From Amoeboaphelidium protococcarum X5 (Eukaryota; Fungi; Aphelidiomycota), in assembly GCA_023515725.1 (NCBI GenBank), contig JALDTO010000146.1, positions 806,001 to 870,000 on the forward strand: a stretch of 64,000 nt of DNA, given 5' to 3'. The notes under the pieces are model-generated. The model was given only the letters and a program-made list of their open reading frames with translations, searched no databases and had not been told where the DNA came from. This document shows, piece after piece, positions 1 to 64,000 of this stretch (position 1 is its first letter; every line of letters begins with the position of its first letter). Both the position numbers and the translations under genes were made by a program.

Positions 1-1
1 A

Positions 2-73
2 CTGATTGAAATTGAGCCTGTTCAGCCCGAATGGGAGCAGTTTTGTCAAGATTATAGACCAGTGCCTCACTGA
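2..73 (+). CDS. Probable 3' end of a gene entering from the left (...LIEIEPVQPEWEQFCQDYRPVPH*)
   Basis: Open frame from the window edge to TGA at 71-73, convergent with SEC7; too short to identify. Confidence 0.35.
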   Translation: MIEIEPVQPEWEQFCQDYRPVPH

Positions 74-176
74 TAGTAACGTAGATAGTTTCGATTAGTC
101 GGAAATATATAAAAGATTTAAAGTAAACAGTCATAATCGTTCATATTTATTTTGTAGATTGACAACCAATGATACA

Positions 177-3100
177 TCATTTTAAATCAGCACTCTATCT
201 AAAGTACGAGTGGACAACTACAGAAATCTTTTGCATAAAGAGACTGACAGGGATCGACACGTCATCTCCCTTTTCACAGCGAGTCTATAATGCAACAGCC
301 AGATCGAAAAGCTTTGGAATATACTGTTAAATCTAGTCATGCTGATTACTTTAAGCCAAATGTTGATCATGCCAAGACAAATGGACAACTTAATACCAAA
401 TGATACAGACAACATTTCTCCAATTGTTAATATCGCGGACATGCTTTTACAGATCCGAATGAAAATCAATGTAACGCTTTGATATCAGTAGACATTATTA
501 CATAGTGTCATCAAAGTGAGAACCAGCTCTAGCAAATCTATCACCCAAATTACGATAGGAATTAAAGACAACGCAGATATAGAGACTCAGTGATATCGTC
601 TCCTGCTTAACCAAGTCTGGCATTTTTTGAACCACACCACTCGTTTTCAGGGCCAGCCGCAACTCATAATCTTCATTAAACGTCCTAGCAAACCGAAATG
701 ATGCAGTAATCTACGATAGCCAACGGTTTTAAAATTACTCAGGCATCAAGGTGAAGCAATCAGAAGGAAACAACTTTGTCTAATCACCAACCAAAGACTT
801 TAAAGGTTTGCCTCCAAGAATGTTCATGATAGGATCATCAATCTTAAACATCAAGTCTTTCATCATTGATAGTATCATGAGATGAACCGCGCATTTCATT
901 ATAGCTTTGTTGATGTTGATGGATGAGATGATTTATGCTTCATTCTCTGCTTCAACGTCAGTAAACTTTACACTACTACTACCACCGCCAGAGGTGCTTT
1001 ACTTGGGATATTGGAACAGATCATGCGGGAGAGTCTTTTTAAACAGCTGTTCCAGCCCGCCAGTAACACTTTCCCAACAGCCATTATCAAATTACTTGAA
1101 GTTTTGCACAATAATAGAACTGAATCCCAATACGGCAGACTGCGCCAAAGAGTCAGAATCACGATCCAGTAGTCATGAAAGACAAGCGATAACGTAGGAA
1201 AAAAGTTACTCATTTCCTCTGAGCACATCAAAGTTGAGCTTACACAACTCCAACAATCTTCTGATACAGTGAGAGTATAAGCTATCAAGTGAACTTTCTG
1301 GCTGACTAGGAGTTCCCTCTTGCAGATTCAAAATTGGAGATACAACCTTTTTCAATAAAATATACCACTGGCCATCGGCAGCATTGAACAATGTTATCAC
1401 ACTTTTCAGTTTGTCAAATAGCATATCCATCACTTTAAGTCGCATCTACTAATTCTGAGACTCCAAAATTATGTTGGTAAATCCAGAAAACAGAGGAATC
1501 CATTTGAAATGCAAATCATCATCACTGGCATGCGTCTGTCCAGATTTCTTGTGAAGATCGCCAAGTCTACTTATAGATTCCACCAACAGATTCAGCACCT
1601 CATTAAAGATCAAGCGATGATCGTCAACGTCTTTCAAAGTGCTGGCGGCAGAACTTTCTCCGTCTTGGCTCTCAAATCTTTACACAAACGATACGACACA
1701 TTACACGTAATCAACCAAGTACTCATCAACGACACCAGTATGATTCCTAACAATCTCTTACAAGAGTCCAAAGGCTTTTCTTATAATTTATATATCACTA
1801 TCAGTCTACTATGTTGAAATAGAAATCACCACAAATATCGATTTCCACCCAGATTATATCGATTTCTAGCGAGCCATGATAATCTGCGACAATGATTAGA
1901 AAATCATCTCTTTCGCAGCGACGTGCTTGCTATTTCTCATAATATTCTCAAACGGCCTCAAAGCTTCACAATGACCATCAAACTTCGACAACTCGGTGCG
2001 ATCCAAGTACTTCAAATTGAGCTGACGGAGTGCATCGATAGCCTGAATCGCAATGTCCACGTTAGAATGACAGCCAGCGCCACTAAAGTACACAGTCAAT
2101 ACCTTCCATATTTAAGACCACTCAAATCTGATTCTGTTCATATTGTAATGAGAAATCTCTACAACTTTCTGCAACAAATACAACCGGCCTTCATTGTTCA
2201 TCTCATACTACGATACTTGACAGATAGCTTCATAAAATTTCATCACAGACTAACCGCTTAATCGAGCAGTGAGAGCAAACAGCTTGTCAATACTAATCAT
2301 TGTCTCTTGCGACTTGAATCTCACAATAACAGACTGTAAGGAAGGGCGTCTCTTCAGCAAATCATCAACTTTAAGAATCGGAGGCTGAGATTAAGAATCA
2401 GAACTCTTCTTGCCAGATAATGGGGCTACAACAGCAACTTTCTGACCACTTCCATCCCCTATAAGCTGGAGCAGATCCAGCAAACTTAAGACAGATAAAA
2501 CGCGGCCCCAGCAGTCTGCGAGAAAATTTCCAAACTTAAAACTTATTTAAAGCATAGCTTTAAACGCAACAAAAGTTTTCGTCTACAAAGAAGCACCATT
2601 TACTATCGCCATTTTACAAAGACATTGTACGAGAGAATCCACTTCTTTCTAAAGATCCATCAGGCAGGCGGATTCTACTCCTACAGAAAGAGACTGTAAG
2701 CACAAGAGAACAACGTCTTGATTTTCATCTCCAAATGCGGATTACAAATTACTGATATCAAAGTCGATACTAACACTACTAATGACGGAGCATTCAGCAA
2801 ACGCACGTTCAAGCACTTGGAGAACTGGCTTAAAAGCAACCAAGAACATTGATTTAGCGTAATCAACGTGAGTGGCATTTTTGAACTTTGGAACAATGCG
2901 CTCCTAACCTTTTTTAAGCAAATTAATGGACTTTTAGCGATTGGAAGCAAAATCTTACCGAGACGAATCAGCTCTCTCTTAACCCCCAGCCGGAGGCACC
3001 TTGTCTTTACCATTTGTGCTACCACTACCGCCACCAAACAAAAATCCGATAGCTGTCATCTTTTTAATCTCACGCTAAACCTTCTCCTCCTCAAGGACAA

Positions 3101-5723
3101 TTTCATTAGAAGAAATCTGTTCAAAAATTTAACGCATAAAATCTTCAGGCAGATCACTAGCATCGTTGATGCCTCGATTGTTGCGTATAAAATCCTCCAC
3201 CGTCATACGATGCTTTACACTTTTCGAGTGCTGATCAGTATTGAGCATCATTATAGAGAATGCCAGCACATACGCCGTCTCAGCTTTGGCAAATATTTAC
3301 GGATTATTCTCACAATACCTAGCAGCAAATTTCTCCATAATCCTGTCAATCTTCTACGCTTCTCCCGGGAGACGAAACTTTTACAGAAACTGCCGAATGG
3401 CATCAACAAATCCAACATTGCTAAAGTCAAACATGTCGACAAAGGCGTGCATAACGTTGATATGGAACTCCTTCCCTTCACCGATACAGTCGCCAATACT
3501 TCTCTTGTTCAATTGTGGAGTTTTGAATAGAAAATCTGCGACACTCGTCACATCGCTGAGGACTCCAACCTCTAGCAAGAACTTCAATCCCTTGGGTCCA
3601 TTCTCATTGAATAACACAATACCTTGTTTAGTGGCTGATTTCATCTTGTTAATTCTATCAGAGTCTTCATAATTGGCTGCGACTGCATTACTAAACGCGG
3701 GGTTATCCACCATGTTCATTGCCTGCATGGGATCGCTTCGACTACCAACAATCACAGAAGACTGAGTTAACGACTACCGGCCTTTATATGATTCGTCTTA
3801 CGGTGAGGCTTCATTGCTATGAATTTCATTCTTAATAAAGAACTCTTACATATTGCTGGTGATTATTTCCAATAGACCAGACGACGGCTTCGATTTCCCA
3901 TCCATCGGAGAAGACACACTCTAGTCCTACTGATCCAAAGAGGATGCAATGCACTCACTTATCCATCCTCTTAAAGAGAAAACGATAGCCTACAAGCACT
4001 TGAGCGCTTTAATTCTAAACTTGCGCTCATTCAGGATGGTGGGGTCCGTCACATTGTTGTTAATATAGCCTAAGACGCCAACCGACAAATCTTTACTACT
4101 CTTATCGCCGGCAGACAAGAGCTAACCAGTTTAGCTGACAAGAACGCCATTACCGTTGGCACATTTAGTCAATATATAAACTAGACGCTCAAAAACACAA
4201 ACTAAGCCAACTTCGCAATCATAATTCAACCAAATATCAGCCAAAATTTTTGGATTAGAACACAATTTATGCAACGCATCTAGTATTGAATGCTTCAGGC
4301 GGTAAGTAGTGGATGGATGTTCCAGCAGAAATAGATAAATCTCATTAAATAAAATCTCCATTTCAGGCTTCAAAGGTCCACGAAACAATTTGACCAATAT
4401 CAAGAATACAGAGAGACTCAGATCAAAAATCGAGAACTGGTTCGATTGGAGCAAACTATTCTTGCTAATCGATAAAGTCACCTAAGTCCTAATCATTTAA
4501 ATATACGGATCTTCGCTCTAAAGAATTGGCCCAGAATTGGTTAGCACAGACAACAACATTTCCAAGCCCAAAGATCTGGCTCTTAGTGCAACAGCAGAGA
4601 GCTATTCCACAGTATTCGACGATGAGGCATTTTAAACTGTCTAATTCTTGTCGCCGCTCTATTTATCAACCTTCATGGAGAGTCTGCATAGAAATCGCAA
4701 AATAATAAAGGCATCCCGTTGAATAATGCCTTTGTAGTTCTGCATTGAAGCCGGTTCATAAGGATTATTAAGACGTGACTGCTCCTCCACAACAAACTGG
4801 ACACCGCCTTTCATTTATTGAGAGCTCCCACTCACTGATGAGCTTCCATCATCAGTATCGCCGCGACGTGGCTAATTCAAAGCTTCATTCGAATCCCTTA
4901 CGCACACCTTCTCCAACATACTGAAAACGTGATGACAAATCTGCATTAGACCGGCTCTTGCAGTAACTTCAACATTCGGATTACCACAATAAAGCCATAT
5001 ATTAGCACAACATTAAACAACTTTTAGCAGTGACAATTCGTGAATCTCACATCCTCCTCCATTACTACTCAGTTTTCCATCGCCGCCTTGACTTTCACTA
5101 GCAAAAGATTTGATTGAACTATTCTATGTGATAGCAGTCAGTAATAATTTGATAATTTATAAAAGTACTCCAGTCTCTGCTTAAATAAGCTTTTCATGAC
5201 CACCGGGGTTGCCAAGCAGAGGTGGAATAAGAACGGGAGACGCACTCACGATGCAGTGAATGATGTCGTCTATCAACATAGGCGGGTAACTGGACATTAT
5301 TCGCTTGCCGCCACTACCATCATCATCCTTCTTATCACCGGCACCATCATTGCTTTTCGACGTCGACTATTGCTTGGAAGAGGATTTATCATCGGGATCC
5401 TAGCCATCACCGGTTTGAGATTGGACAGGGTCAAGAAAAGCATCTCCTCTAAGGTTATTCGATGCTATGAGCTTCTATATCATATCCAATGCCAACTCCC
5501 TCTACTTTACAGACTAGGACGGATGAATGGCTTTCTTTAATACTCCCCAGTACTTATCACTCTCAGCTTTATGACTATTATTACCATGAGAGGAGCTGTT
5601 AGAATCAGATTAGACTTTCTCCAACTCTGCAACACTACTCTAAATCAAGGTGTACAGCTCCTTATTCCTCCGACCATCAACTTCTCCCTTAATCTTACTC
5701 AACGCAAACTTTGTGTTAATCAT
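177..5723 (-). CDS. SEC7: Large ARF guanine-nucleotide exchange factor, Sec7/BIG family (1848 aa, TAR=Gln, no intron needed)
   Basis: ATG 5723 to TGA 177 is a multiple of 3. Contains a DCB-like N-terminus (ELALDMIQKLIA), HUS motif (DIWLNYDC), Sec7 domain ([21 protein letters not shown]...FRLPGEAQKIDR) and HDS region (AIDALRQL...LRPFE). Confidence 0.93.
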
Positions 5724-5904
5724 AATGCAATTTAATGTAGAATATCAACCAACTCTGATGTGCTTAATGAAGAGAGAGAGAGAGAAGAAGAAGAGAGAGA
5801 GGAAGAGAAAGCTAAGAAACCACAAATCCAAACACTCGCTGAAACGGAAAGGACATCTCATTAAAACAATCGCGCCTTATCGTCCTTTCTTTCCTGCTTA
5901 AGTG

Positions 5905-6306
5905 GTTGCTCGCACACAGCTCTGGATGATCGTTCGTAAGGTATGTGCGTTCGTTCATTTGTTCACTCTAGGGTGGGAAACTATTCACTCAGGCATCGGA
6001 GCTACTAACCCTGCCCAATAAATTCACTACGCCAATCACAAAGTTACAATGTCTTGTATGTGTATTGTAGGCGGAAAGACATTGCGTGCCTTTCATTCAT
6101 GTGTGTGTGTGTGTGTGTGTTGAACATCGAATGTAGAAGTTTAGTCATGGATCTTTTGTGTACATTCAAGTAGGCCTCTTAAAAAAGGTCAGGCTTGAAT
6201 AAAAGTTCGCTTTGTGTACATCGGGGATTGTTCATGGTTTAAACTTTTGTGATCATTGTTCCCTTCAACACACCATTTGAGTGGATATTTCCCAGTGTGC
6301 TGCAAC
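5905..6306 (+). ncRNA. Candidate telomerase RNA core (template, pseudoknot and CR4/5-like domain); true ends unknown and may extend to about 6450
   Basis: Template CTAACCCT 6005-6012; pseudoknot stems 6033-6040/6059-6067 and 6047-6055/6076-6084; three-way junction with P6.1-like AAAG-TTCG-CTTT 6202-6213; long-range closing helices 5974-5991/6278-6294 and 5905-5917/6295-6306. Many G-U pairs favour the + strand. Confidence 0.72.
6101..6120. repeat. (GT)10 microsatellite
   Basis: Directly visible; its 3' part is complementary to TTCAACACAC at 6264-6273. Confidence 0.95.
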
Positions 6307-6538
6307 TCCCTCCTTTCCTCTTCTCCACTATATAACCTTTTCAAACTTTCTTAGAGCGTTTGCGTCTAGACTGTGTTCTTACCCGTTTTCATTGCTGGTG
6401 GTCTGAAACGCGCTTGTGAGATTGGATGGATTTTTCAATCTTTTCAACACTTTCGGCATTTTCTCACTTCAGTCTCTGTGTGAAAATTGGTCAAATCTTT
6501 ATTCATTCACTTATTCACACAATAGATCGATATTCCAA

Positions 6539-8302
6539 ATGTTGATATAGAAGAAGGGTATTAAAGGAGCCGCGGCGAATTATATCACGCGTACCAGAGC
6601 GGTGAGGAAGCTGTAGATCTCCTTGTCAGATTTCCGTAAGCTGTGCATTCTGAAAGGGATCTATCCAAGAGAGCCCAAGTCAAAGAAGAAGGCTGCACAG
6701 GCTGGTGTTGCGCTGGCCAAGGCTAAGAAGGGTGCCACTAGAGCGCGTTCTGGTAACACGAATAACACATTCTACTACGTGAAAGATATCTAGCATCTTC
6801 TACATGAGCCGGTACTGCACAAGTTGAGAGAGCGACACGCGTTTGTGAAGAAGATTAAGAAGGCCATAGCTAAGCGCGATTTTCATGCAGCAAATATTCT
6901 GGAGAATAATGAGCCCGTCTACACGCTGCACCATCTGGTTAAGGAGAGATATCCAACGTTCACTGAGGCCCTGATGGATCTTGATGACTGTCTTTGCCAT
7001 GTATTCATGTTTGCCACTCTTCCGCTGGACTATGGTAAGAAACACGATCATGATACCTTGACTCCGCAAAAGATTGAGAATTGTTAGCGTTTGTGCAACG
7101 AGTTTATGACTTATGTGATTAAGACTAATTCTCTGCAGAGTATGTTCTGCTCTATCAAGGGCTACTATTACCGCGCGATTATCAATGGAACTCCGATTAC
7201 GTGGCTGGTACCTCATGAGTTTACGTACACCCCCGTGATGACTTCGATCAATTCTCAAGTGGCAACTGTGGGTGGTGTAAACGCTGGTGCAGGTGCTCTG
7301 GATGTGGACATGCGCGTCATGTTGACATTCCTGGAGTTTTATGAATGTATGCTTGGCTTTGTGAACTTTAGATTGTTCTCTTCCATTGAGACTTCATATC
7401 CACTGGAACAGCGTGAACTCAGATGGACAATTGAAGATCTAGATGGTGAGTTTGATGTTAATCAGATGTAGAGAGTATCTAATCAAGAGGGGAAGAAGTC
7501 TGCTGATAAGATCCAAGTTTAGAAGGTGAAAGAAGTGGAGAAGAAGATTGGTGAGATTATTAAAGACACTGTGGAAGGAGATCGCGCTCTGGAGTAGTTT
7601 AACGCTGACGTTCAGTCCAATGAAAGCCCTCAGTTGGAAATTGACACTATGGAATCTAGCGCGCTATCTTCCGATGAAGTAAAAAGCGGATACAAGATAT
7701 TCAGTGGTCTGACTGTCAAGATCAATAGAGAAGTACCTAGAAAATCTACTCTTTTTATGCTACTTGCTCATGGTGCCAACGTTATACTTCCTTTCTAGTC
7801 TGCAGTATCATCCGGAATTACTCATGAGATTTGTGATCGTCCGCTTGAACATGTCAGAATGGAACCGAATCGCAAGTATGTTCAGCCTCAGTGGGTGTTT
7901 GATTCTATCAACCAAGGCAAGATCCTGAGTGAAGATTTGTATGCCGTTGGAAAGTCTCTGCCACCTCACTTGAGTCCATTCTATGACTATGTGTAGAGTG
8001 AGGCGAAAGTAGATGATATGGTTGTCACCGAGGCTGAAGTGGAAAAGGCCACTGAAAAGGTTGTTGTCAAAGCCACTGCTGCAGATGGAGCTGCTTCCAT
8101 TGATGCTTAGAACAAGTTGAAAAAGAGTATGAGTAAGGAGGAACGCGAAATGGCCAAGATGCTCATGTCCAACAAGAAGAGGAAGTTCTTGGAGCAGATT
8201 GAGAAGAGCAGACACCATCAGTAGCTCGCGGAAGATAAGCTAGCCCAGAAGCGTGCCAAGATTGCAATTGCCAAGCAAGAGTAGAAAAAGGTAAAGAATT
8301 GA
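6539..8302 (+). CDS. NOP7: Pescadillo/Nop7 ribosome biogenesis factor (587 aa)
   Basis: N-terminus [33 protein letters not shown] (Q=TAG); [41 protein letters not shown]. Confidence 0.96.
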
Positions 8303-8452
8303 ATTAAAAGATCTCAACGTTTATTCTCACGTGTCTCTTTCAAATATCAGTTTGTTTACATTTCTCGTTTGCTCCAATTCTTACCGCAGTACTGTAGTTT
8401 TCACGCTTTCTCGCGTTGTCGTTGTTGACTTGAGCAAAGCTCATTTTGTTCT

Positions 8453-9127
8453 ATGGTTGCGTCTGACAGTAACATTCACATCACTCAAAATTCTGTTAAA
8501 AATTTCAACATGTTTGTGGTGGCTGCAGCTATAGTGAACCTTCAATAATCTAAAAATGTCATTGATTATACGATTAAACTTGTCAAAAATTTAAAAGAGT
8601 TCAAGCTGTACTTCATTCATTGCATACCTCTGATTGAGTCTACCAAGATGCCTGTTATCGATACTCTGGAGCGGACTTTGAATGTGGAAATGAGAGATGC
8701 AGATAGAAGGTAGTCGAATTAGATGCTCAAGTACATGGACTAGTAAGCGAATCCCTTGGGAGTAGAGTATGAGGTGATCATTATGGAAGAGAATAGATCA
8801 ACTGAGGATTTGCTGGAAGGTTTCGTGGAGAATTACTCGCCAGATTTGTTTCTGATCGGCTCCAGGCCTGATCGATCCAAGTCTGTTGATTCAATAGCGC
8901 GTTAATTCACCATTGGTCAACCGCTGGATGTTGATGCAGATGATAATTATGGATTGGACTCGGGAAAGACAGCTGGCGTCGATGTTAATAGTTAACTGGA
9001 TATGATAGATGACGAACAAGAACTGTCACCAATGAGAAAGTGGTTATTCTCACACTCTCTGACTCAGTATCTGGTTGACAATTTACAGTGTTCTGTGCTA
9101 GTTGTAAAGTGGGAAAACTAGCATTGA
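8453..9127 (+). CDS. Universal stress protein (USP) domain protein (224 aa)
   Basis: Open ATG-TGA frame with TAR=Gln; PDLFLIGSR and C-terminal SLTQYLVDNLQCSVLVVK match the USP signature. Confidence 0.75.
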
Positions 9128-9204
9128 TGTTAGTGGCGTCTTGTTCATAAAGAAATCACAAAACTGCGAGAAATGTAAAAAAGTTTTATATTACAATATG
9201 AAAT

Positions 9205-9681
9205 TCAATTTATATTCTCGAGTTCCACCAGAACGTTTCCACAATCTTTTGGGTGAAGGAAGGCAACGCGCTTGTTGTGCGCTCCAATCTTAATCTTTGA
9301 CTCTTCACTCTCTCCAAGAATTCTAATTCCCATCGCTGAAACGCGCTCGCACGCCTTGTCAATGTCGTCCACTTCTATGCAAATGTGGTGAATGCCGCCA
9401 TCCTTCTGCTTGTTGAGGAAATTCTGGATTGGCGACTTGTCCCCCAGTGGCCTAAGAAGTTCTATTTTAGTAGACTTGGAATGCATTATATCTTCTCCAC
9501 TTCCATGTTCAATCGTGTCCGTGTTCACAAACACCGTGGTGACTCCATGCTCTGGCAAATCTTTGGCTTCAGACACCTGGGCGCCAAGTACATTCTTGTA
9601 GAAATTGACAGACCTTTCCAAATTGTTTGTAGCAATAGCCACATGATTAATTCTTCCCAACTTGAATAATTATTTATTCAT
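9205..9681 (-). CDS. MCEE: Methylmalonyl-CoA epimerase (VOC family, 158 aa)
   Basis: MNKQLFKLGRINHVAIA...LPEHGVTTVFV...KIELL...GGIHHICIEVDDI...IGAHNKRVAFLHPKDCGNVLVELE. Confidence 0.93.
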
Positions 9682-9896
9682 GATATTATTGAGTGATTTT
9701 AAGTTTACACTTTCTTGAATTATTAACTTCAAAACAGAAGTAAAAGAGAGTAACGCATGAAGTGTCAGTGGCAGCAGCAGAAGATTGTCTTGTTTGAAAG
9801 ATCGCGCTCTGTCGTTCCCTCTTTCGCCTTTCTCCTCGCCATAAAGACACAATCCTCCTGAAATCTATCACGCACAAGGAAGATTGAACAGTCATA

Positions 9897-11219
9897 ATGC
9901 AAGCGAAATAGTAGTAATTGCCTAATGCTTCTATCATTATAGACTATGCTGTGATTCAATAGTCTGTTGACGATCCTATTTAGCTAAAGCATTTTCTCAA
10001 GAACTTGGTTAGTCTAGTTGGTCCCAAAGTTTAACGCCAGATCATACACTTTGATCTCTTGCTGTAGCGTGAAGTCAGTCTGGGAACAGAGGAGCGATAG
10101 TTATGGAAGAACCGTGGTGCTCATGTCAGAAGTCTTTCACTCTCCTCTGCCTCGCTGCAGATGGCTTTTGATGTTCTGCGACACCTCAGAGAAGGCGTAG
10201 AATTCTTCATGCTGATCGGAGATGCTAAAGAACTATCGCCTTTAGTTGAAATCCTAGTCTATGATTATGATGTTCACGTTGCTTTGATTCATGCTGGTAG
10301 CAAGACATAGGCCACTAGTCCTATGAAGTATTGTAAGAGAATCGATGGGATAGCGTATGTGAATGGTATTACTGAGCTGTTAGGTGAGGATAATGCCGAG
10401 CCTTTGCGGTTTGAAGATTAGATTTCCTCGGCGCTGAATGATATATCATTGGAGGATACTCACAATGGCTCTGCAAAGTCAACGCGTACATCTCATAATA
10501 GATAATCTAGGGATTCATTATAGAGTAAGAAGAAAAAGGCAAAGGCTGAGGTAAAATCTAATGGCCATCTCACTTCTGAACATGTGAATTAATAACCAGA
10601 TACTAAAGTTAGCCAGCTGAAATAGCCAAGAAAGGATGCCAAGTTGGGTTAATTCACTTAAGCAGTGAATGGAAGTAATCCAAATGAAATTAGCATGGAC
10701 TTGGTGTATCCTATTCTGCAGCGATTATTGCTAGAAAGTGAAAAGAAGAATGTGGCCTTTGTCAAGTGTTAAACTGCTGTCCATGGTATTAAATGGACAC
10801 CTTTTAAAGCTCTTGGTTTTGCTGCATGGACTGACGTATGGAATAATCTTGAATAGACTGGTTTAGTTGTACTTCGTCACGCCGAGGATAGTAATAGCAA
10901 TCATAAGAACGGTGATATAAATCCTGTTGAGAACTAACCACAGAGTAATTAGGATAAGAGAACTCTAGGATAAGTCTCGCTGACCATGTAAGGATTTGTA
11001 AATGTGGTGGATCATTACAACTAGACTTCATCTGCTCCCTCAGTATCTGCTCAAGATCCCATCTACAAGCCTGTTGAGAAATGCATTATTAGATTATAAG
11101 CGTTGGGTTAATCTGGTTCTGACGTTACTGTCAATTCTGTATGCGGATATTTGAAAAAGTACCTAGGTCCTTACACTCAATAGTTTGTGATTGACTTCAA
11201 GATGCTACCAAAGATGTGA
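9897..11219 (+). CDS. Degenerate NYN (PIN-like) domain protein with a putative OST-HTH/LOTUS-like C-terminal region (440 aa)
   Basis: Open frame. IIIDY and FMLIGDAKELSPLVEIL resemble NYN motifs; FKALGFAAWTDVWNNLEQTGLV resembles LOTUS. Family call is pattern-based only. Confidence 0.5.
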
Positions 11220-11289
11220 AAAATATAATATCACAATTTCATCAATACATCATTCTGGTCAATTTAATAGTTAATCGTCATTATCATCA

Positions 11290-13146
11290 TCACTATTCTT
11301 TATCATTATCAGGGATTATCAGAGGCTCGTCTGCAGCCAAAAACTTCAAAAAGGAGTAATCCTTTGCAGCCCTTGGATTAACACATCTAACGTATATGAA
11401 CAGAATTAAAAACGTTACGACAATTACACCGCCAACCAGTGAGCCGGCCACAATACCATTATACTACTACTCAGCAGTGGAGAAATTCGCGCCCGGATTG
11501 TAAATGGTATTGTTTGAATTGGACAAGGAGCCATTCGTGGTTCCATTCTGCGGTGGCAGTGTAGTGTTCGTGGATGTGAAAGGCGGCTCGATTGGTATGA
11601 CAGGTGGTACATACGGCGGTAAAGTTAGAGGCTGACCATAGAAAAAGTAGGCAAACTCCACACTGCTCTTCATGCTGACAACTTGAGACTCTTGTACAAT
11701 TGGATAAATCTAATCCATTCCACCAAATCTCACCTGATACACGTTATCTTAATCATACTATGTCCATGCGAGTGCATGATACAGAGTTGGATTGCCGCGA
11801 TCAATCTTCCTAGACGGAACATCTTTCCATTCCCAATTTTGCGGATTATCAGACAGAATTGCCAGCATGGATACATTAGCAGTTGCTTATACACCAACCA
11901 CACCACCGCTTACATACATTTCACCAGATACCGGGTTCATAAGTGCCGAATGACCAAATCTATTTCTTATCCCACGTCCACCTGGTAATCCAAGCCAAGA
12001 GCATGATGTACTATACGTGATATCAGTCACGTTGTAATTGCAAGACATTATACGCAGAGTTGTGGTTGATTCTCCGGCGTCATAGCTAGGATACGTACTT
12101 ACACCACCAAATGTAATAAAAAATGTCTGATTAGAGATGATATTGTGATAAAACACAGTGGAGTGAGAGGCAGCGAAGAATGGAGCATTACTCAATTGGA
12201 CAAAATCGACCACAGTGTATGTGTAATTCTCCGTAATATTAATACGGATTCTGTACATAGTGTCCATCACTGTGCCATTAATGTTCACACCGCCATTCAT
12301 AATAAACTGATCCTTCTATGAATCATGAACCATACTATGAAGGTACAAAGCAGGAAGATCCGGTGACGACAATTATTTCCATTACAGAGTACGGATATCC
12401 AGAATCCAGAGATCATTAAGAACTGTGAGATATTAAGACACAGCTCGGCTATTGTTATACTACACAAATGTACTATTTGGCAATGAATTTACTCCACCAT
12501 GAAGTAATGCATAGCGACCACTTGAATGCAGAGTCATCACATGGAAGAATCTGCGTGATGGGGAGTTTACAATATCACCGTCCACCACCGACCAGCTCTT
12601 GTTACGTGCATTAAAAAACAATAGACTATTCTCACAGATGGTAGTATACGACGCATTCACACTAATATACTGCTATTAATAAGGAATAATGGAACTAATG
12701 GTAGATGTCTGAGCCAATACTGATGTGCTAAAGGAGGTAGTTGTGCTAGCGGTGGAATTTGAATTAACAGATGAGCTTACTACCAGCGATTACGATAGCG
12801 AAGTGGCCATTGATGTGGTAAAATTCATAGTGCTTGAAGGAGGTGTTGTCGTCGTAGTGGATGTAGTAGTAGTAGTAGTTGTTGTCGTAGTGGTAGTAGT
12901 TGTAGTGTAATTAACAGGCAATAGAAGCGTTTGATTAGACAATATCTTGAAGCCACCAAAGCAGATGATCGAGCCATAAGATACATTATTAGAGACACAG
13001 ACATGACCAGCGCGTGCAATATCAGCAGGCGCAATGTACAATGATGCAAATTCAGCAGAGTGTTACCAGTACGCTGCTCCAACCAGGTTTGATACAATCA
13101 TCAAACAGATGATAATCCAGCGAATAAAGCCCTAATGTTACTCCAT
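11290..13146 (-). CDS. Type I membrane protein: signal peptide, kelch-like repeats, poly-Thr insert, Pro-rich stalk, one TM helix (618 aa; alternative in-frame start 13359)
   Basis: MEQHQGFIRWIIICLMIVSNLVGA; kelch-like RAGH...FGG, RRFFH...LLHGG, NRFGHSA...VSGG; TM GIVAGSLVGGVIVVTFLILFIYV; TGA at 11290. Confidence 0.8.
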
Positions 13147-13986
13147 TTTATTAATACAATCTGCAGTGTAACTAATGAATAAAAAATAACGGCAAATGTG
13201 ATAGTAATCAGCGAAGGAGCAATATGACTTCATAGCAGAACAAAGTATCAAAAGATTCGTTGCCATGGTAACCACCGCTATGCCTGCTCTCATGCAGCAA
13301 TCCTCCGCCATTGGTGAGGAAGACATGAGGTATTTGGCGATTATGTTTATTGTCTCCATTCAACATTTCTAATGCTCGACGCGTTCCTTTGAGACATTAG
13401 CCACCTCTAATGAGGACACCTACACTGCAATGTTAAGAATATAAATAAACAGTTCTAAGTATATACGTACCATCAATGTCCAAGGCAACTCCAAACTTGG
13501 ATGTAGATGCAAGACGCGACTTTTAAATTAATCTGATAACCATTGAACGTTAGAACTTACAAACATAAACGGAAGTTCGTTCTCTAGTGTCTAACAACAA
13601 AAAGGTTAAAAAGTTTTCAAGATTTATGGTACAGAGTAAAGAAAGGGGACAGGTGTATCCATGTCTGGGCTACTATATAAGAAACTTATTCACGCGGATG
13701 ATGGATATAAAAATTAAGACAGTTCTTGGCTGAAAATAGATCGGCAGAGGTTGTATGTCAGCAAATACAATATTGGAGCGGTAATCTTTAAAGCGTCCCA
13801 TGAACAATATTGTACTGCTGTACAAATCCCTTTGATGCGCTTACGACGCGGATATTTGATGACCAGTTTGGACTTATGAACAAGATAATGCGATATAACA
13901 TGTGATTCCAGCCCTGTAATAATGCCATTATCCGAATTAAGAAATAACGCCCAGGCAACCGCGCGAATTAATTTTATTCAGAGCTT

Positions 13987-14901
13987 TCACTCGCCAAGGG
14001 ACTCGACTGAAAAAGCCGTAGATGGAGGTGGGTACACGCTTCATGACAACATTTTATAATGTAATAAACAAAGCGATACACCGGCAACACCTTCGCCTCG
14101 TCATAACAGTCCAAGGGCATGGAATACGCGTCACTTTTCCACAGCAATCCAGCTTCATCAATAAAAATAAATTTCCATGTTTCCGCATTGGATAGAATTC
14201 CCCACACGCTCTTTTTAGGCTTATGAGCGTCCACGCGAATTTTGTATAAAGTAGCAGCTTCATATCCGATATTCCGATGCTTGTTTTTGCCTCCACAGCA
14301 ACCAGATGGACTTCGCGAGGAATCGCCTTGGATAGAATATCTTTTCCTTTTCCAAATCCAATTGTGTAGTCTGTTCTTCCTTTCAGCTTGCGTTTTTTAG
14401 CCCCATTTGACTCCGTCACCGACAATTCCAGCTCTGGAAAAAGTCGCAAACATCCTTCGAATTCAGGGCGATGAATGGTATCCAGAAGGAAAAGGTTGAG
14501 GAAAAAGCGACGGCCGGCTTCAGTAAACTGATGGACACCTTAGCAAATTTCTTCAAATGCAGTCTGGAATCCAGGACGCGGCTGAATATTTTCATCGATG
14601 AAGAAGCTGGTCCAACGTCGAGGAGAGTATCGACACCGGTAACTGACTGAGTCCATTCTTCATCAGCATCTTTGAATGTCATGACTTCTGTAGGTTCCTT
14701 GATGGCGAGCTTGATGAACGATTCGTAGCGCTTGGCAGAGGCTTCCAGTTTCTCGAGCAACTTGTCAATGCCAGCCAGCTCGATTTCCTCTTCATCCGTA
14801 ATGGTTCCTTGCTGGTCCTTCTTCTGCAAGCGAGTCTGTTTCTTAACGAGGTCTGTAATTTCTAGCTCTAAGGCAGCTAGTTACTGATTGTAAAAATCCA
14901 T
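13987..14901 (-). pseudogene. Frameshifted PD-(D/E)xK restriction-endonuclease-like gene, Crinkler C-terminal REase type
   Basis: Joining frames gives an N-terminal coiled coil, then TEAGRRFFLNLFL...FPE...KGRTDYTIG...LVAVEAK...EAATLY...VWGILSNAETWKFIFID. Frame changes near 14630 and 14260, probably also 14030. Confidence 0.65.
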
Positions 14902-15447
14902 TTTATTGTAAACACTGTTTTCTGTTGTTAATGCATAAAAGACAGGAGTAATTGATCAGTTTTGCGCTCTTTTCGTTTCGCAACATTACAGTCCGTTTCA
15001 GCAAAATGTCCGATCCAAGGGAAAAAATATGAACTGTTTCTAAAAACGATGGAGTTTTGATGAACTTTCCTACTATAGTCACAATTCGGACTTGCTATGC
15101 CAAAATATACGCGGAATTAAGGCAACTCTTGGTGACTTACGTGACACCGATAATGCCATAAAAGCTCTTTATTACATACTCTTCCTAGTCATGCATTAGG
15201 ATCAATGCCGTCAATAAACTATTGTAGTAGTCTGGACAGTAGTGGCGTGAATCTTTTTCTAGTTGCTAATGCAGCTCATTAAATCTTGATTAATTTCCAT
15301 AAAGTGCCAAAATATTCAATTTCCACGTTACTTAATGTGGCTTGCTTTTTTAAATCCAATTATTACTTATTTACGCCTATAAAAGCGCCAGACAGTACAC
15401 ATTTTCTTCTTCTTCTTCTTTCTTATCTAAACTATCATAAATAGTAA

Positions 15448-16557
15448 ATGGCAAAGAAAGTTACACGTAAATGCAAACTGAACACCGTCTTGAATCTTGA
15501 CGATGGTGATAAGGAGATATTGATATCACAGATTCGACTGAGCTCTGTGCATCTCACCTTTGCATCGCGTCTGATTTATCTCAGTCTTAATGTTTGGAAT
15601 GAAGCTGACAAGACACTACCTGAACTGTCTCATCAGTAGTATTTTGCGTCAATGCTGGAGTATCTCTGCAACTCTGCTTTCCATCGCGACAATGATCACA
15701 CTCGAATGCTGTCTGAAACAATTGCTCCTGGAGTGCGATAGAGATTGAGACACGAGAGCCTGATTGGTCCAAATCCAAATTTGTATGTGTTTCAAGCACG
15801 CAAGATCATTCAGGCCATCTCCTGGCATCTTACAGAGACCATATGGGTGTATTAGAAGAAGGTGATTAAAGCTTAAATGGAGGCCTTTAACGTAAAAGGC
15901 AGAAGGCTTACCGTGTTTCTATAGCTGCTCAACTCTCTGCTGACTGAAGAAGCTGTTAACACGATGGAACACTTTGGGGGCGAGTACTTGGAGATTGATC
16001 CCGCAAAATAGATCCATTTTCCCCCTGATTACGATGCTGGTGAAGATGAGGAGACAATTGCGCAATAAGATGCTGCTATCAAGGACGAGTTGCTGCAATT
16101 GTTATAGGTTGAAGAAGTTCGGCACTTAGTCTCTTTGCATCGCCACCATTTATTGGATATTGTCACCACGTCTTTTTAAGACAAAGCTCCGAGAAAGCGC
16201 TATAGTAAAAGAAAATATGAGTCCTCGCGTCAGCTGAAAGGATCGATCGGTTTCAAGAGATAGAAATCTGGTAAGCTGAAGGAGCGTGATTCCCATCACA
16301 CATACATGCCATCAAGAGCACACCATGCATTTCAAAATCAGGAGAGCTAGAAAGTTTTGGTCCAATATCTGATGTATTTGCGCTAAACTCTAAAGGAACT
16401 GGGCTTGTCATCATTCAAGATTTTCTGTCAATCAGACAGCGTTAGTATTTCTTAAAACAGACATTGGAACAGTTCAGCAAATATTATTCGTTCCTAATAT
16501 TAATCTAAGAATTTGAGCGTATCTTAAAGTACTATATATCTACTTTGTATGTACTGA
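15448..16557 (+). mobile_element. Fanzor1-like ORF, N-terminal half only, no RuvC (369 aa)
   Basis: Open with TAR=Gln. Starts MAKKVTRKCKLNTVL...LTFASRLIYLSL and reaches YLMYLRQTLKELGLSSFKIFCQS, resembling Fanzor1 N-terminal blocks; no RuvC D-P-G motif seen downstream; TATAAAA about 70 nt upstream. Confidence 0.55.
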
Positions 16558-16709
16558 TAAGATGCCTTGTCCAACTAAAAGTCAAGATAGCGAGCGCCAT
16601 AAGATTCACTCAAAATTACAACATTGGAAATTATAACAAGACGATAGTAGAGATAACATCTGTTCTATCAAAATTTATTACCAAAAACTTTAGGGCATTG
16701 CATTTGTGC

Positions 16710-17078
16710 TCATAAAAATTATTTAGCTGGTTTGCAATTGTCTATTAAGTCACAGCCGCATTCATCAACGTAGCAAGATAAAGTGCAGCCGACTCTCTTA
16801 CGCGGCAAAAGGCCTCCATTATAGGCACTGCAGTCTTTCTAATCGCCTGATATATCATTAATCTCCACAGAACTCTATTGAACAATTAACTGCGATCGAA
16901 TTTCATTCAGTTCATCTGGGCACCTATCAACAGGATAGCAAGCGCGATGATCAATGCGCGTTCTGCTGCAGCATCTGCGACACATCTTTGAACATTTCTA
17001 ATCAGCAACCGTATCACCTGCAAGAACCAAAACAACCATACAAACTAGATAAGTTATCAATAGTCTACAAGCAATCAT
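16710..17078 (-). CDS. Small secreted cysteine-rich protein (122 aa, 12 Cys in the mature part)
   Basis: Signal-like MIACRLLITYLVCMVVLVLAG, then CSKMCRRCC-x9-C-x5-C and C-x14-CTLSCYVDECGCDLIDNC; clean ATG-TGA frame. Confidence 0.8.
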
Positions 17079-17177
17079 GACTGTTCTAAGATCTTTTTTT
17101 AGGATTATTAGCGTTGATTCAAGGAATCAACTGTCCTCACCATCATGCTTTTATTATTACAAAGTAAATTTGCATCT

Positions 17178-17393
17178 GAGCGAAGCCCAGTCCGACTTTG
17201 TCGGTGAGCTCTGCTACGCTCTGCTTCGCAGGAAAGTGAAGTGCTCTGCGGACAGGCCACGGGAATTTAGCACAGTTGGCCCAAGTGCTCTTTTGGGCTG
17301 TTCCCCCTATTTGATTGAATAAAGAATTCCTAAGTATCAGGAAGGAGCTGTTTAGCCGTACTCTTTCCCCTGCACCCCCACTCGCTTTTTTTT
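17178..17393 (+). ncRNA. Unassigned structured RNA candidate ending in an oligo-T run
   Basis: GC-rich intergenic island with several stems (GGCCCAA/TTGGGCT, GGAAGGAG/CTCTTTCC, GGGAATTT/GAATTCCT, TCCG/CGGA, terminal AGCGA/TCGCT) followed by T8. Confidence 0.4.
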
Positions 17394-17640
17394 GCAAAAT
17401 CTCCCGGCCAAAGAACACCAATAGAATCTGCAGGAGTATTAATAAAAGAGCTTGACGTGTTTGCTCTCTTAGTCCAAACGCCCATCAATTCAACTATCTC
17501 ACGAACGCGCGCGTTAACCGAAATCAACCGAAAATTCAAAGAATCCAAAATTGGCGAAATCTTTCCGATGCAATTTAGTGCTGTACCATCATTAGTAGCT
17601 CACCTTTATTTGAGGACGTTAAAAGATTTTAATAAATAAA

Positions 17641-18108
17641 ATGGCAAGTAAAAAGGGAAAAGCCGCTGCAGCCGCATAGACTGCTAAGGAGCCAACATCG
17701 CTGGGACCTCAGGTTCGTGAAGGAGAATTAGTATTCGGTGTTGCACACATTTTCGCGTCTTTCAACGATACATTTGTGCACGTCACAGATCTGACTGGAC
17801 GTGAGACTATTGTGCGTGTCACTGGTGGAATGAAGGTGAAGGCTGATCGTGATGAGAGCTCTCCGTACGCTGCAATGTTGGCTGCACAGGATGTTGCTGT
17901 TCGCTGCAAAGAGCTGGGAATCACAGCACTGCATATTAAATTGAGAGGTACCGGTGGTACTGGAAGCAAAGTGCCAGGTCCTGGTGCTCAGAGTGCATTG
18001 AGAGCTCTCGCCCGTGCCGGTATGAGAATTGGTCGTATTGAAGACGTTACTCCTATCCCATCTGACAGCACGCGTAGAAAGGGTGGTCGCCGTGGTAGAA
18101 GACTGTGA
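17641..18108 (+). CDS. RPS14: 40S ribosomal protein S14 (uS11), 155 aa, intronless
   Basis: [31 protein letters not shown]...[16 protein letters not shown]...[11 protein letters not shown]. Confidence 0.99.
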
Positions 18109-18207
18109 TTGCGCGTACACTTTTATATATTCTTCAGCTGACCAAATATATATAAATTGAAACTCTACTTTTGCTATTATTACTTTTTTATTAATTGATT
18201 CAAGTTT

Positions 18208-19188
18208 TCATTCTTCTCTAAATATCTACGCATTTGATGATGTTGAGTGAATAGATTTAGAATCGCTTAATGTTACGCGCTGTACCTTGCTGTCTGAATC
18301 TACTATTTCATCAATGATTTGGTATCCACCACTTGGATATTGCTGAAAATGGCCACCATTCAACCACAATGCATAACTAGCGATTGTTACGCGAATAAGG
18401 AAACAGAGCGCAGCAACTCCAGCGTAAACAATCGATAGAGATACCACAAGATGATGCTAGTTGAAGGACATGAAAAAGTTGACCATCCACTTAAGCATAA
18501 ACTCGCATTTTAGCACTACGTACACCATGACCATAATGAGGTAAATCTCACGCGATAATATAACAAATGATCGAGCAGCCATCCGTAATCGCGAGGACTA
18601 TATTCTAAGAGTGGCCGCAAACAGAGAACCACCAAATATAAGACTAAATAAGCTGTAAAGTAAAACAGCAGCCGCAACAAAGTCAATATACCCAAACCAT
18701 TCAGTGAAGCCCGATGAGACGGCGTAAGAGTGATGCAGAGAGGTGGAGGAGAGATACAGATAAGCAATTAGAGAGCATACGAATTACAAAATGGGCAAGC
18801 CAGAGATAATTCGCGTCAATAGAGATTTCTAGATAGTAATATGTATAAACACAGCAGAGATGTAGCTAGTGAACGCAATAATCTCCACAATCTAGAAAGC
18901 ACTATACTCGTATATTGTGACAAAGTAATAACACTGCGAATAGGCCAACACCAAGAGCAATATTATGGACACGTTTCCTCGCTAAGTGGCAATCTTCGAG
19001 TATAAATACATAAAGACCAATTGCAGCAATACCAGTCCATTGTGGTAGCATCTATCAGCGTAAATAGCCTTGTTCGCCATTGTGATCTGATCATCAAACC
19101 TCTGAATGCTGTCCACCAAATCAAGAATTGATGTAAGAATGCAGATGCATAGCAATATTAAGGACACTGTCTATTAAATATCAACCAT
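18208..19188 (-). CDS. Multi-pass membrane protein of unknown family (326 aa)
   Basis: ATG 19188 to TGA 18208 is in frame with TAR=Gln; roughly 7-8 hydrophobic segments. Confidence 0.65.
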
Positions 19189-19677
19189 TTCTTTTAAATT
19201 ATTATTAAGACTTACAGCTGCAATTTGACATGAAATAATAATATAACTAAGATATAGAGTGCGTAATATAAACTGAATTCAAATACTGTATGAAGAGCCC
19301 CTTGAATGAAGAACGCGTGAGATGTCTGTTAATCTTTTAGTTGAACAAGCTTTCAGTCGCACAGTAAACCATCACATTAAAGGAAATCCTTTGCAAGTAT
19401 CTGTTGTACTAAAAATAAAATAAATAAAGAAAAGAATTTCCAACTTGAAAGAATGCGCGACATGCTTATATAAATATAGATAGTGTGTGATGGACGACCA
19501 GCAATCAACTTACAGTATCGTATCGTTTTCTAAAGTGTGGGAAAGTTTCGCCGCTCTCCACATTGCTTGTCGCTTTTCTACCCACCAAGTCTGAGCTATT
19601 TCTATTGTTCAGTTCAGCTTAGTTTGAATTTTATTAAACTTGTATTAATTAACATTTATATTCAAGAAGTTGAAGAT

Positions 19678-22084
19678 ATGACAGTGAGGGAACCGATTAG
19701 AAAGATTCTAATTGCCAATCGTGGCGAGATTGCATGCAGGGTTGTAAAAACTTGCCGCAGCTTGGGTATATCAACTGTCGCTGTATACTCAGACACGTAA
19801 GTATATCACTTAATATTATAATTAATTGAATGTGCATTAATTAAACTATATATAATGTAGCGATGCCAATTCTCTATTTGTTAGGTAGGCTGATGAGGCG
19901 GTACATATTGGGCCGTCACAGAGTTCAGAGTCTTACCTGAAAGGCCAAAAGATTATCCAAGTTGCCCTGGCTGTTGGAGCTCAAGCTATTCATCCTGGAT
20001 TTGGATTCTTGTCAGAGAATGCGAAATTTGCACAAGATTGCATCTCTGCTGGATTAATATTCATCGGTCCTCTTCCGGAGTCTATCAATGCTATTGGTGA
20101 TAAGATTTCTGCTAAATAGTTGCTTTAATCGAAAGCCCCTCAAGTTCCGCTGATCCCCGGATATAATGGTGACGATCAATCGGTGGATACGCTGTTGAAA
20201 CATGCGACAAATATTGGATTTCCTCTTCTTATTAAGGCGTCTGCTGGAGGTGGTGGAAAAGGTATGAGAGTAGTGCGTTAGGTGTAAGGTGAGAGTTAGT
20301 AAGCACTTGCTTAGAGACTCCAAGATGAGATTTAGAGCGCGCGAGGTGAAGCTATGCGCTCTTTCGGAGATGACAAAGTTTTGTTGGAGAGATATTTTGA
20401 TAATGTGAAGCATATTGAAGTGTAGATTATTGGCGATGAGTATGGGAATGTATATCATTTGTTTGAGAGGGAATGCTCAGTGTAGAGACGCCACCAGAAG
20501 TTGGTAGAAGAGACTCCCTCACCGTTGATGACCGATTCTCTGAGAGCTAGAATTTCTGGATCAGCTGTTGAGATTGGTAAATTGATCAAGTATAAAGGTG
20601 CTGGAACAGTAGAGTTTATTCTGGATGTGCAGACTAGTAAATTTTACTTCTTGGAGGTTAATACGAGGTTGCAGGTGGAACATCCTATCACTGAATCAAT
20701 TACCGGTCTGGACATTGTCGAGCTTCAGATTTACGTGGCAAATGGCGGAGATTTGTCGAAAAAGCATCTCGATCAGGTGCAAATTAAAGGTCATGCTATT
20801 GAGGTTAGACTCTGCGCAGAAGATCCCAACAATAACTTTTATCCCTGCACTGGAGATATTCTCTTCTGGTAGTAATGTCCCACCAATACCAAATCTGGAT
20901 TTCCTCGCTATGACTCTGGTGTGGTGAGTGGATCCCAGATATCTGTGTATTATGATTCTATGATTTCAAAGATTATTAGCTGGGGAGTGAGTAGATAGGA
21001 TGCTCTCAATGGACTTCGATATGCATTGCAGAACACTGTCTGTCTTGGACTCACTACGAATAAGTCTTTCCTCTTGTAGGCTTTGGATGTCTCGGTATTC
21101 AAAGATGGATCATACACCACCCGCATGATTGAAGATATGTAGTTGTAAAGTGTCCAGCTGGGATTCAGGTATGATTCTCTGCGAGAAGTTGTGCTACCTG
21201 ATGTGAAAACCCTTTCGCTGTAAGATTATTCAACTTTGGATCTTTTGAATCAAAGTCCCCATTAAACTGTATCATACGCTTCCTCTGGTGACTATCCTGC
21301 CAAGTGTGATTTGACTTTGATTCAAGAGATAACTCTAGTCTCCTGTGGTCAGACTATTCTGTCGCACTAGTTGTCCAGATAGAGCTGGAATTGTGCTCCT
21401 TTAGGATGGAGAATTGTGCGCTGGCGCCCTTTCAGAGAGACTTTTGATTTGCAAATAGAATTACCTGACAAGCAGTTAATCAGCATAGAATATGTGAGTC
21501 TTGATGATCAATACCGTCCTGTAAATGTATCTTGTTTGAATGTTGCGATGAGATTTGTCAAAGTTGTCAATGGTGGTACTTTGTAGTCGCGTGTGGATAA
21601 GGTGGTAGAGTACGGACCGTGGATATCTGTGTCAATTTAGGATGCGTGTCAATTGAATGACAGTACTGGGAAAGCTGTTGTTAACAAATTCGCTCTCAAG
21701 ATTGCCGCTTATAAGCAAGAGTATATTTGTGCACGTCCTACTAATACCGCAGATCAAGTGTTGAGCACCTCTCATTAATAGACAATGTACCTGTATAATT
21801 AGAAATGGTCACGATAATTCGCTGTAAAGAGAATCGATCCAAGAAGAAGTGCCTCAGCGGATTCTCAAGATGCTCTGTCTGCATACACTGCCTCTATGCC
21901 GTGCAGAATTTTGAAAGTGATCGTGCAAGAAGGCAGTAAAGTGAAGATTGGAGACGCCCTACTCACAATGGAGAGTATGAAGATGGAGATCAAGATTTTG
22001 GCTAAACACAACGGCACCGTAAAGTTTAATGTCACGGAGGGACAGGTGGTTGAGGCGGGTACGATAATGCTCGAAATTAAATGA
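19678..22084 (+). CDS. Biotin-dependent acyl-CoA carboxylase alpha subunit (MCC/PCC-like; biotin carboxylase plus BCCP, 780 aa); intron 19797-19860
   Basis: [44 protein letters not shown] (first Q=TAG), [13 protein letters not shown], biotin site ESMKME. Confidence 0.93.
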
Positions 22085-22231
22085 TATTTTCTCCTATAAT
22101 CTATGAATTAATGTAATTTACCATGGTCATCATCTTCTATTCACAAAATTACGGAAACTATTGTGATCCTCACGTCCCAATTGTGACACAATATCCCATG
22201 GCCAAATATGACACACCAAAACAATATGAGA

Positions 22232-22597
22232 TCAGTATGGTCTATCGACGCGCTTTTGAACATAACCACCATTGTCCTCTTCTGATGATTATGATAACAG
22301 ATTCTTGAATTCTTTCTACACTTCCAATAATTTATCTTCCGACTCTAGTTCTCTCTCCTCCTTCTTAGTCAGCTATACATAAACTTAAAAATAATAATGA
22401 TGTACAAAGCTCTGTACGTATAAGATGTTTACCATTCGGTGACGCGTGTCACTTTAATCATACCGAATCTGGGTGAAGAATGTTAGCCCAGCAGTTCCCA
22501 ATATCATAAATACTAGAAATGGTGCACCATATCCTAATGCTGGATTTCTCTTCGCTTTAGTGTATACTCTATTCAATACTTGTCCAATTTTATTCAT
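22232..22597 (-). CDS. COX16: Cytochrome c oxidase assembly protein Cox16 (101 aa); intron 22373-22432
   Basis: GYGAPFLVFMILGTAGLTFFTQIRYD...YVQKRVDRPY; GTAAAC...TAG intron. Confidence 0.82.
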
Positions 22598-22731
22598 TTA
22601 CTATTACTATCACTATCACTATCACTCGCGATACTTTTAAATTCTTTTATCGCATCATTAAAAACGTCTTAAATATATCAAGACTTGTCTTTATAATCAG
22701 TCCGCCGAGTGTTAAAAATAATAATAAAAGT

Positions 22732-23319
22732 ATGACAGTGTAGCATCAATTAGAGCACAGTTGGACCTTATATGTGGACGCGCCGTAGAGTAAGAAGACT
22801 ACATCTAGTAATTGGGCGGCTAATTTGAAGCAGATCGCGGTGATCAATAGCGTGGAAGAGTTCTGGAAGGTGTACAATAATATTAGCGAGGCATCAGAAT
22901 TGCACCATGGCATGAATTATCGTCTATTCAAGACTGGCGTTAAACCAGAGTGGGAAGATGAAAAGAATAAGAATGGCGGTGTGTGGACCTTGTATCTAAA
23001 AGGTGATCTAAAGGATAAGGTGGATACTTTATGGTTATACACAATGATGTTGTGCATTAGTGAGCAATTTGATGACATGAACAACGATGGCGACGATGGC
23101 GCGGCAAGTGATGACATTGCTGGCTGTGTGGTGTCAATTCGAAAATAGGGTGATAGAATATCTCTCTGGACAATGACGGCCAGTGATGAGCAAAAGTAGA
23201 TGACTATTGCGCGCAAACTAAAAGCAATACTTGATATTCCTGATAAGGTGGATATTGCATACACGGTGCACAAGGACGTGTTATCGCGCGGTAAATCATC
23301 TGATAGATATAAATGTTGA
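22732..23319 (+). CDS. EIF4E: Translation initiation factor eIF4E (195 aa)
   Basis: HQLEHSWTLY, SVEEFW, FKTGVKPEWEDEKNKNGGVW, RISLW. Confidence 0.95.
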
Positions 23320-23965
23320 TTTTAGCACATACAATACAGTGCATAGATGATTATATTGAGCACTTTTTTATGTTTGTTTGACCAAAAAGCATAACTAGAT
23401 GCATTCACCTGAAATCTTGTGATATCTTTGCAGTGATATGCTAGACGTGAAGAGATGATCTTTTCAATCAGCCCATATGATGCGAAATTCTCACCATGTA
23501 GCTTCTCTGCAACATTGCTGAACATACACTGTCTATTTTCAAAATCAGTCACATTAGGATCCCGGCGACAGTCAGCAGAGTCCTTGTTCAATTACAGTTT
23601 AAAGAGGAGGGACGCGTCATAGTCTTGATAGTTTCAAACGACTCAATAGGTGCCACTTAATTCAGATTAATGAGGGCGGCATTGGTGTACTCGGAAATTA
23701 AAGAACATTATCATACTGTGGCTATAGAAAGATTAATTATTAGAAAATTATGAAAAATTCTACAAAACCGTTATAAATGTTCAATCTGTTAGTGGTATCC
23801 AGCTCGATAAAGAATGAGCGATCGATGGAAGCGAGCGCCTTCTCTTAAATCTCCTTTCCATTACGCAACGAAGAGCGGCGACGACGAGTGTTGAAATTTT
23901 TGTTTTACATTTTGTCGGTAATCCACATCGTATTTATTACTCTTTATTATTGTTTATTTTAAGAT

Positions 23966-25351
23966 ATGGTTATTGCTTCAACGTAAAAAGACACTGCGGA
24001 GATGTAGACTAACTAGAACAGAGTGGTGAGAACTTCTGCGAGTAATACCAGCTTGAGCGAGTTACATTAGAGAGCTGTATCTGGCACATCGCTCAAGACT
24101 GCCCATCCGAAGCACTTGCGCCCGTTTAATACAAAGGAGATTAAAGTTTTACTATTGGAGAATATTAGTCAGCTGGCAGTGAATGCTTTCAAGCGCGAAG
24201 GATATTAGTTGGAGTTTCATACGAAAGCCTTACCTGAAGATATTCTAAAGCAGAAGATTGCTGACGTCCATGTCATTGGAATTAGAAGCAAGACGCAGCT
24301 GACTGCAGATGTGCTGAGCCATGCCAAGAACTTGATGGTTATTGGTTGTTTCTGTATAGGCACCAACTAGGTTGATTTGAATTATGCATCTGAGCGTGGT
24401 ATCGCCACATTTAACAGTCCATTTAGTAATAGTCGCTCAGTGGCTGAAATGACTATCAGCAATATTATTGCACTTGCGCGATAGCTTGGGGATAGAAATA
24501 ATGAAATGCACAGAGGTGTGTGGAATAAGGTGTCCGCTGGTTGTTATGAAGTTCGCGGTAAGAAGCTGGGCATTATTGGGTACGGTCATATTGGTAGTTA
24601 GTTGAGTGTTCTCGCCGAGTCTATGGGAATGAATGTCCAGTTTTATGATATCCTGTAGATTATGCCTATTGGTTGTGCCACTTCGATGGATACGCTGGAT
24701 TAGTTGTTGGAGTCTTCTGACTTTATTACGCTGCATGTGCCTGCAACTTCGGAGACTGCGAACATGATCACTGACAGGGAGTTGCGCAAGATGAGGAAGG
24801 GTGCTTATTTGATCAATGCCAGTCGTGGAAATGTTGTTGATGTTGATGCCCTGGCGGCCGCTTTGAAAGATGGTCATATTGGTGGTTGTGCTATTGATGT
24901 TTATCCATCTGAGCCGGCCTCTAATTGCAAGGACTTTGTCTCTGTGCTGCAAAATTGTCCCAATACTCTACTCAGTCCTCACATTGGTGGCTCCACGGAA
25001 GAGGCTTAGGAAGCTATTGGGTAGGAAGTGTCCACTTATCTCATGAAGTATATTGGCACTGGAGGATCATTGGGTGCCGTCAACTTCCCAGAGTGTGATT
25101 TGAGAATGTTGAATGCTGATGAGAAGATGATTCGCGTCTGCTTTGTGCATCATAATGTTCCTGGTGTATTGCAGCAGATCAACAAGATTCTGGGAAGATT
25201 TAACATTGCAAAATAGATTTCCGATTCCAAGGGTGATGTCGCATACCTGATGGCGGATGTCGAAGTTAACGAAGTTTTCGATGACTTGAAAGATATCTAT
25301 GACTCTATCACCGCGATTGATTAGAACATTCTCACCAGATTGCTGCACTGA
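23966..25351 (+). CDS. SER3: D-3-phosphoglycerate dehydrogenase, fungal Ser3/Ser33 type with ACT domain (461 aa)
   Basis: IGIRSKT, GCFCIGTNQVDL (Q=TAG), FNSPFSNSRSVAE, GIIGYGHIGSQL, PHIGGSTEEAQ, HHNVPGVL. Confidence 0.96.
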
Positions 25352-25764
25352 TCATGTATTTCAATGCGCCTGATACGGTATTCATATTCTGTACTTGGTT
25401 TACACATGCAAGTATTCATGACCGTTGCGAGTACGGTTATGTATAATAAAAGCAGTGTATCTAACTATTTTTAACGATTATAAAAAAGTGTGTTTTATTT
25501 CAACTTTCGTCTACTTCGGCTGGTAATCAAGACCTCGATCTCTGCGTCACTGCTATGCATCTTAAAGATCTTTTCATTTTACTTTCACGATAATGCAGCT
25601 GAATCATACTTGGGCTGATGACTTTTTTGTAATATCAAACTAATGCTATTGCAAATTTCTCAGTCGCACCGAATCCATCGAAAAATAATTTATAGGAAAC
25701 TTGGCAATGATACAAAAACATCTATTTCTCTCTCTTTTTATCATCATTATCTTAGTCATCATTA

Positions 25765-26938
25765 TCAACAATTTTACGCCAAATTTACAAAAGCTCTTCC
25801 GTCAGATCCAACGTGAAACGTCATATTAACAAGGTCAGAAGGTACATAGTACTTGACACTCTGATATTTAAAACTGTCCGTCAGCAGAAAAGGCTTGGAG
25901 GTGCAAACAACCATAGCATCATTCTGTGCTTTGTGATATGTTATAACATTGGATAGAAAGGTCAACTTACACATTTCCTATTCCTAAGAGAGAGCAATAT
26001 CCAGGGCATCAATTGAGTCATGCTTCATTTAAGGTGATGACATACTTGGGAGATGAGAGTTGCTGCTATTATTACTTCCAATACCACAAGTTTATCCCAT
26101 CGCATAACTACTAAATCCAAGGTTCAGACCAGCTTTACCGAGCAGTGCAAATGGGACCAAGCGGGACCAGCCATCCTGGTCGTTGTTGCCACTTTGCAGC
26201 ATGTACCAAGACCCTATGAATGGGTGACGACGTTTGATCTCCTTGACAATGTCGTCACATGAGAGCCGGCTCATCAGGTGATGTCTAGCAGCGGAATCAT
26301 GGTACTTGAGTCGAAGTGAAATGGCATGCAGTACTTCTTCAACCACCACGGACACAGTGCGCTATATCAAACTCTCGTGTGTCATTATGACAGGCGGTGG
26401 AATACTTGAAGCTTTGGCTTTGATGTTTCTCAAGGGCGATCGCTAAACTTTGGCCTTTCTGACAGCACCTCCAGCAGCAGCAGCAGTGGTCGTAGATGAA
26501 ATCTACTTTTATCTGGCAATGGATGACTTAGATGACTGTGTAACAGAAGCAGGAACGTTAAATAATTGAGGAGCGGTGGACTCTGGCGGTGCGGACTACC
26601 GGTACTATTGATGATGATGATGACTCTAAACTTTGGGTGCAATCTACATTATAACAGATATCACTTTATTACGAAATGAAAGAATTCAAACTTACAATCA
26701 CTTGCTTCTTCACCACAAACTTGGGCAATTAATCAAACTTTCTACTTTAATGGTTATGATGATGATGAAGCGATGAATCGATCACCTACTATATCTGAGG
26801 CAGCTATACACCATTCATCCTGGACTACTGGGCGGATGACGATCCAGGGACGACAGGCGGCAAGTTTATCATCATCGCTGGAACACTTGAAACGACAGGA
26901 ACGACACCGTCGATAACAGATTTTTGCTGAATCATCAT
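25765..26938 (-). CDS. Hypothetical protein (373 aa), low-complexity N-half and globular C-half; intron 26644-26695
   Basis: Two exons join in frame across GTAAGT...TAG; ends FVNLAQNC-TGA. Confidence 0.65.
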
Positions 26939-27831
26939 TGTTACAGTCGATGTATTATATAACTCGGCTGATCTAATTTAATATATCTATAAGAATAAAA
27001 TGGAGGTTTTAAATGTGTGCAGATTTATACTAGCGATAGTGTCTTCTTGTAAGAGAAGAAGAGAGGGAGTGTGTGCAAGTTGGGTAAGTTTCCCATTCTC
27101 AGAGTGTGCGTGTACGCTCTCTGCTCATTGTTTGTTTGCTCCCGATCATGTTTCTTTGGCTCACGCGACATTACACAACGGGGCCGGCCGTTTCACCGAT
27201 CATCGTCAATGAAAGTCATGCCGAGGGAACGGTTCTCGGTGCCGTGAAACACTTACGACTGTCGGCCCTGACTTATTGAACATTTCCGATGTTTCTGTTG
27301 CTTAGCATTATAAAAGTTGATCTGGATAATTTCTCCAACCTCATGAGGTCCCTATCAATAGAAACTTTCATTGTTTTCTCTCTCTCTTCTCTAATAAATC
27401 GATGAGTGATGATGCAAGTATGAAAGATGCCAATTTCTTGCGAGTGTTTAGCCGGAATTTTAGTCAGACTGAGTCAACTCGACCCTGTTACCGTTTAAGC
27501 GGACAGAAATAGGGAAGAAAGCGTCTGAGGGTTGATTGCTTTGAAACAATACTTTTTTCTTCCATATTATCTGTTGAGCGTAAGTTCTGGAGACGAGCAG
27601 CTTAAGATTATCAGGTGCCATGCGTACATTTACATTTGTCTTGCGCTTATTTGATTTTACACAGTATGAAGAATCAAGTTAACACTCCTATATTGCCGCC
27701 ATGGCACGGTACAAAGTGATGATCATTGAATTTTTATAATTAGACTCTTCTTCATTTTTAACTTTGACGTAGAGTCGTACATCGTAATTGCAATCAAACT
27801 TGCTTAGATTTAAATCAGAATAATAAGAAGC

Positions 27832-28554
27832 ATGCCTGTAGATGAAATAAAAGTTGATCACCTGGTGAATGTTGAACTGCAATAGTTGGGTGTTTAGTAG
27901 ATAAGACCTACATCATTGAAGGATGATGAGGATACAGCAGTCGCCTAAACAGATTCCCACTAGAAAAACAAGTCAATTTTCGAGATATATTGGTAGAAAA
28001 TACTGGCAAAATATCCTCCGCACGAAAAAGATGTCTTTTAGATTCCAATACGCCATCCATATCCCGAGAGTTGGGTTAATCTGCCGTTTCTGATAGTCGG
28101 TGCTTTCACCACCATCACTGGTTTATTCTTCATCGTCTTCAACTCAAGTCCTGACGTCAAGATCTTACCTCAGTCTGTGGGCGCGTCGGTCGTGTTGTTT
28201 TTCTGCGCGCCAAATACCGCTCTGACTTAACCGAAGAATGCCGTTGTCGGGCAGTTGATAGGCGCATTCTGTGGTATTGCTGCTCGTAATATGGTACCTT
28301 CAACTGATCTGAATTGGCTATCTGGCAGCATCGCCGTCACTCTCACTTGTATAATAACGTATCTCACAAACACAATTTATCCGCCTGCTGGTGCCACTGC
28401 TTTAAACGCGAGTACTCTTGCTGTTCTGCCTAGGTGGAGCGGCTTCTTTTACCTGTTCGTACCAGCTCTTCTTATGGAAATGTTCATGTTGATCATGTGT
28501 CTCCTCATCAATAATTTATCACCACACCGCCATTACCCGAATTATTGGTTATGA
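27832..28554 (+). CDS. HPP-family membrane protein (240 aa)
   Basis: SVGASVVLFFCAPNTALTQPKNAVVGQ (first Q=TAA), TIYPPAGATAL, C-terminal NNL...YPNYW. Confidence 0.88.
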
Positions 28555-28780
28555 ACGAATGAATGCTTTACACTAGATATATATTCCGCCATTATTTTTT
28601 AATTCTCTTCAAACAGTACATATAGATATGATTACGAACTTTATCTCACTTTCTTTTGAAGGCAGGTGACCGGGCGAGATATTTCTGATTTTTCTTCCCG
28701 CCGTTCGCTGAGCCGCTGCAAGGCATTCTATTAATTCAATAGTACGTAATAGTAGTAAACTAACCTCTAGGCACCGTAAT

Positions 28781-31012
28781 ATGCAGAAAAGGCTTTCGCT
28801 TTTAAATAAGCTTCACCGTGGAAGTCTCGCTAGATTCTAGTCTACAGTTAAGGATGCTCCTCCACAGATGATTGAGGTGTTCGTGGACGGAAAGTCTGTG
28901 AAAGTGCATCCTGGTTCCGCTCTGATTTAGGCTTGTGAAAAGGCTGGAGCTGTCATTCCGAGATTTTGTTATCATGAGAGACTGGCCGTTGCAGGTAATT
29001 GTAGAATGTGTCTGGTAGAGGTGGAGAAAGTACCGAAGCCTGTCGCTTCCTGTGCTTACCCCATCATGAACGGGATGAAAGTGTTCACCAACACTCCGAT
29101 GGTTCACAAGGCAAGGGAGGGGATCATGGAATTTCTGCTCAGCAATCATCCACTCGACTGCCCTATTTGTGATCAAGGCGGTGAATGTGATCTGCAGGAT
29201 TAGAGCATCAGGTACGGAAGTGATCGCGGTAGGTTCCGTGAGGTAGACGGTAAGCGCGCCGTTGAGGACAAAGATTTCGGTCCTCTGGTGAAGACGTCCA
29301 TGAATAGATGTATTCACTGCACTCGCTGCGTTAGATTCGCTAATGAAGTGGCTGGAGCTGAAGAGCTAGGAACTTCTGGTAGAGGTAACTAGATGTAGAT
29401 TGGCACTTACATTGAGAAGACGATCAACTCTGAAATGTCTGGCAATATCATTGACCTGTGTCCAGTCGGTGCGCTCACATCCAAGTCTTATGAATTCAAG
29501 TCCAGGCCATGGGAATTGAAGAAGACTGAAAGTGTCGATGTCTTAGATGCTCTTGGTAGTAATATTCGCGTGGACTCGAGAGGTACGGAGGTGTTGAGAA
29601 TATTGCCGCGCACCAATGATGATATCAACGAGGAGTGGATCAATGACAAGACTCGGTTTGCCTATGATGGTCTGAAGAGGTAGAGATTAACGGCCCCGCT
29701 TGTTAAATAGGCAGATGGTTCATTCTAGTAGGTTACGTGGAAGAATGCCTTGCAATTGGTGGCTGATAAGTTAAAGTCGGTGAAGCCTGCTCAGATTACT
29801 GCGGTGGCTGGTTAATTGGCAGACGCTGAATCGATGCTGTCCCTAAAGGACCTTTTGTCGTAGTTTGGATCTAACAATTTCAGACTTGATGGATAGCATT
29901 TGCAGCAGGATACTATGCCTGGTTGGAGCGCTGATCTTAGAAGCAATTATCTATTTAACAGCTTGATTAAGAATGTTGAACTTGCTGATGCCATTCTATT
30001 GATCGGTTGTAATCCTAGACACGAAGCTGCGGGACTTAATGTGCGCATTAGAAAGAACTGGCTGAGATATACTTTGCAGGTTGGTCTGATTGGACCTCAA
30101 GTGGATTTGACTTACGACTATGATCATATTGGCAAGTCACTGAATTCGCTTAGCTCTTTGGAGAAGCACAAGTTTTTCAGCACTTTATCCAAGGCACAGA
30201 AGCCAATGATAGTTATGGGTAGTTCTGTCATGGATAGAGCTGATACATCAGCAGTGTTGTAGCAAGTGGCAACTTTGTCAAAGAAGATTCCTAATCTTGT
30301 TACTGAGCAATGGAATGGATTTAATGTTCTATGGAGAAATGCATCTAGTGCCGGTGCTGCGGATATTGGATTCGTTCCTAATCACAAATCCACGCCTCTG
30401 AGTGAAAGTAAGTTGGTGTATCTGTTGAATGCTGATCAGCTGCCTCCTAAATCAATCCCGAAAGATGCATTTGTCATTTATCAGGGGCATCACGGTGATG
30501 AGGGTGCTGCACTGGCTGATGTTGTTCTACCTGGGTTTGCATATACCGAAAAGTCTGCGGAGTACGTCAACACTGAAGGCCGTCCATAGATGACAAAGGC
30601 TGCGATTAACGCTTTAGGAAGCGCTAAAGAGGACTGGAAGATCGTGAGGGCTCTGTCTGAAATTGCCGGAAAACCATTGCCATATGATGAGTATTATTCT
30701 CTGAGAGATCGCCTGAGAGAAGTCGCGCCACATATGGTGAATTACGGTCTGGTGGAGTAGAGCACTTTCGGTGAGCTGTCATTGGATTCGTGGAAGGAAT
30801 TGGCTGGCAAGAGCAAATTATCTTCTGATGATATCCAGCTGCCTATCTAGGACTTTTACATGACTGATGTTATTAGCCGTTCCAGTATGACCATGGCTAA
30901 ATGCAGTGTGGCATTTACTTAAGGCAGAAGTGTAGGCTAGAAGAATCACGGCAAGTTGGAGAGTGCTGGCTAGTCTTAACAATAGCAGTAATAGTAGTCT
31001 CAGTAACTCTGA
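28781..31012 (+). CDS. NDUFS1: NADH:ubiquinone oxidoreductase 75 kDa Fe-S subunit (743 aa)
   Basis: [43 protein letters not shown] (last Q=TAG), [22 protein letters not shown]. Confidence 0.98.
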
Positions 31013-31055
31013 ATTAAATAAAAGAAGAAGATTTCCTGAGGAGTTTTATATTTAT

Positions 31056-32456
31056 TCATCTATTCACTTGTTCATTGATCAACTCAGATTAAACTTCAGC
31101 GATACCACCACCAGTGCTTATAATCTTGGATCGAATAACCGCATCTTCGCCACCAGATACCATAATACCGTGATTCCAGTCAACGCTGTACACTTTATCA
31201 ACATTGTCCAAATTACCAGAAGTCTGAACATGATCATTTGATCCAGAGTGGAACACAGAGAGCGCAGATCTACTCCGAACATCCCAAAGCTTGACCGATC
31301 CATCATAAGATGAACTTGCAAAATTGTACTGAGTGGATTGATTCCATTTAACACTGCTAACCCAGCTAGAGTGAGCACGGCTCATCTTGACGATCTAAGT
31401 ATACTCGTCCTAGTCACCGCTACTCTAACCCCAAACGCGGATGTCTCCATTACTACAGCCGGCTACCAACATACCAGACACTGGATGCACATCAGCACAC
31501 AGGACAGAGTGATCGCAATTAATAATCTGCTACGCACTCTGAATCTCCAAGTCCCAGATTCGTATCGTGTTATCTATACTAGCAGATACAATCTTGCCAG
31601 CATTGCGACCAGACATAAACTTTAGACCGACCACTGCTCCAGTATGACCATCCAGATTCAATATAGGACGAGCAACTGGTACAGAATCAATTTTCTACTT
31701 TTTGGCATTATCGCCACTTGGATTCTCCGAAGACACTTCGACAGAGGATGGAACCTCATAAATGCTTAACGAACCAGAGAATTACCCAACAGCAATAGAT
31801 TTACCATCAAGACTGAACGCTAGACTTTCAATTGAAACTGACAATGGACCAATTTAACCACATAGCTACAAATCGGAGCCATTGTACGCGTAAATCCTAA
31901 CTAATCTGTCCAAAGACCCGGTGGCAATCAAGACTTCACTATCTCCAGAGACAGTAGAATCCTGAGCCTGATAGATACATAACGCTTTGATGGCCATTTA
32001 CGCGTCTTTAGTCGATGCTTTGAGTCTCAGATTGCCATCAGAGCCTCTCGATAGAATATTAAGCGAGCCATCAAAAGAAGTGGATACTATCAAGTCTTTT
32101 GATAGGATTTAAACGCGACTTATCCAATCATCCATCGTAATCTCTGATGCGCCATTCTCTCCGCCAGACTGTAAACCATATACAACGGTAATTTTGATTG
32201 TATTCTCCAGCGAAAGCTAATTCTTGAGTATATAAGACTATAGCGTGGTATTCAAGAGGGTACCATCAATGAGAAACTAAAATTGTACAGATTAATTGTT
32301 ATCAGAAGACTAGAGCAAGTGTTTAACAACCTGATTCAATCCAGCGGGACCAACTTCAGTAGGAACGCGTAAAGGTAACTGCGGAATGCCTGCAACCTCT
32401 TGACTTTCAAACACAATTTACACCGCCTTCTAGTTACTGTTGATACTTTCACTCAT
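31056..32456 (-). CDS. YTM1: Ytm1/WDR12 ribosome biogenesis protein (NLE domain plus WD40 repeats, 466 aa)
   Basis: N-terminal FQFLIDGTLLNTTL...SLENTIKI, DDWISRV, AHSSWVSSVKW, SSSYDGSVKLWDVRS. Confidence 0.88.
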
Positions 32457-33076
32457 ACTTATACTTTTTAATTTAATTTAATTAAAATTACTGCATATAT
32501 ATTAGAATTATATTTTTAATACAGAGAGAGCAAAAGGGGATTTGAATCTTTTTTCATCTTTTTCAGTTTCAAATCTCGATTTCTACCGCTTTAAGATCAA
32601 CTGCAGAGGCATCGTTTGCAGTCCTTTGTGGTTACTCCAGACGTAAAGTATTCAAATTTTCCAAATGATTCATTTTTGAAACGATGCAAATTGTTCAAGT
32701 TTATTAATCCGCATGAGATCAACCAGTAATAGTAATAAAGGAAGATGTGATTACAATACAATGTACCGCCGCCGCTTTTCATGCTCTGTTGATCGCGCGC
32801 GTTGATTTATGAATCTTTTCGTCGCGTTGTCGTTCCGCTGGGAAATTGTTCGTTCGTTCGCTTCGTTCGTCGGCGGTTTGGCGGTGGAGAGTTTACCGTA
32901 TCTGTGGCAAAATCGTCTGTTCATCTACTATTATCTGTTCAAGTGTATCATCGCCACATCTTCATTTGGCCGAGTTGCTTTGGAGAGTTCTCTTATTAAT
33001 TTCGCTCTTTGAATCTATCAAGATTTATATATTCTACATCGGTATATTGACAACTCTAGGAAATTAGTGAAATTAT

Positions 33077-35119
33077 ATGAGCTCAAGCGTATAGCCGAAA
33101 GGTGTGTTAATAAGACAAGATTCGGAAGATGTTAGAAGTGAGTAGTACGATATGGTCGCTCCCCTTCCCACGACTGCCGCTAGTTAGTTGGTATCTCAGT
33201 ACTCCTAATCTACGCCCAGTGGTGGTACTTCGCATTCGAATTATACTATTGGATAGAGTAATACATCTGGTTCTGCTGTGTAAGGAGCGGGTGTCGCTGG
33301 TCAGTAGTCATCTATTTAGCCGAGTACTAGTTCTGGTGGTCTCTTTCAGTCAATGATGTCCGTCGGTGCCATCAGTGTTAAGAGTAATGCTCCATCTAGT
33401 GCATCAACTAGTCGACAAGCATCATAAATGTCCGTTGACAGTGCTACATAGTAGGAACCACCGTATTCGCTTCATATCGAGGACTACCAGGTGCAGAAAG
33501 TGATCGGATTTGGCTCATCAGCCTCGGTACATGTCGCCGTGTACAAACCTTTGAACAAGTAGGTGGCGATTAAAGTTATTGAACTGGATTAGTTTGAGCG
33601 AAATCAGATTGATGAGTTGCGCAAAGAGTTACAGGTTATGACACTGTCTAGACATCCGAATTTGCTCCCGGTGAAGGGATCTTTTGTGGTGGAGAGTAAG
33701 CTATACATCGTAACGCCGTTGTGCTATGCTGGCTCATGTCTTGATATAATGAAGTGTGCATTCACTGATGGTCTGGATGAAGGCGCCATCTCTTGTATTC
33801 TCAAGTAGGCCCTGTAAGGATTGGAGTATCTACACAAGACGGGACTTATACACAGAGACGTGAAATCTGGTAATCTTTTGATGGAGGAGGATGGGACGGT
33901 GCGGCTTGCAGATTTTGGAGTATCCGCCTCTCTATATGATGTTGGTGATCGAGGAAAGTTGAGAAAGACCTTTGTGGGGACACCTTGTTGGATATCACCA
34001 GAAATTGTGTAGCAGACTGGTTATAATTAAAAGACTGACATATGGTCTTTTGGTATCACTGCGCTGGAACTGGCTCATGGCCGAGCACCATTCTCCAAGT
34101 TTCCGCCAATGAAGGTGTTAATGATGACCTTATAGAATGATCCTCCGACCCTGGATAGAAACAATAGCAAGCGAAAGTTTACAAGGACGTTCAAAGATAT
34201 GATTGACTCTTGTCTCATCAAAGACCCGGCCAAGAGACCATCTTCTGATAAATTGCTGCAGCATTCCTTTTTCAGGCATGCCAAGAAGAAGCAGTATCTG
34301 GTGGATATGATCATAAGTAAAATCCCTCCTGTTGTAGATCGCCCGCATAAAGAGCCCAAAGTTGTGATGCAGGAGTAGATGGAGGAGTAGAGTTGGGATT
34401 TTGATGATGTTGATGTTGCCAAGTTGACTCTTGGCAAAGATGAGATTTATAGTGATGGATCGAATGAAGTGAGTCCATACGCATCTGATGAAGCTCTGAG
34501 TTCTGGTGCGCAATCACGCGATAGGAGTGCAAGCAGCGTGCGAGGTCAAGCTCAAGATTTTGTAATGTCCCCGAGTGGTGGTGGTGGTGGTGCTGGTGCT
34601 GGTTCTGAAGCTCAGACTCCGGCATCAACTCAGTAGTAAAAGAAGGGAAGATTTGTGGTGGATGTCCCCTCTCAGCAACACTCTGCTTCTCAACAGCATC
34701 ATCATCATTAGAGTAGTTCCGTTGCTAGTTCTGCCCGTGATGGTGATGGATTCGGTGGTGTTTTATCATAAGCGAGTTCTTATCCAGCATCTGCCAAGTA
34801 ATCCATAAGCAGTTCTGTTGGCCATGCATCAGCTGTAGGCCTGGGACTGATGAATGCAGAAGACAATGCAAATGGAGATGGAAATCGACACCAGTTGCCT
34901 TCTCAGGAACATCATCATCAGCAGCAGCAGCAGTCATCAGCGTAATAATAACCGTAACAGTAGTAGTAACAAAATGCAACTGTTATGCATCCCAATTCAA
35001 CTGCTCCTTCAGCTTCTGAGGTAAAGAAGGGCCGATTCTCTGTGATTAAAGACACGATCAAGGACACGATTAAAGACAGTCTTTTGAGTAGCGGAAGTGG
35101 CGGCCATAATGCTAAATGA
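33077..35119 (+). CDS. STE20-family kinase, OSR1/SPAK (Fray)-like (680 aa)
   Basis: [67 protein letters not shown]; Gln/Ser-rich flanks. Confidence 0.92.
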
Positions 35120-35428
35120 CTATGACAATTTAAATATATTTTATTGATAAATTGCTTAATAGTTGGTATATCTATCTTTGTCGATATCAATTGCCATCAC
35201 TGCACTATAATTGAAAGATGCTTCTTCTGTTTCAGCAATGTCAGCCACACTTCGATCTCTTTCTCACTCTCTCTTCGTCTCTCTCTCTCTGTTACGGTCG
35301 CTGAGTTTTCATCGCTCATTCTCACTGAAGAACTGTGCGGAATCGCTTTGTTTCAAGCCGACTTTTAATTTTACACACTCTTTCATAACGTTGTATCAAT
35401 CAAATAAAAGTTATAAATCAAGTTCAAA

Positions 35429-36072
35429 ATGGCTACCATTTCTGTAAGTCTCTACTGTCCGGTAGCGAACTATATCTTATCGCTGTATATGTACTTTGTA
35501 GGAGAATAGAAAAGAAATCGAGGCTGCTTACTAGGATGTTCGGTAAGTTGTGAATGTTCTTTAGTCAGTGTTACATGATGTTGTACGCTGTGTATATTGG
35601 CTTGTAGTGATGATAAGACTCCTACCACCTTTGTCATCCTTGAGTATGTTGAGGGCAAGGAGCAGTTGAAGGTTGCTCAGAAAGGTATGTCTTGATACTG
35701 TCCTGTCCTGTCTCTTCTCAAACTCACATTACTCTGTAATTCATTTTCAAATGTACTGTAGGTTCAGGTGACTGGAAAGAGGTTGTGTCCCATCTCAAGG
35801 AGGACCAGGCTCAGTTCGCTTTTGTCCGTTATGTCTACTCCAATGACCCAATGTCTCACCGTGCAAAGTTTGTGTTCGTCGCTTGGTGTGGTCCGCAGGT
35901 GAAGGTTATGCGCAAGGCCAAGTTGACTGTGCAGATTGCCGATGTCAAGACTGTGTTCAAGAACTTTGCTGTTGAAGTGCAGACTGGCGATCTGGAGGAT
36001 CTTGAGGAGGGCAAGGTGTTGAAGTTGATCAAGAAGGCTGGTGGTGCTTCTTATGATGGTCAGGCATCTTGA
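35429..36072 (+). CDS. COTL1: Coactosin-like ADF-H actin-binding protein (147 aa); introns 35444-35501, 35543-35607, 35685-35761
   Basis: Four exons sum to 444 nt; AAYQDVRDDKT...RAKFVFVAWCGPQVKVMRKAK...KKAGGASYD. Confidence 0.9.
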
Positions 36073-36297
36073 ATATGCATGCTCCTCCGATGATTGAGAA
36101 ATTGCTGGATTTGAAGGAATTTAAACTAGCTAATTGGTGTTAAAGGTGATAGGATGAATGGATCAACGAAAAATTAAAGGGAGATTTTAGTTGAACTTAG
36201 ATTCTTTTAATATTCTCTCCTTGTGTTCCACTATCTTTTTAACGGTGTTCAAATCTTTTTCAAATAAAATAGCCATAAACTTTCAACTACAGTAACA

Positions 36298-37212
36298 ATG
36301 TCTGTGTGGATAGATTGGGAGAAGCTTATTGAAGATCGCTGTAAATGGAATAATGAATTGAGGGAGACTTTGCAATAAGAGTTAAATACTCGATTCTCCT
36401 CATAGACTGATATGCTGGCTGATGTTGAAATAGAAGAGTTTGAAATTGGATAGTCGGCACCTATCATATAATTGCACGATATTGCTGATATTTTAGCCTT
36501 GACTATGGAGCGACAGAGCAATGATATATAATAGTCAATAGATCCACTCCGGCAATCGATGATTATTGAGGAAGAATCACATGATGATGATAATGATGAT
36601 GAATTAAGTTTATCGTCATCTTCCACTGCAGAGAGGGGCAATAGCGTCGCTAAACTATTGTAATCGACAGCTATTGTGTTTTCAGTGCAGTATGGCTTAC
36701 TGGATGAAGAGTATGTTCATACTGGATTTCGCATAAAGTTCGGTGCTGCATTAAATCTTAATTATCCGACTGAGCGATTCTTATAACTGCCTCTGTAGAT
36801 TACAATAAAAAATGTTAGAATTGATGCCAGAATTGCGATGTCTGCAGACAAGCTTGAAGTTCAGGCGAAGAGTGATGAAGAATTGTAGCGTCTGATACAA
36901 TACGACATTGAAATTGATATTGGAGATGCTGATAATGGCGGTGGCAAATAGCTGCGAAATGTACATAAAGTTGAAATGTTCATCAAAGAGCAAGTGAGGT
37001 AATTATTGATGGATTATTTGGTGTCGCCCAACTTTGTCACATTGCCGTTCGTTGATTAGATGATGAAGCGCGATTTGGATTCCACATTGGCGAGTGATGT
37101 ATCATTTCACGTTCATCAATCGACTGGTAGTGAAGAGTTTTTGTATGGTGATAATGATGTGCTATCATCCAATACCTTACGGCAGCGAAATGATTACTCT
37201 GCAATAGACTGA
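36298..37212 (+). CDS. MDM12: ERMES subunit Mdm12 (SMP domain, 304 aa)
   Basis: MSVWIDWEKL, FEIGQSAPIIQLHDIAD, LNLNYPTERFLQLPL, LRNVHKVEMFIKEQVRQLLMDYLVSPNF. Confidence 0.85.
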
Positions 37213-37362
37213 AGTTTGTATTGATTTGTGTGAAGATATTCTGTCTATAACTTCCTTACTTACATCGCGTTACCATGGTATCATGAACTGAATTGAACTT
37301 CTTCGTTACTTCGTAACACTTTTATCTTCATGTCCTAGTAATGTCACCCTGCATTCTATCAA

Positions 37363-38847
37363 ATGAATCCTTATCATGATAGTTCATCTGGCTTATAAAG
37401 CAACAAATATCTTTCCAACACTTCCTCTAGTGGAACCAACAACTACTTACTTAAACAGGACAAATAATTGAAATCAGAAACGCTAAATCGAATCAATAGC
37501 GATCGGCAAGCTGTTTAAAAGTCTGTGAGCCTCTCTGATGGTAAAGAATTTTACTAGTCTACGCCCAAGATTACTAATAAGTACTTGAAATCATACGATG
37601 AATCTTCCTAAAGTGTATTCTTAAGTAATAATGTGCCACCTCAACCATAAAAGTAGGTTCCCAATTCTGATCGCGATGCTGATAGCCAAGAACCAATGCC
37701 GACCGAAGATGATCTTCATGTCGATCGGCTAACAAAGTTGAAACAATTAGAATTGGTCAAGTTGAACTAAAAACGCGCCCAGCTCTAAGCGTTGGTAAGT
37801 AGTGAGGATGATATAGATGCAAAGTCTGGTGGAGATGAAGATGAGTCGAGTCCTCAGACAGCTGACGATGATCAAAAATTTTAATTGATCGTCCCATTAC
37901 ATGAGAGCTTGAGCAAGTAAGCCGATCCAACTGCATCATTAGAAGAATAGAATGATGCGAATCCTGTGAATACTGACTAAATTAAAGAAATGATTAGAAA
38001 TAATTCGAATATACCCTAAGATGAAGAGGAGAAGAGGGGCTTCATGTTTAAAGCAATCTCTCCAAAGTCAGAGTTACAGTGCAGGATCTAGAGATAGCCT
38101 AATAAAGGTCCAAGTATGTAGTTTCCATTAATGGCCAAGTCTCAGTTCTCGTATAAGCTTTTCATTGACAAAGAGTCTGAGTAATAGAATAGCCATATGC
38201 TGACTGCTATAAAGATTAAAACTAATGGCTTAAATGGTGGATCAATATACGCGATAACTTGCCAGAAGAATATTCATAATGATTTGGAGTCAGGTAGACT
38301 GGTTAGCGTGTGTGCGTATCTAAAAGCCAATTTCCTGGGTACTGAATTCATTCTGTATGAGTATAAGTAATCGTTAGATAATGGCAGTTAAATATTGGAC
38401 GTTAATCAATAATCTCAGGGGCGGTAACTGATGGCTGTATTGTATGAGACCAATATGCTTGGCATGAGAGGTCCTCGTAAGATGACCATAATTACGCGGC
38501 GATAACAAGATGATGGCGTTAACAAGGAAGTAACAGACGAGCGCATTGATAATCTGGCTGAATCCTATCGAACGGGACTTTGGGACAATCTCAACATTAT
38601 GATTAACAAATAGCCAGTCTGGAATGAGGCAACTCAGGCGTATTGTTTAAACTTTCATGGTAGAGTCACGAGACCTAGTGTCAAAAACTTTTAAATAGTC
38701 ACAGAGGAGAAAATTGATTAAGTTTTGGTTCAGTTTGGTAAAATAGCCTCAAACTCGTTCACTCTAGATCTAAAGTATCCGTTCTGTCCTATTCAAGCAT
38801 TCGCTCTTGCTCTTAGTAGTTTTGACTCTAAACTAGCGTGTGAATGA
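37363..38847 (+). CDS. Tubby-domain protein (494 aa)
   Basis: [55 protein letters not shown] (last Q=TAA), ends [10 protein letters not shown]. Confidence 0.95.
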
Positions 38848-39238
38848 ATAATCTGTTAATTTTAATTTGCATTCATCATTAAATTTCTCACTTTTTTAAT
38901 GGAGATAGACAGTCAACCAAGCTACGTTTAGTGATCACTGCGTTTGTTTGATAGCATTCAATCACATCTCACATCGATCATCCCTCCGCCTGACAGTCAA
39001 AGCGCGTTTTTCAAAAGAGAGTACAGAGTACCGTCGTATTATGGTCCAGTAATAATATTTTGATCATATACGCCCTTGAATTTCATATTGCAATCAAGAT
39101 TCAATTGGAAATGTCTTTAATATAATGATTCAGCGTGACGTTTGAAACAATGAAATCGAGTGTCGGCATGAATTTTAGGACTATCTTTAGCCTCGCCTCA
39201 TCTCGGCTTCGTTGTGAATCAATTGTGAGATGCATGCA

Positions 39239-40177
39239 ATGAGCCTAAGATTATGGACTGTGACTTTATTCAGTTCAACTAAAATTGCTTAATAAACTCG
39301 GGATGAGATCAAATAGTTATTGCTTCAGTCAAGCGGCTGCAGTGTTGCAGCGATTAAAGTAATGAATGCTGATGGAACGTGTGTAGAGTTTGCCTTTGAA
39401 TGCGACTATTCTTAGATTGAGGTATTGCGCTAAAAGATCGTGGTAGAAGCTCGCGCATTATATGGCATAGACTTCGCTCTTTAAGAAGATAATGTCTTTA
39501 GGAAGTATAAGCGTTTAGTCGTGTTCGATATGGACTCCACTCTAATTTAGTAGGAAGTTATCGATGAGCTGGCTCGCTGCTTCAATGTTGTTGATCAAGT
39601 TTCTGCTATAACCGAGCGCGCAATGAATGGCGAAATTGACTTCAAAGAGAGCTTGCGATAGAGAGTAGCGTTATTGGATTAAAGTCCCGTAGAGGTCATT
39701 GATATAGTACGCGAGCGTATTTCCTTTACGCCTGGAGTCAGGGAGTTGTGCGCGGTGCTGAAAACTCTCGGTTATAAACTTGCAGTCCTCTCTGGTGGCT
39801 TCCAAGTGCTGGCTGACTATGTCAAGTCTGAGTTGAATTTGGATTACGCCTTTGCCAACCATCTTGAGGTATCCTCAGATGGAAAGTTGCTGACTGGAAG
39901 AACTAGCGGCACTATTGTTGATGCTGAGCGTAAAGCTGATCTACTTCAAACCATCGCGAAGATTGAAGGTGCATGTAGGGAGCAGATAATCGCTGTCGGT
40001 GATGGAGCGAATGATTTGCTGATGCTACAGGCAGCTGGTCTTGGTGTGGCATTCAACGCAAAGCTAAAGGTGTAGAAGCTGGCCCAAGTCAGTATTAACT
40101 AGAAGAATATGCTGTGTCTATTACATCTCTTGGGTTTAACATCTCAAGATATTGAAGACTTGTAAAAGTTAAATTGA
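39239..40177 (+). CDS. SER2: Phosphoserine phosphatase, SerB/Ser2 type (HAD family, 312 aa)
   Basis: RLVVFDMDSTLIQQEVIDELA (QQ=TAG TAG), AVLSGGF, AVGDGANDLLM, GVAFNAK. Confidence 0.95.
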
Positions 40178-40229
40178 TCGATTCACGGTAATGTATCTAG
40201 TATATAAACTCATTGCGTAGAATGCGAGT

Positions 40230-41775
40230 TCATAACATTAAATTCAAAGGATTCTCCAGATTCTCCTTGAACTTTGCCAACCATTGCGCTCCAACAGCAC
40301 CATCGACAGTTCTATGATCACAACTCAGAGTGACATGCATAGTCTACACAATCGCGAATCCCTTCTCAGACTCGCTATCAGGCACCATTCTCTTCTCGGT
40401 GGCACCAACTGCCAATATACATGACTGCGGAGGATTAATGATTGCAGTGAACGACTTCACACCATACATACCAAGATTGGAGATGGTAAAAGTACCGCCT
40501 TGATACTCCTGAGGTTGCAACTTATTCTGTCTAGCCTTTGCCGCCAAATCTTTCACACTCTGAGATATAGAAGCTAGACCTTTCTGGTGAGCATTCTTCA
40601 CAATAGGGGTGATCAGTCCAGACGGAGTGGATACAGCGACACTGATATCAACATTGTGATATCTTCTAATCACAGAGTCCAACCATGCAGAGTTGACTTC
40701 AGGAACTTCCTTCATTGTCATGGCGGCCGCCTTAATGATAAAGTCATTGACTGACAATTTGAATTTGCCATCAGCCTGCTCATTGAACACCTAACGCAAC
40801 TTCAGAACCTTATCCATAACCACTTCAGTCGTCAGATAGTAATGAGGCAACTGCTACTTGGACTCTTGCAATCTAGTGGCGATAACCTTGCGCATATTAG
40901 TTATTGGGATATCTTCGTACTCTCCACCCTGAGGCGCAGCTGCCTATTGTTGCTTCTAGCCTACTGGCTGTGCATTACCACTAGCGCTAGCAACCGAGGG
41001 CTTCTTAAAATTCTCAATGTCACTCTTTACAATTCTGCTATTAGGACCGGAACCTTTAACGTCCGATAGATTAATAGAACGTTCACCAGCCAACTTACGC
41101 GCCACAGGACTTGCGAAGACGCGATCCGATTAGAAACCTTGATCCTGAGCAGAGTCGCTCACACTGGTGGACTAAATAGATGCATCAGCTTTCGATTCAA
41201 CTTGCTCCGGCTTATTATCGACCATCTGCTTCTCAGAACTGCTCGACTTTGCAGGCGACGCTGCATCAGAAACCTTGAAATCTTAAAACTTCTCTACATC
41301 CTCCTTGTCTTCTACCATGACAGCGATCGGAGTATTAACGCCAACATCCTTCGCTCCAGCATCCACCAGAATCTTGGCAATAAATCCCTCCTCCTGACAT
41401 TCAAAGTCCATCTGCGCCTTGTCCGTCTCGATCTCCACCAGAACGTCACCGGCCACCACCTCATCGCCAACCTTCTTATGCCAAGTTCCCAGATTACCGC
41501 TGGTCATTGTTGGACTTAGAGCGGGCATCTTTATAACATTATGAGCTGGAAAATCTACATAGATGTTAATGGCTTTGGGTTGGCGTGTAACTATGAATAT
41601 TACTGTAATCGAGATCAACAGAGTTGTTACCTTTAGCCGCGTAGAACCTCAACTACTGCTGCTACTGCTGAACAGCGTGAATGCGACTGACATTCTTCAA
41701 AGCGCCGCCAAATGTTAATCTGGCACTGCCTCCGATAGCAGTTGATTTCTGAATTAATCTTCTAAAGTTTTACAT
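40230..41775 (-). CDS. LAT1: Pyruvate dehydrogenase E2 dihydrolipoamide acetyltransferase (489 aa); intron 41555-41630
   Basis: Mitochondrial presequence, MPALSPTM, lipoyl site [28 protein letters not shown]. Confidence 0.97.
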
Positions 41776-41968
41776 CTTCAATCACTAATAGACTCACAAA
41801 AATTCAGATAACTTTCTGATCAAAGAATCGGTTGAACGACGACGAGCGATAAAAGTCTCTTCATAACGATCAGACTAAACGTAACGCGTTAACAGGTAAA
41901 TACTTAACGCTCTAAAATAGCTAACCTCAAAGTAAAAAAGGTAAGACAAATAAAAGGAATTTCATTAT

Positions 41969-43108
41969 TCATACAGCACTTTAATGGAACACCTTGGCTA
42001 TTTTGTACACTTCTTAAGTAGCCGATTTCCATATTTCACCGCCTATAATATTTCTGTCATCCCCGTACTGACTATCATTGCGCCAGTAAAGGTATCCAAA
42101 CACGGCACCTCCTAGATGCGCTGCATGATCAAGTCCACTCATAGCAGTGCCGCGAGATAATACGATCCTCGCAAGCATTAGAGAATCGAATGCAATCAAG
42201 CATTTAAACCCGGACAATATAGGTAGAGATAGACCGGGGAGGAAGATGACAGAGAGCATCGTGTTCGGACTTGATGTGAGTGCAGTGTAAGTGAGAACTG
42301 CATACAAAGCACCAGACGCGCCCAACGATCCTTGACTTACAAAATGAGTGTACCTAGAAGCCAGCAATGTTTTCAATGAGCGGCTCAAAAGGGCAGCCCA
42401 AATGCCAGCGGAGGTGTAAAATGCAAGTCCTTCCAAAGATTCACCGCTAATGTTGATGTTGCTGAATATCGAGTCAGAAGAAGATGGATCTCCTCTTCTT
42501 ATTATGTGACGATGATGATGCTTGGACATGACTTCTAATACATGAGGCATGAATGAGCTCAAAGCGTACATGTTAAAGGCTAAATGAAGAAATGATATGT
42601 GCGACCAAGACGATCCCAACAGAGCAGATGGGCTGGATGATGCAACATTGTCGAGAAAGTACTTTTGCATAATGCGCTCTTAAAATCGCCTGATAGGTAC
42701 TCGCCATCCAATAAATACCAAAGCATTCACGGCTATTATACCAGCAGCCAATCGCTTGTACTCATCCGCGTCTGCCCATTTATCAACCATGATATGACTG
42801 TAATCTTTTAGTATACTCGGAACCAATGAGGAAGACTCCATCTTTTCATGCCATAATCTCCTCCAAGAATTATCGTTACCTCCAAGCTATATAGAACGGA
42901 AAGACATTGAGCCAAAGAGCGTCTTCAAAGTCATATAATTTTGCAGATCATTCCATCTAGGCCACGATCTATCACCATTCGGTGTGTAATTATCACCGGA
43001 GAAATCTCTAACAGACTAGACAATATCCAAATACACAGCGGCGCCGTAGATTACAGTAGAGCTAGTTGCAGCAAAAATCGCTGGTCTTATGAGTCCTCTG
43101 ACTACCAT
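41969..43108 (-). CDS. PARL: Mitochondrial-type rhomboid protease PARL/Pcp1 (379 aa)
   Basis: SHISFLHLAFNMYAL, catalytic SLGASGA and DHAAHLGGAVFG. Confidence 0.9.
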
Positions 43109-43256
43109 CCTTTAACTATATTCTACTTTTAGCAAACTTAATAACGATTTACTTCTCGCCCTCTGATCAAATCAAGATTGATTGCGTCACGTTACTAAAC
43201 TCACTTTATAAAGTTTTTATTTTTGAGAGGAAAATATAGTTGAACTTAATAACGAA

Positions 43257-44243
43257 ATGAAGGGAAAAGTTTTGTCTATTTAATCGCATGTGGTGTCGGG
43301 ATATGTGGGTAATAAAGCAGCTGTTCCAGCTCTGCTCTTCAATGGATTTGATGTTGATAGCATAAACACAGTGTCTTACAGCAATCACACTGGATACTCG
43401 CGAATCTAACGCGATGATTTAAGTGATGACTTTATTGGATGGAAGGGAAGAAAGTCAACGGCGCAAGATATCTCTGAACTTTTGGATGGTTTGAGAAGGA
43501 ACCAGCTCTTGAGATATGATTACTTGCTGACTGGTTACGTTGGGTCTGCTGATGCATTGAATGCTGTGGCCGCGGGGATTGAACAGATAAAATCCTTAGG
43601 TAGTGGCGATGTATTTTACGTTCTAGATCCAGTAATGGGTGATAATGGTAAAATGTATGTACCTGAAGAAGTGCTTCCTATCTACCGCGATCGGCTGCTT
43701 TAGCTTGCGAACGTCATCACACCTAATCAATATGAAGCTGAATGGCTTAGTGGATAGACGATTTAATCTGAAAGTGATATTTTACGCGTATTCGACATCC
43801 TTCACGCAAAAGGCGTGAAAAGGATAGTGATATCGTCCGTAGAATTTCCTTAATAAGGCGTTGTACAATCAAGTTCAAGCAGTTAGTTGCATCTATTTGC
43901 TTCTGATTTAACTAGTGGCGAGCGATTCAAGATCTCTTTCAGCAAGATTGAGGGCAACTTTACTGGAACTGGTGATTTGTTTAGTGCCCTTATTCTTGCA
44001 TTCGGCGCTGGAAAGTGCACCGCTAAATTCAATCTTAGGCAGTCTTGTGAGCTAGCATTGTCAACTGTACATGAGATATTAAAGACTACAGTCAAGACGG
44101 CCGAATTGGATGAACGACAGCTGAAGGCGGATGGCTAATCTGTCAATAATATCACAAAAATGAGACTCAGCGAACTGCGTCTTGTTGAGTGCAGAGATAT
44201 AATCATGAATCCTACAGTGATCTTTAAGGCCTAGGATCTTTGA
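43257..44243 (+). CDS. PDXK: Pyridoxal kinase (328 aa)
   Basis: [18 protein letters not shown] (Q=TAA), [36 protein letters not shown]. Confidence 0.96.
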
Positions 44244-44284
44244 TAATAGAGAATAACTATATAGTTCTTACTTAACGAATACTG

Positions 44285-44980
44285 TCATTTAAAATCAATC
44301 TCCGGCAATTGTCCCTTCTTCTTACTTTATCGAGTTATTCTTGACAGTAAAGATTTTTTAATCTTTGGTATTCCGTCGTTCTACGCTGGCGACGCGTCTG
44401 CCGTTTCATTAACTGCCACTTTTGTAGGTGATGTCGGACGAGAGAAGAACCTGAATACAGACCTCTTGGTGGGAGATGGCGTTCTTGACTATTCTGGCGC
44501 AGTTTGTGCTTCTTTTATATTCTACACGTGAGATTAATTGAATTAGATGTTTAGTCCCAATATCATAATCATACCTTTACATTCTGTTCGTCAATATCGT
44601 TCTCTGGAATTTTGATTTGTAGGAGCGGTTTAGAATTTGTAGGCTACTCATCAGTAAGCTTAACACATTCAGATATATCTTCACCTTTCACCCTCACATC
44701 AATATCATGAAAGTGCGCAAGCAGTAATTTTAAATCTTCCACTCTTTTCTTCAAGTCTTGGTGTTGCATTTCTAACAATTTATCAACTATATCTGACTAT
44801 TCTTCAAGCTATTGTATCAATGTATAATTGTCGCTGAATAGTAACTCTCTCTGTCTCAGTCTACAAATTCTAGTACAATATGGCATTAAAAGCCTTTTAA
44901 TTACATCAATCTTACAGCTCTTTGTGCTTTCGTTAGAATTACTGCTGATAATAATCCCACTCTACTTCTGTCATATTCAT
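44285..44980 (-). CDS. Hypothetical coiled-coil protein (198 aa); introns 44870-44915 and 44522-44574
   Basis: Three exons (65+295+237 nt) join in frame over GT-AG introns and end in TGA. Confidence 0.6.
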
Positions 44981-45340
44981 AGTTTCAGTTTGATACAATA
45001 TAATGGTCATATGCGCATTAATTCGATATAAAAGCGATGTTGATCAGTTTCATGACCATTTTCGTAAAGTTGAAACATTCGCCATGACAACCTTAAACGA
45101 GCAGGACTTACATCTGAATGGATAATTGGGCAATCCTACTGCACTGCTTATAGAAACTTGATTGCTTCTAAGCAATTAGACTTCAAAGATTGATTTTATT
45201 TGTGTTCAGTAGTATCTATATCAAATCAAATTCAATGAGCTTTGATTTTCAAGAAATTCTCACGCCTCATAACGCTTTAAGTAAAGCACTCTTTTACATT
45301 TCGTTTTGTCTTCTTACAATGAAAATATCGCTGAAGATTA

Positions 45341-46795
45341 ATGGACGCGCAACTTTAACATTTGGCCAACTAGTCCAAGTTGGACATTAAATCTCAAGAA
45401 TTTGCTTAATATTTAGATAAAAAAGATTAGCTGAGAGAGTACCGTCAAAAATTTTCTATTCCATTGGCAAGCAATGTTGATGGTAAACCGCATGATCCGG
45501 ATGCCTCTGTCGATCAGAATACTCGCACTAGTGCTCCAGATAGATTAGCAGTGAATGGAAATCTGAATAAAGAGAGCGAATGTATTTATCTTTGCGGTAA
45601 TTCACTTGGTTTGTAGCCCAAATAGACTCGCCGTCTGCTTAATGAAGAGCTAGACGTGTGGGACGAGATGGGAGTGCACGGACACTTTAATCATCGCCAT
45701 CAGAGACCGTGGGTGTCCATTGATGATCACGTAACAACTGCTATGGCCAAAGTCGTTGGCTGTAAAGATTCTGAAGTTGCTGTAGCGAATTCGCTGACTG
45801 TCAATCTCCACCTCCTCATGGTCTCGTACTATAGACCGACAGCGACGCGGTACAAAATTTTGATTGAAGATCACGCCTTCCCCAGTGATTAATATGCCGT
45901 ATAGAGTCAGATCAAATTTCATGGCTATGATCCTGCGGATGCTCTCCTGACAGTAAAGCCGCGCAATGAAGACGACGGTATAATACACCATGAAGACATC
46001 GTGAAGTGTATTGAAGAGCAAGGAGAATCGATCGCTCTTATTCTGTTCAGCGGCGTTTAGTATTATACAGGACAGCTGTTCAATATGAAGGATATTACGA
46101 GAGCTGGTCACGCTAAGGGATGTATGGTGGGCTTTGATCTTGCGCATGCTGTTGGTAATGTTCCCCTGCACTTACACGATTGGGATGTTGATTTTGCGGC
46201 CTGGTGCTCGTATAAGTATCTCAACTCTGGTCCTGGTGGTATTGCGGGTCTGTATGTGAATGAAAGACATCTGGGTGTCAACAGTAGTCAGTATGTACCG
46301 AAGCTGTATGGATGGTGGTCTAACAAGAGTGAGAGTAGATTCCAGATGAAGTCGCTAATTGATCCGCTGGAAACTGCCCAAGTTTACAGAATGTCCAATC
46401 CTTGTGTGCTCGCCGTTGTTGCTCTCTATTCCAGTCTACTGATATTTGACCAGGTGGGCATGGATGCTTTAAGACACAAGAGTCTAATGCTAACTGGGTA
46501 TTTGGAAATGTTATTAGAGCGTGAATTTTTATAATCTCAATAACAACAAGGGCCAAACGCAACATTCCAGATTGTCACACCGGGAGATGTGTAATAGAGA
46601 GGTTGTCAGTTGTCGTTAATTTTCAAAAAGGACATTAAGCTGATATTCGATAGATTGACATCGTATGGGGTGGTGTGTGATGAACGCAAACCATATTGTA
46701 TCCGTGTCGCTCCTGTGCCTCTGTATAACTCTTTCAGCGATGTGTATTAATTCGTTCAGCTGTTGAAGAAGGCTATCAAAGAGACATCGCTGTGA
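45341..46795 (+). CDS. KYNU: Kynureninase (484 aa)
   Basis: [11 protein letters not shown] (Q=TAG), [50 protein letters not shown]. Confidence 0.97.
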
Positions 46796-46874
46796 TAATA
46801 TTAAATGCGTGATTAATTAAAAAGAATGTCTCAAACTCCAATAATCTTTTAAGAACAGATACCATATCACTCAC

Positions 46875-48764
46875 TCATAATCTTGCCTTAATTAGTTCTC
46901 CTTGATTATCGCCAACGTTATACTCTTCCCAATCTTTGGCGATAGGAGCATGTAACATATGCTCAGGTATACCAAAAGAGTCAACCAAGTGATTAACTTG
47001 TGGTGCCAACTTTGCAATCAGAGATCTTAACAGGTCAGGCAATTGAGCTCCCAGCTTCACACTTACGAAGCCATTCACAATAAAGAAAGATAGATCCTGC
47101 TCAATGCTGTGCAAAGCATAGATCACGGTCACTTGCGTCAGAATATCCTTAATTGCAGCATTATCTCTCTTCTCCAGCTAAGCAATACATTATGTCAGAG
47201 TCATTCGTTCACCAAAAGAACGAGCAGACATCTAAATACTATCACTCTCCTCCTTCATCCAGACATCGAACAGAGGCTTCCCCTGACCTTTCATCTTATC
47301 ATTCATAGACTTGCCTAATTGAGAGACCACAAACGCTTCTCTAGCCTCAAACAACTTCAACAAACTGCCCAATTTAGTCAATTCGGATACATTGTCGCCC
47401 ACGACACCTGCACCGCCAGCAGCATGCTTGTGAAACTACAACTTGTACTTTCCTCCCTGAATAGCGGCCATTAGTTCCTTAGTGACCTTCTACATAAGGA
47501 CTGAATTATCACCCTCGGCAGTCATACCGGCATGAGAGAAACCAATATTCTAGCCCAGACGATTACATGCAAGATATCCTTGACCACCACAGCGCTCACG
47601 ACACACAGAGGCAACACGCTCAAAGTTCCAAGTCACCATAGGCTTGATAACACAACACAGACGAACAACTTCCTCATGATCTTGCGGGGAATCATTAATC
47701 CAGCGCTCCTTGCAATAGTTGAGAGCGATATGAAGACACATCGTTCTGGCTACTAGAGGAACAATGGCTCTCTGCTGCAATTGATAATCAAAGATTGGAG
47801 TATCAGATTTGCCTTGAGGACCAACAGTGAGACGAGAGATGGCGTACTTGACAGCGATAGCCAGGCACAGTCTAGCAGCGGATCCATTCATTGATGCAAT
47901 ACATAAGCGTCCACTCAGAAGCTGATCTGCCACAGTCAGAAATCTCATTCTCTTATTCTTGATCTAACTCACAAACTTTCCATCTTCAGTAACATCAGAA
48001 TAACGATTAAGCAGATTCTCGCGGGGTACACGGACATTCTTGAACCATAGCTTACCATTATCCACACCGTTGCACTCAAACTTGTATCCCATATCCTAAA
48101 TAACTACACCAGGACTCACGGACATGTCTTCCTCTCTGATACGCACCAAGAACACATGAATACCCTCATGATTACCATTAATATGCAACTGAGCAAAAAC
48201 AACGGCCCACTTGGCATGCACAGCACTATTGGTGATCCAATACTTTTAAGCCAGCGTGGTAGGAGTATTGATGATAAACTCTTTAGTCTTGGCATCCCAC
48301 ACAGCGGTGGTCTACATCTCGACAGCATTATTACCAAAGCCCAGCTCAGTCAAAGCAAAACAACCAACCTGGTCCAGACTATCAATACCTGGGATGAGTT
48401 TACGGTGTCTCTCTGTGCCCAGCTTAATCACTGTACCTCCAAACAGGTTGAACTACACCGTCATCTTAGTGGCCATGGAACCATCAATCAGACCAGCGGT
48501 TTCATGAGCGGCAAATACATTCAGAGGATTCTACTCAAAGTCTGTCACACTAATGTATCCAGCCTCACAGATACGCTTCAATCTCTCCAGTGCCAGTTCC
48601 CTCTCGTATCTCAGACTGACGTCAAAACGAGGAATGAACAGAGGGTCCTTGACAAACTCTTTGAACGCCTCTCTCTTCTCATGATTATCATGATCAAGTA
48701 GATGCTACAGTTGCTTTAAATCAAACGATGGCTACCCAGTGTAAGCTGATTACTATTTCGTCAT
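46875..48764 (-). CDS. Peroxisomal acyl-CoA oxidase (629 aa) with C-terminal PTS1 (-ARL)
   Basis: [38 protein letters not shown]; ends KARL-TGA. Confidence 0.93.
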
Positions 48765-49046
48765 TGCACTTGTATTACTTTAGATAGTATTTGAATTCCC
48801 ACACAGAAAATCTAAGCGCCAAGCAAAGAACGAGAGCAGCCGAAGAAAACGAGCGACGAAGACGGGAGAACAATCTCGTGACTCTGGCTCTTAATTTTGC
48901 ACTTGTTTGTATGTAGGACGTTCGATTGATATCAGTGTTGTTGTGTATTGCTTTGGCTGTGGTAATTTAATCATTGATGACGCTGTTGGAGCAGTTGGAG
49001 ACCGTTCTTTCGATTTACAGCGATTACGCGTAATCCGGACATTATA

Positions 49047-50890
49047 ATGACATTTGAGTCATCGTATTCCCAAGGCTTGCGAAGACTGTCTACAATGTAC
49101 GTGGCAGTTTGGTGTACGATATTCTACACATTGTCATGGCCCAATGTGTGAATAGGGATATGAGGGAGACAGAGGAGAGAACACAGTTCCTTGCATTGAT
49201 CGAGTCGTTCCACGGCATGCTGAAGACAGAAGCATTACAGCTTAGCTTTCGAAATAGTCTAGTTGAATGCTCTATACGTTAGCTATCCAGTAGCTGCCAC
49301 AACAATGATGTGCTTGTAAAAGAGAATGCGGCTTTAGGCTCCTTGTAAGAGTCAATCATATGAACTGCGATAGCCGGTTTGGTGATGCCAAAGTCCATTG
49401 GTTAAGGACTGTCAACTAGTGTGCAATAATCATCATCATCTCCTAGTTTGCAGTGAATTCAATGTCCATTGCTTTTTTGTCGATGTTTAATCCTGGCTGC
49501 ATCACATTAGTCGTTGCTAAAGATTACCTCCCATTCATTGCTGCCTGTTGCCAGTAAGATTTAGTGTATACAGTTCAGACTATACACCATAGACTTGAGG
49601 TTGATGGATCAAGTTTTGGGAGTAGACGCTTTTACAAAGCCACAATATCCAATTGGATCCAGTAGTCATTGTACTTCAGCGAGGCAGAGATTAAGGAAGA
49701 TATCCAGCCATTTAGTTAGTAACTACAAAACGCCCTTAGAGCGAACAAAGGCTGCTTAATGGTTACCATGTGTCCTTTCTAAGCTGGTGATTGGATAGGT
49801 GCACAGCTACGATAGCGAGTCGCGGTCTTACGGTACACAAGGTCAGATGAAAAGATTGCACACAGGTTACTCCGGCGTGTCTGGTTAAGACTCCTCTTGA
49901 AAATACATCTGCTGTTGCTGAAATGATCATATTCCTAGATCCGGAATCATTGACTTTGGATAGTGTGATTTGCACACTTTTACTGTGTCTATATATGTTT
50001 GATTGGCTTTACGGTGTCAATTTGGTATGATATTCATCCAGCAGCCTTGTCAGATCTTTATGAAAATATGAACAGGTGTATCTCGAGTTACGCTAGGGGC
50101 CAGTCGTTGTTTCGTTACATGCGAAGGCAGTGACTTGCTAACGATGCCTTGTCGATCGCGAACGGAATTGGAGCGAATAGTCACCGCATAAGTTGCTAGT
50201 AATGATTAATCTGTTGTCGTATATAGTGATTCAAAGCTTTTAGAATGAAAGTTTCTAATCGGTGTGTAAGGAATCAGCAGAGAACGTCCAAGTCTCTAAC
50301 TGTTGTCAAGTGAAAGTTGATTGACGCGACTGGTTTTTCAAATGATTAAGCAGCTTTAGCAGCACTCTATCTAGATTGACGGCGCCAAAGTTATATGGAC
50401 TGTGAACTATGTACGCTCTTAGCTCCAGATTGAAAGTATAGGCATTGTATTTCGAGAATTGGGATCGCGCGGCGATTAGGACCAACCCGTACTCATGTTG
50501 ATTCAAGCGACGCGGCTTGATAACGAGCACATCCTCATCAGACTATTCTGCACAGTTGTAAAGTTGTTAAAGACAGAATTTTTTAAAGCAGAGAACATAT
50601 GACTACGAGGACAATATGTCCGTAAGCTGATCAACTCGCGCTCAAGTTGCGGACCACTTGTCGTTACTCCATTCAACCTCAGAAGTAATATCGTTTATTT
50701 GGTACCAAATAAACGATTGTAAAATATGCCTTGAAGATGTCCAAACAGATCTTAAACACGCCCTGATATTCTTCACTAGTGATTGTGCTCTGCAGTTCTC
50801 TATTGAATCGTGCCATGACGAGTCTTGGCCATGTCTAACATGTGTCTAGAATGAGCATGATCATCTCGTTTCAATGATGATATAAAGCTG
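49047..50890 (+). pseudogene. Probable decayed gene of unknown family; right boundary approximate
   Basis: Protein-like open stretches interrupted by in-frame TGA at 49361 and 49454 and by frame changes; no recognisable domain. Confidence 0.3.
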
Positions 50891-50959
50891 AACACATGTT
50901 CCTGGTAGCTTTCACGTTTCACCCTTGTCTGTGTTCAGGTTTGATGCTTGTTCTTCGAT

Positions 50960-51343
50960 GATTCTGATCTTTGACACCTGACCTTTGACACCTTTAACCT
51001 TTGAGCCTTTGATGTTTCACTTGGTCTCCATTTGAAACTTCAAAGTGTCAAACCATGTATATATATCACGAGATATTTTCAAAATAAATTAATTAATTAA
51101 AGGTGAATGAGAAGGTGAAGGGTAGAAGGTGAAGCATCAAAGGTCAAACATATAAAGGTCAGGCATCCAAAGTTATAGGTACAAAGGTGAAACATACAAA
51201 GGTCAAACGCATAAAGGTCAGGCATGCAAAGGTACAAAGGTAAAAATGCGCAAGTATACAAAGGTACAAACATGTAATGGTGCAAAGGTGCAAAGCTATT
51301 AATTATTTAAATTCCGAATTTAATAGTTCCCTATATATACATG
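50960..51343. repeat. Bipartite AAAGGT/ACCTTT repeat array around an AT-rich core
   Basis: About 10 exact AAAGGT copies in roughly 15-nt units at 51099-51290; inverted ACCTTT copies at about 50980-51010; inverted repeat CATGTATATAT 51054-51064 / 51333-51343. Confidence 0.85.
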
Positions 51344-51860
51344 TCTCATGGTGTTGGATTTGTTAAGATGAAACCAAAAAGGTAAATTATATCTTTCGAT
51401 AATACTGACTTTATTCTCAATTGAGATGAAAATATTTTTCACACTTCAACCTAAGCCACTCGGATCAGTGACCCCTGAACCGACAACCGAAGCTCTGGAA
51501 CACCAACCTTCACAGGATTTTCAAGTAAAAATGTAATGGTGTTAACCTATGTATTTGTTCTCAAACGGGAAGAAATTCATTATTCATTCTAACTAGAGGT
51601 CGTTCGCTAAGATCAATATAGACTCCAGCTAATCAGCCTTGATCAATATCACTGCTATCCAATCTTCGAGTTTTAATCTCTGAAACGACCAATCACGATT
51701 CCGTGATACACTCAGATTCCAACATTAGCCAAACAAATCAACACACTGCAATGGGAGGGAAGACACTTCATTGGTACTGATTCCATCCCACATTCCCATG
51801 CCTCCATTCCTTTGAATAAATAATTTTTATCATGAAAGATTATCTATTTTGAAATATACC

Positions 51861-52904
51861 ATGACGACAAGTGTTAATCAAGTGCTAAATCAACTCTTTA
51901 ATGATCCCAAGACTGGCTTTGTGGGTGCCGAAAAATTGTTGAGACGTGCAAAAGTCATCAACTCAAAGATTACCATGAAACAGGTGAAGGAATTCCTTGC
52001 CCAGAATCCAATAAATCAAGTGTTTCAAAAGCCAAAGAATGCAAAGCTCACGCCAAAAATTCATGGTAAGTTAGGTCATTACCAGGCTGATTTAACCTTT
52101 CTGACGCGATATCAGAGACAAAACTCCAACTATCATATCTTGCTAGTCGTGATTAACGTGAATACCAAGTATGCATATGTTGCTGCCCTGAAGGATAAAA
52201 CGCAAGGAACAGTATTGAATGCATTAGACAGAATACGTCAACAATCAATCAATGATGGGTGGCCATTGAAAGTGTTGCAGACAGATAATGGAAAAGAGTT
52301 TCGAAACAATAGCATCACAAATTGGATGAATGAGCATAACATAACATCCCAGTATTGTGAAAAGGATGATAAGAAGTGTCTAGGAGTAGCAGAGAGGTTC
52401 AATCGCACTATAAAACTCATGATTGAAAAGTATTTAACAAGTAAGAACACGAATAGATGGATTGATAAATTACCCGACTTTGTTCAAAACTACAACTCAT
52501 CATTTCATAATAGCATCTCAAAGATACCCGAGCAGCTAGAAATGTATGATGAAGCGGAACTGATAAGGAAGAGCATTGCTCACAATAATCGTGTCACAAA
52601 TTCGGTAATCAAACGTAGTGATTTTGTAAGATTATTGAATAAACGAGGCGCATTTGAGAAAGAAGGGCAAAGATTCACGTTGAAAGTATACATTGTCGAA
52701 GAAGTGGGGATGAATAGTGTTCGCGTAGAAGGCAAGCATCAAAAGTTCAATTTGTTTGAAGTATTGAAGGTTTCCCCATTAAGCCAAGACATTGACAACT
52801 CATTAAGGCAGAAGCAACTTGACATCTATCGAGCAGATAAACGTATTCGTGAACGCGAAGGTATTAAACCTGACAGAAGACATTGTAAAAGATTAAGAAA
52901 GTAG
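51861..52904 (+). mobile_element. Polinton/Maverick-type rve (DDE) integrase, 347 aa, apparently written in the standard genetic code
   Basis: YQADL, LQTDNGKEF, AERFNRTIK catalytic triad; NYNSSFHNSI; N-terminal FNDPKTGF block; all 21 Gln codons are CAR; ends at TAG. Confidence 0.9.
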
Positions 52905-53151
52905 CTTTATTTCCAGAACAGTCTTTCCTCAAAGACTTCAAGTCAATTTTCCCTCCATTTAAGTAAACGACACTTACAATTAGCAGTTTGATAAATACTT
53001 CTTGCTCATTGTTAAACGGAGGTAAAACAATACGGCGGTTCTCCTTCGGAACTTTGATTTCCCAAAAGCCAACAAATTTGGATATTACTGCAACCGAGCC
53101 GTTCGGAGGCCGACTATAAAGGGTATTGGCTGCTTCTTGAGTTTTACTGGT

Positions 53152-53370
53152 TTATGCAGTTTGCTGGTTAGTTGGCCAAGGCAGCAATTCATCTGTTGGG
53201 GCTGATTCCAAGCCAAATACCCTGTATGTGCAAATCACTTCGCTGCCAGTCGGAGCTCTATTGCATAGCTCAGCCATAGCGTTGATGTTGTTGCGCCAAC
53301 TATTACTTTCTTGATAATCACGAATAGTGCTCTTATTTTCACTGATGAAATTTTGCATTTGGATATCCAT
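53152..53370 (-). CDS. Small hypothetical ORF (72 aa) inside the standard-code island
   Basis: ATG 53370 to TAA 53152; 5 Gln, none TAR; divergent from the NTPase gene. Confidence 0.3.
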   Translation of the reverse strand: MDIQMQNFISENKSTIRDYQESNSWRNNINAMAELCNRAPTGSEVICTYRVFGLESAPTDELLPWPTNQQTA

Positions 53371-53430
53371 TGAAATCAAGAGAACCTGGGAAGAAATTTT
53401 TTTCAGCGCTCTTTTCTTGAAAATCCCGCA

Positions 53431-54549
53431 ATGGACTATCTCAAGACTTTGACGGAATTATCACCTCTTATAACGCTGCTTGGTAGCGGTGCTGGAATTA
53501 TTAGTCTGAGTTCATCGGGCTTATTGCCTCGTGCAGGGCCTCTACGCGCGCTTATATTTGCTTTCCGTTCAAAGCTTCGTTCACCGCGTCTTCCTATTTC
53601 GAATCGCACAGCGGATTTGACCATTCTTCGAAATGCCCTTGAGGTTGTTGATAGGCAGAAGTACGTGGTGGTTATCGGGCAGAAGGGAATTGGGAAATCT
53701 GTTCTTGTTCATACTGTCACTAATCGAGCTTTCGGTGTTGTGGAGAAGGAGGTGAAGCCCGGGATGGATCAGGACGCCATCATAGATGCTGTTCTCAGGG
53801 ATTTGGCAAATGTCAATTACGGACCATGGAATCCCCGATCTAATGCTGCCCGTGTTTTGTGGTGGTACAGACGCTTTCCTATTTCTCCTCCTATTGCTGT
53901 CTTGAATGCTACTGAACGATTGCCTGGAGAAGCTTATGCCGGTCTCACTGGTGCAGTCAGAACGCTTAAGGAAAAGTATGGTCTCCGCGTGATCGTTGAT
54001 GGTTCGCCCAATTCCTTGCCGCCTAGTCTTCTTTCTACCGAACGACAGCGCGTTCTCGCTATCCAGCCAATGGATTGGGAAACCGTACAGAAACTGGAAC
54101 AATGCAAACCCGCATTTGAGTGGATTAATTCTGCTGGTCTCGAAAAGGCTGTATGGGCCGTGTTGGGAGGTGTTCCAGCAAAGTATGATCGACTTGTTAA
54201 TGTTATCATGGAAAGCAAGTTGGATCCTAGCAAAGATTTACGAGTTGTAATTGGAGATTTTCTGGTCGATGAAGTTAAGAAGGCGATGAAGTCAGTGACT
54301 GAAGCGACAGAGGCTTTTCCAGACATGAAGAAAATCCTTGAGTTACTGGATGCTGAACTCAAAGTGCCTCGGAAAGCCCTTGCTGAAAATAACTTGCAGC
54401 GCCCCATTCCGGATAAAATCCTCCGAGAGATTGAACGTGATGGGAAGTTTGTTCTTGTTCCGGCAAGTGGAGCGATCTCTCTTGTTCTGCGTCATAAATT
54501 GAGCAATGCGCCTTCATTGGATGAATTGCTTAAGCTGGTTGGACAGTAA
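53431..54549 (+). CDS. P-loop NTPase (AAA/STAND-like) with N-terminal hydrophobic segment, 372 aa, apparently standard code
   Basis: Walker A VVVIGQKGIGKS, LRVIVDGS, LGGVPA helix-turn motif; all 9 Gln codons are CAR; ends at TAA. Confidence 0.8.
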   Translation: MDYLKTLTELSPLITLLGSGAGIISLSSSGLLPRAGPLRALIFAFRSKLRSPRLPISNRTADLTILRNALEVVDRQKYVVVIGQKGIGKSVLVHTVTNRAFGVVEKEVKPGMDQDAIIDAVLRDLANVNYGPWNPRSNAARVLWWYRRFPISPPIAVLNATERLPGEAYAGLTGAVRTLKEKYGLRVIVDGSPNSLPPSLLSTERQRVLAIQPMDWETVQKLEQCKPAFEWINSAGLEKAVWAVLGGVPAKYDRLVNVIMESKLDPSKDLRVVIGDFLVDEVKKAMKSVTEATEAFPDMKKILELLDAELKVPRKALAENNLQRPIPDKILREIERDGKFVLVPASGAISLVLRHKLSNAPSLDELLKLVGQ

Positions 54550-54708
54550 TTAGAGTTGCAACACAAATGTTGCACATTGATGTTGGCGACTCGCTGAAGA
54601 CTAGTGTACCTTGACTTAGCTATTGAGCGAAAGTTAGTAGAGTTATGATATTGATATTGAAAAGAAGATATAGAAATGCTAATATCGAAATCCAGGATTA
54701 TGTCTACA

Positions 54709-55599
54709 TCAAAATTTTCTTTTCAATTGTGCAATGGGGGATACAGCAGATTCAAATATTGCTGTTTAGTGAGATGAATGATCTACCTTTGAATCATCAT
54801 GCAGCTTTTGCGCCATTGACATTGAGATGTGACCCTGCTTTATGATCTTAACAGTGTGACTACTGAAAGAGAATCCTGTATAGTCTTATTCTTGACGAGT
54901 ACTATTGTAAGGCCATATTCTTCCTTGACATATTACCAATTGTCCAATCGCTAGACTATCGTAGGATTCATCTAGAACTTTCTCATCCTCGTCTTTCTCT
55001 ACGCATTTTTGGCCCTTATTCAAGTTGATTTTGACTTCTAAATACTACTTATCAATGTTGGCAGGAAACTTTGGTTCAGTCTTTTTGGTAGACCATCCAG
55101 GGAACTGTTAACAAAACTTCACCAAAATCTGACTATGCTTATTTGTATGAGGAGTTGCGGAACCTGGTAAATTCGGATCTTTCTCAGAGAGTCTGACTAC
55201 CAATTTGTCTCCATTTGAAGTCGGTTGCATATTTATGATGATTCCAATCAGCGAAAGTTCAGTGCGCTTGTCATTATCTATACGCACCGTTTTACCGTTG
55301 ATCCAGTCGGTACCCTAAAGGTACCATTTCGCAAATTAAGGCAAATTTAGAGCTGCATCCTCTTGCAATTACGCGAAATCCTTGTAATATTATACCAAGT
55401 TTCGCGTTTACTCGGTAGACGTCGTTGTACCGCGAATCAGTTCCAGATCAGAGTCATCGCTAGACGATGTATCCACAATCGACACAACTTTCTAGGCTTT
55501 TTTCTTAGATTTTTTGGTCACAAACGTTTACACTTACTATTTCTCGTCAACACTGAACAGATCTGGAGTATTATGACGTCTACGTCTCTTCTTAGCCAT
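54709..55599 (-). CDS. Putative OB-fold single-stranded DNA-binding domain (296 aa from an internal ATG), in frame with the upstream helicase
   Basis: Open with TAR=Gln; basic NLS-like MAKKRRRRH; C-terminal LAIGQLVICQGRIWPY...YTGFSFSSHTVKIIKQG resembles the T7 gp2.5-like SSB strand pattern. Confidence 0.5.
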
Positions 55600-58351
55600 T
55601 TCAAAAGTAAATTAAGATGTATCTACTGTGTTGTGAAGTGCAATTTGAGGAAGTTGAAAGATGATGTATAAAGAGCGCTAAGTAAATCTAAAAATCTTAT
55701 CAATATAACCTAAACCGAACTCACAGATCAAAATATTGTCGGGGGCAACATATTACTCCATGGTTCGGTTATGGAGCTGTGTCAAGAACAGATCATATTG
55801 TTTCAACTCCTAGGAGATCGTTAACTCGATTTTAGATTTTGCAAATTTTCGCAGAATTACTAATTACTCCAAAAACTTAGTTCTTGATGACGCGATATAA
55901 AACAATCTTTTTAGAAAGAACGTAAAAACATCTATCACCACAGGCCTTGTTACAGTCAAAGATTAGCATGAGTGCGAAGCTATGGAGTACGACAATCGCA
56001 ACGGCACTTAAGATCTATAGAAAGTAGAGTTTCGATAACTCAAAGCCTTTTTGATTGGAGTAATTGCAACCTCATTATTGCCATAGACTCCGTCAGCAAA
56101 AGAGAAATTCGAAGCAATTAGTTTGTTCATTTTTACCAATACAGCTTCAGGCAACAGCTTTTTAACGCGATCCTAGTCATTTCGATACATAATCCCAATC
56201 ACCACACCAGCGCAATTTCTTGCTAATCCAACTTCAGGGCAAATGTTCGAGGTCAAATACACATAATCGCCAGTTGTGAGAGTTACCTTATTCTCTAAAC
56301 CACGCCAGCGTTCACCATCAAAGCGGCAGAGTTCTTTATTTATAGCAGATGTCAAGTCGGAGCTACTATCATGTTTGGCGTTGAAAGTACAGAGTTCAAA
56401 GTTAGAGCCGGCTAAATGACTACGACTGCGTTAAGTTTGAGATTGTAGCTACTGAATTTTTAAATTGAAGTACTACACGTACACATTCTTACCAAATATG
56501 AATAAAGGTTTGTCATCTAATTATAAACGCGGCCCTGCTAGATCAACTGCTCTTGAATAGAATTTGGCATACGTATCATCAGAGACTTTCCCTTATCTAA
56601 TCTCCGAGAGCATATCCTAACAGCAGTTGTCACCAGATTAGCGCATATTATCCTGTAAAATTATGGCGTGAGACATCTGCCTCCATGCAGCTACACCAAG
56701 GTGACCGCTTTGGCTCAACCTAGTATTTTCACATGCTGGATTGGGCGCAGACGCCGCAACAGGAGCCAATTGATGCTAATCGCCAAACCATACAGTGGGT
56801 AATCCACCGAATAGACTTGAGGAGCCTTTTGCAATCTACAATTAACGATTAATCTCATACACACGCTGACATGACAGAACACTGAACTCGTCTATTAAAC
56901 AGACATATACGTTCGCGAATTTTAGCTACAACCTTTCAGTAGTAGTAGTCGACACATTATAAGAGCCGTGTGATCTTGAGAAATGTTCATCTGTGCCTGA
57001 GATGGATAGCATAAACTGAGAAGTGCAAGTGGAGCCATCAACATTTGAGGCAGCCACGCCATTATACGAGGATACAGTGACAGAATGTGCACCTAACTTG
57101 TACTGCATATACAACCTGAATGCCAGTAGTAGAGTAGATTTTCCGGATCCAGGCATTCCTGCTATAACAAGTTGCAATCTTTCGCATTCAGTCATATTCT
57201 ATTCCAACAACTCAGAATCTACATACTGACGAAACAAACCCCAGGCGCATGATTACTCTTTGTTCCGTCTAATTAAAGTCAGCAATTGGAGTAAATTACT
57301 TTTTACCTCATCAAAATTCGACTTCACCAGTTCATCACGTGTTGGTATACAACTTTCAGGCGACTACAATAATGCGGAGTGCTCAAAGTTGCCAGAAACC
57401 GTAATGCCGACATACTATACTGCTGTCTAGTCCAGAGCATAATTATCCAATATTCCTTTACTGAGAGTTTCAATATAATAGATATACGATAATATACGAT
57501 ATAATATGGTGGCAAAAGTTATCTATTCAATCAATGATAATCAATGTTCGTAATCGATGATGATGATGATGATGTATTGCTGCGCCACTGATCCATTCAG
57601 TTCCAAGTCGTTCTAATCCTGACGTCACTCATACTTCAACAGAGAGCTATTTAAAACAAATACTTTGCATCATCATACACCTTTTTACACGGTTTCTCTA
57701 GTTCATTGGGTGGCGGAATGCTTATGTCTAAAAAGTCTTCATCGTCCTCGAGTTGTTGGTCATCAGCATCTTCATCACCATTTAGTAGATCAGGATTAAG
57801 CATTCATTCCAGACCAATGTGGCGCCCCTATTCCGGCACAAATCCTACAAATCAGTTGAAGAGTCTATGGGTTGTTGACTATCTTCATCATTATGAGGTT
57901 GACCCTTAAACATTGCACTTGCAGTAGCAATCCGTCAGTTTACTGATATAATGATTGAAAGATGCATTAAAATTATTCGCTTTCCATAACTCGTATACCT
58001 CCATTCCCGCAGACTTGTATTGTTTACCCCAGCCAACATGGACATTAGGACAAATATCGAACTGAATGAGCTTCTTATCTGTATCAGCATACCGCCACGG
58101 TATAAAAGCGACCATTGCCTGAAAACAAAATTTATAATCAAGTTCATCAACAGGACGATAAGGCATTATACTGAGAGACTAGTTAAAAGAACGCGCTAAT
58201 TTGACTATGGAATGAGTAGAATGCTGGTGGTGATCATTAGGAAATCAACCTTCTCTTTGGCAGTGTCTTTATCACGGAGAATTTTTTAGTAAGATCGCCC
58301 ATACTTCTACAGTTATACACCAGATAAACTTGCACTTCGAGATGGATAGTC
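55600..58351 (-). mobile_element. Helitron-like RepHel remnant: open Pif1-family helicase frame (up to 57540) with a frameshifted upstream region; no HUH Rep domain seen
   Basis: GMPGSGKS, SYNGVAASNVDGST, LIDEFSV, FGGLPTVWFGDQHQLAPV, LQDNMRQ, QVPLRLSYSIASHSCQSLT, YIASSR; upstream Helitron-type blocks DYPSR, HHQHSTH, AFIPWR; in-frame TGA at 57541. Confidence 0.82.
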
Positions 58352-60935
58352 TACAAAAGGGACACTTGCGAGAACTAAAGAATTGGTGGTAGCACTCTAC
58401 TATAGTTATTTCTAAGGATAATCAAATGGTACATAAAGTTCTTGGTACTTGTTGAAGAAGGTACTGAAGCAGCCGAACCGTCGGCTAAGGTTACCAAATT
58501 GAAGGACCTCGGAGAAAATTCATCAAACACTCTTTGACAGGTTGAGGATAAAATACAAGTTCTTATAGATCTGATATTTTATATTACTTATTTTTCTCTA
58601 CATCTTGTACATTATTCATTCAACGCGCCCCGATGAGCACAAACTCTTCCACATGTTGATCGCGCCACTCGGTTTGTGGACTAACTTGTCCTCATTCGAC
58701 TTTACTTCACCAAAACTCGGTAAGACGGCGTAAAACTCACTCAACACATGAAGTAGACTATTCGGTACAGACTGAAAGTAGTTGGAGCGAGATGTCTCGA
58801 AAACTCTTGACATGTGGCGATGAGGACAATCTGTACGCAAGTTGATCAAAACGCGCCGTAGTTGCGGACAAGGTGTCCTCATTCTACTTATCTTCACCAC
58901 AACTCAATTTGATGACGTTATACTCATACCGACTTTGATATATACTATCTATAGACTAATTGTAGTTTGAGCGAGAGATCTAATAACTGACAACGTGAGG
59001 TGATGAGGGCAATCTGTTCGGCTGTGACACTGACGTGATCCAATTTGCTCGCCGAACACGATCAACTTATCAGGTAACTAGCCGGATCCATCTGTTTTTA
59101 GAATGATCAACCAAGGTACAAACTATGGACTCTTTCTGGTCACTTTAAGTATATTACGCACCATAGTTATGTAATCTCACGTGTGTCTTTGGTCAATTAA
59201 AGTTAAGGTGGTAGCCCGATGGTTTAGCGCCGATACATTGACTCGTAGTAATTGCGCGTAGTTTTGGTTTACCTTTTATCAATTTAAAAGGGGCTGTACA
59301 TTGGATTTGTCTTGGTAACTCCAGAACGCCTTATGTTGGGACATCGTAATCTCTGCCGCTCGTTCCGTCTGCAAACATCTGCCCGCTTTCCCTTCTTTCT
59401 TTCTGCTATTGTGTGTTTAGAATCCTACTACTGTATTAAGTCCGATTAAAGTATAGTGTTGTATAGTTCAGCCGATTGTTGCTGCCATTGCTATTGGTAA
59501 TTGAATTTGTTGTGAATGTTTTGCGTTTCATCTTTCTGGTTAAAGGGTGTGCGTGTGTCATTGCAATGTGTTCAGTATGCTTTACTTCAACTGGATTAAA
59601 GTGGATTCAAGAGATATTGAATTTCTATCTATATATTGCTCCTATTATATGAAGGATATATATGTGGTATTCGTCAGCTAATAGATACGGACCATAAAAT
59701 TTTGTGGTGTCTAATGTGTCGCATCCTCGGTCTTTATCAAGCGCAGTACTGTGTAATGAGTAAGTGAGTATGGGATCACTGTAATTTTGCGGCCGTTGGT
59801 CTGCTCTCTGACTGCGATATTGTAAGGCATCGTGTCCATCCATACCTTGGCATCCTATTGTATCCGAAATTGGCTATGCACTCACAAGCAATGTTCTTTT
59901 GATGTATCATGGCTAACGCTGGCTGGCTCGGCTTACAGAGTATGCATTTGTAAATGTGCCTCACTGTGTTGCAATCTGCTCTTGATCGGTGTACGCGTGA
60001 GACGTCTCACTTCTGGACGCTGCTACAGGTTCAGAGAATCTAAGTCCAAGATCATTCATGGCTGATTGTTTGCAAGTAATGCACCGCATAATACTGGATG
60101 CTGATAATGTGATCACTCGCTTGCGAGGGAGATTTTAAAGCTCTCCAGTTCCAGCAAGGAAAGCCGATAGTAAACAGCACGGTTTTATAATGTTAGAAAC
60201 GGTCACTGCAGAAGGCTTTGCCGCGTTTCTATTCACTCGTTTCATATAAATGCAGATAATAAAACTGTTTCATCGACTTCACTTACAGTACTGAAAGAGA
60301 AAGAGACAGAGAGTGTCTCTACGGCGTGCGCACTCTGCTGATCTTATAGAATTTGTTCAACAATTCAAACCTTGATTTCCATTACTTTCGCGTACGTATA
60401 ATCTTAGTTTGAACATAAACACTCTTCAGTAATTTTAGCATATTAATTATTGGTCTGTTGAGATATGTATAATATCACGAAAAATCTAATCCAATTTCCA
60501 GCCTTTCGTAGACTTTAAAGTATGGATTTTAGAATATAAATGTATTGATCATTCATTCATGCCAGTAAGTGCTATTCAGGATGTACAAATTACATTTATT
60601 TACATCAGACTATAACCATGGTACTGAACATAACAAATTCTTCTTACAAGTATAGGCGCAATACAGATACAGATAATGTGAAACGGTCAAGAATGCTAAA
60701 TCTTCAGATCGTAAAGCTAAGCCACATCAATCATTCTTCGTTTGGATTGATTAATAGATTGATCTTCCCTTCTTTCCTCTTTTGTTGGCCAAAACATTCT
60801 ATTCTAAGCTGTTCTGTTCATCCTTCCTTATCAGTTGTATGACAGATTAGTCACTCTTGCATAGTATACTTCTCCTATTTGCATATTCTTTTAATAATAT
60901 CTCTATATCCTGTGCTTGTGTGATTTAATTTCTTT

Positions 60936-63428
<2,493 letters not shown>

Positions 63429-63541
63429 GTCTATTATGATTCTATATAAAATGATAAAGACTACTCAGCTATGAAAACTATTGTCTTAATTATTATACAA
63501 ATCGATTTTATTTTAATGTGATACTTTAAATCTCATTCATA

Positions 63542-64000
63542 TCACTTCTGAATGTTATTGTCTCTCTGTATGAGCTCATCAATCCTATGTTGAAAATCAA
63601 CTAACGCGTTGTATTATAGACAATCCAATTGAACATCACCAGCATAACCCAATTCGCACAATATAGATCCGAGTTGATCTTTGATTAAAGTGATATGTTC
63701 ATCACTCAACCATGCTAAGCCATAGTAATTATCATTGGATTAAGTCTTGGATGTATAAGGCGATCCCTTATCATTGATTGCGCATTAAATCAGTCCAATA
63801 TAATACTCGGTATCATCCAAGTACTCTGACGGCAACAGCATCTCAATCACACGCTACATTTCCAGAAGCTAATTGGATCTAAGTTCTTCATACTTTACCA
63901 AGATGGACGGGAGCGGAACGGATTTCCAATACAAATAATGGCTGCGATACTTGTCAACATACCATTGCAACTTGCCCATACGTAATGAATCGCGAAAACT
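63542..64000 (-). CDS. 3' part of a sulfotransferase-like protein (partial, starts beyond the window)
   Basis: HYLYW...ILVKYEELRSNQLLEMQRVIEML...LCELGY is typical of sulfotransferase C-termini; TGA at 63542. Confidence 0.65.

Follow-up and report, generated by a model that had tools for sequence, protein, structure and literature searches.

Telomerase RNAs (TRs) of opisthokonts are known from animals and Dikarya, and the ancestral state has been inferred across the gap (PMC8480181, PMC9564094, PMC9841428, PMC12506658). In the literature searched, which covered few subscription journals, we found no TR from aphelids, rozellids, chytrids, Mucoromycota or other non-Dikarya lineages, in line with a preliminary description of the present locus, whose author knew of none in an early holomycotan lineage. 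Amoeboaphelidium protococcarum is a parasite of algae, and aphelids are the sister group of fungi. We describe here an element of about 405 nt that is, with a probability we put at roughly 95%, the telomerase RNA of this species, a role that on the side of activity is predicted from sequence. The same identity had been proposed in the preliminary description, and it gains support from the telomere match, its uniqueness, an RNA contig, an snRNA-type promoter, conservation among alleles and an intact TERT.

The TRs of vertebrates and basal animals measure 312-559 nt (medaka PMC3950677; PMC8480181), a range into which the aphelid RNA falls. As in vertebrates, its predicted template/pseudoknot core would be closed by a long-range helix, and its P5/P6/P6.1 junction has the single A, the basal A-U pair and the G-U after P6.1, with U and G at positions 2 and 4 of the P6.1 loop and UUCG as in medaka (PMC3950677). 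Unlike vertebrate TRs, it is without a box H/ACA domain and its own 5' and 3' ends pair. Also, its P6.1 loop has 4 nt, its core is much smaller, the Rfam Telomerase-vert model gives no sequence match, and the template comprises 12 nt and specifies an irregular 11-mer, whereas theirs hold 1.5-2 TTAGGG repeats. With the TERs of Pezizomycotina and Taphrinomycotina (Neurospora PMC3592445) and of Basidiomycota (Ustilago PMC9564094, Malassezia PMC12506658) it has in common the two-domain layout, core-enclosing helices (here predicted), a short P6 and a 4-bp P6.1. However, those RNAs measure 900-2400 nt (Malassezia ~480) against ~400 nt here, and the aphelid RNA shows no predicted template-adjacent boundary hairpin, Sm site, terminal intron or sign of an mRNA precursor. 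An ill-defined alignment region, multiple registers and heterogeneous repeats recall the budding and fission yeast TRs with degenerate telomeres (PMC4993307), but here TTAGGG alternates with CAGGG and the irregular repeat is combined with a compact vertebrate-type scaffold. Like the snRNA-type TRs of plants, ciliates and Hymenoptera (PMC9841428), the aphelid RNA is short and has a promoter in common with snRNA genes, whereas it has no U-rich 3' terminator and its promoter matches that of U2, U4 and U5. The P6.1 junction further separates it from plant TRs. In plant TRs, as in the aphelid RNA, a terminal helix joins both ends. The aphelid RNA is outside the H/ACA, Sm and intron-fused TR subtypes.

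A template boundary made by a core-enclosing helix has been reported for vertebrates only (PMC4993307); the aphelid helix resembles this type, with no covariation and with a competing fold. We tentatively suggest, at rather less than even odds, that a vertebrate-type scaffold (core-enclosing-helix boundary, medaka-like P6.1) is joined here to a biogenesis route new to opisthokonts, in which a free-standing snRNA-type transcript has a terminal helix to protect its ends and matures with neither H/ACA nor Sm nor cleavage by the spliceosome. If this is true, the aphelid RNA may show a state preceding the addition of the animal H/ACA and the fungal Sm or intron routes. With a TR from the sister group of fungi, one can ask directly if CR4/5 with P6.1 is an ancestral trait, which kind of boundary element is the oldest, and if maturation by H/ACA and by Sm was added later. 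This TR also offers a seed model to find TRs in other early-diverging fungi.

Locus, alleles and flanking genes

The window, i.e., the whole stretch of DNA analysed, is 64 kb long (C146:806001-870000) and belongs to the 23.6-Mb assembly of A. protococcarum. An epimerase encoded near the locus shares 97% identity with an A. protococcarum protein. The features of the locus are listed in Table 1. The 5' end of the RNA gene (5900) was placed by promoter spacing and its 3' end by the terminal helix, and the length is 375-407 nt over four alleles. The flanking SEC7 and NOP7 frames stay open only if TAA and TAG are translated as Gln, the known code of this species; protein searches used stop-free pieces, and read-through of the frames under this code was inspected separately. 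A second, homoeologous copy of the locus lies on C312 (two per assembly), and two further copies with unchanged gene order (SEC7/NOP7 synteny) are present in GCA_023515745.1, giving four alleles in total, all of one species.

A GA-rich run (5772-5806) and the proximal half of a GT run (6101-6110) are expanded in the window allele and missing from the other three; the GT run is conserved and paired only in its distal part, within the distal arm. No distant homologue of the RNA was found by way of the epimerase neighbour, which is not syntenic in Amoeboaphelidium occidentale, by a search with a stop-free NOP7 piece (no close fragment in that species), by a search of representative sequences (other taxa only), or in a metagenome scan for the P6.1 pattern, whose 20 matches, none with template or flanking similarity, were taken as chance.

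Table 1. Features of the candidate telomerase RNA locus (window coordinates)
Feature	Position	Strand	Evidence
SEC7 family ARF-GEF gene (flank, divergent)	1173-5723	-	protein search; synteny
GAAAC motif	5841-5845	+	76-124 nt upstream of U2, U4, U5 too; variable spacing, weak
TATA-like box, TAAAA at -38 from 5900	5861-5866	+	U2 -37, U4 -39, U5 -40
Pyrimidine motif CTTTCTTTCC at -15	5885-5894	+	CTTTCT in U2 -13, U4 -15, U5 -13/-15
Predicted telomerase RNA gene	5900-6306	+	X12 RNA contig on 5909-6303, fold, allele lengths
Terminal helices, 5' strands (partner 6295-6307)	5904-5917	+	pair probability 0.97-1.0; paired bases invariant, 4 alleles
Variable 5' side hairpin	5919-5974	+	two G.U pairs Watson-Crick in other alleles
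Long-range helices (partner 6278-6293)	5975-5991	+	allele comparison, pair probabilities
Core-enclosing helix, 5' strand (partner 6086-6090); candidate template boundary element	5992-5996	+	invariant, no covariation
12-nt template CUAACCCUGCCC, encoding GGGCAGGGTTAG	6005-6016	+	complement of contig-end repeats
Predicted pseudoknot stem 1 (6033-6040 with 6059-6067, one bulge)	6033-6067	+	sequence; invariant in 4 alleles
Predicted pseudoknot stem 2, P3-like (6047-6055 with 6076-6084, 9 bp)	6047-6084	+	allele change, shuffles
Template-distal arm, P4-like helices to three-way junction	6111-6276	+	three helix substitutions, all pairing kept
CR4/5-like three-way junction (P5 6158-6163:6216-6221, P6 6164-6200, P6.1 6202-6213)	6158-6221	+	alleles
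A6201, 4-bp P6.1 with basal A-U, UUCG loop, G6214-U6215	6201-6215	+	invariant in 4 alleles
Pyrimidine tract, then TATAACCT (6331-6338); candidate 3'-end signal	6307-6338	+	motif shared with U2, U4, U5
NOP7/Pescadillo gene (flank)	6539-8302	+	protein search; mRNA contig begins near 6499

Telomere repeat and template

TTAGGG had been expected at the contig ends, and this expectation failed, as the assembly contains no run of three tandem TTAGGG. The real repeat, present at 14 contig ends (C146 included) with the G strand outward, is irregular and consists mostly of TTAGGG alternating with CAGGG. To judge from the literature searched (few subscription journals covered), no report of TTAGGG/CAGGG as a telomere repeat was found. 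The tracts are short in the assembly, 69-204 nt, and begin abruptly on unique sequence; CAGGG and TAG units abound in the proximal part, TTAGGG-CAGGG in the distal part.

The + strand sequence 6005-6016, CTAACCCTGCCC, is exactly complementary to the contig-end repeat. The locus had originally been chosen on structure and on 8 bases, 6005-6012, taken as a mouse-like TTAGGG template. Position and complementarity of these bases held, while the length did not: the template has 12 nt, since the telomere repeat is TTAGGG/CAGGG and not TTAGGG, and extends four bases further, to 6016. The identification gains from this correction: the four added bases, which match the repeat with a chance probability of 0.0017, played no part in the choice of the locus. 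With 12 nt against a telomere unit of 11 nt, the template spans more than one repeat unit, and it is invariant in 4/4 alleles. The 12-mer has 62 exact matches in the genome; telomeric tracts account for 59 (52 at contig ends and 7 in one internal tract on C98), the gene copies for 2 and a short inverted remnant on C205 for 1. A match somewhere in the genome is, taken alone, unremarkable, as the reversed 12-mer gave 2 matches and about one is expected genome-wide by chance; within the 64-kb window, 6005-6016 is the only 12-mer of the telomere repeat.

The variation of the telomere also sits where the template predicts. The G run following CA is expected to be fixed because it is copied from the template interior, and it has three G in 191/200 units; the G run following TTA is expected to vary because it spans the junction between synthesis rounds, and 1, 2, 3 and 4 G were counted in 6, 16, 53 and 4 units (three G in 53/79; Fisher 1.6e-9). 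Homopolymer errors are no explanation, as both classes of G run would be hit alike. GTTAGT read-through was not found in the telomeric tracts, which argues that synthesis stops at C6005.

Template and repeat overlap by one base, which leaves almost no alignment region; alignment is therefore weak, and the two CCC tracts allow several registers. We propose that TERT copies 6016 to 6005 into the repeat, stopping at C6005, and that the primer may then re-anneal in several registers through the two CCC tracts. A terminal G placed on C6016, C6015 or C6014 would give TTAGGG-, TTAGG- or TTAG-CAGGG, AG placed on 6011-6012 would give TTAGGG-TTAGGG, and a stop after the inner CCC followed by slipping back would give CAGGG-CAGGG; together these registers would yield the irregular telomere. 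The template-telomere pair is a compact system for the study of register choice, in which each repeat variant maps to one alignment, and the two-CCC template, if our reading is true, is a natural model for the origin of irregular telomeres. Straight copying of 6005-6016 does not produce 33 units of TA type. These are proximal (median position 0.21 vs 0.66) and are read as TAG-C in 15/33 cases, vs 6/79 for TTA units (P = 1e-5), TAGC being the complement of 6001-6004. They may stem from a rare register 5' of the boundary; the alternatives are one skipped A or an older template.

The genome contains two intact TERT genes (Pfam TRBD E 1e-24), whose frames of ~965 aa have RT motifs and catalytic aspartates and are open under the TAR=Gln code. 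In the telomerase that we propose, TERT would bind two domains of the RNA, the 99-nt template/pseudoknot core (5992-6090) and the CR4/5-type junction with P6.1.

Fold and conservation among alleles

All helices named in the preliminary description were recovered. The + strand folds at -125.8 kcal/mol (z = -3.94; 0/100 dinucleotide shuffles as stable) and the - strand at -95.7 kcal/mol, 30 less favourable. Core and distal arm are 95% invariant across the four alleles, vs 60-65% for the flanks, and indels are confined to loops and linkers, such as the loop of the 5' side hairpin, shorter by 8-21 nt in the other alleles. At substituted helix positions pairing is kept in 9/10 cases (P ~0.001-0.015, by assumptions and counting of 5979), for a helix set derived partly from folding of the window allele. 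The helix with 5974-5980 as its 5' strand exists as described, with its distal pairs broken in 3/4 alleles (5979 A>C). Pair 6161:6218 is U-A, U.G or C-G and is the only one changed on both sides, because the homologues come from a single species. In strain X8, two further G.U pairs become Watson-Crick, U5985.G6284 as U-A and G6174.U6189 in P6 as G-C. We read these allele substitutions as support for the helices, short of covariation proof. Comparison of the syntenic gap, which the preliminary description had recommended, thus showed template, pseudoknot and P6.1 conserved in 4 alleles, with change on both sides limited to one pair.

The predicted pseudoknot lies 3' of the template; both stems are present and sterically plausible, with one compatible change only (C6047>U in stem 2, which keeps pairing as U.G). 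Neither stem shows real covariation among the four alleles of one species. Stem 1 is a weak 8-bp duplex of -4.5 kcal/mol, and a perfect 9-bp stem like stem 2 arose in 43/5000 shuffles of the 99-nt core. Loop 1 (6041-6046) contains two U, and a U.A-U triplex would therefore not be canonical; human TR has 4-5 U in its pseudoknot loop (PMC3592445). The short stem 1 and the minimal U-rich loop had both been conceded as weak points from the start, and they stand. Stem 1 could be lengthened by CGC/GCG (6030-6032:6071-6073), but this would shrink loop 3 to 2 nt, and we therefore do not count the extension as part of the pseudoknot.

The core-enclosing helix proposed earlier ends 8 nt before the template. 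It is present, but in folding of the naked RNA (stem-2 strands held out) it loses to a template-sequestering hairpin, in which 5992-5995 pairs with 6012-6015 inside the template with a probability of 0.65. This helix and the pseudoknot triplex are computational predictions only. An alternative boundary helix, 5918-5924:5997-6003 (-8.9 kcal/mol), is possible; it crosses the long-range helices, and the allele changes favour the 5' hairpin.

In the CR4/5-like junction, the single A6201, the basal pair A6202-U6213 and G6214 after P6.1 agree with the consensus (PMC3950677). The P6.1 recognized in the preliminary description has the 4-bp stem and the loop U and G, at positions that fit the 5-nt NUNGN consensus, although its UUCG loop is of 4 nt and not of the canonical 5. 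The medaka P6.1 loop is UUCG plus a flipped-out U, deletion of which leaves activity unaffected (PMC3950677). The pyrimidine of P6, U6171, lies in a small internal loop after 7 bp rather than in a clean bulge.

Expression, promoter and 3' end

Metatranscriptome contigs were mapped to the second genomic copy with 3.4 kb of context. Two environmental studies, independent of the assembly, contained RNA of the element, as contigs that prove neither ends, strand nor level of the RNA. A freshwater metatranscriptome (X12) gave one 409-nt contig (384 aligned letters, 1 mismatch) corresponding to window positions 5909-6303, with no contig of A. protococcarum on SEC7 or NOP7, and a wetland RNA run (X13) gave one contig on 6112-6295 only, the flanking genes being uncovered. 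RNA of the element, which the preliminary description had wished to see confirmed as a + strand transcript, is thus present among the contigs. The loose end of the freshwater contig at 5909 is the TruSeq read-1 adapter, and read 1 was therefore antisense to the + strand of the window; this direction fits a + strand RNA if the library was dUTP-stranded. In X9, where coverage is as in mRNA sequencing, SEC7, NOP7 (from ~6499) and the RNA element each have contigs of their own; those on the element are of low depth, and one of them extends ~125 nt past the 3' helix, to 6429.

For promoter comparison, the U2, U4 and U5 genes of the genome were located. Nowhere else in the 64-kb window do TAAAA and the pyrimidine motif stand together as a pair; the remaining three alleles have TTTAGAA, a weaker TATA, instead of TAAAA. 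The TATA-like box lies between the arms of an 8-bp inverted repeat (5848-5855 with 5883-5890), which also overlaps the pyrimidine motif. The downstream motif TAA(A)CCW, picked after inspection of the sequences, lies 13-42 nt downstream of U2, U4 and U5, against a background of 0.5 per kb; a pyrimidine tract likewise follows all three genes, as it does the element. In the element there is no box H/ACA arrangement (the last ACA, at 6268, is within a helix, and the 3' end pairs with the 5' end) and no free Sm site (AU4-6G; two near matches are both paired), whereas U2, U4 and U5 of this genome carry an AU5G Sm site. No 3' intron was recognized, with no GT within 47 nt of the 3' end and no conserved splice consensus in the 4 alleles, and these alleles have no conserved T5 at the 3' end.

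As to biogenesis, we consider it probable that the RNA is a separate + strand transcript of ~400 nt, which RNA polymerase II would produce from the snRNA-type promoter and which would be trimmed to the terminal helix. U2, U4 and U5 are polymerase II genes in other eukaryotes, and the spacing of the promoter equals theirs, which speaks against a polymerase III transcript that would start, like the TRs of plants, ciliates and Hymenoptera, from a type-3-like promoter and be trimmed to the same helix. Such transcription is unlikely, although the TATA-containing promoter, the 5'-3' terminal helix, the lack of an internal run of 5 T and the lack of both H/ACA and Sm site would suit it. Three alleles also have a T5 run 95-125 nt downstream, close to where the extended X9 contig ends, that could serve such transcription as well, but this run is T4 in L055 and the loose end of the contig appears to read through it. 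U6 was not found genome-wide with the Rfam model or an ACAGAGA-box pattern, and may be split by introns or divergent; as RNase MRP was not found either, there is no clear polymerase III promoter for comparison. Release of the RNA from the 5' portion of a transcript that also carries NOP7, in the way of the mRNA-derived TER of Ustilago, seems quite improbable. NOP7 lies on the same strand with its start codon 232 nt downstream, and the extended X9 contig runs in its direction; against this, the element and NOP7 contigs of X9 are separate, X12 contains the element without NOP7, and the element has its own snRNA-like promoter and downstream motif.

Other possible identities

The element might be a structured non-coding RNA of another kind, such as RNase MRP, RNase P or some unknown RNA, with a telomere-like 12-mer by chance, and about one such 12-mer is indeed expected genome-wide. 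Size and terminal helix are like those of RNase P/MRP, and RNase MRP was absent elsewhere in the genome search. However, the element is without CR-I and CR-V, which form P4, and has no Rfam match, while a P/MRP-type gene with GGAAAGUC was located on C98; moreover, a chance 12-mer explains neither P6.1 nor the sites of telomere variation. We hold this identity to be very improbable. No telomerase model scores in the Rfam scans, which gave chance matches only. A telomere scar in an untranscribed intergenic stretch, folding by chance, is largely refuted and barely deserves consideration: internal telomeric remnants do occur, on C98 and C205, but the template is a single unit, invariant in 4 alleles and set within a 95%-conserved fold, and RNA contigs come from two environmental studies.

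The P/MRP-type RNA gene (C98:1147722-1148018) scores below the Rfam cut-off (E 0.005) and has a CR-I, GGAAAGUC, with a complementary 3' strand; it is without the CTTTCT promoter motif and has the same downstream pyrimidine tract. On the same contig, of 1.97 Mb, an internal telomeric tract of ~150 nt (C98:1311760-1311930) lies mid-contig, 45 kb from a TERT gene, and represents either a healed end that became linked to other sequence or an error of assembly. At C205:67220-67270, G-strand units are followed by inverted, C-strand units, an arrangement that resembles a small end-to-end fusion scar.
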